The position numbers were made by a program, and so were the translations under genes. A DNA stretch of 62,973 nucleotides, filler included, from Cercozoa sp. M6MM (lineage: Eukaryota > Protista > Endomyxa: Ascetosporea): the NCBI GenBank assembly GCA_040357565.1. It is 7 parts of 7 records of this genome, joined end to end, with 100 filler letters (N's around TTAATTAATTAA, not from the genome) between each part and the next. Parts side by side here need not be neighbours in the genome. Positions count along the whole stretch, not along the records: positions 37,173 to 52,613 come from JBDODJ010000306.1; 6 more parts are not named here. One strand, 5' to 3'. Shown here in pieces: positions 1 through 62,973 of the stretch (positions within the stretch are counted from its first letter, which is position 1; every line of letters begins with the position of its first letter). The notes beneath the pieces are model-generated. The model was given only the letters and a program-made list of their open reading frames with translations. It had not been told where the DNA came from and ran no database searches.

Positions 1-104
1 CCCCCCCCCCCCCCCCCCCCCCTCCCCCCCGCTCTTCCGGGGGGGGGATGGGGGCGGGGGGGGGGGGGGTACGGGAGTGTGTGGGAGGGGCAAGAACAGA
101 GTAC

Positions 105-777
105 ATCGGTGCGTCGCTCCTGTCGCTGCAGCAGCTGCATGTTGTCCAAGTCGCGAGTTTCGTCTTTCTCCTCCAGCTGCTTCTTGGGCGCGTTCTAGAC
201 ACATCCCAATAACCCCTCCCTGTTAACTCCCTTCCCCATTTGCTCCTGGACTAAATCGGCACCCGTCGCCGGCGTCCACTGCGTGCAACGTCGGCGTCGA
301 TGCTGCGGTAGTCGCGCTTGAGTTCCGTGAGCGCTTGGTGTCGTCTCTCCAACTCGCCTGGCACAAGGGTAGGAGTAGAAAGATAGGGGGGGGGGGGGGG
401 TAAGAAGCAGGTAAAACGCACCAGCAGTCACGGCGTGTTCGCGCGGATTCCGCTGCGCCGCCGCGAGTTCCGTGTCCAGATCGTCGACCACGTGCGACAA
501 CTGGAGTGATCACTCATCCATCCTGCCCCTTAAATCACACAACAACAACGAACCTCATCGAGTCGTCCTTTCATCTGTCGCTTCAGCGACGAAGCCGCCT
601 GCCGCTTGCCTGACTGCTCGAGTGACAGCAGACGCTGCTCATACGGCGAAATCACAATCAACCAACAAGCACATCCAGTTGCACAATGAGAAGCCTACCG
701 AAAGATCGCCGCGAAGATTCTGCACATCGCCCAGCGCACGCTCCATGCGACTTAGCCAGTCTCCCGACCCATTAAAC
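105..777 (-). CDS. Qc-SNARE, syntaxin-8/SYP5/syntaxin-6-like (multi-exon; 3' end runs off the window, exact start unresolved)
   Basis: Spliced: SGDWLSRMERALGDVQNLRGDLS-QRLLSLEQ...LDTELAAAQRNPREHAVTAGELERRHQALTELKRDY...EKDETRDLDNMQLLQRQE. NPxxxxxxxxELxRR and ETRxLDNxxLLQxQ resemble the Habc and pre-SNARE segments of Stx6/Stx8/SYP5. Confidence 0.6.
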
Positions 778-1126
778 TGATCCCTATGAAAGTCGCACAA
801 ACATTTCAGATACATTCACATTTGTGTGTGAGCAACAACACACGGACAACACGATACTTAGGTCAAACACACATGGGCAGCATGCACGCTTCTATCTAAC
901 ACCTGGCACTGTACTGCACACCCAGTGCTAGTGCTGAAATGAGGCCGACTATCAAGGTGGGCCGTCCAATACTCCAGGCAAAACAAATTATAAAGAAAAT
1001 CTGCACTTCCATCCCTGCACTTCCATCCCTGCACTAAGCGCACGATTAGAGCTATTGAACGTTAACGGTTACTGTCGAAATCTAACATGTTCAGTTGTCG
1101 ACTTTTCGTACGGATTCCCGGAGTGA

Positions 1127-1335
1127 CTATGGTTCAATGGGAGCCGGGATGTCTTGGTCCTGCAGCTTCTGCTTCCACCAGTCCACACACCATCGCGCCA
1201 GAGCGGCCTGCAAGAGCAATCGAGGCATGAGCACACGCTTTGTTGGGAACGAAGGAAGCGAAAAGTACCGTCGAATCGATGCACTGTGACTGGTCAACTT
1301 CGCCGTCTGTACAACAAAAAGTAATGAGAGTGAGT

Positions 1336-1429
<94 letters not shown>

Positions 1430-2467
1430 GACAAGAGAAAATGCCACGTACTCGTAATGAGGTCCATGGCCAGCGGGATCTCAGTGCAGCATTGCAGCAG
1501 CAAGGTCGCACCTGTAACAAGCAGCAGCGATACTCTTGGCTGGCACATGCAACTGAAACACGAAGGTACCGGACTGCTGCATAGCAAGGTTCGCTTGCTG
1601 GTGCAACGTGCGTCCACCGGCCTCAACGTCGCCGGCTTTCACCTGCAAGATAGCTTCCGACACCTGCAGGCCGAGTTCTCCCTTAGTTTATTTAAGATTG
1701 TTAAAAAACACCAAACAAGACTGTACCCGCGACTGCACGTCTGACGACGGCAAAACGCACTCGATGCCTTCTTGCTGCAGCATACGCTGGTAGAAGCCCG
1801 AAACGATCGTGCCCTGTCATTAAAGCATCAATACAGCAAGGTGAAAATGTGGATACTTTTTATATGATACTTTTTATATCTGAGGATGGAAAAGGAAGTT
1901 ACACGCGTGGCGAACAGCATCACTTTCTTTGCTTTCTTTTCAACAGCCTACGATGGTTCACTCAAGTCAACAGTGGTCATCAAACAGGAGCATACCTCCT
2001 GAGTGACAGCGTGGCCCATGTGAACAAAGTTGAGATCTGGCACACTCTCCTGCACCTCGTGGAACCTGCAAGCAACAACCATGCTAAACACTTCCACTGT
2101 TCCAGGAACGCAAGCTGATCAGTTCTCAAAACTCACCAGTGATGCGCAGTGTTGCACGTCATCACCAAATCCGTGCAGCCGGCTTTCTGCAGCACTCCTC
2201 AGTACAAGGAAACACAAAGGCCAAGGAGCAACAAGAGGCGCGAACCTTCAACGCCATGGCCGCCTTGATCAACACCTGCGTTGGCAGTTCGCCCTCTCCA
2301 ATCACGGCTGCCGTGCGATTCGGCACCTGCGGCACGTTGTAGACCACCATGGGCACGTGCTGCTGGTCGGTGCGTGCGAAGGAGTCCGCGCTCATGTTGA
2401 GCACCTTGGACATGAAATCAATGGTTGCAGCTGGTCCCATGCCGCCGATCACGCCAATCAAACCCAT
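1127..2467 (-). CDS. Aspartate/glutamate racemase family (PLP-independent, two-cysteine), 9 exons
   Basis: Spliced with 8 GT-AG introns: MGLIGVIGGMGPAATIDF...DQQHVP...VPNRT...MTCNTAHHW...FATRGTIVSGFYQ...QCCTEIPL...IDST...IEP*. Both catalytic motifs (CNTAH, CTE) are present. Confidence 0.92.
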
Positions 2468-2985
2468 GCTTACGCCGGACTTTGTTGCAAACAGGGTGCT
2501 ACAGCAGCAACACAGCACACACAGAACGTTGCCTCCAAAACCACCGATCTCATGTCCAAGGTACGAACAAGCTACCACAGTGACCTATAGACACGTGTTT
2601 CTTACTGCATTCAACTGGCACGTCTTATGCATATATCTGCACGCGCGCTTTGCTTGGCACGGTTCGCTATCGGCAGTTGACTACTTTTTCAGCCAGCCGC
2701 GAGTGACCGATTTGTCCACAAACGGGTCTGTTTACACCATTTGATCCGAAACGAAAATATGATTGCTCATCGTCCACCGCCAGTCCACTTGAGTGGCCAT
2801 TCGCCGTGCAGGATTGTTGGTTTAGTGAATTGCTGGTACCTCTGGTGCGTATTTTTGGTGCCGTCGGTCCACCCGGCTGCCATTGAGCACGTGCGACCTG
2901 ATCGCGGCGCGCTCGCCGCGTTTTTGTTTTGGTGTGTTTTTATGTCCTCTCTCATCTCCATGGTTCAACAGACGTACTGCTGAAA

Positions 2986-4173
2986 ATGGCGGACGAAGAG
3001 CAGCCCAAGATCGTCCACGAGGGCTGGTTGCGCAAGTGCGGTACCCGAACCAGCGCGCAAGCGAAAATGTGAAAATGTGATGTATGTATGTATCGGCCGC
3101 TTGTAGGCGGTCGTCGCAAGACCTGGAAGAAGCGCTACTTTGTGCTCATGGATAATCAGTTCCTGGTGTACTTTGCCGATCGAGAGGTATGGTTGTGTGT
3201 ATGTTAAGACACTGCGATTGACTTTGATAAAATGCTTTTCGCAGGCAGCGCAGCGGGGAGCTTCCGACCCAGACGCCTGCATCGGCGGCATCGACATCAC
3301 CGCGGTTACAATGCTGCGCAAAATGTATCTTCTTTGTAGCCTTGTAACCGCGGTGATGTCAAATGTGTTGATGTACGTTTTAATGACTCGAAATGTCACA
3401 CAGGGACGACAATCAGTTCGGCTTCGAGTTGCGCACAGATGAGCGTGACTTTGGTACGCCATCCCGAACATCTTTTTTACTTACTTTGAAAAAGATGCGC
3501 GTGTGACGTGGCACAGGCATGCGAGCCAGCAGTGATCAGGACAGAGACACATGGATTCAGAAGCTGCAGTCACAAGTTCTCGATCGGTGTGTTCTACTGT
3601 GTGGGTCTCTACGCAAATGCGCATGGGACGAAAATGTGCATGTGGTGTGTGAAACAGACACCCGGTGAAAGTGCAACACTCTGGATGGCTCGAGAAAGAG
3701 GGCGGTCGTATTCGCACGTGGAAGCGACGTTTCTGCGTCGTAGCGGCCGGCCACCTGTTCTACTTTAAGAAGCAGGAGGACTTTGACCGACTCAACAGCA
3801 ACATGTACTTTTCGGAGCCTGCCCTGGTGCAGGCGTTCTGTGAGGGTAGCGTTTCATCCCACTTTGCTATAGCTCTGTATCCTCATTAATATGTTGGTTG
3901 TGCAGTGGCCCAAGGCGTGATTCCTCTCAACAATGGCACCAAGGTCACGCGCTCGATCGGCCAGTACAAGGGCCGCGCGCACTGCTTCTTTGCGCAGAGC
4001 GAAGCTCGCGGCGGTCGGTACTGGCGTTTCTCTTCTATGTGTGATTTTGTAGCCCAGTTGGTGTATTCTTTAGGCGCCTCGTGTGCGACGCTGGCACTGG
4101 AGCCGAGTTGGAAACCTGGTTCACGGCCATTGAGCAGTGCCAGCTTACCATGGTGGACCCTCTGTCAGGTTGA
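2986..4173 (+). CDS. Tandem PH-domain protein
   Basis: Spliced: IVHEGWLRKCGGRRKTWKKRYFVL...DTWIQKLQ, then QHSGWLEKEGGRIRTWKRRFCVV...ETWFTAIE. TGA at 4171-4173. Confidence 0.85.
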
Positions 4174-4447
4174 TCTCGTCCGCCGAGAACCATTCGGCTT
4201 TTTCGCGGCCGGCTCCCCTGGCTCAAAGTCAGTGAGTCTTAAATTGCAAACCAACTGCCTTATCTGGGCGAACTGAAGACTACGTACTGTATCGTATGCG
4301 CCCGCACTCGTTATTATTTAATGTTAGTCACGTGTGCACCTATATCTGAAATGAAAGTGCACCTATAACTGAAATGGAAGTCAGCGCAGCCCAACGCAAT
4401 CAACTCGACTGAGAGGCAAAAACCCCGGCCTCTCGAGAGTCTACGCG

Positions 4448-6096
4448 TTACTTCTTGCTGGCGCCACGACCACGGCCACGGCCTCGTCCGCGTCCGCGTC
4501 CGCGTCCACGTCCGCGTCCACGTCCACCACGTCCACGTCCGCCACGTCGGTAGTCGATCTTCTTGGGTCTTGCCGACTTGTGCGTCAAGGCAAAGGCCGG
4601 CACAACCTCAGCGAGCTTGCGACGCTTCTTGACGGGCTCGTTCTTGACAGGCTCCGGCTCCTCCGACTCCGCTTCCGGCTCCTCCGACTCTTCTGGCTCA
4701 TCGTTTTCGTCATCGTCGTTGCGCTCGCGACGACGCTTGCGCCATCGCTTGCCTGTGGTTAGGAGATAGGAGAGGGGTCGGGGGGAAGGGAGTTAAACTG
4801 ACCATCGCCGTGGTTGCTGGCAACGACTTCGTCCAAATCGCCGCCACTTGCGAAGGCATGCATGAACAACTGCAAGAGGGAGGGGTAAAAGCGACACAAG
4901 GCCAAAGAAACAAAGTACGGCAGCCTTGCGGACACGCGGGTCGTCACACAGCATACGCCAGGCACTGCGCGGTGGAGGGGGTGGGTAGGGGGTAAAGTAG
5001 AGGGGGGGTAAAGCATGAGAAAGTTACTCGTCAATGCCCTGCGACACCGCAAGCTGCGCGAATGAAGCTTCTACGACTCAAAAAGAAGTAAAGAATCACA
5101 GGTAAGAATCACAGGCAGATCACTGAAGAAAGGACACCCTTCTCGCATGTGATGCGTTGCTGCGCGTGCTGCGACAGGTGCTCACACAGCGAGCGCAGCG
5201 TTTTCTCTTGGGCACTGTCTCCGAAGTAAAGTGATCGAGCAGGAATAAAGAATCCAAAACTACCTCTCATCACTGTGCTCGATTGTCTCAGTGTCCTCGT
5301 TCTCCTCATTGTCCTCCTTCGAGTTCAGCTTGGCCGGCTTCACGAGGATCCACATGCGCAGCACGTGGTAGTCCACGAGCGACCACTGACCAAGTCAAGA
5401 CAGCTTAAATTCAACACCACTCGATGCAACAAAAACGGTGTACCTGGAAATCCGTGATCACCATGTCACTTTGAGCGATCGTGTTGGCCAGTTGGACCTG
5501 CAAAAATACAAAAAAAGTCGCAAAAAAGAGTCTTCGAACGGGAAAAGATTTCACCAAGTCAGTCACACTCGGAATAGCGTGCAGGCCCTTCTTGTTCTTC
5601 TTCTTGTAGTCCTCATCTTCCTCATCGCTGCGATCGAAATCGACCGAAATGATCAATAAAATAAAAGGTAATTAAAAAAAAACAAAAAAACAAAAACACA
5701 ACTTTACCTCTCGAAAGTCTCGTCGTTGGGCACCGTGTCGGGTTCGGCATCCACCAAAGGCGCGAAAACGCTGCTCTCCGCCTTGGCTGGTGCCTAAATG
5801 ACACAAACAACCAAATAATGAAAGCAAAAAGACAACACGCACCAACACACCTTCAGCGCAGCCAGAATCGCGGCAGTTTGCTCCTCTTCCAAACTGCCCT
5901 TGCACCGGCCTGTGCATCCAAGCACATCATCCGGGTACTCAAGCAGACTGTTGGCAGTACCGACATGTCGGCGAATGGCCTGAGCCAGTTTGAAGCCAAA
6001 ACTCTTCTTCTTGCCCTACAAAAATTAAGAAGCAATCAAACTGATGTGTTTGTTGTCAGAAGAAAACTGCACCTTTTCCGAGCCAGGCACAGCCAT
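4448..6096 (-). CDS. Hypothetical multi-exon protein with acidic tracts and a C-terminal RG/RGG repeat tail
   Basis: Exons MAVPGSEK..., IISVDFDRSDEEDEDYKKKNKKG..., last exon ...PVKKRRKLAE...DYRRGGRGRGGRGRGRGRGRG...ASKK*. No family recognised; start tentative. Confidence 0.55.
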
Positions 6097-6952
6097 GGCA
6101 GTGAGTGCCGGCCATAGTGCTTGCACAAGCATCAACTTGTCGCAACTTCGGTTTCCCTTGTTCACCTTGTTCAGGTTGACCGAGAGAGTGCCGGTTCCAA
6201 GACGAATGTTGGCGATACGTGCCTGTGCGATCACAATCGGGCAGTTAGTGTTAAATAAAGCTCTCGATTTATTTTCATTCAGCATAAACCAACCGATTTC
6301 GGCTTTGTGCCGGCAAAAGTGAGCGTTTCTTGGAGTGCCAGACGCGCCACGACATCCACGAGTGGCAGAGCTGCCGCAGGCACGTTCCTGAGAAGCAGAC
6401 AACGGAACAATCAGTTCAAATCATCAGTTCACAAGTGAGCAGCGAAACTGACCAGTTTCTCCCCAAAAAACGAAAAATCGTTCAATTGCCACAACAACCT
6501 CTTACCGGTTCTTGTATTCACGGGCCAGGGCCGAGTCGCTCAGCGGCACCTGCTTTGAGTTGCCCGCCAACAGCAAGCTGACCAAGCACTCAGACAGCGC
6601 ATTCGCCGCGAGTTGGCGCAGCGACGCACCGGGAACCGCAGACATTAGTTAATTGCTGCGCACACACTGCTTGGATACTCAAATTGTGCACTAAATAGTT
6701 GAGAGCGCCGAATTTGATATGCTTATATTAAAACTAAGAGTTCATTTGGACGAGTTTCGGCGGATAGAGCGCTGAGTCAGTATAAAAAGGAAGCCTAAAA
6801 AGGCGACGAATCGTGGTGTTAGAGACGCTCCGGTGCGAGAAAGTGCATATCTGAGACGTTTGTGTGGTTAGCAGACGTTTCTGGCGTAGTCTGGTCCTAT
6901 TATTTTATTTGACTGTGTTTGAGCGCGTTTTAACGTGTTTTCTCTGCTACAG

Positions 6953-9900
6953 ATGAGTTTGAAGGCGCCATCGTTGGGCTTTTTGGGCACCAGCAGTAGG
7001 TAAAGACTGACCGTGTTTTTAATTGTTTTCTGTGGCCACACAGAGCTCGAGACCGACTATATTCTTGCCAACGTTGTGTTTGTTTGTGTCAGCAGCGAGG
7101 ACGACAACGAGAGTGACAGCGATTACGACGCGCCGATCCAGACGCAACAGTCGCGCTCGTCCAAACGGTGAGCAAAAAAAAAAGAACAGTGTGAAGTTGG
7201 TGGGAGTCGCCTGTTTTAATTTTGGTATTTTCTCCCAGTGCAACAACGACTGTTCCCAGAGCACGCAAGGCAGGCAAGGAGAAGAGGAAGAAAGAGAGCA
7301 AAAACGACCGAATACGGCGTCCTGTAGGCTGTTTGTGTGTGTGTGTGTGTCAGTTACTAAGGGGGGACGTTTTGTAGGCCGACAAACGAGCGTGTCCATT
7401 TTGTGACTCGGTACTCGGCACCGGCGATCGCTTCTTCTTTGTCGATCATGTCACTCGACACGTTGGTACTACTGCCTACTGTCTACCTGCGGTTACTCCT
7501 GCCCACTCTGACAGGCGTGTTGTTGTTGACTGTATTTATGTTGCGGTGTTGCAGGACTCGTGTCATGGCGGTGCTCGCTGTGCGACGTCGGTTTCGCCAC
7601 GCGACACGCTTTCTACGGCCACAAGACCAAGTAGCTTTACTCCTCTCTTTACCTCCTACCCCTTGCCCCTTTACTGCCTTACCCCCTCGTGCAGACGCAG
7701 CTGCGGCGGCAGTTGGGAACGCTTCATTCCACACGACGTATTCTTGCTGTATTATGGGGGGGGGGTATAGCTATAACCTTGTGTATTCAGACCTGGAAGG
7801 AGAAGTTTGCCGGCATCCTGTCAGGCCAGGTATCAGTTTCCTGAAATCAATGACTGGAGGGGAGAGGGTCCGAATGGGTATCAATGTAGCACACCAAGGA
7901 GGAGATTCTCCAGGTGGTACACGGTGTCTGCAAGACACACGATTGTTACATCGATGAGAGTCTTGTCAGGTACACCTTTACCCACCTTTACGCCCATCTT
8001 TACTCCCTCTCTTTACCCCTTCACCCCTTCACTCTTGACCTCTCTTTACCCCTTCACCCGCTTTACCCTGACCTGTCTTTGTAGCTCGGAAGGCGGCACT
8101 GTTCACGAAGTGCAACTGCCGAAACATTTGTGTCGCGGGTGAGCTTTATCTTCTACCTCTCTCCCTTACCCCTTTACCCCTTTCCTCCACCCGGTAGACT
8201 AAAGCCGCAGGTGCCGTTGGCGCGGCCGAAGAAAGCGGCGACGAAGCGCAGCGACCCGGCCAAGCGGCAGAAGCGACAGGCGCGTGTTGCCGCTGCAGTG
8301 CCTGGTACTATCTGACTGAGTGGTCACCCACTGTGATCACTTGTGAAGTGACCACCCTGGAGTACTGATCGCCTGCGTGTCTGCAGACCTACGGAACGAC
8401 CAGGCGCAGCTGCAGATTGAAAGTTCCGAGCACCCGCTGCTGCCGCTTTCGGTCTACGAAAAGTACGCACGTTTTTCTGATCTTTGAGTGACCACCTGGA
8501 GCGACCACCCAACTGATCTCTGATCTCTGGGCGTGTGACTCAGAGGCACCACGACGCACTTCTGCCGTGTGTGCAAGCGATACCTCCGACTCAAGGACAA
8601 GGGTAGTCCGCGCACCCCCTTAATCACTACCCCTTTTACACCCTCAATTACCCTTTTTCCCCTCAATTACCCTACTTTCGCTCCATTGCCCTCCTTTTTG
8701 CACCCTTAATCGTTGTTCCTTACTGCACCTTAACTGGCCTGCAGAGTACGTGGACCACATGTTCCAACACTTCAAGTTCCCCGGCTACTCGTGCTCGCTG
8801 TGTCGTGTACCACCTGTCCTCATTGTGCACGAGTGTGTCCGTTTGGACGGTTCCCTTTGTACGGGTGTGTTTGATGTGTCTGTGCAGAAACGAATGTCGT
8901 CCAAGAAACAGTTCTACCCGCACCGGCAGCAGTGCATGCGCAAGGAGCAGTTCAACAGTCAGAGTGCGCTGTCTGGTAGACCGCTGCTTTAGCATACTAT
9001 TGAACGCACCCTTAACTACCCTGTGTGAACAGCCCTGTCGGTGGAGATTAAGCAGAAACTGACGCGTGCTGTGCTGTGCATTCCTTCGCCTGACCAGGTA
9101 GATTTACTCTTTTAACCCCCTCCCCCTCCCCGCCCTCTTTTTCCTCATTACCTTTGGTTGACTGCAGTTGCAACTGTTGTTCTTCTCGGCGTCGCGTTCG
9201 GAAGGCTTGCTTGGCGACACAGTGCTTGATGTACGTGCTCTTGGTTTGTACACTTTGACAACTCACACTGACTGGAATGATTGGGGCAGAACGACACGTG
9301 GAAGGACCCGATCGATCAGGTAGACTCAGCGTGTCTTTCTTTCTCTGTTATATTTAAGGGTGCTAAAACCGCAGGAGTCGGAGAAAGAAAGCGAGCTGCG
9401 CACACGCGTGCTGGAAGCGCTGTCGCTGGATCCGTAATTTTTGTCTGCAGAGTGACCGGACTGAGTGTGCATGTGCATGCAAACGTGCGCAGTCAGGGAG
9501 ACCGACAGTTGACACGTGCGCAGTGGCGCCAAGCCACGCAGAGACTGGTACACTTGGGTTGGCACTTGGCTTTTTGATCCACTTGTGTGAGTGTGCTTGT
9601 ATGCACAGTACCAGCGTGTCTTGGCGCAAAAGCAACAGCGTGCCATTGAGGTTTTTGACGCTTTCTTGTCGTTTTGCTGTTTTTTGTTGTTTTTAAAACG
9701 TTCTTGTGTTCAGCGCGACAAAGTTCGACGTGCGTTCGAGGCGAAAAACGGCGTTGCGCTCAACGTTGTGCGCGTCGTGTTTGGTACCACTTGGCACATG
9801 ACACGTGTTTGTGCTCTGCTCACACGTGTACGTTTCTCTCACTCTGCAGGCGATGACATCGGTGGACTCAAGCACGCTGGGCGCTCTGCGAAGAGTACTA

Positions 9901-11587
9901 TCAACGTTTTTCTTTCGCTTTTTTGTGTCTTGATTGAAAAATAGTCGTCTTTCACTTGCTTTTAAGAGAACCGATGTATTTTCCATTTTGTTTTTGTGTC
10001 TCAGCCGATCGAAAAGTTGGCACGCAGTTCATGGCGCAGCCGTCGTTCGTGGTACAGATTTCTTATGAACGGGATTTTTGTGAGACGGGATTGCTTGGGA
10101 TTGATTGTGAGACACTGAACTGGATTGTTCACAGGTCATGCTGGGTGACACGGCCGAGGAGGACGAGCCAGTCGGCAGTGCTTTGCGTCGCCCGCCTGCT
10201 CACGTAAATTTCTTTTTTTTTTAACGAGAAATTAATCTCATTCCAAAAATGTATTCGAGCAGTCGAAACAGAGTGCGCTTGATGCATTGGAAGACATTTC
10301 GAACGAGGAAACACTTGCAACTGGCAGAACAAGCAAACTTGCTGGAACCAGTCAGATTGCAAACCACCTTGTTCGCGGGAGTCAAGAGAAAACTGATCAA
10401 ACTGTCGAAAGTCCCGGTGCGTTTCTCGTGCTTTCTTCTTTTGTGCTTTACTTTTTGACAGCATACGGGTGTACTTTGGACAGTACGACAAGTGCCACTG
10501 CAGTGGCACGTGCCGATCGAGGGCTGCGACGTTGCTGCTTCGTACGTTGTTCTGTCGACTCAAAAATAAAAATAAACTTTGCGGGGGTTTTGACGGGGTT
10601 TTTGATGGATCTTAAATGAGGTCAAAGGGGTTAACAAATGTTAAGAGAGGTTGAAGAAAAGCATGTGTGCGCAGTTTTTGCCGGGAAGCGGCCGAAGCGG
10701 TGAAACGCGGCGACCTGCGGCACGTCTACGCGCGCTCCGTCGTGCCCGCGCGTCCGCGACTGTTCCCGGCGTCGGACGAAAGCGACTGCTACAGCAGCGA
10801 CGTCATGGGTGTGCCGCTCGATATCAGGTATCACACTCACTCCCTTAACTAATTAACCCATTCCCTTAACAACTAACTTCCTTAACTAACTCGCTCCCTT
10901 AATTAACTCGCTTCCTTAATTAACTCGCTTCCTTAATCATCTCTCGTTTGCAGGTACCAGGCACCGCGCCGAAAGACGGCGTCGTCGCCGCGAAAGTCGC
11001 TCGAAGCGCCGCCGCGAAAGTGCGTTTCTCCTTCTGGGACAGGAGGATCGCCGTCCATTTGTACCGCGTGTTGTGTCCATTTGTACCTGTCTGCGTAGGA
11101 TCGAAACGGCGGTCGGTAACACGACCATGAAGGGCGTGCGCTTTCACTGCCGACTGTGCGACGCGGCGTACCACTGCCAGGTACGTCCTTTGTACTGCAT
11201 GGACGTCCAGATGGACGGTCCATCTGAACGACTGGCTACCAGGTGTACCTGTATGTTGTGTCTGTCTGTATGCACAGAGAGCCAAGTTTGTCGAGCACGT
11301 GTACTCGCACTTCTCGTTCCGACCGCTGGCGTGTAGTGCGTGTCACAAGTACCCTTTCCCCTTGGACAAGCTTGTTTGACACACTAAACGACCTTGTTTG
11401 ACACACTAAACTACCTTGTTTGACACACTGAACTACCGTGTGGTTTCTTGTCAGGAACTGGCTCTCGAAAACGATCGACAAAATCGTCGAATTGGACGCG
11501 GTAATTCGCAGTCATTATTGCTTTGTATTTCTGTACTTTTTTGTATTTTCTGCATTTGGGTATCTTTGGTATCGTTGATTGTGCCTA

Positions 11588-11632
<45 letters not shown>

Positions 11633-13866
11633 CCAGGCGGAGACAGAGCTAAAGCTGTTTCCGTTCCGCCGACTGGTGCACAACCACGTGTCCAAGAGCA
11701 AGTGCAAGGGCTCAGTCGTCGAGGTCGTCGACATTCCGGCTCTGCGCGACGACCTGGTCGGTACGCTGCGCCCCTTTAAGTTGCCTCACGCCCCCTTGAG
11801 TCACTCTTGTGCGGACAGGCCTGGCCTGCAGCACGGAACTCTCGGCCGACGAGATCAAAACGCGACTACTGCAGCTTTTGGAAAACACGCAACTGCCGTA
11901 TTACACGCACACTAACTCAAATATATACATAATATTATGTATCGTCAATATATATATATATATATATATGCATATATATATATGCATATAAATATACAGA
12001 TACATATAAATATGCAGATATATATTGGATGATGTTTGTTGATATGTCTACACACACAGAGTGAAATACACGGACGAGCCGAGTCGTCAGTTCATCGTGG
12101 TACTCTTTCTCCCAGTCAGTCAAGCTAGCTGACTGGGATACGTGTGGCCTGTGACCAATGGTGACACGTGCCGTGCCTGCAGAAAGAGATCGACAATCCC
12201 GAGTACCTCAACTTCCGCGCACCGTCAGTCGACCCGCGCGTGCAACAAGCAGGTGCCTTTTCGTTTTTATATTTTCGTATTTGTCTGCTGACCCAACTGA
12301 AGCGTTGTTGTTGTAGAAAACGACGACCCGGGCAAGGTGCGCTTCGTGACACATCGCGAGCGTGACGTGTTGTCGGTGCTTTTACCCCTTTCATCCCACT
12401 ACCCCCTTTGCTCCCTTACCCTCACTCCTCACCCCTACCCCTTGACCCCCTTGCAGATGGTGTCAATGCCGTATGACGCGTCGCCGCTGAGACAACACTT
12501 CGAACGTCTGACGCAGGCCGATGTACACAACAATAGCTTTGTCCTCTGGGAGGGGGGGAGGTAATTTGTTGTTTGGTACTAGGGCATGCAAGGTCTCGCT
12601 GGTCTCGTTCCTGCAGGTACACATCTTCCTTTGTGTCTCCTTTGATTGTAGCCCCTTCACTGTCCTTGTAAATAGGTCTGGCAGCTCACGCGCCATGTCT
12701 GTGGCACGCACCCGTGTCAGCCATTCCTGGTACTCATGCACTGGTACACATGTGCAGTACAATGTGTACCTCGTGTTTGTGTATGTCTTTGTTAAAAGGT
12801 GTCGAGGCGACGCTGCGAGGAGAGTCGCTCGGCATCTACGCCTGTGCCTCCTTGATCAGGGTACAACTCTGCTTACCCCCCTTAATCCTCTTTACCTATG
12901 CGTGTGTACAGACACGGGTCGACGTGATTGATGTGGCACGTGCCTGCCAGTCGCTTGGGGTACTCCTTGTTACTTGGGTGACCACATGGTCACACCGTCT
13001 CTGTGTAGAAACGCACGCAGCGGCCGGCCGGCGTGCTGCCGAAACGCAAGCGACGATCGGTGGCGACGCCGAGTCATCATGCTCACCTGCAGCACCAGCA
13101 GCAGTACCTCTGCCTGAATCGATCCATCTGTACTGTCGTGTGTCCAGTTGTACCGTCCGTTTGGACACACAGGATTACGAAAGCGGCGGTGCCGACGTCG
13201 AGCGGCGGTCGCTGGCGGCCCGAGGAGGACCGTTTGTTGCGCGAACTGTTGCTGCGGCACCGCTGCATTCCGACGCGCAACTTCAAGGCGCCTTGGCTGC
13301 GCGACAGGGGTGCCTCTGCTTGTCCTTCCTCCCTGTGTTTGTCCAATCTTCCTGTATCTAACCCTCTCTCTCTCCTTCCTACAGGCATGCTGAACACACG
13401 GAGCTACAGTGGCGTGTGTCAGCGAGCCCAGCGTCTACACTCGGGTAGACACTACCCTGTGTCTCAACTTGTGCTTTGACTGATGGGTCTTGTGTGTATA
13501 GAGCTGCCAGAGCTGCACTCGTTCCGCCGACTGGGCCGACAGGTATTGCACACGACGTGTATATGGTATATTATATATGTCCTGCATCAGGGCCTCATCC
13601 CGGGCACGTCGATCGACGAGATTCGCGCCAGCAGTGCCGCCAGTGACCATAGCAACCACGACGCAGACAAGGCGAGCCACCGAGGCAAGCACGGCAACAC
13701 CGACGAACTGTCCTCGGTGACGTCGACGCCAACGGTGACTTTGCGCGTGGCCGGCGGCAGTGCCGGCAGTGGCTCCACTACCGGCGGCACCAGTCGCACT
13801 CACGGCAGCGTGCTCAGTCACCACAGCGGCGGCAGCAACTTTGTCGTCTCTGCTGGACCTGGCTGA
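6953..13866 (+). CDS. Large multi-exon protein with three C2H2+C2HC zinc-finger pairs and a C-terminal Myb/SANT-like domain
   Basis: Finger pairs: CPFC...HVTRH / CSLC...HKTKRSC (7380-7710); CRVC...HMFQH / CSLC...HRQQC (8560-8945); CRLC...HVYSH / CSAC...HVSKSKC (11145-11705). GGRWRPEEDRLLRELLLRH near 13205-13262. Not every junction was verified, so it could be two genes. Confidence 0.6.
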
Positions 13867-14067
13867 TTTATGTATAGATATCGATCGGGCTTGCTGGAAC
13901 GGTAGCTAACGTAACGTAAGGTTGCGTAGTAACGTATCTAGGGATTAGTGATCAAGTGTGGAGCATGCAGACGTATGACTGGACCGGACTAAATCAACGT
14001 AAAGCGGAAGCCCGTTCACCGGCACGGCAGCCCCCGAGCTTCGGAAGACTTAGTTGGTTGGTTTCCT

Positions 14068-15179
14068 TCACACACCTGGCATGCGTTTCTTTTTGGCACG
14101 AGCGCGACGTTTGTCGTCTTCGCGCTTGAGCTGCACAGACACATAAAAGTGAGCTGGGAGCAACCAAGTGTCGCCCGCTGTGGGAAGTAGTACGGCATCA
14201 ATGACATGAAACGGCAGGTCCGGTCGCATCTCGCCGTTTTCTGTCAGCAAGATGGAAACGCGCACATTACGGAGGAAAAGAAAGAAATGAGGAAGAGGAA
14301 GTCAGTCAGTCAGTACCGTCGATGGTGGTACAGTTCGACGGCTGCGTTCCTAGACTCTCGTTTTCGTTGCCTTTGTTTTTCTCGCTGGCGCGTTGTTGCC
14401 GCCGCAGCTGTCGCAGGTGTTTTTGTGCTTGCGTTTGATTGATCTAGTGTCGTGAGAACAAAGTGAAACGTCCGCATGGACACACTGGAGATGAGAGAGG
14501 CAAGTACAGCGACAGGTCGATTCCGAGGCAGATGCGGCTGCACTTGCTTTTTGTACTGACGCACCGTGTTCAGCAGTGCGGTGCTTTGCCGGGCCTTTAA
14601 ATGAGGATAATGGGAAAAAGGAAAGGAGTAAGAAAGAGAAGTGAAAGGCACCTGTTGCTCCATCACACGCAGCAGTGACACCAAAAAGCGAGTGGCCTAA
14701 CCAAGCACCACATGAAATACACTCAGAATCCTGGGAAGAAACACAGCAGTAACCTCTTGATCAGCGAGACAGGTGCTGTCATTGAGCCAAGTGCTTGCAG
14801 GTGGTACATAAGGCTACACAAAGAAAAAGCATCCCGAGAGTTACGAAAAATCCTGAAGCACAAAGCGAACCAAAAGAACGCCATCAGTGTCGTTTACAGC
14901 TCGTAGAACAAAGGGAAACAATGGGTTGTTTAAAATGCGCTTTTGTTGTGCCAAGTCGTCGCTCTCGGATTCGGTGTGACTCTGACCGTTGGCCTGACTC
15001 TGACTGGTGATCTGGCCGGCCAGCGGACTGTGACTGGTGTGACTGTGATTCGCGAAATGTTCACCCGCTTCCTCCTCAACTGTGTCCACTGGATTTAGCA
15101 AAGACTGCATTAGCTCTGCTTCATCCAAACCGGGAAACGACGACAACTCATCGCTGAAAAGCGAAGGCAAGTCGGACAT
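14068..15179 (-). CDS. Hypothetical nuclear protein with MEINOX/KNOX1-KNOX2-like segments and no homeodomain
   Basis: MSDLPSLF...QQKRILNNPLFPFVLRA...ADQEATRFLVSLLRVMEQQ...LKREDDKRRARAKKKRMPGV*. Confidence 0.5.
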
Positions 15180-15369
15180 CCTCCGCGCGGACGCGCAGAT
15201 TGACTCACTGACCTGCGTAATTCACCCTTTAACAGCCACCAAGACGTCCCTACAGGTTCTGCCACAACCGAGCTGCGCCTCTTGTTCGATACAGTACTAT
15301 AATCTGGCTGTTTACTTTTCTCGAGATCCGAGCGCTCTGAATGATGGAAATGACTTAGCCATTGTGCAA

Positions 15370-17512
15370 TGGTGCAGGCACGTGCTAATACACAGGCTAG
15401 CCAGCCTGCACGACGGCGAGAGTCACGCCTTGCCTGGATTGGTTTCTTGTTTGGTACATAGGCCCATTGTGACCGCCCGGGCTTTTCTTTCTACCGATTA
15501 TGGTCGTTACTGTTCGTTAGCCTTGCTGGTGAGAGTGTGCATTGCTGCCGGTGGACACTCAGGACAGAACGATGCACCGCGGTATGGCGACTTTGAGGCA
15601 CAAAGGTACTGCAGGTTGACTGCTTTAAGTTGCAGCTTTGTTGTTTAGGTGGTGTGCTTTGAGTTTGAGTTGAGCTGTTTTTGAGTGTTGAGTTGTTCTT
15701 TCTAGGCACTGGATGGAGATCACGGTGCAGCAGCCGCTGCAGCAGTGGTACCGCGTGAGCGAGGACTGGTGGCGCCTGGACTACCCTCCTTTGAGTGCCT
15801 TCTTCGCCTACCTGCTGGGCTGTCTGTTCGACGCCTTCGAGGCCACGCGTTTCTTTGTGGCCTGGGAGACTTCAAGGTGCGCTGGATACCCCCCCCCCCG
15901 TTTCCTTCGTTATTGGGTATGTCAAGTAGGGGTGCTGACACCCCGGAAACGCGCGCACTGATGCGACTCAGTGTGCTGGTGGCTGACCTAGTCGTGATGA
16001 TGACCGGTCTCTATGCCTTCAGCAAGAGCAGCAACAGCAGCAGTAAGAACATCAACACGTGGGCCACCTTGCTGGCACTGGTGTCACCGCCGCTGCTGCT
16101 GATCGATCACGGGCACTTTCAGTACAACTGCGTGGCTCTCGGACTCATGGTGTGGGCCGCCTGGTGCCTCCGCACGGACACCGCTAGGCAAATCGATCAA
16201 CAAACCCAGCGGACGGGTCAGCGGAAAAGCCACCGTGACCTGCCGCTCATGTGTCTGGGTGCAGCATGCTTCGCGGCGGCATTGTTGTTCAAGCAGATGC
16301 TGCTGCACGTGGCGCTGCCGTTTTTCGTGCTGCTGTTGAGTCGTTGTTTTCATCGGCGCTCTTTGTACTGTTGTCACGTTCTTGCCCCCTCCATTCCACT
16401 CTCACTACCTAATACCTACCCCCTCAATGATACCTTGGGTGCAGTGCGGACGGTGTGACCCGATTAACAGCGGTGGGGGCCACGGTGATTGTCGTGTTCG
16501 TTGTGTCCTTCTGGCCATGGCTCCGCGCTGACTGGCACGTCTTCAAGCAAAGCTTCCGCGCGGAAGGTGCAGGTCAGCACGTGTCGCTGTCGGAGTCGCA
16601 GGTGGCGCAGGTGCTGCGCCGACTGTTTCCGTTCTGGCGCGGACTGTACGAGGACAAGGTGGCTAACTTCTGGTGCAGCAGCAACCTCGTAATCAAGTGG
16701 CGCGAGCGCTTCGACAAGGCAGTGCTGCGACAACTCTCGACGGGCGCCACGCTCGTGTTTTCGCTGCCCTCGCTGCTGCCACTCTGGCGGTCGCCCACGA
16801 CGCACCACTTTGTATGGTAGATAGATGGGTGTGCGGGTAGAGGGTGTGCGGGTAGAGGGTGTGGGGGGTAGAGGGTGTGGGGGTAGAGGGTGTGGGGGTA
16901 AAGATGTGGCAACCGCGCTGTAGCTGCACTCGCTGCTGGCAACGTCGCTGGCGTTCTTTTTGTTTGGCTACCACGTGCACGAGAAGACCGTGCTGATCGC
17001 TGTGACATGTGCGCACCTGCTGCTGCTGTCGCGGTCGACTCATGCGACACTGCGTCGCTGGCTGGCGCAGTGTCTGCTGCCGGCGGCGGCGCTGTCCTTG
17101 TTCCCGCTGCTGCGACGAGATGGACAGTTCTACGGCTATTTGGGCTCGCTCTTGGTACTGGCCGCCCTGCTGCTGCTCTCGCCCTACCGACGCACCTGGG
17201 TCGACTATGCCGTCTGGAGTGCTTGCAGTGCTGTGCACCTTTATGACTGGTACACCCTCTCTACATCTGCTTATGCGTATGTGTGCATATGTATGATGTG
17301 TATGTGTTTGCAAAAGGCTCGCACCAGTGTCGCCGCGGTTTCCGCACATTGCGTTGTACCTGTTCTCGCTGGTTCCATTCGCCGTGCTCGCGGCCACCTG
17401 GCTGTTGACGACGCTGCTCGTGTGTGCGCCGTCGTCCAAGGTTACACGACTCGTGCTAACACTGCTTGAAAGCGGCTCTGGCTCCGCGAGTTCTGAGCGC
17501 AAATTGCAGTAG
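15370..17512 (+). CDS. ALG6: Dolichyl-P-Glc:Man9GlcNAc2-PP-dolichol alpha-1,3-glucosyltransferase
   Basis: YGDFEAQRHWMEIT, WRLDYPPLSAF, LIDHGHFQYN, FKQM, RLFPFWRGLYEDKVANFWC and FLFGYHVHEK are ALG6/ALG8-family motifs; YGDFEAQRHW and EDKVANFW favour ALG6. Start approximate. Confidence 0.9.
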
Positions 17513-17804
17513 CCGTTTTTTTAGCATGAACTACTGTATCCGCGCGGAAGCCCGGACCGTGTAGAAGATTTTGCAGTGTGTTTGCTGGTCTCCTGACCTA
17601 CTGAGAGCTTCAGTCCAGCCTGCGTAGGGAAGCCTTTAGCACGCTTTGGCAGCTGAACTCCCAGAACCGCTCTCTTTGCTGACCAACCGTTCAGTTCGGC
17701 TAGGAATCAGTTTAATACAGTTAAGAACACACTACAGCAGCTGCACTCGTTTTAGTCTTCTGACTTGCCTAGCCGTACGCTCTGAACGACACCTGGCGTT
17801 GAAA

Positions 17805-19337
17805 TCAGCACACGGGCACAGATACAGCGAGGCCGCCTGTGCAAAAACACACCCTCAAACAAGAAAAAGACAGGGGGGGGGGGGGGTAGTGGTCTGTCTG
17901 TACCGAGTGAGGTCTCCTTGTACTTGCTCTGCATGTCGATACCGGTCTGCTTCATCGTGGCGATCACGGCGTCCAGAGAGACCTGCGAAACAGAGTATCA
18001 GTCAAGTCAGGGTCAAGTCAGGGGGAAGTAGTGAACAAGAAAAAAGTGCACCCGATGCCGACCGTCGCCGCACAGCGCGAGTCGCGAGGCCGTCACTGCC
18101 TTGGCGGCACCCACGGCGTTGCTGTCATAATACACAGTGTGAAAACAAGAGTGTTTCTTTAAGGGAGTGTCCGCGCGGATACCGCTCGATACACGGCACT
18201 TGCACGAGACCGTCGATCGGATCGCAGGTCAGTCCGAGCGAGTGTTCCTGAGGGAGGGGTGTAGGGGGTAGGGAGTAGCGGGGTGGGGTATAGGGGGGTA
18301 GGGGTAGAGGGGTAAAGGGGGTACCATGGCAATCTCGGCGGCGTTGCAGACCTGTTCGGGCGTGCCGCCCACCACCTCCGTCAGAGCGGCCGCTGCCATG
18401 CTGTGTTTGCAGGGGGGGGGGGGGAGGTAAGATGGGTGGTAACAGGAGGGGTAAGATGGGGGGTAAGATGGGGGGTAATATGGGGGGGTAAGATGGGGGT
18501 AAGATGGGGCAACAGGGGAGGGGGTAAAGGGGGTAAGCAGAGGGGTAAAGCCGCACCTAGCAGCCACGCCGACCTCGCCCTGACAGCCGACTTCAGCGGC
18601 CGAGATCGAGGCACCTCGCTTAAACAGCATGCCTATGGCCGAGGCCTACACAGTACACATGTACATATACTGTACACATGTACATGTACAGTACACATGT
18701 ACAGTACACAGGACAAAAGTGAGAGTTAAGGCTACGCAGAGCAGCATCTGCACGATGCCGTCCTCGCAGGGATCGCGGTGGTACTGCAGGTAGTAGTGCA
18801 CCACCGCCGGAATCACGCCGGCCGCGCCGTTCGTCGGCGCCGTCACCACGCTGCACCACACTTACCCCCTCTTTACCCCTCTGTTTACCCCCCTTATCAC
18901 CCCTATTTACCCCCCCCCCAGGAACCAGGAGGACTACCGTCCACCGCAGGCGTTCTCCTCGTTGACAGCGATGGCCCAGGCGGCCAGCCTGTGTCACAAC
19001 GAGGTAGGAAGGTGGGGGGGGAGGGCAAAGAGGGGGGTAAAGAGGGGGGTAAAGAGGGGTACCAGTCCATGCGCGTGCTGCCGCCCATCATCTGCAACGG
19101 GTGACTCTGCTCCGTGGCCGCGTTCTGCAGCATCTTGCCTGCTCACCCCGTTCATATGTACGGTCCATATGTACGGTCCATATGTACGGTCCGTATGTAA
19201 CAGTCCGTATGTAACAGTCCATATGTACGGTCCATATGTACACTGAGGGCTACTTAAGGGAGTGAACCGTACCCAGACCAGGGGCGCGACGTGAAATGCC
19301 GAGACGGCCAGGCAGCATGCCTCGCGTCTCCATACCT
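17805..19337 (-). CDS. sdaA: Fe-S-dependent L-serine dehydratase (SdaA/SdaB family), 5' part missing at contig edge
   Basis: [91 protein letters not shown]. The three cluster-ligating Cys motifs are present; the gene has introns. Confidence 0.93.
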
Positions 19338-19359
19338 GAGGGGGGTAAAGGGGGGGGGG

Positions 19360-19459
19360 NNNNNNNNNNNNNNNNNNNNNNNNNNNNNNNNNNNNNNNNN
19401 NNNTTAATTAATTAANNNNNNNNNNNNNNNNNNNNNNNNNNNNNNNNNNNNNNNNNNNN
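19360..19459. other. Artificial contig-joining spacer (N...TTAATTAATTAA...N)
   Basis: A 12-mer with stops in all six frames inside an N run. The same spacer recurs at 29874, 37117, 52658, 58749 and 61386. Confidence 0.97.
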
Positions 19460-19530
19460 GTACCTTCATCTCAGTTTCCGAAACTGCACATGGTTATGCT
19501 GATGTAATTTATTGCATGTAAATAAATTTA

Positions 19531-19999
19531 GTTCTGTGCTTCGCCATCGACAGCAAGGCCTCTCTGAACAATGCCAAGAACAAGTGGTACCCGGAGCTGC
19601 GCAATCACGGTCCACCTGGAACGCCGATTTACCTCGTGGGCACCAAAGGCGACCTCAGACACCAAGACGGACACACTTTGTATCTTTCTTCAATAGTCCC
19701 GGTGTGATTGATATGTTGGTATGTCTGTGTTCGGGCAGGGTATCGGAAGAAGAGGCATTGGCGATGGCTACCGACATCGGTGCCTCTGCATACCACGAGG
19801 TCTCAGCCATGACCATGGTACCACACGCACTCTCTCCGAGTCTCTCACTTCTGCTTCCAGACCTCATCACTGTCTCTGCTTTGTGTAACGGCAGGATGGA
19901 GTGCACGAGCTGTTCAAGAGCGCGGCGACGTTTGGAGTGCAGCGAAGACGGCAAAAGAGCAAGCACATCCGCCGTCACAAGCGCTGCACTGTCATGTGA
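19531..19999 (+). CDS. Rho/Rac-family small GTPase, 3' fragment
   Basis: CFAIDSKASLNNAKNKWYPELRNH...IYLVGTKGDLR...YHEVSAMTMDGVHELF...polybasic RRRQKSKHIRRHKR followed by CAAX CTVM*. Confidence 0.88.
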
Positions 20000-20430
20000 C
20001 GGAGGCAATAGTACTGAGTGTCGACTCCAAGGGACAGTGGCACGACCACTTCGTCCGATCGAAATTGTTTTAGCCAGGTTTGATTTGTGTAAAAGTGCGT
20101 TGATGCGATGGATCGGATGGGCTAACCGCACCGACTAGGCTGAGTCGAGTCGAGTGTTTTCACGCTAGCACTGGACGGTAACGAATGGAGCCAAAACTAT
20201 TAGTATCGGACTGCTTGTACGGCACCGCACTCAACTGGTACTCGACTGGCACAGCACGGCATAACCGAAGCACGCGGCACGAGCCGCCGTTAGCGGTTCG
20301 TTGTCGGCAGGCCGCGCAACGGCTGGGCACGTCGCACCGTCATGATCAGTCTCTGACGCACGCACGGCACAAATAGGACTCCGGGCCCAGTTGCAGGTTT
20401 ACACAACTCGCTTATGACAGCGAGAGGAAG

Positions 20431-22616
20431 TTATTGACTGTTGGGATTGCTACTCACACAAAGGGTACAACATGGACTGGGTGTGACAGATCGAAACAGG
20501 GGGTACAAAGCAGGCATGTTGGCCGAGAATCCCGGTGTGCTACGAAAACACAACACAAACCAAGAGAAAGTACAGAGAGCAAGAGACAGACGGACAGGCT
20601 AAGAAGTATCTGGTGTACAAGGAAGGAGCCGCCGCAGAGAAGCTCGGCACGCTGTGAACAGAGAACAAAGCAAAATGTGAGTTCTGTTATTTTCCGTCAA
20701 GAGAACGAGCACGCGAAAGTGTAAAAGTACAAAGCAGGCGCATCGGCCGACGGAGCACTGATTTGCGAACACGACAAAAGAATGAACGAATACTCAATAA
20801 CACAAACGAACACAAAAAGAAAAAAGAAACACAGAAGAGAACTCACGCCTGTTCTTTGTTCTTGTCGCGCTTGTTCTTCTTGTTCTTCCTGTCCTTCTTG
20901 TCCTTCTTGTTCTTTTGTTTCGCCTTCTTGACTCCCTGTGGTTGCAGCTGTTGTTGTTGCTGTTGCTGTTGTTGCTTCTTTTCCTTCTGTCGCTGCTTGC
21001 GCTGTTTCTTCTTTGAGTCACTGTCGGCAGTCGCTGCTGCTGAAGGCGTAGCTACAAGTGCAGTGTACTCTGCCAGAAGGACGGTCACACAGACACAGGA
21101 AGACAGCAGCATAGGGCAGTAGTACCTTTGGCAAGTGCCTGCACCTCAAGCAGTTTGGCCTCGTGTTTGTAGAAACGCGTGCGCGTGCGCTGCAGCAGTT
21201 TCTCGCGCTGCTTGCGGCGCTCAACGTCGTCAGCAATGTCAAGCTCGGCCAGGCGTCTGTCAAACAGACAGACGCAGTTGGTGAGAGTGTATCATTCCCC
21301 CCTTCTTCTTACCTCCCCTTCTTATCAACTCACTCGAAGAAAGAGTACTTGGCAACTTCGGCCTCGATTTTCGGTTCCAGTGCCTTTTTTTGTTTGGACG
21401 TGAGTCGCAGCGGCGCTTTGGACTTCTTCGTGTCTGAAGTGTCGGCTTTTGTTTTTGTTGTTTGTTGTTTCTGCTGTTTTTGTTGTTGCTGTTTCTGCTG
21501 TTGTTGTTGTTTCTTGTCGGACTTGGAGGAAGATTTCTGCTTGGACTTGCCGCTTTTGCTATCGTGTGCTCGCACCAGAAAGTTTACAATGGCCGGAGTC
21601 TCCTCGGTAACTGCACCTGCAAGAACAAGGTAGGACAAAAGGGTACTCTATGGGTAGGTAGGTAGGTGGGTTTGTAGGTAGGTGGGTTGGTAGGTAGGCG
21701 GGTTGGTAGATGGGAAGATAGTGTCTGCTTGGTACCCTGCAACTTGGTGGTCTTAATGGCCTTCTCTTTCGCCAACTTGGCTTGTGTCTCCCTATGTGTA
21801 CACATACCCACACACACACACACACACACATATACATACACACACACACACACACATACACACACATATATATATACAGGGACCTTTCTGTAGAAGCATA
21901 CCTCTTCTGTTCGAGAGCGCGTTGCTTGGCGAGAGACTTGCTGAGTCGCGGCGCGATCTTTTCTTCCTCCTGCACACACAAATACAAACATACATGGCAG
22001 CCTTGGGTCTACGGGTGTGTGTGTGTGTGCGGGGGGGGGGGGGGGTGGGGGAGGGGTAAACTCACCTCGGGCGTGAGTGTTCGGCCCTCGCAGAAGGCAG
22101 TGTACTTGGCCTGCTCAAGCAGGAAGTCTTCGTCCTTGGCGCAGGTGCCTTGACGAGAGTCCTGCTTGGGCATCTCGGGCAGCAACTGGTTCATCGCCAT
22201 GGTCACTTGCAACTACGTCCATAAGGGACATAACACCACCAGAAACAAACCTGGCCTCCCTCACCTCTATCTCCTGAGAAACGCACCTGCTGCAATTCCG
22301 GCTCCTCAGTTTCCTCAGTCACTTCAAGTTCGTCCTCGTTTTTCTCGTCACTGTCGGTCTTCTGCGAACCCACTTGAGAGCACATTAAAAAAAAACAAAA
22401 CAAAACAAAACACAGTAAGCTATGTGGCAGGACAGGCTACAGGCAGATGCTTGGGAAAAGCGACAGTCCGCGACACAATGTTGGCGAAGGCAGCGGCTTC
22501 ATCCTCAGAGTTCACAACGACGTAGGCAACGCTCGACTTGCTCAGGTAGGTGCTGGTGTCGTGCCACGCCTGCGGCGCCACGAAGCGCAAAAGCTGCCCA
22601 GCATCACACCTCTCCT

Positions 22617-22677
<61 letters not shown>

Positions 22678-22829
22678 AGCAAACAATACAATACGTGCGG
22701 TACCGTAAAGGACGGCACCTGCGCCTTTTGCAGCGCCTCCTGGAGCTGCGCTGGCGTCACGTGCGGCGGAATCGAGCGCACCACGAGTTTCACTCGACGC
22801 GCCTTCCGGCCTCGTTTTTGGGACGCCAT
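20431..22829 (-). CDS. UPF3: Nonsense-mediated decay factor UPF3/Smg4
   Basis: KLVVRSIPPHVT...SVAYVVV (RRM-like), QDSRQGTCAKDEDF (cf. DxRxGTIxxDxDY), ETPAIVNFL (cf. TPLLxFL), then a K/Q-rich region. Final mini-exons end ...AFNPNSQ*. Confidence 0.75.
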
Positions 22830-23051
22830 CGCTTACTAACCAATGTGCGCACGCGTGTTATTGCAGTACTTAGTACCGCAACGCCAGTCCTATGACGCCA
22901 GTCCGGTCCTTGTGAAATTCAAAAAAAAAAACGAAAGCTTCCAAAGTTCTGATAGTTTGCTTGCATTTTTACGAACGGACAGCCTCAGCTTTACCGAAAC
23001 GAACGACTGTTGATAAAACAATACACGTGAACAGCCCGCTAGACTACTAAA

Positions 23052-23960
23052 CTACACGGCAACAACATGCACGCAACTGGCAAACGTCATGGCGAGGTAG
23101 TCATGTCGCTGCTGATTCCAGGCGAAGTGCTCGATAGGTTTCGGTGCCGTGTAGGCCATGTTGGCTATCCAGACAGTAAAGTGAAATACTGGACACACTA
23201 CCAGGGGTTTGATAGAGTTGCAATGTACACTGCCGAGTGCTGACATTCCACAGTCGGGCCGTGCAGTCAACGCCGGCACTCACGAGGTACTGTGCGTGGT
23301 GCGGAGCCCAGTGGACGGCGTTGAGAGGCCTCGTGCAGGTGTCGACAGGAGTGTTGCCACCTTGAGCAGCTACCGAGACAGTCTCGGGAGGATGCAGCTG
23401 CACCAGAGGCCTGCCAGGTGAGCGTATGTCCAGCACAGTGACTGCGTCGCTGTTCTCGTCGGTGACAGCGACATAGTTGCGGTCCAACTGATTCCAGTCC
23501 ACGCGGATCAACTGCAGAGCAAGGCATTGGGACAGTGCCTTCAAAGGACAGACAGGATACAGAGTTGTACCGACTCTTTGTCTGCACCTTCGTACAGAAT
23601 CGTCGAGTGCTCCAGTGCGCGCAGATCGAATATTCGCACGCTGGAGTCGCGACTCACCTGCTCACACACAACCGAATGATACTGCCCTTTACCCCCTTTA
23701 CTCCCCCGTTTACTCCCTCTCGAGAAAGGAAGGGTCAAGGTACGCTGCCAAAGACGCAGGGATGCGGAGCAAACGACAGGTCGTACACCGACTCGTCGTG
23801 CGCGATGAGCTGCGCGCGTATCTGCGAGGTGCGCACGTCCCAGATGGTGCAGGTGCCGTCGATACTGCTGACACCGAGCACGTCCTTGTCCGCGCGGTTC
23901 CAGTGGACCGAAGTCAGTGGCGCACGTGACTCCTGGTTGCGCGGGTTGCTGAGCTGCCCA

Positions 23961-24001
<41 letters not shown>

Positions 24002-24676
24002 TAGATAGATAGTGTATGGACTAGTCGTATACAAGACAGAGTACCTGGGCCACACAGGAGACATTGCCGAACACGGAGTCTTCGGTGCTAGCACTGCTGA
24101 TGTGCGACGTTCGATTGGTACTCTCGTTCTCGTCGTGACTCGAGATGTCGCGACTGCCACTGCTCGTGAAGCTATCGCCCAGCGCGCCCTGCACTCGGAA
24201 CACACGCAGCAAGTCGCTCGTGCTCACAAACACGTCTTCTCCAGCGACATCGTCGCTACCCCGCGGTCGCCATTGCAGACCTACCTCCGTGCATTAACTG
24301 ATATATCCCAACTTATTCTTTAAACCGTACCTGTGGCAGGGAACATGTGTCTGAAACCACCGACTGTGCGCCACTCGCCTGTCCAGTCAGCACGTGCAGA
24401 AAGAGAGATGGAGCGATATTGTTTGTATGGTGTACGGCACCACACTTCAAGTCAAGCTCGAGCACATGCAACTCGTTGGCTCGCCGCTCATTGAAACTCC
24501 CAACGGCCACGCGAACCACATCCCGCTCGCCACCTGCCAAACACTCCTGCAGTATAGCAAAAAGAGACTTTGGGTGCCCTTCAAGATAAGTCACCAGAGT
24601 GCTGGGCCTCGCTCCACGCGATCGCGTAGCACGGAAAAGGCGCCTCCCACGTGAACGTTGGTGGCGCCTCCGTCAT
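23052..24676 (-). CDS. DCAF7: WD40 protein, DCAF7/WDR68/AN11-TTG1 family
   Basis: CYAIAWS...RVAVGSFNE...STSDLLRVF...APLTSVHWN...SSIDGTCTIWD...QLIAHDESVYD...SRDSSVRIFDLRALEHSTILYE. Confidence 0.88.
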
Positions 24677-25456
24677 CCGGCCGATCCCACTGGCAAAACG
24701 ATCACTCAATGCAGCAAAATACGGAACGCGATCGGCGATAACGAGTCTCAAAACAAGTCAAAGATGCTTCTTGGATGCTCGTTGTGCGCAATAACGCACC
24801 AAAAGGCACAAAACGTTCTTTTTTTGTGTGGCTACAAAAGTCGGGACCGTAAACAGTATTATTTGGAAAAACACCTGACTGCAACAGTGAACAGTGAGCT
24901 AGAGTAGGGCGGTGAGATCTCGTTGCCGTTACTGCCAGTGACTTTTGATTTCCAGCAAGCATCGGCTGGAGGTGTCCGCTAGAGACCATCTTGTCACTTT
25001 CTTTTCTGGGAGGAGTTTTGGGCCATTTGGCATTGGGACAGCGGCGCTGCGCTGATTTCAGTGCCAGCACGCTGCCACACGGCTTGTTGTCCGTAGAACT
25101 TCGTGGCTGTGTGCTTGTTTTTTTCAATGAGCAGTTGGTTGATTTTCGGGGTTTTGCTGTTTGTTTGCTGTTTGTTTGATGCAGTATGTGTTTTGTGTTT
25201 TGGGCAGAGCAGCACACGGCGGTGTTATTGTTGTCACGCGGAAAGGAGAGTTGCCCTCGCCTTTGTCCGAGACAGGCTATTGATACTTCGCACGTGCAGT
25301 CACAGGAGAACTGCCTAGGCAGAGAGGCAGAGACGACGCGGTGAATTGCGACTACAGTCACACATTCACACAAGCACACAAACACACAGAGAGAGATAGA
25401 GAGAGAGAAAGATAGACACACACACACATACGCACACAAACCGAGACAGCGACACA

Positions 25457-25896
25457 ATGGGCGGCAGATTCTCACGATTGTTCAGACGCAAGCAGCCAAA
25501 ACTGCGCATTCTCTTGCTGGGCCTCGATTCGGCCGGCAAGACCACGATCCTGTTCCAGGTGTGTTGCTGTTGTATTGAGTGTGTATGTGTGTGTTGGTGT
25601 TGTATTGAGTGTGTGTGCGCACATGTACAGTTGAAGATGGGCGAGCCAACGCACACAGTGCCGACGCTGGGCTTCAACGTCGAGACGGTAACAACGCAGA
25701 CGGCGAGCGGCAAGCTTACTGTCAACATCTGGGACGTCGGTGGACAGGTGCGCACCCTCCTGGCACCTTGTGTGTGTGTGTGTGTGTGTGTATCTAATAT
25801 GTGCTGAGCCATGTGTCTGTTGGACAGGACAAGCTGCGCCCGTTGTGGCGACACTACTACGCCGGCACGAGCGGCGTCATCTTTGTCGTGGACTCG

Positions 25897-25945
<49 letters not shown>

Positions 25946-26403
25946 NNNNNNNNNNNNNNNNNNNNNNNNNNNNNNNNNNNNNNNNNNNNNNNNNNNNNNN
26001 NNNNNNNNNNNNNNNNNNNNNNNNNNNNNNNNNNNNNNNNNNNNNACACACACACACACACATGTACATTTATAGAGATAGAGTATATGCCATGCATGTG
26101 ATTGCTGTTAGAACGACACGGAGCGTGTTGAACTCGCAAAGCAGGAGATGCACTTCCTCATGCAGGAGCGCGAGCTGGCCAACGCTTGTATTTGCGTCAT
26201 TGCGAACAAGCAGGACCTGGTAGAAACACATCGGAGTGTACATGGCGGTCTGGTACCGATCTGTGTTTAGGCGACGGCACTGTCACCCGAGGAACTCGCG
26301 CAACGCCTGGACCTGGCGTCGATCAAGCACACCAACACGATCATGCCCGCCGTGGCGACAGAAGGCACCGGTTTGCAGGATGCCATGGTATTATCGCCTC
26401 TCT

Positions 26404-26456
<53 letters not shown>

Positions 26457-26504
26457 TTCGCTGCCTCGCAGGACTGGCTGGCCGCCGAGCTGAAGAAGCG
26501 ATGA
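25457..26504 (+). CDS. ADP-ribosylation factor (Arf/Arl) GTPase
   Basis: MG myristoylation start, [42 protein letters not shown], ...[10 protein letters not shown]. Confidence 0.93.
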
Positions 26505-26848
26505 GCTTCAAATGTTGCGGCTTCACACAAACACAAGAACCACCACACACCAGCATCAATGCCAGTCATGCATTTTCCTCCAAAAACCAAAACAAACTAG
26601 AGTGTTACCCCCTGCCAAACTAGAGTGTTCCTTCACATGCACCTTTTTTGCTCCACTCATACCCTTATTCCCCTCCCTGGCATCACGTTACAACACACCC
26701 TAAGTCGCGAGTTTTCCAATCATTGTTTTTGGTATCCACCTGCACCCTTAAGAATAATCGAGTTCTGAGCTGTTGGGCGCACGCCACTCCAGCCAGAACT
26801 GTTGAGTGCTCGCTGTGTTTCAGAACGTATCTATAGCAGTCAGCGACG

Positions 26849-27516
26849 ATGTCAAGCGTGTAAGATTGGTTTAGGTTAGCAAGGCGGTAGCCACAATTTT
26901 TTGTTGTGCAGAACCGGTGTGTTTGTTTCGGGTCTGCCGGCGCAGACGACGGATCAGATGTTCCAGGAGCTGTTTTCACAGTTTGGCACGGTATGTTTCA
27001 CATGCCCTACGGATATTATGACATTGGGACGGTGACGTGAATATGTAGATCCACTCGGTGCGTATCATGCGCGAGGTTGACGTGAGTTTGTCTTTAATTC
27101 TGAGTGCACGAAACGAGAGGTTTGCGCGTTTCTTTTTAACGCACAGGGGACTCCGCGTGGCTACGGCTTTGTGAACTTCGCCGATACTGATGCGGCGGCC
27201 AAGGCCATCCAGGCAGGTAAGATGGACTGTGTGTGTGCTCGTACATGTGTATGTGTGTGACCTGTGCCTCTCCGCATCCCTTGTGATCTGTGTGTTGGCG
27301 TGTCCACAGAAGGCCTGACGTTACTGGGTCAGCCACTCACGGTGAAGTACTCGCAGAAACGCGAAGAGGTGCGAACTTGCCTTGTGTGTGGTGCATTTAT
27401 GGTCGCAGGCAGGATACGTATACTGGGGTTCCCTTGCTGCAGTTGGAGAAGACGTCGCTCTTTGTGGGCAACCTGCCCGCCAACGCCACCAACGAGGAAG
27501 TCGTTGAGGTAGCGTT

Positions 27517-27570
<54 letters not shown>

Positions 27571-28057
27571 CTTTGCTTCTTATCCCTTTAACCCGGGTCC
27601 CTTTATCCCTTTTCCCCTCCAATGCAACGCAGAAACTGGCGACCTTCTTGGCCAACCATGGCGTCAAGGTGCCGAGGGTTGACGTACACACCAAGGAGAA
27701 CACGGCCTACGCCTTCTTGGTAGCTGCTCTCTTGTTTACCTCAATTCATGTGTATTTAGGTCTATGTTTGTATTTATGGCTATGTGTGTATATGTCTATG
27801 TGTGTATTTATGTCTATGTGTGTATTTATGTATATGTGTGTATTTATGTCTATGTGTGTATGTGTGTCTATGTGTGTATATGTCTATGTGTATGCATGTG
27901 TGTGTGTGTGTGTGTATGTGTGTGTGTGCAGCGATTCACCGCCTTTGAAGATGCCGAGAAGGCACTTTCGCATCTGCGTCAGTGCACACTCACCTTTGCC
28001 TCGGGTATCTCCATGTGCTTCTTAACAATCTATCCTCCTTCTTGCACGGGGTACCCT

Positions 28058-28101
<44 letters not shown>

Positions 28102-28684
28102 GGTCAGGCCAAGTGGTGCCTACGGCCGCCTTCTCTCGCGGTTCCAGCTGTACTTCCAACTACGCTCTTTTTTGCCGTATCATTTGCCGTATCGGTTCCT
28201 TATGCGCGTTTATCTGTTAGCGGAGAGTCGCGGACCGTACGACGATCGACTCGAACGCGCGGTACTCCCGTGTCACTTCACTTGGAAGGATGGGGAAGTG
28301 AGGGAGTAATGTTGCCTGTCGATTGTGTAGCAACGGACCTTGTACGTGTCGGGTCTCCCTGCGTCAGTGCACTCTCCTTTCACTGTTTTGTTTCCAGACC
28401 AGATAAGGTGCCTGGTATCCCTTGTGTTTGCTTGTTGAGTTAGGTCAACAACGACGACGGCACTGCACTCAGACAGAAGTTCTCACTCTACGGTAGTTGC
28501 CTGTGTATGCCAGGCCTATCGGACACAGGTATGTGCACATTGGAATTGGCATGCTCAGGTACGGTGACGCGTCTCAACGTCATGCGCACCAGTGCTGGCT
28601 TCCGTGGCGTCGCTTTCGTCGAGTTCGAGCGAGCTGCACAGGCTCGGGAGGCCATCCGCGTGCTCAATGGTACGGTCGCCCTCC

Positions 28685-28732
<48 letters not shown>

Positions 28733-28742
28733 NNNNNNNNNN

Positions 28743-28790
<48 letters not shown>

Positions 28791-29584
28791 GCATGTCCTG
28801 AGGAAGGCCTTTACAAGAACTGCGGTTGTACAGGCACGATGTTCGAGGGCCATGTGCTGAGCATCCAGATGAGTAAGCCCAGGGTGCCGACTGCTCTCCC
28901 GACCACGCTGGCGGCCAACCCTCTGGCTGCACGCTACCCGGGCTACACTGCGCACGCTGCCTACTACCAGCAGCAATACCAGCAGCACTACCCTCAGCAG
29001 GTAGGTTGGTCTATATATATACATATATATATATATGTGTCCATATATGAACACACTGTAGCCCTACGCCCAGACGGCGGCCTACACGCATGCGCAGGTG
29101 CAGCAGCCGCAGCAGCAGTACCGCCCGCTGCCGCCACCGCAGGAGGGACAGCCCATTGTGGCCTACCGTACTATCACTCTGGACTGCGCGATTTCCTCCC
29201 CTACCTCTTGTGTCTTGGTGTAGGACCTATGCCGGGCGAGGAGCCACCTGTCCTCGTGTACGACGAGCCGCGACAGGTCTACCTGCTGCTCAAGGCCAAG
29301 GACGCCGAGAAGCTCGGCTACCGACAACAGCAGGCGCACGCCACTGCCGGCAACACCGTACGCTGCCTGTGTGAGTGATTGAGTGTGTTTCTGTGTATCT
29401 ATGTCTGTGTCTGTGTCTGTGTGTCTGTGTGTCTGTGTGTCTGTGTGTCTGTGTGTCTGTGTGTCTGTACTCTTTATGGCTAGCCTGCCTATGCCTTCAT
29501 GTTCTTTCCTTACAGTACGGCCCGGTGACTTCGACGATGCAGCGACGACAGGAGCGTCCCCGTCCTGAGCACGGACCGATCTAG
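26849..29584 (+). CDS. Three-RRM RNA-binding protein with a Q/Y/A-rich tail
   Basis: RNP2/RNP1 pairs: VFVSGLP / RGYGFVNF; LFVGNLP / AYAFLRF; third RRM with FRGVAFVEF. Confidence 0.8.
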
Positions 29585-29929
29585 TTCCGTCCGACAAGCT
29601 AAATCTAGCGGACTAGAGGAGCCGATACGCAAAACACGAAGTGGCACGCCCACCAATGGCCTGAGTTAGCATGCTTTAACAGCACACATAACACTCTACT
29701 TAACTAAGTGTTTCAGAGGGTTATTTTCCCGAAGCCTAGCTAGTTAGTTGAGTTCCGTCGGTCAGCGATGTCAGCTTATAGATACAGCTAAATGCAGTGA
29801 AGTTGGCCGATCAAAAATAGTCCTATGTANNNNNNNNNNNNNNNNNNNNNNNNNNNNNNNNNNNNNNNNNNNNTTAATTAATTAANNNNNNNNNNNNNNN
29901 NNNNNNNNNNNNNNNNNNNNNNNNNNNNN

Positions 29930-30101
29930 TAACAGAACTTTGCTCTTAGTAGAGGTAGTGCGAGATTCGACAGCACATGTCCTCAGGGAATGTAGCAAGG
30001 GTTCTACAGACTGCCCTCTCTACCAGTTGGCGGCGTTGCTGTCGCTGCTCTTGCAGAAAGCATCGCCTGCAAGGGTCACAGTAAAACACACACGCACGCA
30101 C

Positions 30102-30148
<47 letters not shown>

Positions 30149-30158
30149 NNNNNNNNNN

Positions 30159-30202
<44 letters not shown>

Positions 30203-32446
30203 GACACAGCACGTTGCATGCAGGAACAAGAGTAAATCAAGTCTCAGTGGTACACGGAGGCAGGCATTCGTGACAGACGAGCAATGTCTCGTCTTCGTTG
30301 GTACTTGAGCGTCACACTGAACCCCTGCAAAAGCAGCATCATGGTAATTAATGCTGCAACACAGAACACACAGGCAAGCCAAGGGCACACTCACTGCTCT
30401 GCGAAACGTACCACTGTGGCAAGGAACTTTACGCAGTCCTCGCGTCCCGATGAGGCAGCAACAAACAGCACGTTGGTGTTGAGGTCGTCGACGTTGCACA
30501 GGCGAACCAGCCGAGAGCGCTTTAGCTCCACAGTTTCTTCTGCGGACATCGACAGCACATCCGTCTGGTGTGTGTGTGTGTGGTGCGTGTGTGTGTGTGT
30601 GTGTGTGTGAGTGACACGGAGAGGAGGGACAGTGCAGCTGGACAGTACCGGGAGCGCACCAAAGGTCTTGTGGCACCTTGATCGTGTAGAGACGGCGTTT
30701 CAGGAATGTGAAGATTGCCGCTTCATCCACTATAAGTTTACAACACTGACGAGGGTAACTCCTCACAGCGCCTTCAAGTCACTCTGCTTCGTGGTCAGAA
30801 CGGAAGGACTGTGTGTGTGTGTGTCGTAGTTTACAAATCACGCGCTTGATGACGTCGTCACTCAGCAGGTACTGCACCGTGTCGATGTGCCCGTACCCAG
30901 CCGCAGCCATGAGAAAGAGGTGCCACTACACAAAAACAGAGAGACACGCACACGAATTGTGTGTTGCTGGCACTGCAGACGCCAAAGGCGCAGTACCTGG
31001 CCCAACGTCAACTTGGAGAGACTGAGCAGCTCGTCGCAGAAGCGTTTCGATTGCCCGTGGTACAGCAGCCGCATCGCCTGCCGTCTGGCTTCCGGGCTCA
31101 TCACTAAATGGGGACTGTGGTCACGGCAGCACTCAAGTCAGCTGTTGTGTGCGTGTGTGTGTGTGGTAAACGTAAGTAAAAACTTATAAGTTACAGGTCT
31201 CAGAACGCCGAATCGCTGCCAGATAGAAGCTAGACACAAGAGCAAGGGTGAGCACGCCGGCCACAACCTCGACTGACAACGCCGCCTGCATCGGGACAAC
31301 CATGCACTCCCAGGAGCCTGTGTGCAAGGTTGACGCCCGCACACAACACAAACGAAAAGTGCAAGAGCGAAACTGAGCGAACGTTCGCGGAACTCTGCAC
31401 GCGCTCAGAGAATTCCTTGAAATTTCCGTCCGTAGAACGGATAGACTTTAGGTTTCTCAACTCTAGGCTCACTGAGCGCATTCCCGCTGATGAATATTGT
31501 CGAGGGCAGCTCAAGCTCAAGCTTAAGCTAAGGCTCAAGCTCACAGCTTGAGCACATCAAAGAGCGGCAACTTGATTAAATCCGCCGCAGAAGGCCGCCG
31601 CCGTGCGTCCAGCGTCAAGCACTGGACACATCCCATGGTGTGCATGTACTGACTGTAACAAAAACGGGCAGCAACTGTGAGTGGTACAAGGGAGATTAAC
31701 TCGCGCAGTTCCTGCACTTGCGTCGACTGTGGCGTCACGTACCACTGGAGCTTCCATTGCTGGACAAAGCGCAAACAACAGATGGTCCGGTTTGGGAAAC
31801 ACCCCCGATAGTGGACAAGGATACAAAAGACTGCGCTGTCGGAGTGCGTGCAGCAGGTGGCATCCCCGCAGGCACGTCATCGACGCAGACGTCGAGCCAG
31901 TCAGCGTCGTGGTAGATGCTTTCTGCTGCGAGACCGAGCGACATCATCAGTCGATGTGTCAGTCTCTCCGACTCGCGTTTGTTCTCCTACCACATTCCAG
32001 GACAGCATTCGCAACTTTCTCTGAGTGGCGGGGAAGAGTCTTTCTTTGTACCGAAGCAGTGCACAGGTGCGGAGCAGCACCGTGCAGCAACTCGTACGCC
32101 GTGATGCCGAGTGACCACACGTCGACACCTCCATCCCGTCTGCACTGCATGCATCTGGAAGCGCGCCCAAGGGACCCCTCAGATAGAACTGTACCTGCCA
32201 AACACGGGATGGATCGACTCCGGTGCTGCGTAGGCTGGTGTTGTCAGGAGCGGCGCTCGTTCTTTCTGTCTCGGTCCTGCCCGAGTCCACACATTAGCTT
32301 CAAGTCAATGTTGACTAAATGCGAAGGCACCCAATGGCTTGTTCATGCTGTCAAAGTGGCAGGCGCTGCCAAAGTCGATTACTCGTATGCTTAGGCCTTT
32401 CTCACTCAGTGCCACTGCCCAAGCACACCATGCCTAAGTTGTAAAG

Positions 32447-32494
<48 letters not shown>

Positions 32495-32504
32495 NNNNNN
32501 NNNN

Positions 32505-32558
<54 letters not shown>

Positions 32559-33300
32559 CACACAGCCACGCACGCACACGCACACGCACAACGATGCTAC
32601 AGTTGTCTGGCTTGATGTCACAGTGCGCGACAGAGATGCGGTGCATGCATTCGAGTGCCCGCAGGATCTGGTAGCACCAGTAAACCACCATGTTGGGAGG
32701 CAGCACCGGTCGTGTGAGGTGTCCCTTGTTGCTCGCGTTGAGGCCTCTCAGCAGTGAGCCGAGAGAAGATACCGCAGCAAGAGGCGACAATTTCAGCAGC
32801 ACCTAGTCGGGGGGGGGGGGGGGGGGTAGTGCATGCTGATGGTACAGGAGTGCGTGTATTCAAGTACCTGTGGACGCTGCAGTGTGCCGCGAGACCATGC
32901 GGTTGGAAGAGCAATGTGCGAGCTTCGAACACGTTGCTCACCGTAGTGCTTTCGAAGGAGCTGCGACGCTTCCATTGACTGCAAGTGCGAACGCCAGCTG
33001 ACTTTTTGGTACGCCGACGTCAGTTTCACGACTGAGATCTGCCCAGGGGGAAGGGGACCGGGATGCTTGCTTCCCTTGCCAAACCCGTCACTGGAGGGAC
33101 ACGGGCACTCAAAACACTGTGCGCTGTACCTCCGCCGTGAACGCCTCGCGCACAATCGCACTATACACGCGGTTGCACTTGAAAGTCTAACAGCGAGTGT
33201 GAGCGTAGTACACTAAAACGTTGCCGTTTGAAGACTGGAACAACTGACGCACAGGCAGCCACAACTTGGCATGTCTTTCTTTGTACTCATTTTCCCTAAT
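29930..33300 (-). CDS. Ser/Thr protein kinase domain with a long C-terminal extension (3' end runs off the contig)
   Basis: Spliced: LFQSSNGNVF...ISVVK...HCDIKPDN...RVIDFGSA...TPAYAAPE...DVWSLGITAYELLHG...CLTLDARRRPSAADL. The Gly loop is degenerate. Confidence 0.85.
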
Positions 33301-35724
33301 AACAAAAGTTACCCACCCACAAAATCAGTGTCCCACCCAACTGAAGATACCAACAGACACAATTCGGCGTACTTTCCGAGAGCCGAGCGAAGTGCGTGCA
33401 ACGTCGGTATCACGACAAAGTGGTTTTTGTCCTGTTGCTGTAGCTGCGCAATGCCGACCGTGTACTGAACGTCGTCTCCGCAACTGGCGACGGCCAGTCG
33501 TATCAGTCTGCCCAGATTGCACCATCAAGACGTGAGTGAGATTTACATTTTGGCGTCTGCTCAACCGAATCTAAACGAAAGACAACGAACGCAGGTTCTT
33601 TCGGGACACTTGCGATCACTTGCGACTCAGCTTCTGTCGTGCACGCTCCGCATCTAGCACGACGGCCCTGTTCATGAGGAGCTTACACGAAGCGAAACGC
33701 ATTGAAACAATGCCGACGTACGTAGTCCACTGGGCGACCCTGCCAACGGAACAAGGCGACAGCAGCAGCGATTCCGGTCAGTATGACCGCCGTGATTTCG
33801 CTTGTTGAAACATAATTTAAAGTTAGATCAGGCCGATTGAACCCCTCTCCCTTCAGTTTTACCTCACAGAGACACGCTCAAGGTAGGCAGTTGGCGAAGT
33901 CAGAGTGACAGCAACGATTCGGTCTTCCAGTCGCTGTCTCGCAGGAGGAGCAGCACCAGCCGCTGCCCGTTGTCTTTCGGGTGGAACGCCAATTGCTGCT
34001 CGCTTCTGCGCTGGAAGTGCCGTCTTTTCTGCTCCAGTTTCGCGTGGCCGCGGCTCGCTCGGTCTCAGTCTGTCTTGCTTGAGAGGTGGAAGCGGATTGT
34101 CGGGTTCCTGAGCACTGACCGCCAGCGTGGCCACCGCCTCCTCGTCCTTCTTCACTTCGGTCGGAGCTACAGAGAAACGAACTCTCGGTCTCACATTTCC
34201 ATTCAATTCGGTTGTGTGAGTGGAAACTTACTCTCTTGCGTTGCTGGAACTGTTTCAAGTGCGACTTCTTCTCCTGAGCTCGGAACCTCGACTTCACCAG
34301 TAAATGTACTACTGCTCGGGCGTGAGCTGGTCGATGCTTTGGGATGCTCAAGCGCGTCGATTGTGGCTGCATTTCTCATATCGATCGATAAGCAAAGAAG
34401 CGCGCGCGAGCTGCATAAACCAACCTATAAATAAATTTGTAGACAGAGCGAACCTTGAATTGTCTTTGAGATGTTGATCTGGGTTTGAGAAGCAATCGGA
34501 GTGCCACTTTCGTCAACCTGCGATAGCTTTCGTTCGAGACTTTTGAGACTGTCCACGGAGTCTTTGAGCAGCCTCGGATCTTTTCGGCACGCTTCAGCGA
34601 GACACTTCAGCTGGTCGCGCACCATTGGAGCCAGGTTGGTCCACATGACTTCTGCTTTCTCTTTGATGACTCGGTCGGCAAAGTCGACGACAACACCGAG
34701 GAAGTTTAAGACCAGAGTCGGCATGCTTTCGGGTTTGGTGTGCGTTCTCGCAGACTTCCAGGCGTTGTTCAACCGAGAAGTCGCCAGCTCTCGATCTGAT
34801 GGCGAGACCTTCGTCTCTTCTCCGTACAGTGCTTCCAGCAGGTTTCTCAGCTCCTGTTACAGACACCCACGCAATCTCGAGCAGATGAAACTCATGCAAG
34901 TCATCGCTAAGCTCTCGGCGAGCGAATCCGCGGGTGGTGTACCTCCCTGGCTTGGTCTTGGGGTAGAGACACATCAAAAGTCGCCTCGGGCTGCTTCGCG
35001 CCGTTGCCTGGCAGTCTCGCCTGTGTTGATTGGGTGATGAAGCTTGCGCAGAAACAAAGCAAGACAAGCCTGAGACGACTCGCCATGATCATGATTGTCA
35101 CAGGCCTTGCACTGCACCCTGCACGTCCGAGCGGTCTGGTATCGACGAAACTTGCGCTTAATTTTTGGCGATGCAACGTTAGTGAGACGCAGCAGGCCGA
35201 CTTCAACTTGATAGTCGGGTGACTTGGGACTGCGGCTGCAAATCGAGTTAGCCGCCAGTTGCGGTCCGTGAGTCCGTGAGTTTTCAGTTGCGGAGCTGCG
35301 AATCGAATGAAGCACGTGTGCGCACGTGTCAGCCTGAGAGTTCTCCTCAACGAAAACGAACTGACACGAGCTATCGTACTCTAGAACCCGAGTTAACACA
35401 CAGTAACATTTAGTCGAGTTCGGTTCACGTCATACGAAGGCGGGACCCGGATCTGACGTGATGTGTCGTATCGCGTTTACGTCGGCCAGGCATCGCGGTG
35501 CGTGAACATGTGCATGCCAGCGAAAGCACGCATATAGCGAAAGTCCTGTGGCGCCTGCAGCATCGTTGGCACCGGTGTGGGTGTGAGAACCGGAGAGCCC
35601 GACGCAGCTCCTGCCCGACGCAGATCAGTGTCACTCACAGCGACCACGCTATGCCTTCGAACACTCTTGGCCTGAGTCTGTAAGGCAAAACCATGTGGGC
35701 ATAGCGGGGCACTAAACGAGTGCA

Positions 35725-35800
<76 letters not shown>

Positions 35801-36960
35801 TCAGAATACAAAATACCTCGGCGCTGTCGAGGTCGAGGTCGACGTCGTAGCGATAGCGTTCTCGGGATGGCACTGAGTGTGCAGAAAACGAATGCGAGAC
35901 CCCCCCCCCCAGAATAAGAAAGCACCGAATTCAACACCGGGGATTTCGGTGTTAGGGTCTCCCCAAGGGTAGTCAGTCCGATTCGCGCGCTGCATCATGA
36001 AGATGTTTGACACAGGCGAACATAGGATCAATCAAGGACGACACAACATTCATACGAAACGCACCTCTTGTGCGACAGTAGCGTTGTTAAACCCGTCGTC
36101 GTCTGTGCAGTCACGCAGTCACGCAGTCACACAGACAGACACGGATAGTGTCGGTACATTGACACAGAAAGACTGACCCACCATGAGCGTTAACGGAGGC
36201 GACAACACTCCAATGCACCGCATGAGCCCCGAGAGTGGACTGCAGAACACAGACACACACCCAAACGTACAAACAGACTTCGGTATCTTCACACTGTCAA
36301 ATGATCACCTGGTCGGCGAACACAGAGCCATTGGCGTCTGCCGTGCACATGCCAATTAATACACTCGCTTGTAAACCACGGGGGCAGTACAACAGGCGTA
36401 AATGTACCACAGAAGCTCACGCTGATAGTAACTTTGTCGTCAGCACACGATTCGCTGTCCGAATTGGAGTACTGCGCAACAACAGAGAACACACAGTGGC
36501 GTTACCCATCTAAACTTACATTTCACATCGGAGCAATTTAGTGTTACATCAGACGCGTTCCAACTTGCCTCAGTTGATTCTGTTGAGATTCCTTCGCACT
36601 CGGTTTGTTGGACAGAACTGGACCGTGCGATGCACGTATCGGTCGTGCCGGAGCTATCTTGACTCTGCGTCGACTCTGTTACAAAAAAGAAGAATACAAT
36701 CACACAAGCCAGACCGGGAACTCGGCAAGCAAACAGATCGTACTCGAACCAATGCCATCGATGTCGGTGTCGGCATCTCCCCACGGGTAGTCGTGCCGAT
36801 TCTCGTGCTGCATTGCACACCCCTTGCAACGGTCAAGCACGAACACAATCGTAACTGACGACAAGCACCTCTGGGAGAGAGTCGCTTGCGGATTCGCTGG
36901 CATTCCTGGAACCTTCACCGTCAGTGTCCCAGCGGTCTGTGCATTCATGCGGATGTTGAT
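33301..36960 (-). CDS. Multi-exon coding region of unknown family, probably the N-terminal part of the kinase gene
   Basis: A continuous run of minus-strand exons with GT-AG ends (e.g. ELRNLLEALYGEE..., LIRLAVASCGDDVQY...) that splice toward the kinase N-lobe. It includes two NRxDYPWGD exons. Confidence 0.45.
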
Positions 36961-36984
36961 ACAGCGCACACTATTGAGAGAGAG

Positions 36985-37072
<88 letters not shown>

Positions 37073-37172
37073 NNNNNNNNNNNNNNNNNNNNNNNNNNNN
37101 NNNNNNNNNNNNNNNNTTAATTAATTAANNNNNNNNNNNNNNNNNNNNNNNNNNNNNNNNNNNNNNNNNNNN

Positions 37173-37212
<40 letters not shown>

Positions 37213-37219
37213 GGGCGGG

Positions 37220-38100
37220 TACAGGTCCCAGAGGCGTGGCCACATTCGAATCGACACCACGCATGCTGTGTGCGGCATCACCATCATCGTCATCGTCAAA
37301 CATTTCCTCTTCGTCATCCAGCATCTCGTCCTGGCAGCAGGGGGTAAAGGAGGGAAAGGGAAGGGGGGGTAAAGGTGCAATACGTCATCAAGATTCTCCT
37401 CGTCCTCGAACTGATCGTTGAAATCCTCATGGTTGCCTGTGTCGCCATCTGTGTCGGAATCATCCGACGTGATGTTTCCATCGCATGCACGGTCCAGTTC
37501 TTCGCACAGAGCACTCGCCACGAACTTGGCACACTTCTATTGACGCCACAAAACCACAGTATTTCACTCAAAAAGACTACCCATGTTTAATTCTCCAAAA
37601 CAAAATTCCTTGGAGAAACGCTCAAGAAACGCTAGCTTCAAACTTACAGGACCACCGTGGCCGTCACATACCGATACTGCGGCAAGCCATTCGTTCCTAA
37701 ACGCAGTCCAACACTCAAAGTTACGAAAGCACGCATCTCGCAAAAGCAAAAAAGGAACAACTTACGACGCGTGCTGCAAAAAGCTTCGCACGAATTCGGG
37801 TGCTGCTTGCGTGAAATTTACGCGCGCGTCGTGAAACGTCCCTGCCAACGATGAAACTCTTTATCGCATCGCAAAAACCTTCTCGAGCAAAAAGCTACAA
37901 GGCGAAACGGCCGAGGACGACGAGCGACGTGAAGATACGGCGGAAGACGAAGTGGATGGCGTGTTGGACTAGAAATAAAAAGGTGTATCACAGCGTGACT
38001 TGAACCAAGGTAAAACACAGGGGTAGCTACAGGTGATACAAGCTCGACAATGTCAGCTTCCGTCGCGATAACGTCGCCATCGTGGCGCGGACGCACTTCG
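37220..38100 (-). CDS. Hypothetical protein, 5' part, with a very acidic segment
   Basis: ASALCEELDRACDGNITSDDSDTDGD...DEMLDDEEEMFDDDDDGD; truncated at the contig edge. Confidence 0.4.
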
Positions 38101-38669
38101 AACCAGTCCTCGCCTCGTTCCTACTCGCCAAACCATTCACAGGTTGAAAAATGTGCGAAACTTTAAAAACACGCGAAACTCGGCGAGTTTTGGGCGAAAA
38201 GCACCACAAAATGCCAGAAATGAACGAAAAACAACGCCAGACAAAAATGGGAAAAGGTAAATTACGCGATGTTTGGCGACGGCAACGTACACGGGGCCGT
38301 TGACACCGCTCATGTTTCAGCAGATTTCGGGACACACTCAGAGAGTCAGTCTAATGAAGCGGCCAAAAGATCGAAATCGAATATCCCGTCCGATGGTCGC
38401 AACCTCGATGTTGTTTGCGTTTTGGTGCAGTCAGAAGTCGTTAACAACTGATGCGCGGTCATACAGGGTTATCACAGGATGCCGGGTGTTTTGATTAAGT
38501 GTGCGCAAAACTGTGCGTGATTGTGGTCAACTTGAGTCTTTTGAAGTCTGACCGTGTTTCATGGGGTGCTGAAAGACAGTTCACTTGGGAACCTCGACAC
38601 TTGTGTGTCAGATCGTGCCCCCAAAGATTATTTGACTTGTCCCACCCGAGAGAAACGCACTTGGCCAAG

Positions 38670-40374
38670 ATGACATCATTGAAAGCACGTGCTGAGTCTT
38701 GGGCCATCCCATTGGATCAAGACCCATTGTTGTTCAAGTCGCGTCGCTTGCATCACTCTGCATGGGAGGTGTGGCCATCTTGTGTTTGCTTTGTTTACGA
38801 TGACGCTTTGACATCGACAGGTGTGCAAAGTGATCATCTTACTGCCTCTGATCGTTGTGCGATTGGTGCTGATTCTGGCTTGCTTCCTTTCAGGTTCGCT
38901 TTTGTTTCTCTTTAGCTTTACTTGTGCAATGCTTCACTTTTCCTTCAGGCATTCCACCCTATCTGCTGCTGTATTTGGTTCCCGAGTCAAAAGAAGAAAA
39001 AACACAAGATTTGCCTCCGCGCGGATTCCGCAAGTTCTGCTGCGACTGGTATTACCGAATCGCATGCCGCGTTTTTCGTACATTGGACACTATAAAGAAC
39101 TTATAAAAGTTTAAGCTGACATCTGCAGTCTGGTGTTGCGGAGTGCAACTGAAGGAGTTCGGAAAGAAGGAAGATGCGCACATTGTCGTTATGAACCATG
39201 GCAGGTAGATCTATGTTTCAAGGATCACAAAAGCGTAAAGTGTGACATTTCTTAGTGTGCTGGATGCTTTTATTGGCGGCGCCGTGTTGATGCCTTTGTA
39301 TGCATTGTCACTGGAGGCGAACTTTGCCATTCCGGGCTTTGGACACGCCTTGCGATTGGCCAAGTCGATCAGTCTGACGCGTGGTACACGATGTAAATCG
39401 CCGAGGTCCTTTCTCATTCTTTGACCCATTAGGCAATGGCCATGAGGTGCAAGAAACGATTCGGCGTCGTGCGCACTCGAAAGAATGGCAGCAGGCCAAT
39501 CACTGCTTGTTGCTTTATCCGGTGTGTTTGCTTATGTGTTTTTGTGCTATTTGACTGTCCCTTTGGCTGTATGATATGCAGGAAGGAACCTGTACGAATG
39601 GCGAGGCACTTGCAAAGTTCCAATTGGGCGCGTTCGCGCCGTTGGTACCCGTGCAGCCGTGTGTGTTGCAGTACCCGTGGGTGCATCACGATCCGACTTG
39701 GACTTTTAATCGCGTCAATCCGGGCCTCGTGCTGCTGCGCATTCTGTCGCAGTTGTACACTCAGGTGGAAGTGCATTTCTTGCCTGTGATGACGCCTGTG
39801 CCAAAAGAGACGCCCGATGCCTTTGCCGAGAGGGTGCGACAGGTCATGTCGCACAACCTACAAAACGGCTTGAGTGAGGTCACTCTGCGTGAGTCACTCA
39901 CACGCACCTATCTCAAAGCAGGCTACCCATGTCAACACATCAACGTGCTCGTCGAACGGGTCAAAGCTGCCGCGCGGATTCGCTCTGTGCGCACTGTGGC
40001 CAACCTCGCCACTCTGTTCAGTCATCTCGACCGTGACCACGATGGCTACTTGCGTTTCTCTGAATTGCCTGGTATCATTCCTTTTGTGTTTTCGTCAGAC
40101 ACAAAGAACTCGTTTGCTTTCAGATTCGTTGACAAAGCTTTTCGAGCTTCCAGCGGCAGCGAAATTGATCGAAACTCACGAGTTCGACACTCTCACGTTC
40201 TCCGAGTTGTGTGTCCTGCTGGAAGCCGTGGTACCTCCTGTTTCATAAAAAAACTGCCTTGCGACTGATCTTTTGTCTGAACAGACCGAGGACGAAGAGG
40301 CAGTGCGCGGGTTGCTTCAGAATGAGATTGCTCGCGCCAAGCGCCCACTCGGCGGTAAACTGAAAGACGCATAG
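38670..40374 (+). CDS. Lysophospholipid acyltransferase (LPCAT1/2-like) with EF-hand
   Basis: N-terminal TM (LLPLIVVRLVLIL), NHxSxLD motif, EGTCTNG...FQLGAF..LVPVQP, VEVHFLPV, EF-hand DRDHDGYLRFSE. Last exon TEDEEAVRGLLQNEIARAKRPLGGKLKDA*. Confidence 0.88.
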
Positions 40375-40964
40375 CCGAGTTCCGAGTATGTTAGAGTCAG
40401 TCACGGCACTTGTACAGCCAATCCCGAAGTAGGGTAGCGTAATTACGCCGTAATTACGCAGCGTATCGCTCTTCCAAAACGTACCACAGCAGGACATGTG
40501 TGCACCATCACACTGATTCGCTGTCCTACGAAACTTTGAACGTGTCTGTCGGTTTCTGGGGTCTGGATTTGCTGTCGTTTTGCGAGGGCACCTGGGGCAG
40601 CTGTTTATCCAGGTGCTGGAGATGCAGTTGAACCGTTGGCATGATACTTAATTGCAATAATGCCAAAGTTATCTCTGTCCTGCAACGTCTTCGGTAATAC
40701 GGGGCGCCCGACAAGGGACATCCGTCTTTAATTCCTTTTGTGTCCACTTGAACTGTGTCTTGCAATATTGGTCCGCGTTGTACATGTGTACAGCCGGCTG
40801 CTGTAGATAGCGTAGACGGTCGCAGAATCGGTGCGTAATGTGCGCAGAATCGGTGTTTATGCATGTTTTGACAGAAATTCTGCACAATCTTGACAGTATT
40901 TCCTCACCCGCAGACACTGACAGACTCGGAACTCGGCTATATATGAGTCTTTCAGTTTACCGCC
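40351..40964. mobile_element. Non-autonomous TIR DNA element (~614 bp), possibly a PIF/Harbinger-type deletion derivative
   Basis: Imperfect ~50-bp inverted repeats: 40351 GGCGGTAAACTGAAAGACGC----ATAGCCGAGTTCCGAGT versus the reverse complement of the repeat ending at 40964, GGCGGTAAACTGAAAGACTCATATATAGCCGAGTTCCGAGT. The interior has no introns and carries broken minus-strand ORFs. No intact TSD. Confidence 0.7.
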
Positions 40965-41467
40965 TATTTGTTCTGGACTAGGAGTTCCACCCTACAGTAG
41001 AAAACTTGGGTCTAGGTTCGCACGGATGCAGCGTGCGGATTAAACGAAAGCGAAGAAACGATATGCGCACGGCATCCATCGCAGACGGAAACAAACAGCA
41101 AATGACAACCGGCAAAAACCCTTCGAGAGCCTACAATCAACCTCCCGCGGTAGCACAACGATGTAAATTATTGGGTTTAATTTCACACCTTATGTGAAGA
41201 GATCGTTCTTTGCTCTAAACCAGAAAGGCTTGATTTTCTTGAGTCACCACCCCGATCGATGAGTCATCGGGAATGATCACTCGAGAGTTTCGCGTGGTCG
41301 CACTTTGACTTTGACAACGACTTGTTCTGCGCTACATTTAAGCGTTCTTTATTGTTATTTTTATCGCACTCAAGCGTTATCTCAGGTGAGACCCCTGCAC
41401 GGTCCATTGGGTGCTCGGGTGCATGTGTGTCATTTTGTCGGACAGACCCGCACACTGACTGTCGAAA

Positions 41468-42885
41468 ATGAAGCTTCTGATTGCGTCTCTGATGGCTGCC
41501 ACGGCACAGGCCGAGTGGGTCTCGTCGCCCAACGAGCTCTACGCCGTCAACATGCCGGATGCCCAGATGTAAATTTCAGCTTCCGAACTTCCTCCGTTAT
41601 GTTTTTACTGTTTTGGGTATCCTTGTCCAGGGTGGACGTGCAGGTGTACCAGGACTCGGAGGAGGTGCAAGCTGCTGCCCTCTCGCGCACGCTTGATCGT
41701 GTCGGCTTCAGCAACCCGCACGGTACGTCATGTTGAGTGCTTTTTATCTAAGAGTGTCAGTTGATCTATCCTACAAATTTTAAAACTGACTGGCTGTGTT
41801 TAGAGGAGATGTGGCTCCAGTCGGTCAAGGTGGCTGGCGGCACCAACTGCGCCGATTACTTCCTCTCGATGTTTGGCGACAACCCGAACGTACTCTACAA
41901 TTTCAAGTCGTTTTATGTAATTTTAATTTTTGGAGGATGGCAACAGATGGTGGACGACATTAGCGAGGGCGGCAAGGCTCTCCTGGTGCACGAGAAGGCT
42001 GGCCAGGTGCACGCTCTGCGTCATGCGTGTCTCGAGACGCCCAAGAAGGATGTCCTGTACTCTAGCTCTTTTTTTCTTGCATTTTTCTGATTGCTCCAGT
42101 TATAAGTCTCTGTGCTGAACAGTCTTGTGGCTGGCCACGTTGACAAAAAGTCGTCGGCGCACGAGGTCGACGCGCGTGACTTCAAGCTGCTTTCGTTGCT
42201 GCGCAACATCAGCTTTGACGTTCGTCGGTACACTCAGTCTTTTGGACAGTGTATATATGTATTATAAATATAAATTTATATTTGAATATAAATTTAGCAT
42301 CCAAAACTCGCCGGTGCTCGAGGAGAGCAAGCACGCCGGTCGCGTGAGCGACGAGGGCGACGATGTGTCGGCGCAGGTGTACCAATGCGGTGACACTAAG
42401 GACACGTGCCAGTGCGGCGCCAACAACCCGTTCCCGTGCTGTTCCAACGGCGGCAACTGCACCTGGGTATCACTGCTTCCCACCGGAGCGTTTTTTCATT
42501 TCGACTCGTGTCTGCAAAATGACAGTACGCGTGGCACTCGGGTTGCTGCCATTGGGGCATCAACGTGCCTGCTCGTCGTAACGCCAAGGAGTGGTCGTGG
42601 GAGCTGCGTAACGCAGGCTGGAAGATCACCACTGTACTGACTTTTTGAATTTGTCTGCCACATTTTTCTGTTTCATTTTTCTATTTCTGATATCCATCCG
42701 CACAGGGTCCGCGTGTCAACTCGATCTCGATTCGCAAGCTCGGTGACTACGGCCACGTCGCCTGGGTCTACAAGGTCTCGGGTGGCAACGTGCACGTGCG
42801 CGAGCAGGGCTGCTGGGGCTGGTACGGCACGCGCTCCTGGACCTACTCGTCGACCTACTTCCAGGAGTACGCCACGCCGTGGTAA
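41468..42885 (+). CDS. Secreted protein with a C-terminal CHAP (cysteine/histidine amidohydrolase-peptidase) domain, 8 exons
   Basis: Signal peptide MKLLIASLMAATAQA. Spliced C-terminus: NNPFPCCSNGGNCTWYAWHSG...RNAKEWSWELRNAGWKITTGPRVNSISIRKLGDYGHVAWVYKVSGGNVHVREQG...YATPW*. Confidence 0.85.
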
Positions 42886-42998
42886 ATGTTTCAGACTGAC
42901 TCAGATTGTGCTGTCTCCGCAAAGTCGGTACATACTAGACGAATGTTTCTGTCATACGCATTGCACTCAACTTGTGATCAACACCGGCCCCTTAAACT

Positions 42999-44202
42999 AT
43001 GTCATTGCCGGTTCCGGGTTCGAGGTTCCCAAGCGCTGTAGCACCAAAGCAGGACTACACAGAACAAATAATAAGAAGCACTAAAGCCAGTGGGTTCGCT
43101 TTTAGTATTGTTCAGTTTTCGTGCTGTTGTCAAACTGTGCTTTTCTTTTTGTGGTCCCAGTGCCAGCGACCTTGGAGTTGAGTTGCGGCTGTGGCGCACC
43201 CCACACCGACCTCTGGCGTATCCGATGCCAATACAAGAAATCCACGGACTTTGCCTTTGTGCTGGGCGATGAGCATGTGCGCGCTCACTCTGCCGTGGTA
43301 CGGGACTGTTCTCTTGCGTGGATTCGGAGTGTTTATTTGAAGCCGGTGGTAGATCATGGGAACTTCCAAAGTCGTTGAGCGAATGGTGACGGTAGATCTG
43401 CATTGTGAAATTGTTGCCCTTTGGATTGCGAACACATATTAAAATATAAAGAGCAACTTCAAGAACAAGTTCCAGTACGCCGTCGAAGGGTAAAATTATC
43501 TCGGCTGCAAGATCTCGCCGAGAGTTTTTCTGTGTGAGCAGCTTTAGTTCAGTGGTCGTGAAGAAATTTGTTGCGCTGTCGTATGGGTACATTTAAATAA
43601 ACAATTTTCCCTTGCAGTTGGCAAGATTTTGTTTTTTTGAAGACTCTGCGTCAAAGTGAAGCTCACGGAAATGAATGATTTGCTCCGATTCGCCGATTCA
43701 CTGCTAGCGCCGTCGATTTCAGGTACAGCATCTTTCGTTTTGGTTTTGCGGCAGTTGCACACTGCACATTACATTTCTTCTTGAATTGATTTTATTTTGC
43801 GACTGAATGTTAGCGTTGATTGTGGACGCCATCGCACCGGAACAGCTGTCGTTGCCGCAAAGAACAGTCGTTGTTGTATCCTCTCTGTAAGTCTTTGTGC
43901 TGTATTGTTGCAAGCAAACACGCTGATAGGACGCGCTGTTGCAAGTGTACCTGCGTGAGAAGAATCAAATCGCTGGTGGCCACAAGAAGCTGAAGAAAGG
44001 CAAGAAGAACAAGATGCGAAACCAAAAGAGCAAAACTTCCGTTCAAGTCTCAGCAGGTGACAGTGACATGACTGGCAGTGCCACCAGTCTCGATGCCGAG
44101 TCTCTCGACTGCGATAGCGACAACGAACTTGACTCTGACTACGGCATCGTTCCGGACGACACTGACTTTGTAATACCCCTTCATGCCTGTTTGGATCCCT
44201 GA
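42999..44202 (+). CDS. BTB/POZ-domain protein
   Basis: Spliced: STDFAFVLGDEHVRAHSAVIMGTSKVVERMVT...FSSVVVKKFVALSYG...MNDLLRFADSLL, followed by a K-rich and then an acidic tail. Confidence 0.78.
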
Positions 44203-44239
44203 TTAGGGGTTTCTCGTGTTTGACTAAACTTAGGTTTCG

Positions 44240-45988
44240 CTCCTGATTTCGCAAGTCAAGGAGCTTCTAAACGAATGTCTGGGTATGCACTGTATCCGCG
44301 GTATACCGCTTTGATGTAGATCACTGTATTTCAGCCTTTTACAAAACCTCGATCACTCCGAAAACATGCTCGCTCCGGTCGCTTTTCGAATTGCTGGTTC
44401 AGCATTTTTATTCAAGAGAATCTCTGTGATTTAAAGCTGTGGTCATTGGTTGCATGTCGATAGAACACACTGATGCCGGTTTGTATGCATGTCACTGACC
44501 ACAAGCGTCGACTTAATCACCTCAAGGAGGTAAAATACTGTAGTTCTTCGCGGTATTTCAAACTTGAGCTTTGAAAGAGATTCTCTAGGTCTCGGAGTTG
44601 TTGATTTCGGCGTTTTACCGCGGCGCCGGTTCTTCGTTCCGCGAGCTGGTCACTGGGCTTCTCGATCGGTACAGTCAACCGCATGGGACAGAAAAAGCTA
44701 AACAAAGAAACCTCGAGATTAAAAAGGTTTGTGTGTGTCTGTTTAGCAAAGTACTCAGGTACTTGGTGGAGAAGGGATTCGGTGATGGAAGTCAAACGAC
44801 GTCACCGCGCGCTCTTCTTGCCATGTCCTGGTAGTCCCAAGTTCTTAGGACACAAAGTTGTAAACAGAGCACGCCCCAGGGTCGATCCTGTTGGCGCACG
44901 CAAGCTGATTCCAGACGTGCCTGCGTTCCTGTCGCAGCAGTCACATGAGGTTCTTTCGTTCGTTTGAGTGGATCAACGAGATGCACTCTAGTGTTTATTT
45001 TACCAATTTGGTGCTTGTAGAACCTGCTGCATGTCTTTCAACCCATCGGAGTCTTTTCCGACTACGAGATCATGTACAATTTCAGCACTTGTCTCTTATT
45101 TAGTGTTGTGCTTTACTGTCCTTAAAAAATCCTGTACATGCAGTGCTGCACTGAAGGAGGTGAGCCCGCCAAAGTTGCCGTTTGACGGTCCTGCCGATGT
45201 TGAGCGTACGCCGTTATTTCTGTTTATTTCCCAGACAAGAAGAGGCGCTATTATTGACATTGTGATGACGTAGTGACCTGCGCGCAACGTGATGACGACG
45301 CGTGGCGTCAGAAACTCACGCGGTACTACAGTTGTCTTACAGGGACCGCGGTTGTTTTCTTTCATTTGATCTCCATCATTTGACAGAAACATGAGAGTTG
45401 ACGTGCTCCATCAAAGCACCAACACTTGGTAGCGCATGTTTTCTGCTTTGTGAATTCAAACCGATGGTTTTTTTGCTGACCAGGGTTCGCTGCATGGTCG
45501 TGAACGTTCTCAGACAAGGTTACTATCGAACAACACGTGATCGAACACATGGTCGGGATTTCCGGATCCAATCACTGCAATCGGAGCCGTCGCAAATTTC
45601 CATCTCTGAGGATTTTAATCGATTCTCAAAGCGCTTGCGGCCTGGGATCGCAGAAGGTGCAAACTGAACAAAGCGTGAAATCTGGATTTAAATTTACCGC
45701 TTTCCTCTGTATACCTGTAGAGGATCGCTTCGTGGACCACTGATCTGGAGCACTGTGACGCAAGTCACACCTTGTATTCCGCTTTTTATTCCGCTTTCTA
45801 GGTGATACTAGTGCAGACTACTTAATAGGGCGCAACCACGACAAGCTAAGTTGCGTCTTCGTCTTCTTGGTTTTGCCTTGCCTCGGTGCACGATGTTGAG
45901 TGGGATTGCTTCTTGCCGCTATCACGCCTTCCATAAGTGAGACCTTTTCGATTTCTCCTTTTGCTTTTAAACTACTTGGGTTTCTCAT
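44240..45988 (-). CDS. Hypothetical multi-exon protein
   Basis: Minus-strand open segments with plausible GT-AG ends (MRNPSSLKAKGEIEK..., FAPSAIPGRKRFENRLK...). Structure and ends unresolved. Confidence 0.3.
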
Positions 45989-46459
45989 ACGAAGGAGCCT
46001 CGTACTAGGGTGCCTACAACAAGACTCAAAATACAGTTAAAAAAAAAGAATTTACAGACTAAATAGTACCTCGTATTTGGACGACTCGTACCGTACTGCC
46101 TCGTCTGGGGTTCATCAGAAATATCAAGGGGTAATTTGAGATGTGCCTGGTAGGAGTGCGCGTCGCCACGCCCGCAGCACCACCTGCCAAAACCAAATTA
46201 TTCAGCGAGTTACGAGTGACGGCAAGTCACTTACTCAGAGCTAAATACCACCACATCCTCTCGCCTGGTGCAGTAAAAGTGCAAAAAAAAAAACAACAAC
46301 GCACAAGCACCCAATTGCAAGAGGAGTTCTGCCGCTGCAGCAGGAGGAGTTCAAATAACCAAGCACACTCATTCAATCGTGCCGAATTAAAGGGAATTGG
46401 CAACAGTCTAAATTTAACTTAAATCGTACCTGACACACTTCGCGTACTGTACTCGGTGT

Positions 46460-49400
46460 GATGGCATTCACAATCACGTAACTGAACAGTCGCCCGACCT
46501 CCAGCACGTCATCGTCACGCCGCTCGCGGGAAAACTATCCGCGCGAAACTTACGCTGCTTTACCACAAAGTCGGCAGCAGAACGGCGGCACCAAGCTGTG
46601 TGCGTTCTTAAGGTCAGTTGCACGGAGTGAAGTCTGCCTTTAGTCAGGTTTTAGTGCGAGAAACGACTACCGGTATTTTGCCGATACACTTGCCGATCAT
46701 CTGCGGCTGTATGATATGCATGACAGCACGTATAGATAGTCCGAAAAGCGCCAATGCGATACTGGCCTGGCAGCTCGAAAATAAGCGCGAAGCGCACCAA
46801 CTTTCTTCTCGCTTCGGGTAAGTTCAATTCGAATGAAAAACTCAGTTCACTTTGCCAAGCTTCGTTCTTTGTGGCAGTGGCGACCCTGTTGTCCATTATT
46901 GCAATTGGACTCTTGATTGGCAGTAGTGTCACCCGTCGAAGTGCTTCCAATGTGCGGCAGTTTGTTGAGCTGTGTACACCTGCTATCATTATGTTGTCCG
47001 TAGGCTTCGAATCGAATGGCGACTTTGGCCGTCCCGAGCGAAGACAAGAGCGCATTGTTGTCTACTCCCATCGCAGAAAAGACGCTCACTGCTTACTTTT
47101 TGTATGCTGAGATTTTTTAATTTGGCGACGGCGGATTCATTAATTTCTGACTGAACTGAGTGTGCTTGATTACAGCAACATCACCAACCTCGTGGACGTG
47201 GTCACCGAGGGACAACCTCCACAACCCGAGAAGATCGGCCCTTTCACATGGAAGGTACTGCACCCATATGTTTGTTTGCTGAAACTGCTTTTTTAAACCT
47301 TTTGTATTCTTGTCTTAGGTGTTTGAGAGCCGTCGTGACGTCGCATTTTCACCAGATGAGTCCGAAGTCTCCTTTCACATGTCGCGACGCGCCGTGTTTG
47401 ATCCAGTCAACAGCTGCAAGAATTGTGAGCCTTGCCTTGTCTTTCTCCTCGAGTTTAATTGGACGGGTATTGTGTTTCTTGAGTACAGGCAAGGAAACTG
47501 ACACGGTGAACACGGTGTACTTGACGTTTCTCGAATTGCTGATGAAAATCGGAGGCGAAAGCCAGCTTCCGTTCGTGTTTGCCGGACCAGTGCTGGAAAT
47601 GTTGGTGGCAGAGTTGTCTCAAAAGTCTGAACTGGCTTCAGAGCAGGTAGTATTTTCCATCTGTAGCGAACAAGTACGACTAAAACAAGCCTTGTAGGAT
47701 ATCGCGACACAATGGGCTCAAGGCGGAATTCTTCCCCAGTCGCTCGGTCTTGAGTGTAAATACCTCTCATTCACAGTGGACAAATTTACAACGCGTGTCT
47801 GTTTAGACCACTTGTGGTTGAAGGAGCACGAAGGAAGCGCTCAAGTGGTCCATTTGACACCTGAGCGTGCAGCCGAAATCATTTTCGCCGACCGACCTGG
47901 CGCAGCTTTCGCACGACAGGGTACCCGTCCAACTGAATTCTGTGATCCCTTGAGTCTTTATACTATTCTTCCTCTAGACGAAGAACGCGGTTTTTGGATT
48001 GCGAGCGAGTTCCTGCGCGATGAGCGCTCGATGGGTCTCCACCTCGCGTCGCAGCGCTTCGACCTGACTGACGAGGAAGGTGCCTTATACAACTTCAGTC
48101 GATTTCCCCTTGCAGTTGAGTGAATTAAACCGTATGAGACAGGTCTGTCGATCAAGCAGTACTTGAAGTGGGTGGTGGCACGCCAGATGCGTCCAATGCT
48201 CGAGAACGCAGGCGTTCTACTGTCGCAGCAGCCGCCGCACATCTTTTTGCAAAAGCCGGTCAAGTCGCTTCTCTTTGGCGATGAGAAGTTGGGTACTCGT
48301 TTTGAAACACTTTCTTGAACACACCCTACAGTTTTTACTCCGATTTTGTTGGAACAGACGCTCTTGCCGCCTTACTGGAACGAACTGATGCGGAGGTGCA
48401 CTTTAACTTGAGTTTTTAATTCGCCTACTGGGGGAAAAACGCTTAACCAAGATTAGAACTTCGATTTTTTTGACAGGACGACGATCAAGGCGGCGTGCAA
48501 CAGCCGCTTCCATTCTTCCCGTTGAGTGACGAGACGTTGGACCAGTTCCGACTGACGGTGTCGACGGGTGCTGACTCCAAGCAGGTTGGCGGCAAGCTGC
48601 TTCGAGTCAACGGAGTCAATGAGCTGCCGTCGCGCGATCAGGACCCGTTCTCCGCGATGCACTTTGCGTGCCACACGCGTGTGCCCATCCGAGGCAGTGT
48701 CAACGGTGTGTTTGGCGACACTCGCGGATCAGGAGCTTTCGCCTCGTGGTCGGATGCAGTCAAGGTGACCGACACGGTCGACATGTTCTCGCCGCTGCTG
48801 ATGCGACCGATCCGTCTGCGTCAGCACCGATCGACCACTCTGGGTGACGGTGTGCACGCTCGTTTGCTGGTGCCCGCCGTCTCGCAGTTCCGCGAGAGCG
48901 ACATGAACGACTTTGTTCGAGACAATGTGCTCGACTCGCGCTGCCGCTCTAAAACTCCAGTACGCTGCTTAACTTCAACAACTTTCGCTTCCGCGTGGAT
49001 GCACCTGAATGTGAATAAATTTGTTTTCAGTTGCTGCTGACTCCGACCAAGTACACCGGAACTGGCAACTGGAAGGTTATTGCGAGTGACAGCAAACTGA
49101 AGAGCAAGAGTCCAGACGACAACGACTTTTTTGCCGATCCGGATGGTTTGGCTTTTTCTCCTGTTTTCGGTTTCAGTTTTTGCTCTATTTTCTGTTTCTG
49201 ACTGTCTGTTGTTTGAGCAGAAGTTTCGAGTCGTCGCGCGGAAGTTCTGGTGGACGCAGCGAGCGGCGTCGCTCTGCGGACCACCGAGTGGGCACAAGGC
49301 AACGTGCTGGTGCCGGCCTGGCTTACAGCAACGCAGGAGTCTGAGGCCAAGGACATGAAGCATGAGTTCCTGACGCCACTATTTGCTGTTAAGATGGAGC

Positions 49401-49781
49401 AGAAACTGTCTCCAAAGCAACGCGAAGCAGTTGCGGCCCTGAACTCGGCGATTCGCCGACAGACGCGCCTGGTGTGGTTCGGAATCGCTCTGATGGCCGC
49501 TGCTTTGGTGCAGTTGGAACTTTACTTCTAAAAAGGGGGTGTACAGTCGGAACGAATTCTGTAAACCGCAGGTGCTCTTTGGCATGCTGTTCCTGCGCAT
49601 GCGCACAGAGTCGCTATCGGGAGGCGGTCGCAAGAGCGTTTCTGCCGCCAAGCAACGCTTCTCGCAGGTGGAAACCGACTCGCAAGCTCCGCTGCAGGAA
49701 GCCGCCTTCCGTATTCAAGAGGTCGCCACTGTGGACGACACTCAGGACGACCAGACCGTTGAGCAAGTCGAACTGGCTTGA
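46460..49781 (+). CDS. CD36/LIMP-2 (class B scavenger receptor, lysosomal membrane protein) family
   Basis: N-terminal TM (VATLLSIIAIGLLIG), NITNLVDVVTEGQPPQPEKIGPFTWK, KPVKSLLFG, FSPLLMRPI, VDAASGVAL, and a C-terminal TM. 5' end uncertain. Confidence 0.75.
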
Positions 49782-49893
49782 TTGGATCGTCAGGCGAGGG
49801 GAAATGCACCGCTTGGTGCATGACTCAACTTTTAGAACTGAAAACCGCGCGCCGAGAGTAATGCATACTACACACCCCGAGAACCCAGTGCCA

Positions 49894-50130
49894 GTAATTT
49901 CCCGGTAATTACCGGTTAATTTCCGAGAACAGAAATTACCGGGAAATTACCCGGTAATTAACTGAATTTTTTATCACGGATATACCGGTAATTACCGGGT
50001 AATTACTGACTTATTTCCAACTAATTACCGGGTTATTTCCAATTAATTACCGGGTTATTTCCGATTAATTACCGGGTTATTTCCAATTAATTACCGGGTT
50101 ATTTCCAGTTAGTTACCAAAAAATTACCGA
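49894..50130. repeat. Intergenic minisatellite and palindrome cluster built on AATTACCGGG
   Basis: Four 22-bp units AATTAATTACCGGGTTATTTCC at 50019-50106, plus a perfect 17-bp inverted pair at 49894-49910 / 49934-49950. Confidence 0.9.
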
Positions 50131-50147
50131 CAAATCGAATTGTCGAA

Positions 50148-51330
50148 TTACATTCGGCCGCGTCCGTAGCTCGCTCGCCAACAGGAACGTCGGCAACTTG
50201 CGTCAGTTCTTGGCACGACTGCGTCCACGAACACCGCTACGCGCCGAGCTACGACGAACCAAACGCTGCCGCTTGGCCGGTGGGTCTCGTTCAGCTGGCA
50301 CAGCTGCTCTCTTGTGGCACTTGGTCGTGAGAACACGATGCAGCACCTGCACAGTGCTACAAAAACTCCATTGGTCTCAAAACAAGACAGCAACAAACAA
50401 GAGGCGTACCTCTAGCGCGCAAACTCCATCCCGACATCGCACTGCGCATACCACCATGTAAAACACCAGGACACCGGGGGGGGGGCTGCCTCGTAACTGA
50501 CCTTGTCGATTCCAGGAATTGCGAGGCCATCTGGGTTGACTTCGAGCTTCCGCTCAGCACCAGAAGACATAGCACCATGGGGGCAAGCATCCTGCCTGCG
50601 CAAACAAGAGGACAGTAAACATCGCGAAAGTAAAACAGACCAAAACGCCGGTACCCGAAACAGTGTCACTCGTCTTAAACAGCACCGTGGTCAGCGGCTT
50701 CAGAATGTTGGCGTCGGAGTCATTGTGCTGCGTGACCTGAAAGCTGGTCGGTCCCATCTGCGTCTGCGACCACACATAGTAACGAAAGGGTGAGTGATAC
50801 CGACAGTGGAAGCACCAAAATACTTCAAAAGTCCGAGGGAGCGCTCTCGCCCGCACTGGCCTGGGCGAATGTGCTGGCCGACCACCACTCGGGCCACCAT
50901 CGATTCGGAGATGACGAATGAGTCTGCATACCTTTCGTACAACACATACACACAATAGCGTTCGGTACCGTGCCAAGCGAACAAACCTCGCAGTCACCAA
51001 ACTCGGCGTCCCACACAAGAAAAACGTTTCGCTTGGGTGTCAGCGAACTTGTTCTGCTTCAGTGCTCTGTTGAGCAGAACAGCAATCACTCCCCGTACAC
51101 AGCTTGCGGCGCTCGTGGGGAGCTTGCAGGGCGATAAGCCAGAATCCCGCAAACTCGCAAAACATTTCGCAACGTCAGCAAGCTCGCGCTTGAACAGCAC
51201 CACACCACTACTCGGTCCGATGCTCGTTGACTCGTCTAACATGCGCCACTGGAGCGCTGGTGCGATCGTCAAATGGCGATCATGGTGACATGTGTTGCTG
51301 CACGCGCAGATGATAGAGTGCTTGGCCACA
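50148..51330 (-). CDS. Hypothetical multi-exon protein
   Basis: Several minus-strand exon-like segments (QWRMLDESTSIGPSSGVVLFKRELADV..., YADSFVISESMVARVVVGQH...). No family recognised. Confidence 0.35.
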
Positions 51331-51564
51331 AAATTAGCATACTAATCCGATTACAGCTGTGCTGACCTAGTGCAACTGTCCTACCGATGCCCACGCGGAA
51401 CCGCCAAATTTTGCCACCCAGCATCAACGATCCAAAGTGAGCTTGTAATGGATCTACTTACCTCATACGATATCCGTCTGTAGCAATGATCTTATGCAAT
51501 CTTACTCATATGTATATATATCGTACAAATACATAAATTTACAGTATTTACCCGCTTGGGGATG

Positions 51565-51846
51565 CATGCATGCATACACATACATTCATACACATACATA
51601 CATACATACGTACATAAATTTACACATACATACATACATACACATAGATGCATACATACATACATACATAATTTACATACATACATACATACATAAATTT
51701 ACATACATACATACATAAATTTACATACATACATACATATATACACTTACATACACATACATACATAAATTTACATACATACATACATATACACTTGCAT
51801 ACACATACATACATATATACACTTACATACACATACATACATACAT
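51565..51846. repeat. (CATA)n-rich compound microsatellite
   Basis: Degenerate CATA/TACA tandem array. Confidence 0.9.
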
Positions 51847-53429
51847 GAATACAGACGAAGCATACTACCTATGCCAAATATGCAGCGCAGATACGGATAA
51901 ATTTAAGTAGACATCTTACACACCATCAAATCTCTCATTCTGTGTACCTGCATATAAGCATTATTGTAAGTACGGTAACCGTGAAATGCTGTCACCGCTG
52001 CGCCCCATGCTGTACTGTATCTACGCCCTGCTGTCGTAGATCTCCTGTCGCTCCTCAATGCTATGCACCACGAAGAACTAAGGGAAACGGAAAAGAACAT
52101 GGGTAGCTCATGGACGATTATCTTTTAGCAGGATGGCGTTGAACATGCTGTTTTGGTGCTGCCCGGTCTGCACTTGCACTGCCCCAAGACAAGAAAGAGC
52201 GAGTACCGATTGCATCTGCTTGCTCTCGACACAGGGGAACCTTTGCAAGGCTGGCCGTGCCTTGACGAGGGTCGGTCTGTGTTGCGCGAGGCACAGTTCT
52301 TCCGTCGCGTGATGCGGTCGGAGGTTGAAGAGTATACAGAAAGGCAGTCGAAGCAGAATCTGAGCGACTCGGATGGGAGGTGCTCACAGCCAACTGGGCG
52401 AATGGCGGTACCTACAGCTGTCACTTGTAGTACCCACTAAAGTCTACTCCTGAGTGATTCGTGGTCACAGCCACTGGTGACTTCTGCGGCAACAAATGTA
52501 GCTTCCGACTGCTCCCACACCAAAGCTGCGTGTGCGACCTAGCTCACCAATGTGCAGGGAACCCTGGCACATGGACGGTAATATACACCTTACTTATGAG
52601 ATCTGCAGAATCCNNNNNNNNNNNNNNNNNNNNNNNNNNNNNNNNNNNNNNNNNNNNTTAATTAATTAANNNNNNNNNNNNNNNNNNNNNNNNNNNNNNN
52701 NNNNNNNNNNNNNCCCCCCCCTTGATGAGGAGTACCTCTCGCTCGCCCGCAGCAACACCGTCGTCGCGTTCCTGCCGCGCGTTGCCTTCCCAAAGGCACG
52801 GAAAGGTAGCACGTAACACACACACACACAACACATACACACATGCATAGGGGTATGATGTACCATCCAGTGCAGTTAGTGACAGGAGGAAGCGTTTCAC
52901 GTCCTGAGTCACCCCACATGTGTCAACAACAAGCTTCCTCTGCTCAATGTAGAGGCACCTGTTCACTCCAGCCCTCGGCCGGTGCACAACGTTGCGACAG
53001 GACACTAAGGTACACGTTGACTATTGTCGTATTGATAGTTCCATCGCAGGGCACACTGTGTACGTTTTCACTCGTTTCGCGAACGCTCCGTGCGCGTCGT
53101 GTAGTGTGGCTACCGTGTGTGTAGGTACAATCAACAATGCCAAACAAAGCTCAACCATATTGGGACCGGGAGGTATTGATTCTATACTTTGTTGCTCGCG
53201 CGGAAGCAATTGCTTCGCCAAGTCGAGACACTCGGCGTTAAGCATCTTCTGCGCCGTGAAAAATGAGTTTAAATCCGTTAAAGCGCCTCAGAAAACGTAC
53301 AATAGCGTGCTACGCAGAGATTGCTTCCAAATCGACCAACATGCTTGGATCATTCTACAATACTGTTTTTCGATTTTGTTGCAACAGTACAGAAGCTCCT
53401 GTGCACTTTCTCTTGTGTTTTTACTAACG

Positions 53430-53786
53430 ATGTCGACCTACCTTGTGGTACAGTGTGAAGAAAATGAAGAAGTTGGCACTCGCATTTTTCCGAGTTTTTT
53501 GCGCATTTACTTCATTTCACTTACCCCCACCCCGCCCTTTACTCCCTACCCCCCTTTACCCCTACCCCCTCAGACTGGCGCCAACCGCGGACTTGGCCTG
53601 TACGCTGCTGCCTTGCTTTAGCGTAACAGATTGATGCGTGTGCATCTTTGTGCGTGTTGCAGGGAGTTCGCCAAGCAGCTCGCCGAGCAGGGCAAACGCG
53701 TTTTCGCGACGACTCGCAACCCGGCCAGCGCCGAGTCGCTGAACGCCCTCGCTGCTGCGGTAATCAAATGTCAAGGGAAGGAAGGA

Positions 53787-53855
<69 letters not shown>

Positions 53856-54961
53856 ATGTGCGCGTGTTGACAGAGCGAGGGTCGCGTGACGGTGGTTGCG
53901 CTGGATGTGTCGTCGCTCGAGTCGGCCAAGGCTGCCGCCGCACAAGTGGTCCGTCGCATTTCGCTCTCACTGCTTGTTTGGGTCAAAGGCTGGAGTGCTC
54001 ACCCTTTGTACATGTAAGTTAATGCACGCGTGTCTGTGTCACACAGGCATCGCAACTGGGCGATGCCAAGATTGATGTGCTCATCAACAACGCCGGCATT
54101 TTCTCGAACTTCAACATGTCGTCGATCCTGGATGCCAGCTCCAACATGTACCCTCTGCTCGGGGCTGCTGGCCTGTCTGTGAGTTTGCCTGGTATGTTCT
54201 TGCAAGTAGCGACGCGCTGGTGGAGTGCAGTCAGCGCGACTACGACGTCAACGTGCTCGGTACTCCCTCAGTGTTTGGCCCTCCTGCTGCCACCGTCGCA
54301 GTGTGTTGTGCTCATTTCTGTACTCGTGTCTGTGTGCAGGCATTGTTCGTGTCGTTAACTCGTTCTTCCCGCTCTTGAATCCGGAGCAGGCCAAGGTGTG
54401 TTTCTGTCTCTGTCTCTGTCTCTGACTCTGTCTCTGACTCTGTCTCTATCTGTATGTCTGGTTGTCTGTGTGTACCTTCCTTTCCTGGCGTCTTGTACAG
54501 CTCATGGTGATCACGTCGGGTGCTGGCTCAATCGCTGGCACTGACGGCAGCTTCCTTGGTGCCGGCTACAAGTCCAGCAAGGCCGGTGCCAACATGGTGA
54601 CGCGTCTGATCGCTACTGACCCGGCCAACAAGCACGTCACCACCATCGCCGTATTTGTCCTTGCTTCGTTGTTTTGTGTGTAACTTTCTCCTGTCGTTTT
54701 GTATGTACCGACTGTAGATGTGCCCGGGCTGGGTCGCCACCGACATGGGCTCGCAGAACTCACGCTTCGATCCGGCCCTCAAGCGTATCTTGCCCTTCTT
54801 CCGTTTTTCTCCACTAATGAGAGGGTCACGATACGTTTATTGGTGGGTGGTACTCAGCGCCCGAGTCGATCGCCGCCATGCTGGCGTTTCTGGACACGGT
54901 CACGTTTGAGCAGCACAACGGCAAGTTCTTCAACCGCAAGGGCGACGAGATTCCGTTCTAG
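53430..54961 (+). CDS. Short-chain dehydrogenase/reductase, C-factor (CsgA)/sniffer-like, 10 exons
   Basis: MSTYLVTGANRGLGLEF...LDV...IDVLINNAGI...VITSGAGSI...YKSSKAGANM...PGWVATDMG...GKFFNRKGDEIPF*. Confidence 0.93.
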
Positions 54962-55314
54962 TCTGGACTAAAATGAACAACCGTCACCGCGCGTCGGTGT
55001 GATCTACTGTATCCGCGCGGAAGTCATTTTATAACTTACCAAAAACCTCAAGAGGTCTGGAAGATTTTGAACACCTGTTGGAGTAGGAAAGCCTTGGGCG
55101 AGCTCTCTCGACCTACCTGGTCTCTTCAGGACTAATTATCTCCACTTCTACCCATCCTCTGCCTTTCCAGAGGCCCATCTCCCTTCTTTCTTCTTCCTTC
55201 ACGCCGACTCCATCAAACATCTGGCGGGTGTCTTTCCCGGGCGACTGAACCGTTGGAGTATCTCCCAAGGCCTGATCCCTATCTGAGAGGGCTGCTGTAA
55301 CACCGTTTGACGGT

Positions 55315-57380
55315 TTACGTGCCGGCCTGGGTTGAATGGCTCGTAGCCTGGCCGTTACGTTCATGCTCGTTTTCAGTTTTCGCGTTCAGTTCGTTGAAAT
55401 CATGCTCATTCCAGCTTTATTTCTTTCGACTTCCAGCTTGTGGAGTGCCGGGCTACTGCGGCACAGGCGTCGTTGTAGACTCCGGTGGCACCATCTCCCA
55501 TGGCAGGATGGCTGACTGTGACCATGCCACATTCGCATAAAAAATCAAAAATAGCGACATGCCAGACTAAGAAGAGATCACCTGCTGTACCGCCAGTGCT
55601 CTGGCAGCAGCGATCCGAGAGAAATAGAGATTCGCGGCACGCGTGGCATGTAGACATTGCTCACTTCGTGTCCAGTCGCACAGCACGCTCGTGAGCGCCG
55701 GGACTGTCCAGGTGTCTCCTCAAAAAAGAAACAAAGCAGCCCGAAACAATGTGTGAAATTACAATGGGCAAAGTAAACGACACTGGAGATAACAGAGCCA
55801 ATGGCGGCACCTCTAAGAATCCACACGCATACACACGTCATCTCGTTCAGATGTCCACGTGTCCACAGTTTGAAGAAAAGAAAAAAACTTGGATATTGTA
55901 CGCCACTATATCGTCGAAGTTGTGATGGTAATCGACTGTTCTGGAAACAGCGACAAGCGAAGCGCCTAACAACGGCGACAAAATCAGCGGCAGCTGCACC
56001 TGTCACAATATTGTCGACAAACAGAAAAATACAAAGAATGCGAAAAAAACAGGAAATACATAGCGAGGCAAGAAGGACAGAAAGTCGCTTTCGTGGGTCG
56101 AAACCTCCGCAGTTGACGCCAGTTTCGTGTGCAAACAGACCTGCGTCGCAGTTCATCTCAGTCAGTCCAATAAACAGTCAGCTTTAATTTCAGTCAGTTT
56201 GTCACCTCAAAGTCATTCGCAAAGAAACGCATGGCCGAGGCGAGCAACAGGGTCGCAAACACGCCTCCTGGTCAGCAATTCGAAAAGTCGCATATCAGAC
56301 ACAACACTACTCCGCACGGTACCTGCAAAAATCGCAGCCGAATGACCGCTGGGAAAGGACTAAAACCCAACTGACTAAGAAAACGGAAAATGAACTAACG
56401 CGTCACACACACACCTTCAAGCCATCGGCAACTTCGCGAGCATTCGGGTTTGTGCACAGGCCTAAAGAGCACCATCTGCAACATACTGACCGATTTCGAG
56501 CAATGCTGGTACCATTAACAGGCCGGCACACCTCAAGAAAGTTAGGCCGCGGTCGTCCGGCCACCTTTTTTAGTACCTCAGTTGCAACCAGTGTCAGCGA
56601 CATGGCCTGACCGGCAAAAAAGCAGCAACTGAAACATGCCAAAAAAGCTCGACTTTGACTGCAGTACCTGCAGGATCGCGATGATTGTGGTGCGACGACG
56701 AACGCGGCTCTTGAGCCGACCAAAGGCAATCACCTGAGGCATCAAAATTTGGGGTACAGACTGCATGTGCATGCAGTCGACACGCTCAGTACCAAGGTAG
56801 GCAACAGAGCGAGAAAAGCACACAATCCTTCGTGCACAAGGTCAGTGCGCAGTGGAAAATTCAGTGCGTCGTTGGCACTGCGCAACTCCTGCAGCGACAC
56901 GTCTTTCTCTGCCGAGCCAACAACATACCGCTATTGCTCCGTGTCGAGTCCGGCAATTGTACCATTCAGAAGAGGCACGTAGCGCACCGTATGCGGTATT
57001 AACAGGTTCGCCAAACCGGCCAGCAACAGCAGCGCCGGCACGCTAAGCGCGTGCGACACCCAGTCGCGCTGCGTTTCACACGATCACATAATTCTCGTGC
57101 GCATACTTGACATAATACTGAGATCGGTTTACCTGCATGTGCACTACAAACGACACACACACTCGCGCACACACCTGTGTTCTAAAGTTGCCGTGCAACG
57201 TGTTACTTTTTGCTTGATTTTTTGGCTGTTGCCTTTTTATGCATACAAGAAAATGCGACCACTTAATGACTTAATTACACACAAAACCTATCTTTGATTT
57301 AATTTAGGCGACACAACCGATGGCAACTATCGACACGGCATCAAATTTTGTGCGGTCGAGTCCGAATGCGTCCATTTGTA
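55315..57380 (-). CDS. PAP2-family lipid phosphate phosphatase
   Basis: KKVAGRPRPNF (motif 1), SFPSGHS (motif 2), GAAIG after the motif 3 region. Both ends approximate. Confidence 0.82.
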
Positions 57381-57648
57381 CGCAAGAATAAAAGCTGTCG
57401 ATTTGGCAAATCCAGCCCCTGAGCTGCGGCCGACGTGTTTGCTGGGTACCATAGTGGCATTTACGAGAATAGATACAGTGAGCCACGTGTGGGGTTAGCA
57501 TTTCCTTGTGATGGTGGCACGTGTGAGATTTCGCCGCGCTGCTGCAAGATTGTGTTAATTGGCTTTCTGTTTTAGGGTTGTTCGAGTTTCGAGTCACTTT
57601 GCAGGAGAAAGACTCGCACACACACGCACACAAACAGTCAAAGCAACA

Positions 57649-58026
57649 ATGGGCTCGGATTCCGTGGAGAAGAGCGAGGCCGCCGCTGCCTCCCGCAGCA
57701 GGTGCGTTGACTCTTTTTGCGTTTCTCCATGAAAGGACCGTGTGCTTGCTTGTGCAGCAGCAACCCGATCATGATGCCGATCAACATGGTGAACGAGTTC
57801 ATCTTCAACTCGAAGCACTTCCTCGAGCGGTGCGAGAAGCCCGACGAGAACGGTTGTTTCTTCTTGTTGGGCCTTTTTGACTTTGCATGTTTCGGTATTT
57901 TTGTGCGTTTCGACAGAGATCAAGCGACTGGCCACGGCCACGCTGATGGGCTTCTTTGTCATGGGCATCATTGGCTTCGTCATCAAGCTCGTGCACCTGC
58001 CGATCAACAAGGTGCTGCTTAGCTAG
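57649..58026 (+). CDS. SEC61G: Protein translocon Sec61 gamma subunit, 3 exons
   Basis: ...EFIFNSKHFLERCEKPDENEIKRLATATLMGFFVMGIIGFVIKLVHLPINKVLLS*. Confidence 0.93.
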
Positions 58027-58272
58027 GAACAAACTGATCTTTTGGATTGAAAATTCGCATGACGTGATGGGCCTCTCGCCTGTCTTGCAACTAAAGAAAC
58101 GCGTTGCACCGGTTCAGCTAGCGATATGACGATACCAAGTTTAGTAACAGTACAGTCAACTTCACCCAAACGAAGTGAAAGCTCAGTTAATTCAATCGGC
58201 TCGAGCCGCGTGGACTGGAGTTCAGTTGGAACATCGTATTAGACGAAACAAGCTTCAGTCCTGCGAGCCTGG

Positions 58273-58371
58273 TCATTCTTGCTCCTCCTCCTCGAGTGCT
58301 CGCCGCAGCACGCGCAGGCGACGCACGCACTGTCACATTCATTCACACCAATAATACAAAAAATAATTAAA

Positions 58372-58412
<41 letters not shown>

Positions 58413-58704
58413 AATATATCTATATAGAATGTACCGCCTCGGCATCGTTGGCGGAGGAGGCTTCGCAGTCCATCCAATGAGCGCCGCCCTTTGCACCGAA
58501 GGTGAAGACAGCAGGACAGGAGAAACTCAGAGTACGCGAAAGCGAATGACGAAGCGACGACTGTCATGCACATCGCACTCGACGCTCTCGATGTCGGCGA
58601 TGCGCCGAGTCGCGTGGTGCGTGTACCCAAACTGTACACGGGGGGTAAAGGGGAGGGGGGGTAGAGGGTGGGGACTCAATACGACCGTAAGCCCTTTGCA
58701 CCGA
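58273..58704 (-). CDS. 3' fragment ending in a PH-like domain (SIN1/Avo1-PH-like)
   Basis: Spliced: HATRRIADIESVECDVHDSRRFVIRFR-GGAHWMDCEASSANDAEA-CVRRLRVLRRALEEEEQE*. Confidence 0.45.
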
Positions 58705-59329
58705 NNNNNNNNNNNNNNNNNNNNNNNNNNNNNNNNNNNNNNNNNNNNTTAATTAATTAANNNNNNNNNNNNNNNNNNNNNNNNNNNNNNNNNNNNNNNN
58801 NNNNCACACACACACAAACGATAGTACCCGAGCAACCTCTGATGCAGTTTCAAGAAACTAGGCTCTACAACACGAAGCACTCGCACGAGCTTGCGCACCA
58901 ATGGGTTGTACGGCTCGACAAACTGACACCATTCTTCACTTTTGTTGCTCAAGCGACTGCCTGTTTCGCTCAGCGGCGTCATTGCCATGCCTTTTGAGCA
59001 GCTCTCTGTCCACTTTCTCCTCTCTAGACTATGACTAAGCGAATTGAAGGCACCAGGCCTTCCAGTCTTAACGAAAAACAACCAAACAACCCTGTTCGTG
59101 CCGTGATCAGTTTATCCGAGCGGACGGACAATTGCCCACATTTTATAAATATTTCAGTGCCTCCCCGTACTTCTGTTTTTCCATGGCTCTAAATTGCGCA
59201 TTAATTCAATCCCAACCTAGCATCCACGCGAAAGCAGCTGCGAAGATGTTTCTACTTTTCTTCCGACTTCTAAATTTACACCAGCAGCAGCAGCGGTAAA
59301 TGTATACCTATCTATAAACCTTCTGCCAC

Positions 59330-60350
59330 CTTCACACGAGGTATACCGTTTCTCGTTTTGCTCCCATCTTTCGCCTTGTTGTCTGTCGCGAAAGTAAAAT
59401 GAAACTGCACGTCGCAAGTCCCAGTTCACTTCGGTGAGGTAAAATCGTGCGCGCAGAGGATCGTTGTCTTCGCGAGGAACGACAGCCTGAAAGCGTCGAA
59501 CTAGCTCTTCGCGAGCTTCCTTTCGTTCTTTTTCTATCGGCGTCAGTGCAAACTGGAAACAATTTGTCTCCTTCGCGCGTTGTCCTTTAAGTTGCCTTTT
59601 GCACAACTTGCACCTGTGGCATGCCTTCGGTCTGCGACCAACACACTCAGTTTTCGAGAAAAACAGTGCTCATGCATTAATCACATATCGAGAGGTGGAG
59701 GATGGTATTGAGTACGGTCGTGAGAGTGGATTCACAGGGGGTATGACTGTGCAATGCTGTGTCTGTGCTCGAAGTGTACTATATCAATACCCGAGACAAA
59801 AAGGCAGTCAGTCGTACTGGTAGGAAGACACCCGCACGTCTCTGCTTGCACCTCCTTTTGACGGCAGGAGCCGGAGGTAGCGAGGGCGCACTCGGCACTG
59901 GCATAGCCAATGGCAAGGGCTGCAGTTTCTGCACTCTGTCGAGTACTTCCTACATAAATAATTGTCGCCACTTTGCGACCAATGTGGCATTTTTACCTCA
60001 TGAGAAATGAAGCGCCGTCGTTTTCGACGAGGAGGGGATTCGGTGTTGTCGTCGAACTGCAGTACCACTGGCGCAGGGGGCGACTTTCTGCAGCCACCGT
60101 CGGCGTGTTCTGGAGCACAGCCCTCTGACTTAATTGGCCGGCGACGCTTCCGTCGCACGTCATTGCTGCTCTGTTCTGATTTTGTCTCATTTTTTGGTAG
60201 GTTAATTCTTGAGCCGGAATCCTCGACTGCACCGTCAGTGGCAGCGATAACCGTCATCGACGAGTTTTGGCAGCGAAGATGCCTGAACCCTTCACAGAAG
60301 GTTTTAACCCTAAATCGGACTGGCGGACACCTGGAAAAAACGAAAAACAT
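59330..60350 (-). CDS. Hypothetical protein with a UBA-like domain
   Basis: LVRRFQAVVP...ARFYLTEVNWDLRRAVSFYF fits the UBA-like pattern AxxYLxxxxWDLxxA. Gene limits unresolved. Confidence 0.5.
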
Positions 60351-60706
60351 GTCAATTATTTTCGTGTGATCACCTCCGCCGACTTAAAAAAGTGATCTTT
60401 TGAGTCAGTCGCTCGACCGGCCCGGGTGCACAGAACAGTCGGGCAGCAATCCGAGTGTGCAGCGCGCTGTAGCGTTGTGTTTGGACCTCTGTGTGAGGCG
60501 CCCGGTCACCTGCAGTGTCTGGACGTCCACTGTTTTTTCGTTTGAGCGTCACGTGTGTTGGCCGCCCAACCAACCAGCGTCAGTATTGCATCGATATTAT
60601 AGTTTCCTGTCGTCGGTGAGACGCCTCTGACCTCGGAGCGCGTGTTGGCCAGACAAATTGTAGTGACAGCAGAAGGGACTCAGAGAAGAGAAGAGAAGAG
60701 AAGAGA

Positions 60707-61321
60707 TGTCGGACATGAGTTACCTGGCGTGGATCTTTGAGCAGCACGAAGTGCTCGTGCTGCTGGCACCGGCACTGGAGGGCACGCCCAAGACCGTGCG
60801 GACTGCCGTGCTTCTGGTGGAGGTAGCTTGCTTTGCAATGAGAGAGGTTGGCGTGTATCGCGCGTGTGTTGTTGCACAGCTCGGACTGACCGGAGTGGCT
60901 GCACTGGTCGGTGCCGCCATGGACCAGGACATTGACGACCCCGTGGCCGGTCTGCTGGCCGGCATTGTCGTGTCGATCGTAACAATGCTTCTGCAAGCAG
61001 TGGCCATGCACTTTGGCAAGTACGGCGCCTCCACGCGCACGCAAGCCGTGTGTCTCCTGCTCGGTACTCTTGCACCTCTGGCCTTGACGTATCAGCATGC
61101 CATGTGGTCATCTGTCTGTAGGCCTCGTGTTCGCTGCCATCGGTCTGTGTCTGCCCATCCTAGGTAAGTCTTGCTACCTGCTTTGTGTGTATGAGTAGTG
61201 TACACTGTGCGTAGAGGTGGGCGAAGCCAGCAGCGGTTCCTCAATAAACATGATCATCTACACTGGCCTCTTTGCCTGGTACGGCCACCTAGCTTGGGGG
61301 GGGGGGTAAGGGTAGGGATAG
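60707..61321 (+). CDS. Multi-pass membrane protein, 5' fragment
   Basis: Several hydrophobic segments (LGLTGVAALVGAAM; VAGLLAGIVVSIVTMLLQAVAM; AVCLLLGTLAPLALT); truncated at the gap. Confidence 0.45.
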
Positions 61322-61441
61322 CCATAACATGTCTGACACAGNNNNNNNNNNNNNNNNNNNNNNNNNNNNNNNNNNNNNNNNNNNNTTAATTAATTAANNN
61401 NNNNNNNNNNNNNNNNNNNNNNNNNNNNNNNNNNNNNNNNN

Positions 61442-62973
61442 GCGCGCGCGCAGACCGCCGAAGCGTTCGGTCGGACAGACTGGGACGGTGCCGCCGCCAC
61501 GTGGCACCAGAGTGAGCACGTGCTCACTGGTCGGGAGAAACGCCGGCGCCAGTCGCAGCTGCGGTCGGAACATGGACAGGTCCGCGCGGAGGGGCACGCC
61601 GTGCGACACGAACACCTGCGCGGCATGCGACAGTAGTTTACCCCCCTGTTTACCCCCTTCCTACCCCCCTGTTTACCCCCCTGTTTACCCCCCTGTTTAC
61701 CCCCCCAGTTTACCCCCCAGTTTACCCCCTGTTTACCCCCCCAGTTTACCCCCCTGTTTACCCCCCTGTTTACCCCCCTATCCCCAGTGTACCTCATGTA
61801 GCGACTGCCGCGTCTGCTTGTCGAATTCTGTCGTTACACAGGGGGGTAAGAAGGGGGGTAAACAGGGGGGTAAACAGGGGGGTAAAGTGGTGACACACAC
61901 ACACAGGTACCCGTACTCGACGCGCGAGTTGGTGAGCATCGTGCGGCATTTGTCGGCCTTCCCGGCGGACGGTCTGTTGGGCGCGGTCGACAATGTGCTG
62001 CACTTCGACAGTAGTTTTACCCCCCTGTTTACCCCCCTGTTTACCCCCCTTCTTACCCCCCTGTGTAACGACAGAATTCGACAAGCAGACGCGGCAGTCG
62101 CTACATGAGGTACACTGGGGATAGGGGGGTAAACAGGGGGGTAAACAGGGGGGTAAACTGGGGGGGTAAACAGGGGGTAAACTGGGGGGTAAACTGGGGG
62201 GGNNNNNNNNNNGCGCGCGCGCAGACCGCCGAAGCGTTCGGTCGGACAGACTGGGACGGTGCCGCCGCCACGTGGCACCAGAGTGAGCACGTGCTCACTG
62301 GTCGGGAGAAACGCCGGCGCCAGTCGCAGCTGCGGTCGGAACATGGACAGGTCCGCGCGGAGGGGCACGCCGTGCGACACGAACACCTGCGCGGCATGCG
62401 ACAGTAGTTTACCCCCCTGTTTACCCCCTTCCTACCCCCCTGTTTACCCCCCTGTTTACCCCCCTGTTTACCCCCCCAGTTTACCCCCCAGTTTACCCCC
62501 TGTTTACCCCCCCAGTTTACCCCCCTGTTTACCCCCCTGTTTACCCCCCTATCCCCAGTGTACCTCATGTAGCGACTGCCGCGTCTGCTTGTCGAATTCT
62601 GTCGTTACACAGGGGGGTAAGAAGGGGGGTAAACAGGGGGGTAAACAGGGGGGTAAAGTGGTGACACACACACACAGGTACCCGTACTCGACGCGCGAGT
62701 TGGTGAGCATCGTGCGGCATTTGTCGGCCTTCCCGGCGGACGGTCTGTTGGGCGCGGTCGACAATGTGCTGCACTTCGACAGTAGTTTTACCCCCCTGTT
62801 TACCCCCCTGTTTACCCCCCTTCTTACCCCCCTGTGTAACGACAGAATTCGACAAGCAGACGCGGCAGTCGCTACATGAGGTACACTGGGGATAGGGGGG
62901 TAAACAGGGGGGTAAACAGGGGGGTAAACTGGGGGGGTAAACAGGGGGTAAACTGGGGGGTAAACTGGGGGGG
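61442..62973. other. VWA8: Scrambled fragment of a VWA8-like AAA+ gene (fold-back plus tandem duplication, likely mis-assembly)
   Basis: YPYSTRELVSIVRHLSAFPADGLLGAVDNVLHFD / EFDKQTRQSLHE / VFVSHGVPL resembles VWA8. Exons occur in both orientations, and 61442-62202 is repeated at 62213-62973. Confidence 0.7.

What the first reader, a model, noticed from the sequence alone, without database searches (positions are those of the whole stretch)
41468..42885. Intron-containing, secreted CHAP peptidoglycan hydrolase in a eukaryote
Seen: removing 7 GT-AG introns gives one open frame. It has a signal peptide, a roughly 180-aa uncharacterised N-terminal region, a Cys-rich segment (CGDTKDTCQCGANNPFPCC) and a complete CHAP-like domain: GNCTWYAW (catalytic Cys), NAKEW, YGHVAWV (catalytic His), VREQ. 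The ORF track misses it because the Cys and His motifs lie on different exons. Known: CHAP domains are mainly bacterial/phage cell-wall amidases and endopeptidases; the eukaryotic examples I know are largely trypanothione/glutathionylspermidine amidase fusions. Inference: this is a domesticated, horizontally acquired lysin used to digest prey bacteria or for defence, with a novel pro- or targeting domain.
Basis: partly seen in the sequence, partly recalled or inferred. Interest (0 to 1): 0.82.

Follow-up and report, generated by a model that had tools for sequence, protein, structure and literature searches.

The report
Amoeba gene for bacterial-type wall-cutting enzyme
A marine amoeba (Cercozoa sp. 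M6MM, now Lemnamoeba sinaloensis) carries a real eight-exon gene for a secreted CHAP-type bacterial cell-wall hydrolase whose only detectable relatives are bacterial, a clear but not unprecedented case of a bacteria-eating eukaryote taking over a bacterial weapon.

Summary
Eight exons on the + strand (41468-42885), joined by seven GT-AG introns of 57-81 nt, give a 951-nt open frame of 316 codons. A search with exon 8 alone returned a public 316-aa protein (P0001, NCBI MES1912874.1, "hypothetical protein", Cercozoa sp. M6MM). It contains all eight exon translations in order.

P0001 passes Pfam CHAP (39.7 bits; cut-off 26). It keeps Cys219, His274 and Glu290, and its modelled C-terminal domain superposes on solved CHAP hydrolases (Z 12-14).

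All detected relatives are bacterial or metagenomic, at up to 60% identity over residues ~190-310. Most are Myxococcota. No other eukaryote and no phage was found.

In the tree the gene is sister to a metagenomic protein from a bacterial-type contig. Both sit in a clade of Planctomycetota and Holophagae proteins with the same architecture: signal peptide, ~170-aa N-domain, Cys-rich CHAP at the C-terminus. This placement is not robust.

The "novel" N-terminal region has no significant sequence relatives but probably has the PsbP/Mog1/DcrB-like fold that its bacterial counterparts have.

Verdict: a genuine horizontally acquired, intron-invaded, probably prey-digesting peptidoglycan hydrolase. 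It is a new, undescribed member of a known kind, alongside tick dae2, Trichomonas NlpC/P60 and Saprolegnia CHAP.

The parts
41468..41568 (+). Exon 1 (residues 1-33 plus 2 nt). Residues 1-15 (41468-41512), MKLLIASLMAATAQA, look like a signal peptide with Ala at -3 and -1.
   Evidence: In-frame TGA at 41456. The signal peptide is read from the sequence; no predictor was run.
41569..41630 (+). Intron 1, 62 nt, GTAAAT...CAG, GC 40%.
   Evidence: In-frame stop at 41570 if retained.
41631..41722 (+). Exon 2 (residues 34-64, N-domain).
   Evidence: GC3 0.80.
41723..41803 (+). Intron 2, 81 nt, GTACGT...TAG.
41804..41889 (+). Exon 3 (residues 65-93, N-domain).
   Evidence: GC3 0.89.
41890..41946 (+). 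Intron 3, 57 nt, GTACTC...CAG. Its length is a multiple of 3 and it has no in-frame stop, so retaining it would keep the frame.
41947..42056 (+). Exon 4 (residues 94-130, N-domain).
42057..42122 (+). Intron 4, 66 nt, GTACTC...CAG.
42123..42227 (+). Exon 5 (residues 130-165, end of the N-domain).
42228..42297 (+). Intron 5, 70 nt, GTACAC...TAG, GC 20%.
42298..42466 (+). Exon 6 (residues 165-221). It holds a low-confidence linker, the Cys-rich extension VYQCGDTKDTCQCGANNPFPCCSNGG (42377-42457), and the catalytic Cys219 codon TGC at 42458-42460.
   Evidence: Cys195, 202, 204, 212, 213 and 219 are invariant among 12 relatives. The tblastn match of bacterial proteins ends at 42466.
42467..42525 (+). 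Intron 6, 59 nt, GTATCA...CAG. It interrupts the CHAP domain two residues after the catalytic Cys.
42526..42633 (+). Exon 7 (residues 222-257): YAWHSGCCHWG...NAKEW, the helical part of the CHAP domain.
42634..42705 (+). Intron 7, 72 nt, GTACTG...CAG. An in-frame TGA at 42646 would truncate the protein before the His if the intron were retained.
42706..42885 (+). Exon 8 (residues 258-316 plus TAA). It holds His274 (CAC, 42754-42756), Glu290 (GAG, 42802-42804), and Gly292 where relatives have Asn.
   Evidence: This exon alone hits the C-terminal half of Pfam CHAP, E 4.5e-4. Also.

Best explanation
This is a genuine nuclear gene of the bacterivorous marine amoeba Cercozoa sp. M6MM (Lemnamoeba sinaloensis; Apofilosa, Rhizaria).

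**Product.** It encodes a 316-aa secretory-pathway protein made of:
- a signal peptide (residues 1-15);
- a fast-evolved N-terminal domain of about 150 aa, probably with a Mog1/PsbP/DcrB-like fold;
- a short linker;
- a C-terminal CHAP (papain-like Cys/His) domain preceded by a Cys-rich, probably disulfide-stapled extension. The catalytic residues are Cys219, His274 and Glu290.

**Origin.** The gene came from a bacterium by horizontal transfer, most likely as a whole two-domain gene. The family is one of secreted Cys-rich CHAP proteins that is abundant in predatory Myxococcota. The same two-domain architecture occurs in Planctomycetota and Acidobacteriota. After transfer the gene gained seven spliceosomal introns and a eukaryotic coding composition.

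**Inferred mechanism.** The protein enters the ER and is delivered to phagosomes/lysosomes or outside the cell. There the Cys219 thiolate, activated by His274 and Glu290, cleaves an amide or peptide bond of the peptidoglycan stem or cross-bridge of ingested or neighbouring bacteria. The eukaryote has no peptidoglycan, so it needs no immunity protein.

**Shown:** gene structure, domain identity, catalytic residues, bacterial kinship. **Inferred:** secretion, substrate, biological role, role of the N-domain.
For: **Gene model.**. It is identical to the public protein P0001 = MES1912874.1 on a 15,441-bp contig of the same size as this piece.

**CHAP identity.**
- Pfam PF05257: 39.7 bits against a cut-off of 26, residues 217-291.
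- phmmer to the solved CHAP 2k3a, E 1.2e-6, with GNCTWY aligned on GQCTWY and YGHVAWV on YGHVAYV.
- The AF2 model has pLDDT >90 over residues 190-316.
- Structural matches: Z 13.8 to 5t1q, 13.0 to PcsB, 12.1 to 2k3a, at rmsd 2.3-2.9 A over 106-118 residues.
- Cys219, His274 and Glu290 are invariant in relatives.

**Bacterial kinship.**
- HMMER of exon 8 against 1.84 billion representatives gave 35 hits. Every one that carries a name is bacterial.
- Two word searches found only bacterial or metagenomic CHAP proteins, at most 60% identical.
- 109 matching loci in bacterial genomes, mostly Myxococcota.
- 167 matching loci in metagenomes.

**Placement in the tree.**
- Sister to P0013 (support 100/92), inside a clade (97/84) made up only of proteins with the architecture N-domain plus C-terminal CHAP.
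- P0013's contig carries uninterrupted glutamate dehydrogenase, thioredoxin and MutS genes, so it is bacterial.
- P0001 and P0013 alone share VPARRNAK and Ile in place of the 'ACR' Cys.

**Eukaryotic residence.**
- Seven AT-rich GT-AG insertions. Two of them lie inside the CHAP module at points where bacterial homologues are continuous.
- GC3 is about equally high in both halves of the gene, 0.81 and 0.85.

**N-domain fold.**
- The bacterial counterpart is modelled at pLDDT 82-96 and hits PsbP/CyanoP.
- The P0001 N-domain hits SciW (Z 9.4), DcrB (7.7), PA94, EagT6, Mog1 and CyanoP.
- Single-sequence ESM Atlas searches put both N-domains next to the same DcrB, DUF4946 and 139-aa clusters.

**Organism.** Per its descriptions, an amoeba isolated from fish gills; food vacuoles are noted in its description (PMC11069148, PMC13746701).
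Against: - No transcript or protein evidence for this gene could be examined. The public model comes from an RNA-seq-trained pipeline, but there is no per-gene evidence.
- No enzymatic data exist for any member of this Cys-rich subfamily.
- P0001 has Gly292 where nearly all relatives have the Asn of the CHAP Cys-His-Glu-Asn relay. The relay as such is recalled from the literature on 2k3a, not checked here.
- The placement in the tree is fragile. P0001 and P0013 are both long branches. When P0013 and three long-branched rows were removed and two rows added, P0001 moved next to another long-branched pair among the myxobacterial sequences. The AU test does not reject a tree that excludes it from the N-domain clade, p 0.152.
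- N-domain homology to the bacterial N-domains is not significant by sequence: hhalign probability 1.3%, and 84 of 3000 shuffles score as high.
- The AF2 model of the N-domain is of low confidence (pLDDT 40-74). It was built with those bacterial sequences in its alignment, so it is not independent of them.
- Cys-His geometry could not be measured because no coordinates are returned.
Confidence: 0.8

Rival explanations
1. Bacterial contamination, or a decaying bacterial fragment wrongly modelled with 'introns'. On this reading the gene belongs to a food bacterium or a chimeric contig.
For: All relatives are bacterial. The draft assembly was made from a culture that contained bacteria and needed decontamination. 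The gene's GC3 (0.83) is higher than that of candidate neighbouring coding stretches, 0.59-0.69.
Against: - The seven interruptions all have GT...AG ends, a narrow size range (57-81 nt) and much lower GC than the exons.
- The two inside the CHAP module are clean insertions relative to bacterial homologues.
- The best bacterial identity is only 60%.
- The 15.4-kb contig has no long bacterial-type ORFs.
- The record is deposited in NCBI as Cercozoa sp. M6MM. The paper says scaffolds flagged by NCBI's contamination screen were excluded from the submission.
Confidence: 0.02
2. Ancient, vertically inherited eukaryotic CHAP family: not a transfer, only poorly sampled.
For: Rhizarian genomes are few. 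Transcriptome-only relatives (Filoreta, Gromia) may not be in the databases searched. The exhaustive search used only a 59-aa exon. Seven introns and an ameliorated composition argue for long residence.
Against: No eukaryotic relative appeared in any search. The gene nests among bacterial sequences and shares rare characters with one bacterial protein. The Cys-rich extension and the two-domain architecture are bacterial family traits.
Confidence: 0.05
3. The protein is a CHAP-fold enzyme with a substrate other than peptidoglycan, or a catalytically weakened binding protein. Candidate substrates are a protease target, a glutathionylspermidine-type amide or a host-fish molecule.
For: CHAP folds include glutathionylspermidine and trypanothione amidases, which match the model at Z 9.3-9.8. 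Gly292 replaces a near-invariant Asn. The organism lives on fish gills. No member of this subfamily has been assayed.
Against: - Sequence and structure matches are strongest to peptidoglycan hydrolases: PcsB, S. aureus amidase, SsaA-type proteins and phage CHAP lysins.
- Cys, His and Glu are intact.
- Relatives are secreted or surface proteins of predatory bacteria.
- P0011, a bacterial relative, also has Gly at that site.
Confidence: 0.12
4. The gene derives from a phage endolysin rather than from a bacterial chromosomal gene.
For: Many CHAP domains are phage lysins, and the model matches several of them at Z 10-12. P0013 gives weak PHROGs endolysin hits, E about 1e-4.
Against: - No tblastn match in 50,697 phage records at E<=1.
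- No relative in the viral contigs.
- No PHROGs family for P0001.
- Close relatives sit beside housekeeping genes, or are large MYXO-CTERM surface proteins.
Confidence: 0.03

Closest known systems
Secreted Cys-rich CHAP proteins of Myxococcota (annotated 'CHAP domain-containing' or 'MYXO-CTERM domain-containing' protein), and the roughly 310-440-aa PsbP-like-plus-CHAP proteins of Planctomycetota and Holophagae MAGs and of metagenomes (P0013, P0007, P0027, P0011, L009, L042, L003)
   Same: - 50-60% identity over the whole module VYQCG...CxCG..NP(Y/F)PCC.NGGNCTW...YGHVA.V...E, with eight conserved non-catalytic Cys.
- The second group also shares the signal peptide, an N-domain of about 170 aa, and a CHAP domain that ends the protein.
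   Different: - The amoeba gene has seven introns.
- Its N-domain is unrecognisable by sequence.
- It has Gly292 for Asn.
- It lacks the long Cys-rich repeat region and MYXO-CTERM tail of the myxobacterial proteins.
- None of these bacterial proteins has been characterised experimentally, as far as the searches here show.
Saprolegnia parasitica secreted CHAP gene family (seven genes, e.g. SPRG_15528; PMC3681718)
   Same: A eukaryote with secreted CHAP-domain proteins, proposed to have been acquired from bacteria.
   Different: It is an oomycete, and the family is expanded there, whereas a single copy was found here. I could not obtain those sequences, so kinship with P0001 was not tested. None surfaced among the relatives of P0001.
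Laterally acquired NlpC/P60 peptidoglycan hydrolases of Trichomonas vaginalis (PMC6299479, PMC10461829) and the tick 'domesticated amidase effector' dae2 (bioRxiv 10.1101/2020.04.10.036376)
   Same: The same concept: a papain-like Cys/His cell-wall amidase or endopeptidase taken from bacteria and used by a eukaryote against bacteria.
   Different: They belong to different families of the superfamily (NlpC/P60, Tae2), came from different donors and are in different recipients. The Tae3 structure matches the model only at Z 7.4. Their activity has been shown experimentally; here it has not.
Solved CHAP domains: S. saprophyticus 2k3a, S. aureus 2lrj and 5t1q, S. pneumoniae PcsB 4cgk, LysK CHAPK 4csh
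   Same: The fold (Z 10-14). The catalytic Cys and His motifs and the Glu align.
   Different: Only 13-28% identity. They have no Cys-rich N-terminal extension and no PsbP-like partner domain.

Membership tests
CHAP domain (Pfam PF05257; papain-like Cys/His amidohydrolase/peptidase) | Score above Pfam's gathering threshold. | tested here: met
   P0001 scores 39.7 bits against a cut-off of 26, E 6.9e-10, residues 217-291. Exon 8 alone scores 21.1 bits, E 4.5e-4.
CHAP domain (Pfam PF05257; papain-like Cys/His amidohydrolase/peptidase) | Catalytic Cys at the start of a helix, and catalytic His in a beta-strand, both conserved. | tested here: met
   Cys219 (helix 219-231) and His274 (strand 274-282) in the model. 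They align with the Cys and His motifs of 2k3a and are invariant in 12 relatives. The Cys-His distance was not measurable.
CHAP domain (Pfam PF05257; papain-like Cys/His amidohydrolase/peptidase) | Third polar residue (Glu/Asp/Asn) after the His, and the following Asn of the Cys-His-Glu-Asn relay (the relay is recalled from the 2k3a literature). | tested here: inconclusive
   Glu290 is present and invariant. The Asn two residues later is Gly292 in P0001, while it is Asn in at least 90% of relatives.
CHAP domain (Pfam PF05257; papain-like Cys/His amidohydrolase/peptidase) | Papain-like alpha+beta fold. | tested here: met
   pLDDT >90 over residues 190-316. Z 13.8 to 5t1q, 13.0 to 4cgk and 12.1 to 2k3a. 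Foldseek E about 1e-5.
CHAP domain (Pfam PF05257; papain-like Cys/His amidohydrolase/peptidase) | Hydrolysis of peptidoglycan amide or peptide bonds. | not testable with these tools
   Needs a zymogram or muropeptide analysis.
Eukaryotic genes of bacterial origin (horizontally acquired antibacterial hydrolases) | Physically part of a eukaryotic genome, with spliceosomal introns. | tested here: met
   Seven GT-AG introns, two of them splitting the bacterial-type domain. The contig is deposited as Cercozoa sp. M6MM. Chromosomal linkage in the long-read assembly was not checked.
Eukaryotic genes of bacterial origin (horizontally acquired antibacterial hydrolases) | Nested within bacterial sequences in a phylogeny. 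| tested here: inconclusive
   All 71 other rows of the tree are bacterial or metagenomic, and the gene sits inside them. The exact sister group is unstable, and the AU test gives p 0.152.
Eukaryotic genes of bacterial origin (horizontally acquired antibacterial hydrolases) | Absent from other eukaryotes. | tested here: inconclusive
   No eukaryotic hit. Limits: the exhaustive search used a 59-aa exon, the word searches are length- and word-limited, and most hits carry no taxon.
Mog1/PsbP/DcrB/DUF1795-like fold (N-terminal domain) | Sequence match to a family model (PsbP, DcrB, DUF1795 and the like). | tested here: not met
   No Pfam family for any N-terminal exon or for P0001 residues 1-190. 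The profile of nine bacterial N-domains does not match significantly.
Mog1/PsbP/DcrB/DUF1795-like fold (N-terminal domain) | Alpha-beta-alpha sandwich fold with the order of strands and helices seen in PsbP/Mog1. | tested here: inconclusive
   - The low-confidence model (pLDDT 40-74) matches SciW at Z 9.4, DcrB 7.7, Mog1 6.5 and CyanoP 6.2.
- Its order of strands and helices matches the confident model of the bacterial counterpart.
- ESM Atlas leads agree.
Phage endolysins | Relatives in phage genomes or in PHROGs lysis families. | tested here: not met
   Searches were blank for P0001.
Saprolegnia parasitica CHAP family | Specific sequence kinship. | not tested
   The sequences were not obtainable by accession with these tools.

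The most novel reading that the evidence does not exclude
The whole two-domain gene (PsbP-like N-domain plus Cys-rich CHAP) was taken from a bacterium. The family seems to be a predatory or competitive weapon of Myxococcota and Planctomycetota, and an amoeboid predator now uses it for the same job. Because the ancestor had no introns, all seven introns (one per about 120 coding nt) are post-transfer gains at known positions. That would make this locus a clean natural marker for the rate and site preference of intron gain in Rhizaria. The N-domain may act as a built-in inhibitor or envelope-targeting module; the bacterial counterpart's fold also matches the T6SS immunity protein Tsi3.
Probability: 0.35. 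Interest if true: 0.6.

Novelty: new member of a known kind. Interest (0 to 1): 0.45.

Why it matters
- It adds Rhizaria (Apofilosa) to the short list of eukaryotic lineages that have taken over bacterial papain-like cell-wall hydrolases.
- It points to an uncharacterised, Cys-rich CHAP subfamily, centred on predatory myxobacteria, as the source.
- The gene is annotated only as "hypothetical protein", and neither paper on this organism's genome mentions CHAP or peptidoglycan.
- All seven introns must postdate the transfer, so the locus is a tidy example for studying intron gain.
- If the enzyme is active it may be of practical interest as a disulfide-stabilised lytic enzyme.
- It does not change the general picture: transfers of this kind are well documented.

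Tried and rejected
**Searches that gave nothing or little**
- Exon-by-exon Pfam: only exon 8 gave a (sub-threshold) CHAP hit; the other seven exons gave nothing.
- tblastn of exon 8 against phage records and a viral-contig scan: nothing.
- Rfam on the piece: nothing.
- The bacterial promoter/terminator scan was uninformative.
- Word search with P0013's N-domain found only P0013 itself. The word search is therefore too insensitive for this domain, and a blank for P0001's N-domain would mean nothing.
- The first alignment (A2) was too divergent for a genome scan. A tighter one (A3) worked.
- PHROGs gave no family for P0001. NCBIfam gave only domain-level similarity to PcsB, far below its cut-off.

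**Tests that came out negative**
- hhalign and an hmmsearch shuffle test for N-domain homology were not significant. I do not claim sequence homology.
- Introner-like origin of the introns: rejected, as there is no similarity among them.
- A second copy on the contig: none.
- An attempt to identify a neighbouring MCU gene by its WDxMEP motif failed. The neighbours remain only weakly typed: EF-hand, CD36, HisKA/MCU, all below threshold.

**Tools and steps not used**
The context of P0013 was obtained through the search for related loci instead.
The full-length protein was used only as database id P0001.
- No contig looked human.
Full report
**1. The observation**

Reading 41200-43200 and testing splice sites by script gives eight exons on the + strand:
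- 41468-41568
- 41631-41722
- 41804-41889
- 41947-42056
- 42123-42227
- 42298-42466
- 42526-42633
- 42706-42885

Together they make 951 nt, i.e. 316 codons plus TAA. The seven introns are 57-81 nt long and all are GT...AG. Five of the seven begin GTAC. Intron GC is 20-47%, against 62% in the exons, and GC3 over the whole coding sequence is 0.83.

Each exon on its own shows GC3 of 0.74-0.92 in the model's frame. Five introns would introduce an in-frame stop if retained. Intron 3 (57 nt) would not. An in-frame TGA lies 12 nt upstream of the ATG.

Cys219 lies in exon 6 and His274 in exon 8.

**2. How the full-length protein was obtained**

- Pfam on the eight exon translations gave one hit. Exon 8 matches the C-terminal half of CHAP (positions 46-80 of 81), E 4.5e-4.
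- HMMER with exon 8 alone against 1.84 billion representatives returned a 316-aa protein, P0001, that is 100% identical over residues 258-316.
- P0001 is NCBI MES1912874.1, "MAG: hypothetical protein MHM6MM_005098 [Cercozoa sp. M6MM]". Its contig is 15,441 bp, exactly the length of this piece.
- All eight exon translations occur in P0001 in order, separated only by the split-codon residues.

That model comes from funannotate trained with transcriptome reads.

**3. The organism**

[quoted passage not shown] It was placed in Apofilosa (Rhizaria), has a genome GC of 52.8%, and was described in 2026 as Lemnamoeba sinaloensis (PMC11069148, PMC13746701). Neither paper mentions CHAP or peptidoglycan.

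**4. The C-terminal domain**

- P0001 passes Pfam CHAP: 39.7 bits against a cut-off of 26, residues 217-291.
- phmmer against PDB sequences finds the S. saprophyticus CHAP 2k3a (E 1.2e-6), 2lrj, a phage phi812 CHAP and PcsB. GNCTWY aligns on GQCTWY, YGHVAWV on YGHVAYV, and VREQ on VSEM.
- An AlphaFold model built on 37 sequences has pLDDT >90 over residues 190-316.
- Foldseek and VIA-align match it to CHAP hydrolases: 5t1q Z 13.8, PcsB 13.0, 2lrj 12.6, 2k3a 12.1, phage lysins 10-12, and Gsp amidase 9.8.
- Cys219, His274 and Glu290 are invariant among close relatives.
- P0001 has Gly292 where at least 90% of relatives have Asn.
- NCBIfam gives only domain-level similarity to PcsB.

**5. The Cys-rich segment**

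VYQCG..D.C.CG..NP(Y/F)PCC.NGGNCTW is conserved residue for residue in bacterial relatives. There are eight conserved non-catalytic cysteines: 195, 202, 204, 212, 213, 228, 229 and 293. It is the hallmark of one CHAP subfamily. I infer that it is disulfide-stapled.

**6. Relatives and origin**

*What the searches found*
- Word searches with P0001, whole and with the module alone, found only bacterial or metagenomic CHAP proteins, at most 60% identical over about 37% of the query. Examples are "CHAP domain-containing protein [Myxococcaceae bacterium]" and "MYXO-CTERM domain-containing protein".
- Of the 35 HMMER hits, 20 were looked up for names. Those that carry an organism name are bacterial, and none is eukaryotic.
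- A scan of 185,579 bacterial and archaeal species genomes found 109 loci. Most are Myxococcota, with some Planctomycetota, Acidobacteriota and others.
- A metagenome scan found 167 loci.
- Phage records, viral contigs and PHROGs gave nothing for P0001.

*Two architectures*
- Myxobacterial type: signal peptide, then the CHAP module, then a long Cys-rich region or MYXO-CTERM tail.
- Compact type of roughly 310-440 aa: signal peptide, an N-domain of about 170 aa, then the CHAP module at or near the C-terminus. It occurs in Planctomycetota MAGs (L009, L042), a Holophagae MAG (L003) and metagenomes (P0007, P0013 = L081, P0027, P0011, L107, L110).

P0001 has the second architecture.

*The tree*

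In a maximum-likelihood tree of the module (72 rows, 128 columns), P0001 is sister to P0013 (support 100/92). Both lie in a clade (97/84) that holds only proteins of the second architecture. P0013's contig carries uninterrupted glutamate dehydrogenase, thioredoxin and MutS genes, so it is bacterial. P0001 and P0013 alone share VPARRNAK and an Ile in place of the otherwise invariant Cys of "ACR".

*Caveats*
- Both are long branches.
- In a second tree, without P0013 and three long-branched rows and with two rows added, P0001 moves next to another long-branched pair among the myxobacterial sequences.
- The AU test does not reject a tree that keeps it outside the compact-architecture clade (p 0.152).

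A bacterial origin is therefore well supported. The donor phylum is not resolved.

**7. Evidence that the gene resides in the eukaryote**

- Bacterial homologues align without gaps across the exon 6/7 and 7/8 junctions. The tblastn match ends exactly at 42466. Introns 6 and 7 are therefore pure insertions with splice signals.
- The introns do not resemble one another, so there is no introner-like family.
- GC3 is similarly high in the N-domain half (0.81) and the CHAP half (0.85). It differs from that of P0013's gene (0.56), L009's (0.26) and a myxobacterial gene (0.93).
- The contig has no long bacterial-type ORFs.
- The gene's GC3 is higher than that of the few candidate neighbouring coding stretches, 0.59-0.69. 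With so small a sample, that cannot be interpreted.

**8. The N-terminal region (residues 16 to about 165)**

*Sequence.* There is no Pfam hit. There is no significant match to a profile of nine bacterial N-domains: hhalign E 0.039 with probability 1.3%, and 84 of 3000 shuffles score as high in hmmsearch. Only the first strand looks alike by eye: EW-VSS..LYAVNMP against EW...SS..YTV.YP.

*Structure.* The bacterial counterpart (L009) is modelled with confidence, pLDDT 82-96. Its best matches are CyanoP/PsbP. It also matches Tsi3, LpqN, Apa and SciW.

P0001's region is modelled poorly (pLDDT 40-74), but with the same order of strands and helices. It matches the same fold group: SciW Z 9.4, DcrB 7.7, PA94 7.3, EagT6 7.1, Mog1 6.5 and CyanoP 6.2. 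That model had four of the bacterial sequences in its alignment, so it is not independent of them.

*Independent line.* The single-sequence ESM Atlas places both P0001's and P0013's N-regions next to the same DcrB, DUF4946 and 139-aa clusters. Its own model of P0013 is PsbP-like, TM 0.70-0.78.

*Reading.* I read the region as a strongly diverged PsbP/Mog1/DcrB-like domain inherited along with the CHAP module, with a probability of about 0.65. Its role (targeting, regulation or inhibition) is unknown.

**9. Mechanism**

*Shown:*
- a complete CHAP catalytic core (Cys219, His274, Glu290);
- an N-terminal hydrophobic leader with an AQA-E cleavage motif.

*Inferred:*
- entry into the secretory or endolysosomal pathway;
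- cleavage of peptidoglycan stem-peptide or amide bonds of ingested or nearby bacteria;
- no need for an immunity protein, because the amoeba has no peptidoglycan.

*Uncertain:*
- the effect of Gly292;
- the substrate bond;
- the localisation.

**10. Comparison with what is known**

Eukaryotic take-over of bacterial papain-like wall hydrolases is established for three cases:
- Trichomonas NlpC/P60 (PMC6299479, PMC10461829);
- tick dae2 (bioRxiv 10.1101/2020.04.10.036376);
- as a genomic inference, secreted CHAP genes in Saprolegnia parasitica (PMC3681718).

This gene is a new, undescribed instance, in a new eukaryotic lineage and from a distinct CHAP subfamily. It is not a new kind of system.

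**11. Limits**

- No coordinates were available for measuring the Cys-His distance.
- No signal-peptide predictor was available.
- No per-gene RNA evidence was available.
- The Saprolegnia sequences could not be fetched.
- The exhaustive search used only exon 8.

Noticed in passing
window 37173-37210: The piece begins with a 38-nt poly-C run. The organism's genome papers say the draft contigs tend to break at simple repeats. An acidic open frame on the - strand (37174-37536, GC3 0.70) runs off the contig end.
   Followed up: no
window 39555-40265 (+), 48474-49037 (+), 49217-49528 (+): These are candidate exons of neighbouring genes, with only sub-threshold Pfam hits (EF-hand; CD36; HisKA/MCU). 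Their GC3 is 0.59-0.69, clearly lower than the 0.83 of the CHAP gene. No MCU signature motif was found.
   Followed up: partly
window 41890-41946: Intron 3 is 57 nt long, a multiple of three, and has no in-frame stop. Retaining it would add 19 residues without breaking the frame, so it could yield an alternative isoform.
   Followed up: no
window 42808-42810 (Gly292); P0011: P0001 has Gly where nearly all relatives have the Asn that follows the catalytic Glu (E-x-N). One bacterial relative, P0011, also has Gly, so the change need not abolish activity.
   Followed up: partly
L009:2980-3912 (Planctomycetota MAG) and relatives L042, L003, L107, L110: This is an uncharacterised bacterial family: signal peptide, PsbP-like domain, then Cys-rich CHAP. 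The PsbP-like domain's model also matches the type VI immunity protein Tsi3 (4luq_C, Foldseek E 6e-4). That raises the idea of a built-in inhibitor. In L009 the gene lies next to an FtsX-type permease gene.
   Followed up: partly
L038, L043, L047, L056: These MAGs are titled 'uncultured Enterobacteriaceae'. They encode myxobacterial-type CHAP proteins of about 950-1100 aa and branch among Myxococcales in the tree. The bins are probably mislabelled.
   Followed up: no
P0002, P0006, P0044 and other myxobacterial relatives: The CHAP module is followed by repeated CG.CG..R.C Cys-rich units, a MopE-like 'putative metal-binding motif' (PF11617) and a MYXO-CTERM sorting tail. This suggests surface-displayed lytic enzymes of predatory bacteria.
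   Followed up: no
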